Assembly (NCBI GenBank): GCA_048772705.1
Contig: JBLWGC010000207.1
Location: 1-5,332 of the forward strand
Direction: 5' to 3'
Length of the DNA: 5,332 nt
Source: Leidyana gryllorum EB-2025a
Taxonomy: Eukaryota; Protista; Apicomplexa
In this document: in pieces, positions 1 through 5,332 of the stretch
Numbering within the stretch: the first letter of the stretch is position 1
How the letters are laid out: each line of letters starts with the position of its first letter
The notes under the pieces: generated by a model
What the model was told of the DNA's origin: nothing
Seen by the model: only the letters and a program-made list of their open reading frames with translations
Databases searched by the model: none
Program-made: the position numbers and the translations under genes

Positions 1-35
1 AGAAAACGTGTAAAGTGGCGAGCCAAGAACACTTC

Positions 36-115
36 GGTAAGATGGCCGAGTGGTCTAAGGCGCTGTGTTAAGGCCGCAGTCCGAAAGGGCGTAGGTTCGA
101 ATCCCGCTCTTGTCA
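36..115 (+). tRNA. trnL-AAG: tRNA-Leu(AAG), one T-stem mismatch
   Basis: Acceptor GGTAAGA/TCTTGTC+A. Anticodon arm CTGTG-TTAAGGC-CGCAG (AAG at 70-72). Variable arm with GAAA loop. T arm GTAGG-TTCGAAT-CCCGC has an A.C mismatch relative to the paralog at 2645-2724. Confidence 0.9.
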
Positions 116-175
116 GCCGTTGTATCGGTACTCGGTCAGCCACTGGATGCAGAAGGTTTTCCATGTAGAGCGGAT

Positions 176-248
176 GGGCGGCTAGCTCAGATGGTAGAGC
201 GCTCGCTTTGCATGCGAGAGGTACTAGGATCCATACCCAGGTCGTCCA
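176..248 (+). tRNA. trnA-TGC: tRNA-Ala(TGC), T arm damaged (possible pseudogene)
   Basis: GGGCGGC/GTCGTCC+A with G3.U70. CTCGC-TTTGCAT-GCGAG. T arm CTAGG-ATCCATA-CCCAG has a stem mismatch and ATCCA instead of ATCGA. Confidence 0.85.
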
Positions 249-318
249 AACTCAGTAGGGCGACCTGCCGGTAGTTAAATACAGAGACGTCTAACAGAGC
301 GTCGCATATCGCAGCTCC

Positions 319-391
319 CGGCACCGCTAGGCTTCGAAACTGCGACTTTGTGGTAAACAGCTACACGCTTTGTCGACTGAGCTACAAGACC
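319..391 (-). pseudogene. tRNA-Asn(GTT) pseudogene
   Basis: Reverse complement GGTCTTGTAGCTCAGTCGACAAAGCGTGTAGCTGTTTACCACAAAGTCGCAGTTTCGAAGCCTAGCGGTGCCG aligns ungapped to the intact Asn at 2299-2371. D loop, T arm and acceptor are broken. Confidence 0.85.
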
Positions 392-402
392 CAGTTGCAA
401 TG

Positions 403-445
403 TTCTTCCAAGCGAGGAAAAATCATACCTGCAGACCAAACAGCC
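403..445 (-). pseudogene. 5' half fragment of tRNA-Pro
   Basis: Reverse complement GGCTGTTTGGTCTGCAGGTATGATTTTTCCTCGCTTGGAAGAA matches the 5' half of Pro 1634-1705. No T arm; runs into the Asn leader. Confidence 0.8.
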
Positions 446-518
446 CCCTGGTCGGGCCTCGTGCCGAAGCTTGTCAGCGTCTCTGTCAATCTGCTACGGC
501 TGTTTGAGGCGTGCCTCC

Positions 519-589
519 TGCGTCTGCCGGGAATCGAACCTGGGTCGTCTCGGTGGCAACGACACATTCTACCACTAGACCACAGATGC
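519..589 (-). tRNA. trnG-GCC: tRNA-Gly(GCC), two stem mismatches
   Basis: GCATCTG/CAGACGC+A. TGTCG-TTGCCAC-CGAGA (G.G mismatch). CCAGG-TTCGATT-CCCGG (A.C mismatch). Acceptor also has an A.C at 3:70. Confidence 0.85.
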
Positions 590-685
590 ATGACTCGTTG
601 TTGTTCAAGCTCGTGCACAATAACGGCCGTTTTGCTTCAAATGAGAAGACAGAATCGAGTTGAGCGAGTATGACGGGTAGTTTGT

Positions 686-757
686 GGGTACGTAGCTCAG
701 TGGTAGAGCAGCTGACTGCAGATCAGCAAGTCCGTGGTCCAACTCCGCGCGTGCCCA
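686..757 (+). tRNA. trnC-GCA: tRNA-Cys(GCA), aberrant T loop
   Basis: GGGTACG/CGTGCCC. GCTGA-CTGCAGA-TCAGC. T loop TCCAACT lacks TTC. Position 73 is A rather than the usual Cys U73. Confidence 0.85.
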
Positions 758-838
758 GAAGATGGTTTGGAACGATCGGAGATGTTGGACCTCCATTCCT
801 GACCACAAGGCAATTAGTTTTGAACGGGAGATGGTTTT

Positions 839-910
839 GGGCCTATGGCGCAACGGTAGCGCGTCTGACTCCAGATCAGCAGGTTGGGTGTTCGAATCAC
901 TCTGGGCTCA
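839..910 (+). tRNA. trnW-CCA: tRNA-Trp(CCA)
   Basis: GGGCCTA/TGGGCTC+A. D arm GCGC-AACGGTA-GCGC. TCTGA-CTCCAGA-TCAGC. GGGTG-TTCGAAT-CACTC. Confidence 0.93.
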
Positions 911-942
911 ATCAGACTTTATGTTCTTCTCGTATGGGGCGC

Positions 943-977
943 AACCAAGAATGGGATTCGGACCCACGCCCAGTCGG
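943..977 (-). pseudogene. 3' fragment of a tRNA-Leu-like gene
   Basis: Reverse complement contains GGGCGTGGGTCCGAATCCCATTCTTGGTT, resembling the T arm and acceptor of Leu 2645-2724. No recognisable 5' half. Confidence 0.6.
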
Positions 978-1090
978 CGCTGCGCCGTCACATACGTCCC
1001 TGCGAGTGCTACAGCTGTCCGCCCGTGTCTAATTGGCACTGGAGTTCAACGGCGTAGAATTCTAGTGAATAAGCCATGTGCTATGTCCTC

Positions 1091-1161
1091 TGCATCTGCC
1101 GCGAATCGGACCTGGGTCGTCTCGGCGGCAACGACACAGTCTACCCCTAGACCACAGATGC
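1091..1161 (-). pseudogene. tRNA-Gly(GCC) pseudogene
   Basis: Ungapped copy of 519-589 with extra lesions: T loop TCCGATT, T stem CCAGG/CGCGG, D-loop change. Confidence 0.85.
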
Positions 1162-1300
1162 GTGACACCTCCATTCCTGAATACAAGGCGATGAGTCTGG
1201 ACTACTCTAGGCCGTCCAACTGAGGGCGGTACGTAAAAACCAGGCTCATCGAATATGTGTTTTCAAAGACACACGCCCCTTTCGCAGCCAAAAGCTCCGT

Positions 1301-1373
1301 GCGGCCATGGTCTAGTGGTCACGACGTCTGCTTAACACGCAGAAGGTCCCGAGTTCGATCCTCGGTGGCTGTA
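1301..1373 (+). tRNA. trnV-AAC: tRNA-Val(AAC)
   Basis: GCGGCCA/TGGCTGT+A. TCTGC-TTAACAC-GCAGA. CCGAG-TTCGATC-CTCGG. Confidence 0.93.
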
Positions 1374-1396
1374 GCTCGCAACTTTCAGCGGGCACC

Positions 1397-1402
1397 AAAA
1401 AA
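1397..1402 (-). terminator. Possible Pol III terminator (T6) for tRNA-Asp
   Basis: A6 on the plus strand is T6 on the minus strand, about 26 nt downstream of the Asp 3' end. Confidence 0.4.
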
Positions 1403-1428
1403 GACAATCTTAAGCGAGATCAACTGTG

Positions 1429-1500
1429 CTCCGAGACCGGGAATCGAACCCGGGTCTTCCGCGTGACAGGCGGAAATACTAACCACTATACTATCTCGGA
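1429..1500 (-). tRNA. trnD-GTC: tRNA-Asp(GTC), intact
   Basis: TCCGAGA/TCTCGGA+G. TCCGC-CTGTCAC-GCGGA. CCGGG-TTCGATT-CCCGG. Confidence 0.96.
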
Positions 1501-1633
1501 CACTCCGAACACACCGGCCTGAAACCCCAAAAGTCCTTCCATTTTGTTGTGCAGACCCCATCGCATTTGTTGGTTCTCAACATAGTATGACCACTCTCTC
1601 AACTGTACTCAGCGGGTTGCACGACCGACAGGC

Positions 1634-1705
1634 GGCTGTTTGGTCTAGTGGTATGATTCTTCCTTCGGGTGGAAGAAGTCCTGGGTTCGATTCCCAGAAC
1701 AGCCC
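1634..1705 (+). tRNA. trnP-CGG: tRNA-Pro(CGG), intact
   Basis: GGCTGTT/AACAGCC+C. CTTCC-TTCGGGT-GGAAG. CTGGG-TTCGATT-CCCAG. Confidence 0.95.
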
Positions 1706-1842
1706 CGTTGCTTGTCGGTTGACCCGACGGGACAAGTTGCCCTCAGAACCAACACAGCCACCTCTTTAGCCCACTTCGGTAGGTCAGCGCAACTAACCTC
1801 TCGGGAATCGCATTTCGGCTACCTCTGACATGTTGCAGACTA

Positions 1843-1914
1843 AGCAGTGTAGCTCAGTGGAAAAGTGTTGGGCTCATAACCCAAAGGTCCGTCGACCGAA
1901 ACGACGCACTGCTA
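1843..1914 (+). tRNA. trnM-CAT: Initiator tRNA-Met(CAT), two lesions
   Basis: A1-U72 (AGCAGTG/CACTGCT+A). Three G-C pairs in TTGGG-CTCATAA-CCCAA. T loop ACCGAAA has the eukaryotic initiator A54/A60 but C at 55. D stem GCTC/AAGT mismatch. Confidence 0.9.
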
Positions 1915-1963
1915 AGTGTGCGCAGGAGGGAAACAGTTATAGAATTGATTGGGTCGTGAGCAA

Positions 1964-2033
1964 AGCCTTCGCCGAATCGAACCGGCGACCTTTCGCTTAC
2001 TGAGCGAATGCTCTGCCCCTAAGCTAAGAAGGC
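1964..2033 (-). pseudogene. tRNA-Thr(AGT) pseudogene
   Basis: GCCTTCT...TTCGC-TCAGTAA-GCGAA...GCCGG-TTCGATT-CGGC-GAAGGC-T. Single-base deletions in the T stem and acceptor, and C33. Confidence 0.85.
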
Positions 2034-2109
2034 AATGCAAGCCGAAGATCACGAGTCAGTCACTATTGACGGAGGTTACTGGAGCACTTTGCTCGAATGG
2101 TCCAGTGAC

Positions 2110-2182
2110 TTCCACTGCCGGGACTTGAACCCGGATATGCGGGTTTCACCCGCACGATCCTAGCCACTTAGACTACAGTGGA
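2110..2182 (-). tRNA. tRNA-Glu body with inverted anticodon arm, reading GAA (Phe)
   Basis: TCCACTG-TA-GTCT-AAGTGGCTA-GGAT-CG-TGCGG-GTGAAAC-CCGCA-TAT-CCGGG-TTCAAGT-CCCGG-CAGTGGA-A. Re-inverting 2133-2160 restores a canonical Glu(TTC) layout. Confidence 0.85.
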
Positions 2183-2298
2183 CAACTCCCTCAGCTGCAG
2201 CTTTAGCCGAGAGCCGTACCCTCTTGACAACGTGCTTGCAGAATCCTGCGGTAGAATAAGGGAGGATCTCTATACTAACCTCTGAAACATTGTAGCTG

Positions 2299-2371
2299 GG
2301 TCTTGTAGCTCAGTCGGCAGAGCGTGTGGCTGTTAACCACAAAGTCGCAGGTTCGAAACCTGCCAGGACCG
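2299..2371 (+). tRNA. trnN-GTT: tRNA-Asn(GTT), intact
   Basis: GGTCTTG/CAGGACC+G. TGTGG-CTGTTAA-CCACA. GCAGG-TTCGAAA-CCTGC. Confidence 0.96.
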
Positions 2372-2486
2372 GTTTCAGAGGCACACTAAACACTGACTGC
2401 GCTGCTCTCCCAATGGCACTTGTGGTCTGCGACCCTTCAAAGATGTAAGTTTGTTTGGATCCCGCCACGTGCAGCCGTACGTACTT

Positions 2487-2559
2487 TGGACGACCTGGGT
2501 ATCGATCCCAGTACCTCTCGCATGCGAATCGAGCGCTCTACGATCTGAGCTAGCCGCCC
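2487..2559 (-). tRNA. trnA-CGC: tRNA-Ala(CGC), damaged (possible pseudogene)
   Basis: GGGCGGC/GTCGTCC+A. CTCGA-TTCGCAT-GCGAG with an A.G mismatch. D-loop GG changed to CG. T arm intact. Confidence 0.85.
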
Positions 2560-2592
2560 ATCTGAGCTAGCTGCCCATCCGCTCATCCGCTC
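2543..2592. repeat. Two abutting tandem duplications (17 bp x2, 8 bp x2)
   Basis: ATCTGAGCTAGCCGCCC/ATCTGAGCTAGCTGCCC, then ATCCGCTC/ATCCGCTC. Both are single-copy in the paralog at about 168-192. Confidence 0.9.
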
Positions 2593-2644
2593 TACATGGA
2601 AGACCTATTGCATCCAGTGGCTGACCGAGGGCCGATACAACGGC

Positions 2645-2724
2645 TGACAAGAGTGGGATTCGAACCCACGCCCTTTCGGACTGCGGCCTTAACACAGCGC
2701 CTTAGACCACTCGGCCATCTTGCC
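2645..2724 (-). tRNA. trnL-AAG: tRNA-Leu(AAG), intact
   Basis: GGCAAGA/TCTTGTC+A. CTGTG-TTAAGGC-CGCAG. GTGGG-TTCGAAT-CCCAC. Confidence 0.95.
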
Positions 2725-2808
2725 GGAGCGCCCTTGGCTCGCCACTTTACACGCTTCCTGTCTGTGAAGTCTCGAGAAGGGAGGACTTTTGGGGTTGACG
2801 ACCGGAGT

Positions 2809-3163
2809 ATGGAATGGAACAGGAGCCTCAGGCGAATTACGTTGTAAGAAGTCCACTCCTCAACTCCGGGTGGGACGGCATTTACCCGTCGAATATCTGA
2901 TGCCACCACTACAATCAGATGGGTTGTAATGTAAGCACCCCGGGCCGTGATAGTACTTCGGGGCGGTACACCGCACCCAGAACGACATCTTCAACCCCAA
3001 AAGCCTCGCCCCGAAGTACTCTTACCGCCCGAGTTGCTTAGATGGCAACGCATGTGATGGTAGTGGTGGCATCAAATATTCGACGAGCAAATTCCGTCCC
3101 GCCGGGAGTTGAGGAGTGGACTTCTTACAACGTAGTTCGTCTGATACTCCTGTTCTATTCCAT
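2809..3163. repeat. 157-bp imperfect inverted repeat (arms 2809-2965 and 3007-3163, 41-bp spacer)
   Basis: Hand alignment is ungapped, 135/157 identical. Longest perfect run is 30 bp (2838-2867). Confidence 0.95.
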
Positions 3164-3206
3164 CCTGATCGATGCTTCGCCACCTCTACAGCCTCGCTCA
3201 AAGATT

Positions 3207-3278
3207 GTCCGAGTCGTCTAGTGGTCAGGACAGCACGTTGTGGCCGTGCAAACCCAGGCTCGATTCCTGGCTCGGACA
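3207..3278 (+). tRNA. trnH-GTG: tRNA-His(GTG)
   Basis: GTCCGAG/CTCGGAC+A. GCACG-TTGTGGC-CGTGC. T loop CTCGATT (C54 variant). G-1 is not encoded (T at 3206). Confidence 0.92.
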
Positions 3279-3365
3279 GTATGTCTCCGGTGTCTCGGAT
3301 GGAAACTCTTGCCCAATCGACAACGCTTGATCGCGACAAACTCTCATTTAACGCCCCGCTTGATC

Positions 3366-3438
3366 GGCGGTATGGCCCAATGGATGTGGCATCGGTCCAC
3401 GGAAGTGGGGATTGTGAGCTTGAGTCCCAGTAGCGTCT
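3366..3438 (+). pseudogene. tRNA-Arg(ACG) pseudogene
   Basis: GGCGGTA/TAGCGTC. TGGCCCAATGGAT D arm typical of eukaryotic Arg. Loop CCACGGA. Anticodon and T stems broken. Confidence 0.75.
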
Positions 3439-3477
3439 GGGCGAGTGGTCGGGTTTTATGATGCAACTCAGATTTTG

Positions 3478-3553
3478 TCTCAGCTGGGCAGACTTCACTC
3501 GGGATTGTACGAGTGAGAGCCGCATATCTTAGCCGACCTTGGAGAGACGTGGA
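3478..3553 (-). pseudogene. tRNA-Glu(CTC) remnant
   Basis: Reverse complement contains GGCTAAGATATGCGG-CTCTCAC-TCGTACAATCC and starts TCCAC. The rest is degraded; ends are approximate. Confidence 0.7.
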
Positions 3554-3574
3554 GTGAGTCAACAATTGTAAGAC

Positions 3575-3646
3575 GGGCTGTTCTGGGAATCGAACCCAGG
3601 ACTCCTTCCACCCTTAGGAAGGAACATACCACTAGACCAGACAGCG
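3575..3646 (-). pseudogene. tRNA-Pro(AGG) pseudogene
   Basis: CTTCC-TAAGGGT-GGAAG with A33. T arm intact. Acceptor mismatches at 1:72 and 7:66. Confidence 0.85.
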
Positions 3647-3766
3647 GAATGGGAAGGGGGATACAACCGGCTACGTACAGCCGTAAACTCGAAGTGATGG
3701 CTAAATCCGCCCTGGAATGATTACCATTGCACAGAATGGGTTCCGCAGCGATGCAGACTTGCGCCC

Positions 3767-3810
3767 ACCAGAATGCCCTAGTGGGTAAGGCGCTGTGTTC
3801 AGACCCCACT
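3767..3810 (+). pseudogene. 5' fragment of tRNA-Leu(CAG)
   Basis: ACCAGAATGCCCTAGTGGGTAAGGCGCTGTG-TTCAGAC resembles the Leu 5' half (compare TAAGGCGCTGTGTT at 56-69). No 3' half. Confidence 0.6.
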
Positions 3811-3895
3811 CACATGGTCGTTAGTATCTTTCTCCCGCCTTTAAGAGCACTGGCTACCCGAAGAAACCCCAGACTAATTATTTCGATGCTGCATT

Positions 3896-3976
3896 GCGAG
3901 AATGCCCAAGAGGTTAAGGGGGTGGCCTTAAGATCCACTGGTTAATTCCGCGTGGGTTCGAACCCCACTTCTCGCA
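3896..3976 (+). tRNA. trnL-TAA: tRNA-Leu(TAA)
   Basis: GCGAGAA/TTCTCGC+A. GTGGC-CTTAAGA-TCCAC (31:39 mismatch). Long variable arm. GTGGG-TTCGAAC-CCCAC. Confidence 0.92.
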
Positions 3977-4024
3977 TAAGGAGTCGAGTGTCCCTGGGAG
4001 AAAGGGTCGGCTACCGGCCGGACC

Positions 4025-4063
4025 CGCCGTAGTCAGATGCTGTACCAAGTGAGCGAACGCCCG
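4025..4063 (-). pseudogene. Degenerate 5' half of a tRNA, identity uncertain
   Basis: Reverse complement CGGGCGT-TC-GCTC-ACTTGGTA-CAGC-A-TCTGA-CTACGGC follows the TAGCTCAGTTGGTAGAGC pattern. No pairing 3' anticodon strand. Confidence 0.45.
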
Positions 4064-4276
4064 TCGTGTGACCCTTGTACATCGAGGTTTGCTCCCGAAC
4101 AGCCTCTATAAGCACCGCTTGCGGTGCTGCAACACGCGAAGAGGCTATCGCTATCTATCCAATTCGACAGGGGCCGGCAGCATTTCAACAACGTTGGCCA
4201 GACAAGACAGAGGCAAGTGACCATACCGGGCTCTGAGCGAAGGCACACGCTCCACTCGATATATCAAACAGCCCCT

Positions 4277-4343
4277 GCGTCCATGGTCTAGCTGTCACGA
4301 AGTCTCTCCAGGCAGGGAGTCATGATTGATCCTCGGTGGTGGA
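4277..4343 (+). pseudogene. tRNA-Val pseudogene
   Basis: GCGTCCATGGTCTAG...GTCACGA...GATCCTCGGTGG matches 1301-1373. Anticodon arm destroyed. Upstream flank is also homologous. Confidence 0.75.
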
Positions 4344-4372
4344 GCACCGAACGAAGTCTATAGCGAGCTGTG

Positions 4373-4426
4373 CTGTAAGACCGGCAATCGTACACAGGTG
4401 TTCCGCGTGACGGGCGGAGATACTAA
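4373..4426 (-). pseudogene. tRNA-Asp(GTC) pseudogene, 5'-truncated
   Basis: Plus-strand AGACCGGCAATCG...TTCCGCGTGACGGGCGGAGATACTAA matches 1429-1482. Confidence 0.8.
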
Positions 4427-4505
4427 AGACTTTGGTGGACCTGCCCAATGACTTGCATGGCTCCACCCAAGGCAGATGGACTGTAACTAAGTTTCGCGTT
4501 TCCTT

Positions 4506-4579
4506 GTCGTCCTAGCTCTGTCGGTAGAGCGCAAGCCTCCTAATCTTGCAGTCGCAGATTGAAGTCCCTGTGGGCGGTG
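4506..4579 (+). pseudogene. tRNA-Lys(CTT)-derived pseudogene with CCT anticodon
   Basis: TAGCTCTGTCGGTAGAGCG-CAAGC-CTCCTAA-TCTTG is a Lys-CTT-like body. T arm damaged. Acceptor GTCGTCC/GGGCGGT. Confidence 0.75.
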
Positions 4580-4639
4580 CGGACCAATGAGTCGGGAGTA
4601 AGAATGGAGTATGTTGCCTACAAGCCCACCCAGCTGCAT

Positions 4640-4712
4640 TTCCGCTGCCGGGACTCGAACCGGGATGGTGCGGGTAGGAGCCGCATATACCGACCACCTA
4701 GACTAAAGGGGA
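4640..4712 (-). pseudogene. tRNA-Glu-derived pseudogene with CCT anticodon
   Basis: TCCCCTTTAGTCTAGGTGGTCGGTATA-TGCGG-CTCCTAC-CCGCA-CCAT-CCCGG-TTCGAGT-CCCGG-CAGCGGA-A. Acceptor, D and T stems have mismatches. Confidence 0.8.
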
Positions 4713-4911
4713 CGGGTCACCACAGTTGCACTGACGAATGAGGGCAGAAAAGGCCTGAAAATCCTGAGTTCTACACAGGAAACCTGGGGCATCACGCGAG
4801 AGATCCGCGGATCGATAGCAAGGCTGTGCAGCTTTGTCACTGGTCCAGCCTCGGACATGATGAAGAAAACGGAAATGATGGCTCTTATCATGTCGGCAGA
4901 TTTGACACCTA

Positions 4912-4945
4912 TCTAAGGATATAATTCTTCCTTGCCTGGAAGAAG
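4912..4945 (+). pseudogene. tRNA-Pro internal fragment
   Basis: TCTAAGGATATAATTCTTCC-TTGCCT-GGAAGAAG versus Pro TCTAGTGGTATGATTCTTCC-TTCGGGT-GGAAGAAG. Confidence 0.6.
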
Positions 4946-4955
4946 ATTGTAAGTG

Positions 4956-5028
4956 GGTCTTGCAGCTCAGTTGGCAGAGCATGTGGCTGTCAGCCACAAA
5001 GTCGCGGGTTCGAAACCTGTAAGATCCG
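4956..5028 (+). pseudogene. tRNA-Asn-derived pseudogene with GTC (Asp) anticodon
   Basis: Ungapped copy of 2299-2371. Loop CTGTCAG, C8, and a broken acceptor 3' strand (AAGATCC). Confidence 0.85.
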
Positions 5029-5131
5029 GGTTTTACGGCGCTTTACTCTCTCCACGGCACTTATGGTCTTGGACCCTTCAAAGGTCGTAACTCTGAGTAT
5101 TTAAATACGGTGGGTGCACCCGTACGAAGTT

Positions 5132-5204
5132 TGGACGACCTGGGCATCGATCCCAGTACCTCTCGCATGCTAAGCGAGCGCTCTACCATTTGAGCTAGTC
5201 GCCC
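5132..5204 (-). tRNA. trnA-AGC: tRNA-Ala(AGC), intact
   Basis: GGGCGAC/GTCGTCC+A with G3.U70. CTCGC-TTAGCAT-GCGAG. CTGGG-ATCGATG-CCCAG. Confidence 0.96.
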
Positions 5205-5332
5205 GTTGTGCAGATTCCATCGATTTTTTTGTTCTAAACATCGTATGACCACTCTCTCGCCTGTACTCAGCGGGTTGCTCGACCGACAGCCGGCTGTTTG
5301 GTCTAGTGGTATGATTCTTCCTTCGGGTGGAA
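5205..5332 (+). repeat. Direct copy of 1546-1674 (Pro upstream flank and Pro 5' half)
   Basis: GTTGTGCAGA...GTATGACCACTCTCTC...CTGTACTCAGCGGGTTGC...CGACCGACAG is shared. Confidence 0.92.
5292..5332 (+). tRNA. trnP-CGG: tRNA-Pro(CGG), truncated by window end
   Basis: Identical to 1634-1674. Confidence 0.85.

What the first reader, a model, noticed from the sequence alone, without database searches (positions are those of the whole stretch)
2110..2182. Glu-to-Phe anticodon switch caused by in-place inversion of the whole anticodon arm
Seen: the gene is on the minus strand, yet plus-strand 2133-2160 (GGAT-A-TGCGG-GTTTCAC-CCGCA-CGAT-CC) is a Glu(TTC) arm in sense orientation, bounded by GGAT/ATCC inverted repeats. 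On the gene strand the stem still pairs and the loop reads GTGAAAC (U33, anticodon GAA, A37). It has 2 nt before the stem and a 3-nt variable loop, the asymmetry an inversion would produce. Glu copies at 3478-3553 and 4640-4712 keep the ancestral order ATATGCGGCT...AC(C/T)CG(C/T)AC.ATCC. One further change (ancestral C32 reads G, position 2143) perfects the hairpin; acceptor, D and T arms are flawless. Known: yeast PheRS determinants are G20, GAA and A73; this RNA has GAA and A73 but C20. Inference: a template-switch micro-inversion changed all three anticodon bases in one step, an unusual route to tRNA remolding. No true tRNA-Phe occurs in the window.
Basis: partly seen in the sequence, partly recalled or inferred. 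Interest (0 to 1): 0.85.

Follow-up and report, generated by a model that had tools for sequence, protein, structure and literature searches.

The report
Flipped anticodon arm in tRNA copy
In one copy of a glutamate tRNA gene, a 20-letter piece holding the anticodon has been turned end for end, so it now looks like a phenylalanine tRNA; this is an apparently undescribed way to change an anticodon, but the copy is most likely a fresh, non-working pseudogene.

Summary
In the gene at 2110-2182(-), the 20 nt at 2137-2156, between GGAT/ATCC arms, are the reverse complement of a tRNA-Glu anticodon arm. A relative's intact Glu(CTC) gene (L002) matches the other 53 positions exactly, and the arm 18/20 inverted against 4/20 direct. 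It is the only clean inversion among 25 copies tested. Two corrections. (1) Every attested parent on this body is Glu-CTC, whose pure inversion gives GAG (Leu); Phe needs a further step. One 6-nt patch copied from the T-arm explains it exactly (chance about 7-8%); a TTC parent on this body is possible but not seen. (2) A working tRNA-Phe is unlikely: G32, a G32-C38/U33-A37 closed loop, C20, a shifted junction, Rfam 39 bits against 58 for the parent, in a decaying array. Best reading: template-switch hairpin inversion making a young pseudogene. Source reads were unavailable, so an artefact is not excluded (about 10%). Hairpin-loop inversion is known from rRNA; I found no paper describing it for a tRNA anticodon. 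Unchecked scan notes report other micro-inversions and many anticodon-shifted copies elsewhere in this genome.

The parts
2110..2182 (-). tRNA-Glu-derived gene, 73 nt, with inverted anticodon arm (apparent anticodon GAA)
   Evidence: ARAGORN; Rfam RF00005 39.0 bits; 53/53 to L002 Glu(CTC) outside the arm
2137..2156 (+). Inverted 20-nt segment: reads as the Glu arm (A26 to G45) on the + strand. Breakpoints cannot be placed more finely than within the flanking 4-bp repeats
2157..2160 (-). GGAT, 3' strand of the D stem plus one base; left arm of the 4-bp inverted repeat
   Evidence: sequence; DNA fold
2133..2136 (-). ATCC, end of the variable loop and start of the T stem; right arm of the 4-bp inverted repeat
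   Evidence: sequence; DNA fold
2143..2149 (-). New 7-nt loop GTGAAAC: G32, U33, anticodon GAA (2147-2145), A37, C38. G32-C38 and U33-A37 can pair, leaving a GAA triloop on a perfect 7-bp stem
   Evidence: 32-38 pairing probability 1.00; 0.00 in the parent
2140..2145 (-). AACCCG: holds both letters (2145, 2143) that differ from a pure inversion of Glu-CTC; exact reverse complement of the T-arm hexamer 6 nt away
2128..2133 (-). CGGGTT in the T arm: candidate template for the second, 6-nt patch (inferred)
2164..2175 (-). Pol III A box, unchanged from the parent
   Evidence: sequence; identity to L002
2121..2131 (-). Pol III B box, consensus GGTTCRANTCC, unchanged; A-B spacing unchanged
   Evidence: sequence
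4640..4712 (-). Decayed Glu-CTC-type paralog in ancestral orientation (loop CTCCTAC; ARAGORN miscalls it Arg-CCT)
   Evidence: 60/73 to L002 Glu
3478..3553 (-). More decayed Glu-CTC paralog in ancestral orientation (loop CTCTCAC)

Best explanation
A recent, intact tRNA-Glu copy in a dense eukaryotic tRNA array underwent an in-place inversion of its anticodon arm. Steps: (1, shown) the parent DNA can fold into a hairpin, GGAT/ATCC plus the 5-bp anticodon stem; (2, inferred) the replicating polymerase switched to the opposite strand at one 4-bp arm, copied 20 nt backwards and returned at the other arm, an event of type 1-3-2-4; (3, inferred) a second short templated correction fixed the remaining one or two letters: from Glu-CTC a 6-nt patch copied from the T arm, which becomes an inverted neighbour only after the flip; from a hypothetical Glu-TTC a 7-nt copy of the stem's own 5' arm. 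Either route needs no untemplated change. (4, shown) Because the loop is symmetric, U33 and A37 survive the flip and the anticodon becomes its reverse complement, but C38 becomes G32. (5, inferred) The promoter boxes are intact, so the gene may be transcribed, but the RNA has a closed anticodon loop and a shifted D/anticodon/variable junction, has lost the GluRS anticodon determinants and lacks G20. It is probably poorly matured or uncharged: a newborn pseudogene, like the many other decayed copies around it.
For: Arm 18/20 inverted vs 4/20 direct, body 53/53; exact two-event fits from both parents; parent DNA hairpin -7.1/-7.4 kcal/mol, product -9.8/-10.1; all contigs of relatives that span the arm carry the Glu orientation; type 1-3-2-4 inversions are 45% of high-confidence human-chimp template switches (PMC5453318); loop inversions of 7-8 nt seen in rRNA hairpins (PMC8794818). 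Against function: Rfam 39.0 vs 57.8 bits; cloverleaf 10.7 vs 5.1 kcal/mol above the best fold, 32-38 pair closed; the only G32 loop among 31 intron-less genes listed; at least 15 decayed tRNA copies in the same 5.3 kb; nuclear alloacceptor shifts are nearly all terminal and most likely pseudogenes (PMC4981973).
Against: The body has no decay at all, which fits a recent event but also selection. G34, A35, A36, A37 and A73, the main eukaryotic PheRS determinants, are all present (PMC9976931). No reads from the source organism were available, so neither the inversion nor silence is confirmed. The T-arm patch has a 7-8% chance background. Folding energies ignore modifications and mispredict the D arm of the parent too.
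Confidence: 0.75

Rival explanations
1. Technical artefact: the flip arose during whole-genome amplification, library PCR or consensus building, and the genome has an ordinary tRNA-Glu here.
For: No public run holds the flanks (best share 0.06; flanks uncovered); the inverted arm was found in no other data; an unchecked note (s1-580785) suspects a consensus mosaic elsewhere in this assembly.
Against: The arms are 4 bp, far below any assembly word length, so an assembler has no ambiguity to resolve (inference). A double-ended in-place flip plus one or two extra templated letters is not the usual fold-back chimera of amplification (own knowledge). Only one GATC site exists in the parent, so cut-and-religate is excluded. 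The body is error-free against an independent sequence.
Confidence: 0.1
2. A working remolded tRNA: the RNA is processed, charged with Phe through GAA/A37/A73 and reads UUC/UUU; or, less likely, is still charged with Glu and inserts Glu at Phe codons.
For: Perfect acceptor, D and T stems, intact A and B boxes, U33 and A37 kept, A15-U48, U11-A24 and U13-G22 with the adjacent A46 kept; anticodon and A73 are the universal Phe set.
Against: G32 with a Watson-Crick C38 and U33-A37 close the loop; the 32-38 pair tunes ribosome binding (PMC4238358); C20 and G31-C39 instead of G20 and A31-U39, both of which the relative's real tRNA-Phe has (L003); only 28/73 identity to that tRNA-Phe; single copy, seen in no relative; Glu charging depends mainly on U/C34, U35, C36 (E. 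coli data).
Confidence: 0.08
3. Real inversion, but by recombination or repair across an extruded hairpin (cruciform) or by two breaks and re-joining, followed by ordinary point mutations, rather than by polymerase template switching.
For: The end product is the same; small inversions between inverted repeats are also explained this way in plastid DNA (own knowledge); the array shows many rearrangements and chimeras (unchecked notes).
Against: 4-bp arms are very short for homologous recombination; the residual letters match local inverted templates exactly.
Confidence: 0.06
4. A genuine, unusual tRNA-Phe or a Glu/Phe chimera made by gene conversion from a tRNA-Phe.
For: ARAGORN names it tRNA-Phe; unchecked notes report chimeric tRNAs elsewhere in the genome.
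Against: The stem is the Glu stem, the junction asymmetry is the mirror image of Glu, and the relative's Phe arm (TAAGA-CTGAAGA-TCTTA) shares neither stem nor 32/37/38 letters; edit distance 33 to Phe and 2 to Glu after re-inversion.
Confidence: 0.01

Closest known systems
[quoted passage not shown]
   Same: A short fragment is replaced by its own reverse complement with no new repeat; the commonest type (45%) in the human-chimp set.
   Different: Here the fragment is a tRNA anticodon arm, and a second short patch is needed for an exact fit.
Hairpin-loop inversions in rRNA genes (Monttinen, Frilander and Loytynoja 2022, PMC8794818)
   Same: Loop inverted, stem pairing kept, sometimes with a stem-perfecting change; enriched on terminal branches.
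   Different: That study covers rRNA ('anticodon' occurs 0 times). Here the flip includes unpaired junction bases on both sides and rewrites a decoding triplet.
tRNA anticodon shifts / alloacceptor remolding (Rogers and Griffiths-Jones 2014, PMC3923123; Velandia-Huerto et al. 2016, PMC4981973)
   Same: A duplicate tRNA keeps its body and gains another amino acid's anticodon; mostly young and probably non-functional in nuclear genomes.
   Different: Known cases are 71 one-base and 4 two-base changes, and 'inversion' is not mentioned in PMC3923123. Here all three bases changed through an inversion. Replacement of an ancestral gene or conservation is not shown.
tRNA pairs with complementary anticodons (Rodin and co-workers, e.g. 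PMC2669802, seen only in a search list)
   Same: Glu UUC and Phe GAA are such a pair; arm inversion is a concrete mutational link between them.
   Different: That hypothesis concerns opposite-strand coding at the origin of the code; this is one recent local mutation and does not test it.

Membership tests
Template-switch in-place inversion (type 1-3-2-4) | Derived segment equals the reverse complement of the homologous parent segment, flanks unchanged | tested here: met
   18/20 (CTC parent) or 19/20 (hypothetical TTC parent); flanks 53/53
Template-switch in-place inversion (type 1-3-2-4) | One event explains the cluster perfectly | tested here: not met
   Best single event leaves 2 (CTC) or 1 (TTC) differences; a second 6-7-nt templated event gives an exact fit
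Template-switch in-place inversion (type 1-3-2-4) | Short inverted repeats or a hairpin at the switch points | tested here: met
   GGAT/ATCC plus the anticodon stem fold in parent DNA
Template-switch in-place inversion (type 1-3-2-4) | Arose in vivo during replication and is present in native DNA | not testable with these tools
   No run of the source organism was offered
Eukaryotic tRNA-Phe | G34, A35, A36, A37 and A73 | tested here: met
   Sequence; determinant list PMC9976931
Eukaryotic tRNA-Phe | G20; A31-U39 (human PheRS) | tested here: not met
   C20 and G31-C39; the relative's tRNA-Phe in L003 has G20 and A31-U39
Eukaryotic tRNA-Phe | Phe-type body | tested here: not met
   28/73 to L003 tRNA-Phe, 53/53 to Glu outside the arm
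Functional cytosolic tRNA | Open 7-nt loop with pyrimidine 32, U33, purine 37 | tested here: not met
   G32; 32-38 pairing probability 1.00 and a predicted 3-nt loop
Functional cytosolic tRNA | One nucleotide (26) between D and anticodon stems, 4-5-nt variable loop | tested here: not met
   2 nt and 3 nt
Functional cytosolic tRNA | Intact acceptor, D and T stems; A and B boxes | tested here: met
Functional cytosolic tRNA | Expressed, matured and aminoacylated | not testable with these tools
   No RNA run held the stretch
Alloacceptor remolding (strict sense) | Duplicate with the body of one family and the anticodon of another | tested here: met
   Glu body, GAA anticodon
Alloacceptor remolding (strict sense) | Kept by selection: conserved in relatives or replacing the ancestral gene | tested here: inconclusive
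   Not seen in 3 metagenome loci or in the contigs of 2 runs that cover the gene, but none of these is the syntenic locus

The most novel reading that the evidence does not exclude
Inversion of the anticodon arm is a real route by which tRNA genes jump in one or two steps to the reverse-complement anticodon, and this copy is a live product: expressed and charged, reading Phe codons from a Glu body (with Phe, or as a Glu-for-Phe mistranslator). Because U33 and A37 swap into each other, tRNAs with A37-A38 (here Asn, Lys, Met, Thr-CGT, Val-CAC) would come out of such a flip with a fully canonical loop, so some existing tRNA families may have arisen this way unnoticed.
Probability: 0.08. Interest if true: 0.75.

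Novelty: new variant of a known kind. Interest (0 to 1): 0.35.

Why it matters
Surveys of anticodon shifts count only one- and two-base substitutions. It gives a simple, testable rule (new anticodon = reverse complement; new base 32 = complement of old 38), so a flip of a Glu arm is handicapped by G32 while flips of A37-A38 tRNAs would look canonical. Practically it is a source of false tRNA isotype calls. As long as the copy is single, unconfirmed by reads and probably dead, it is a neat mutational specimen rather than new biology.

Tried and rejected
Source reads: the run search gave only three unrelated metagenomes at share 0.06; laid on 1920-2295 they covered only the Thr and Glu genes and no flank, so they give the ancestral state but cannot confirm the flip. 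Pattern scans: 3 metagenome loci, all in Glu orientation; none in viral contigs; no inverted arm in prokaryotic genomes. A phrase search for anticodon, loop or arm inversion found 0 papers; broader searches found only remolding by substitution and rRNA loop inversions; most subscription journals are not in that library. A paper search to name the organism led nowhere. Restriction cut-and-religate rejected: one GATC site only. Point mutation alone rejected: 16 of 20 letters or 8 edits would have to change and land on the reverse complement, while the parent matches its own reverse complement at 2/20 in register. Lack of an oligo-dT terminator rejected as evidence against expression: most intact genes here lack one too. 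The 'hypothetical TTC' line had an indexing slip; searches use the corrected sequence. tRNAscan-SE isotype models were not available; ARAGORN, Rfam RF00005 and direct comparison were used instead.

Full report
Setting. The window is a dense eukaryotic nuclear tRNA array. ARAGORN lists 21 genes on both strands and Rfam 20 tRNA matches. Comparison with intact references shows more than 30 tRNA-derived elements, at least 15 of them clearly decayed. The A34-type anticodons (AAG, AGC, AAC, AGG, AGT) and intron-bearing Tyr relics mark a eukaryote. Other readers' notes suggest an alveolate or apicomplexan; I did not test that. Close relatives with the same tRNA bodies occur in three JGI metagenome contigs (L001-L003) and in phyllosphere and bat-gut runs.

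Observation. The gene at 2110-2182(-) has perfect acceptor, D and T stems, two nucleotides before the anticodon stem, the loop GTGAAAC and a 3-nt variable region. Turning the 20 nt at 2137-2156 around restores a normal junction and ARAGORN then calls Glu(TTC). The decisive comparison is with L002:1849-1921, an intact Glu(CTC) of a relative: 53 of 53 positions outside the arm are identical, and the arm matches 18/20 as reverse complement but 4/20 directly. BLAST finds the opposite-strand match inside the gene (26/28, E 2e-6). In a scan of 25 tRNA copies for any inversion of 6-45 nt that improves the alignment to a reference, this copy gains 15 points; no other copy above 85% identity gains more than 2, and gains of up to 10 occur only in heavily decayed relics. 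The in-window paralogs at 3478-3553 and 4640-4712, all three metagenome loci and all contigs of runs X1 and X2 that span the arm have the Glu orientation, so the flipped state is the derived one. The breakpoints lie within the GGAT/ATCC arms and cannot be placed more finely.

Which parent. Every copy with this body that I could read is Glu-CTC or derived from it: L002 (two copies), L003, and both window paralogs. The one Glu-TTC read in full (L001) differs at ten positions, including the anticodon stem, though it is partly decayed and from another organism. A TTC anticodon on this body remains possible: the window's Ala copies carry TGC, CGC and AGC on bodies 67-68/73 alike, a few TTC contigs aligned, and an unchecked note mentions a Glu(TTC) gene elsewhere in the genome. 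A pure inversion of CTC gives GTGAGAG (Leu-GAG) and leaves two differences, at 2145 and 2143; a pure inversion of TTC gives GTGAAAG and leaves one, at 2143. An exhaustive four-point template-switch search found no single event that is exact, but two events are exact from either parent. From CTC the only solution is a patch AACCCG (2140-2145) copied from CGGGTT in the T arm, six nucleotides away; the two are in inverted orientation only after the flip. A random pair of nearby changes is explained this way in 7-8% of cases at 6 nt, so this is suggestive, not proven. From TTC the change is a 7-nt copy of the stem's own 5' arm. So 'Glu to Phe in one step' is one of two routes; 'Glu to Leu, then Phe' fits the attested parent.

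Mechanism. The parent DNA folds into a hairpin made of the anticodon stem and GGAT/ATCC (-7.1 and -7.4 kcal/mol for the two strands); the product folds at -9.8 and -10.1. In-place inversion without a new repeat is type 1-3-2-4 of the four-point model and made up 45% of high-confidence events between human and chimp (PMC5453318). In rRNA genes 69 loop inversions and 6 inversions with a compensating stem change were found, including 7-8-nt loops, with such events twice as frequent on terminal branches (PMC8794818). The mechanism is therefore known; that it acted here is inference from the anatomy. Unchecked notes list further micro-inversions in this genome's tRNA fields, which would make this one case of a background process.

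Function. For: A and B boxes and their spacing are unchanged; G34, A35, A36, A37 and A73, the main eukaryotic Phe determinants (PMC9976931), are present; the body shows no decay. Against: base 32 is G, the complement of the parent's C38 and so an unavoidable product of the flip, and it is the only G32 among 31 intron-less genes listed; G32-C38 and U33-A37 extend the stem to 7 bp and leave a GAA triloop (pairing probability 1.00, against 0.00 in the parent), and the 32-38 pair tunes ribosomal binding (PMC4238358); the cloverleaf lies 10.7 kcal/mol above the best fold, against 5.1 for the parent (unmodified-RNA energies, comparative use only); the Rfam score falls from 57.8 to 39.0 bits, into the range of the window's damaged copies; G20 and A31-U39 are missing, while the relative's true tRNA-Phe has both (L003); the Glu anticodon determinants are gone. 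A flawless body is what a recent event in a fast-turnover array gives: the Ala copy at 5132-5204 is likewise 73/73 to its L002 counterpart. In primates and flies almost all alloacceptor shifts map to terminal branches and are judged pseudogenes (PMC4981973). Unchecked notes list many other anticodon-shifted bodies in this genome. I put a working tRNA at about 8%.

Artefact. No run of the source organism was available, so the flip rests on the assembly alone. The 4-bp arms are too short to mislead an assembler, a cut-and-religate origin is excluded, and the extra templated letters suggest more than one round of copying; amplification from few cells could still do it. About 10%.

Novelty. A survey of eukaryotic anticodon shifts found 71 one-base and 4 two-base changes and does not mention inversion (PMC3923123). 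A phrase search of 8.4 million open papers for anticodon, loop or arm inversion returned nothing; this library lacks most subscription journals. So the combination, a template-switch-type inversion that rewrites a tRNA anticodon, seems undescribed, while both ingredients are known. One general point follows from the sequence: inversion maps U33 and A37 onto each other and gives the reverse-complement anticodon, and the new loop is canonical only if the old one had A37 and a purine at 38. Among the genes at hand this holds for Asn, Lys, Met, Thr-CGT and Val-CAC but not for Glu. That is a prediction for a database-wide search, not a result.

Verdict. Real in the sequence as given, well explained, probably a newborn pseudogene; a new variant of known kinds; interest 0.35, rising to about 0.75 if it proved expressed and charged or if such flips turned out to have founded conserved tRNAs.

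Noticed in passing
window 2806-2965 and 3007-3166: The 160-nt inverted repeat is a divergently oriented pair of decayed tRNA-Tyr copies with the short intron still recognisable (56/80 and 53/80 to the L002 Tyr gene); it is not protein-coding debris. A third Tyr relic lies near 3985-4063(-).
   Followed up: yes
window 4954-5029 (+) and 4640-4712 (-): ARAGORN's Asp(GTC) is an Asn body (63/73 to Asn 2299-2371) with a changed anticodon; its Arg(CCT) is a Glu-CTC body. Two more apparent alloacceptor shifts, both in decayed copies.
   Followed up: yes
window 4506-4579, 4277-4345, 4373-4444, 943-1022, 3767-3846, 4758-4830: Relics of Lys, Val, Asp, Leu, Leu and Ala genes that ARAGORN does not call.
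   Followed up: partly
window 319-445 (-) and 4902-5028 (+): The 5' half of a Pro gene runs directly into an Asn gene in two places; these two blocks are an inverted repeat of each other (81%).
   Followed up: partly
window 1-261 and 2474-2759: Leu-Ala block duplicated in inverted orientation (92% and 88%); Ala anticodons differ (TGC, CGC; AGC in the third copy at 5132-5204).
   Followed up: partly
whole window: Most intact-looking genes have no run of four T within 100 nt downstream (only Asp 1429 and Cys 686 do), so Pol III termination here may use shorter signals or read through.
   Followed up: partly
L002:431-510 (-): tRNA-Tyr(GTA) with an intron of only 7 nt (ARAGORN i(38,7)), unusually short; may help to identify the lineage.
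   Followed up: no
L002:1849-1921 vs L003:370-442: Compensatory change at the tertiary 15-48 pair (A15-T48 vs G15-C48). The 4-bp GGAT/ATCC repeat exists only in the A15-T48 form.
   Followed up: partly
L003:880-1100: Short stretch that by eye resembles a decayed LTR-retrotransposon reverse transcriptase between tRNA genes; not tested.
   Followed up: no
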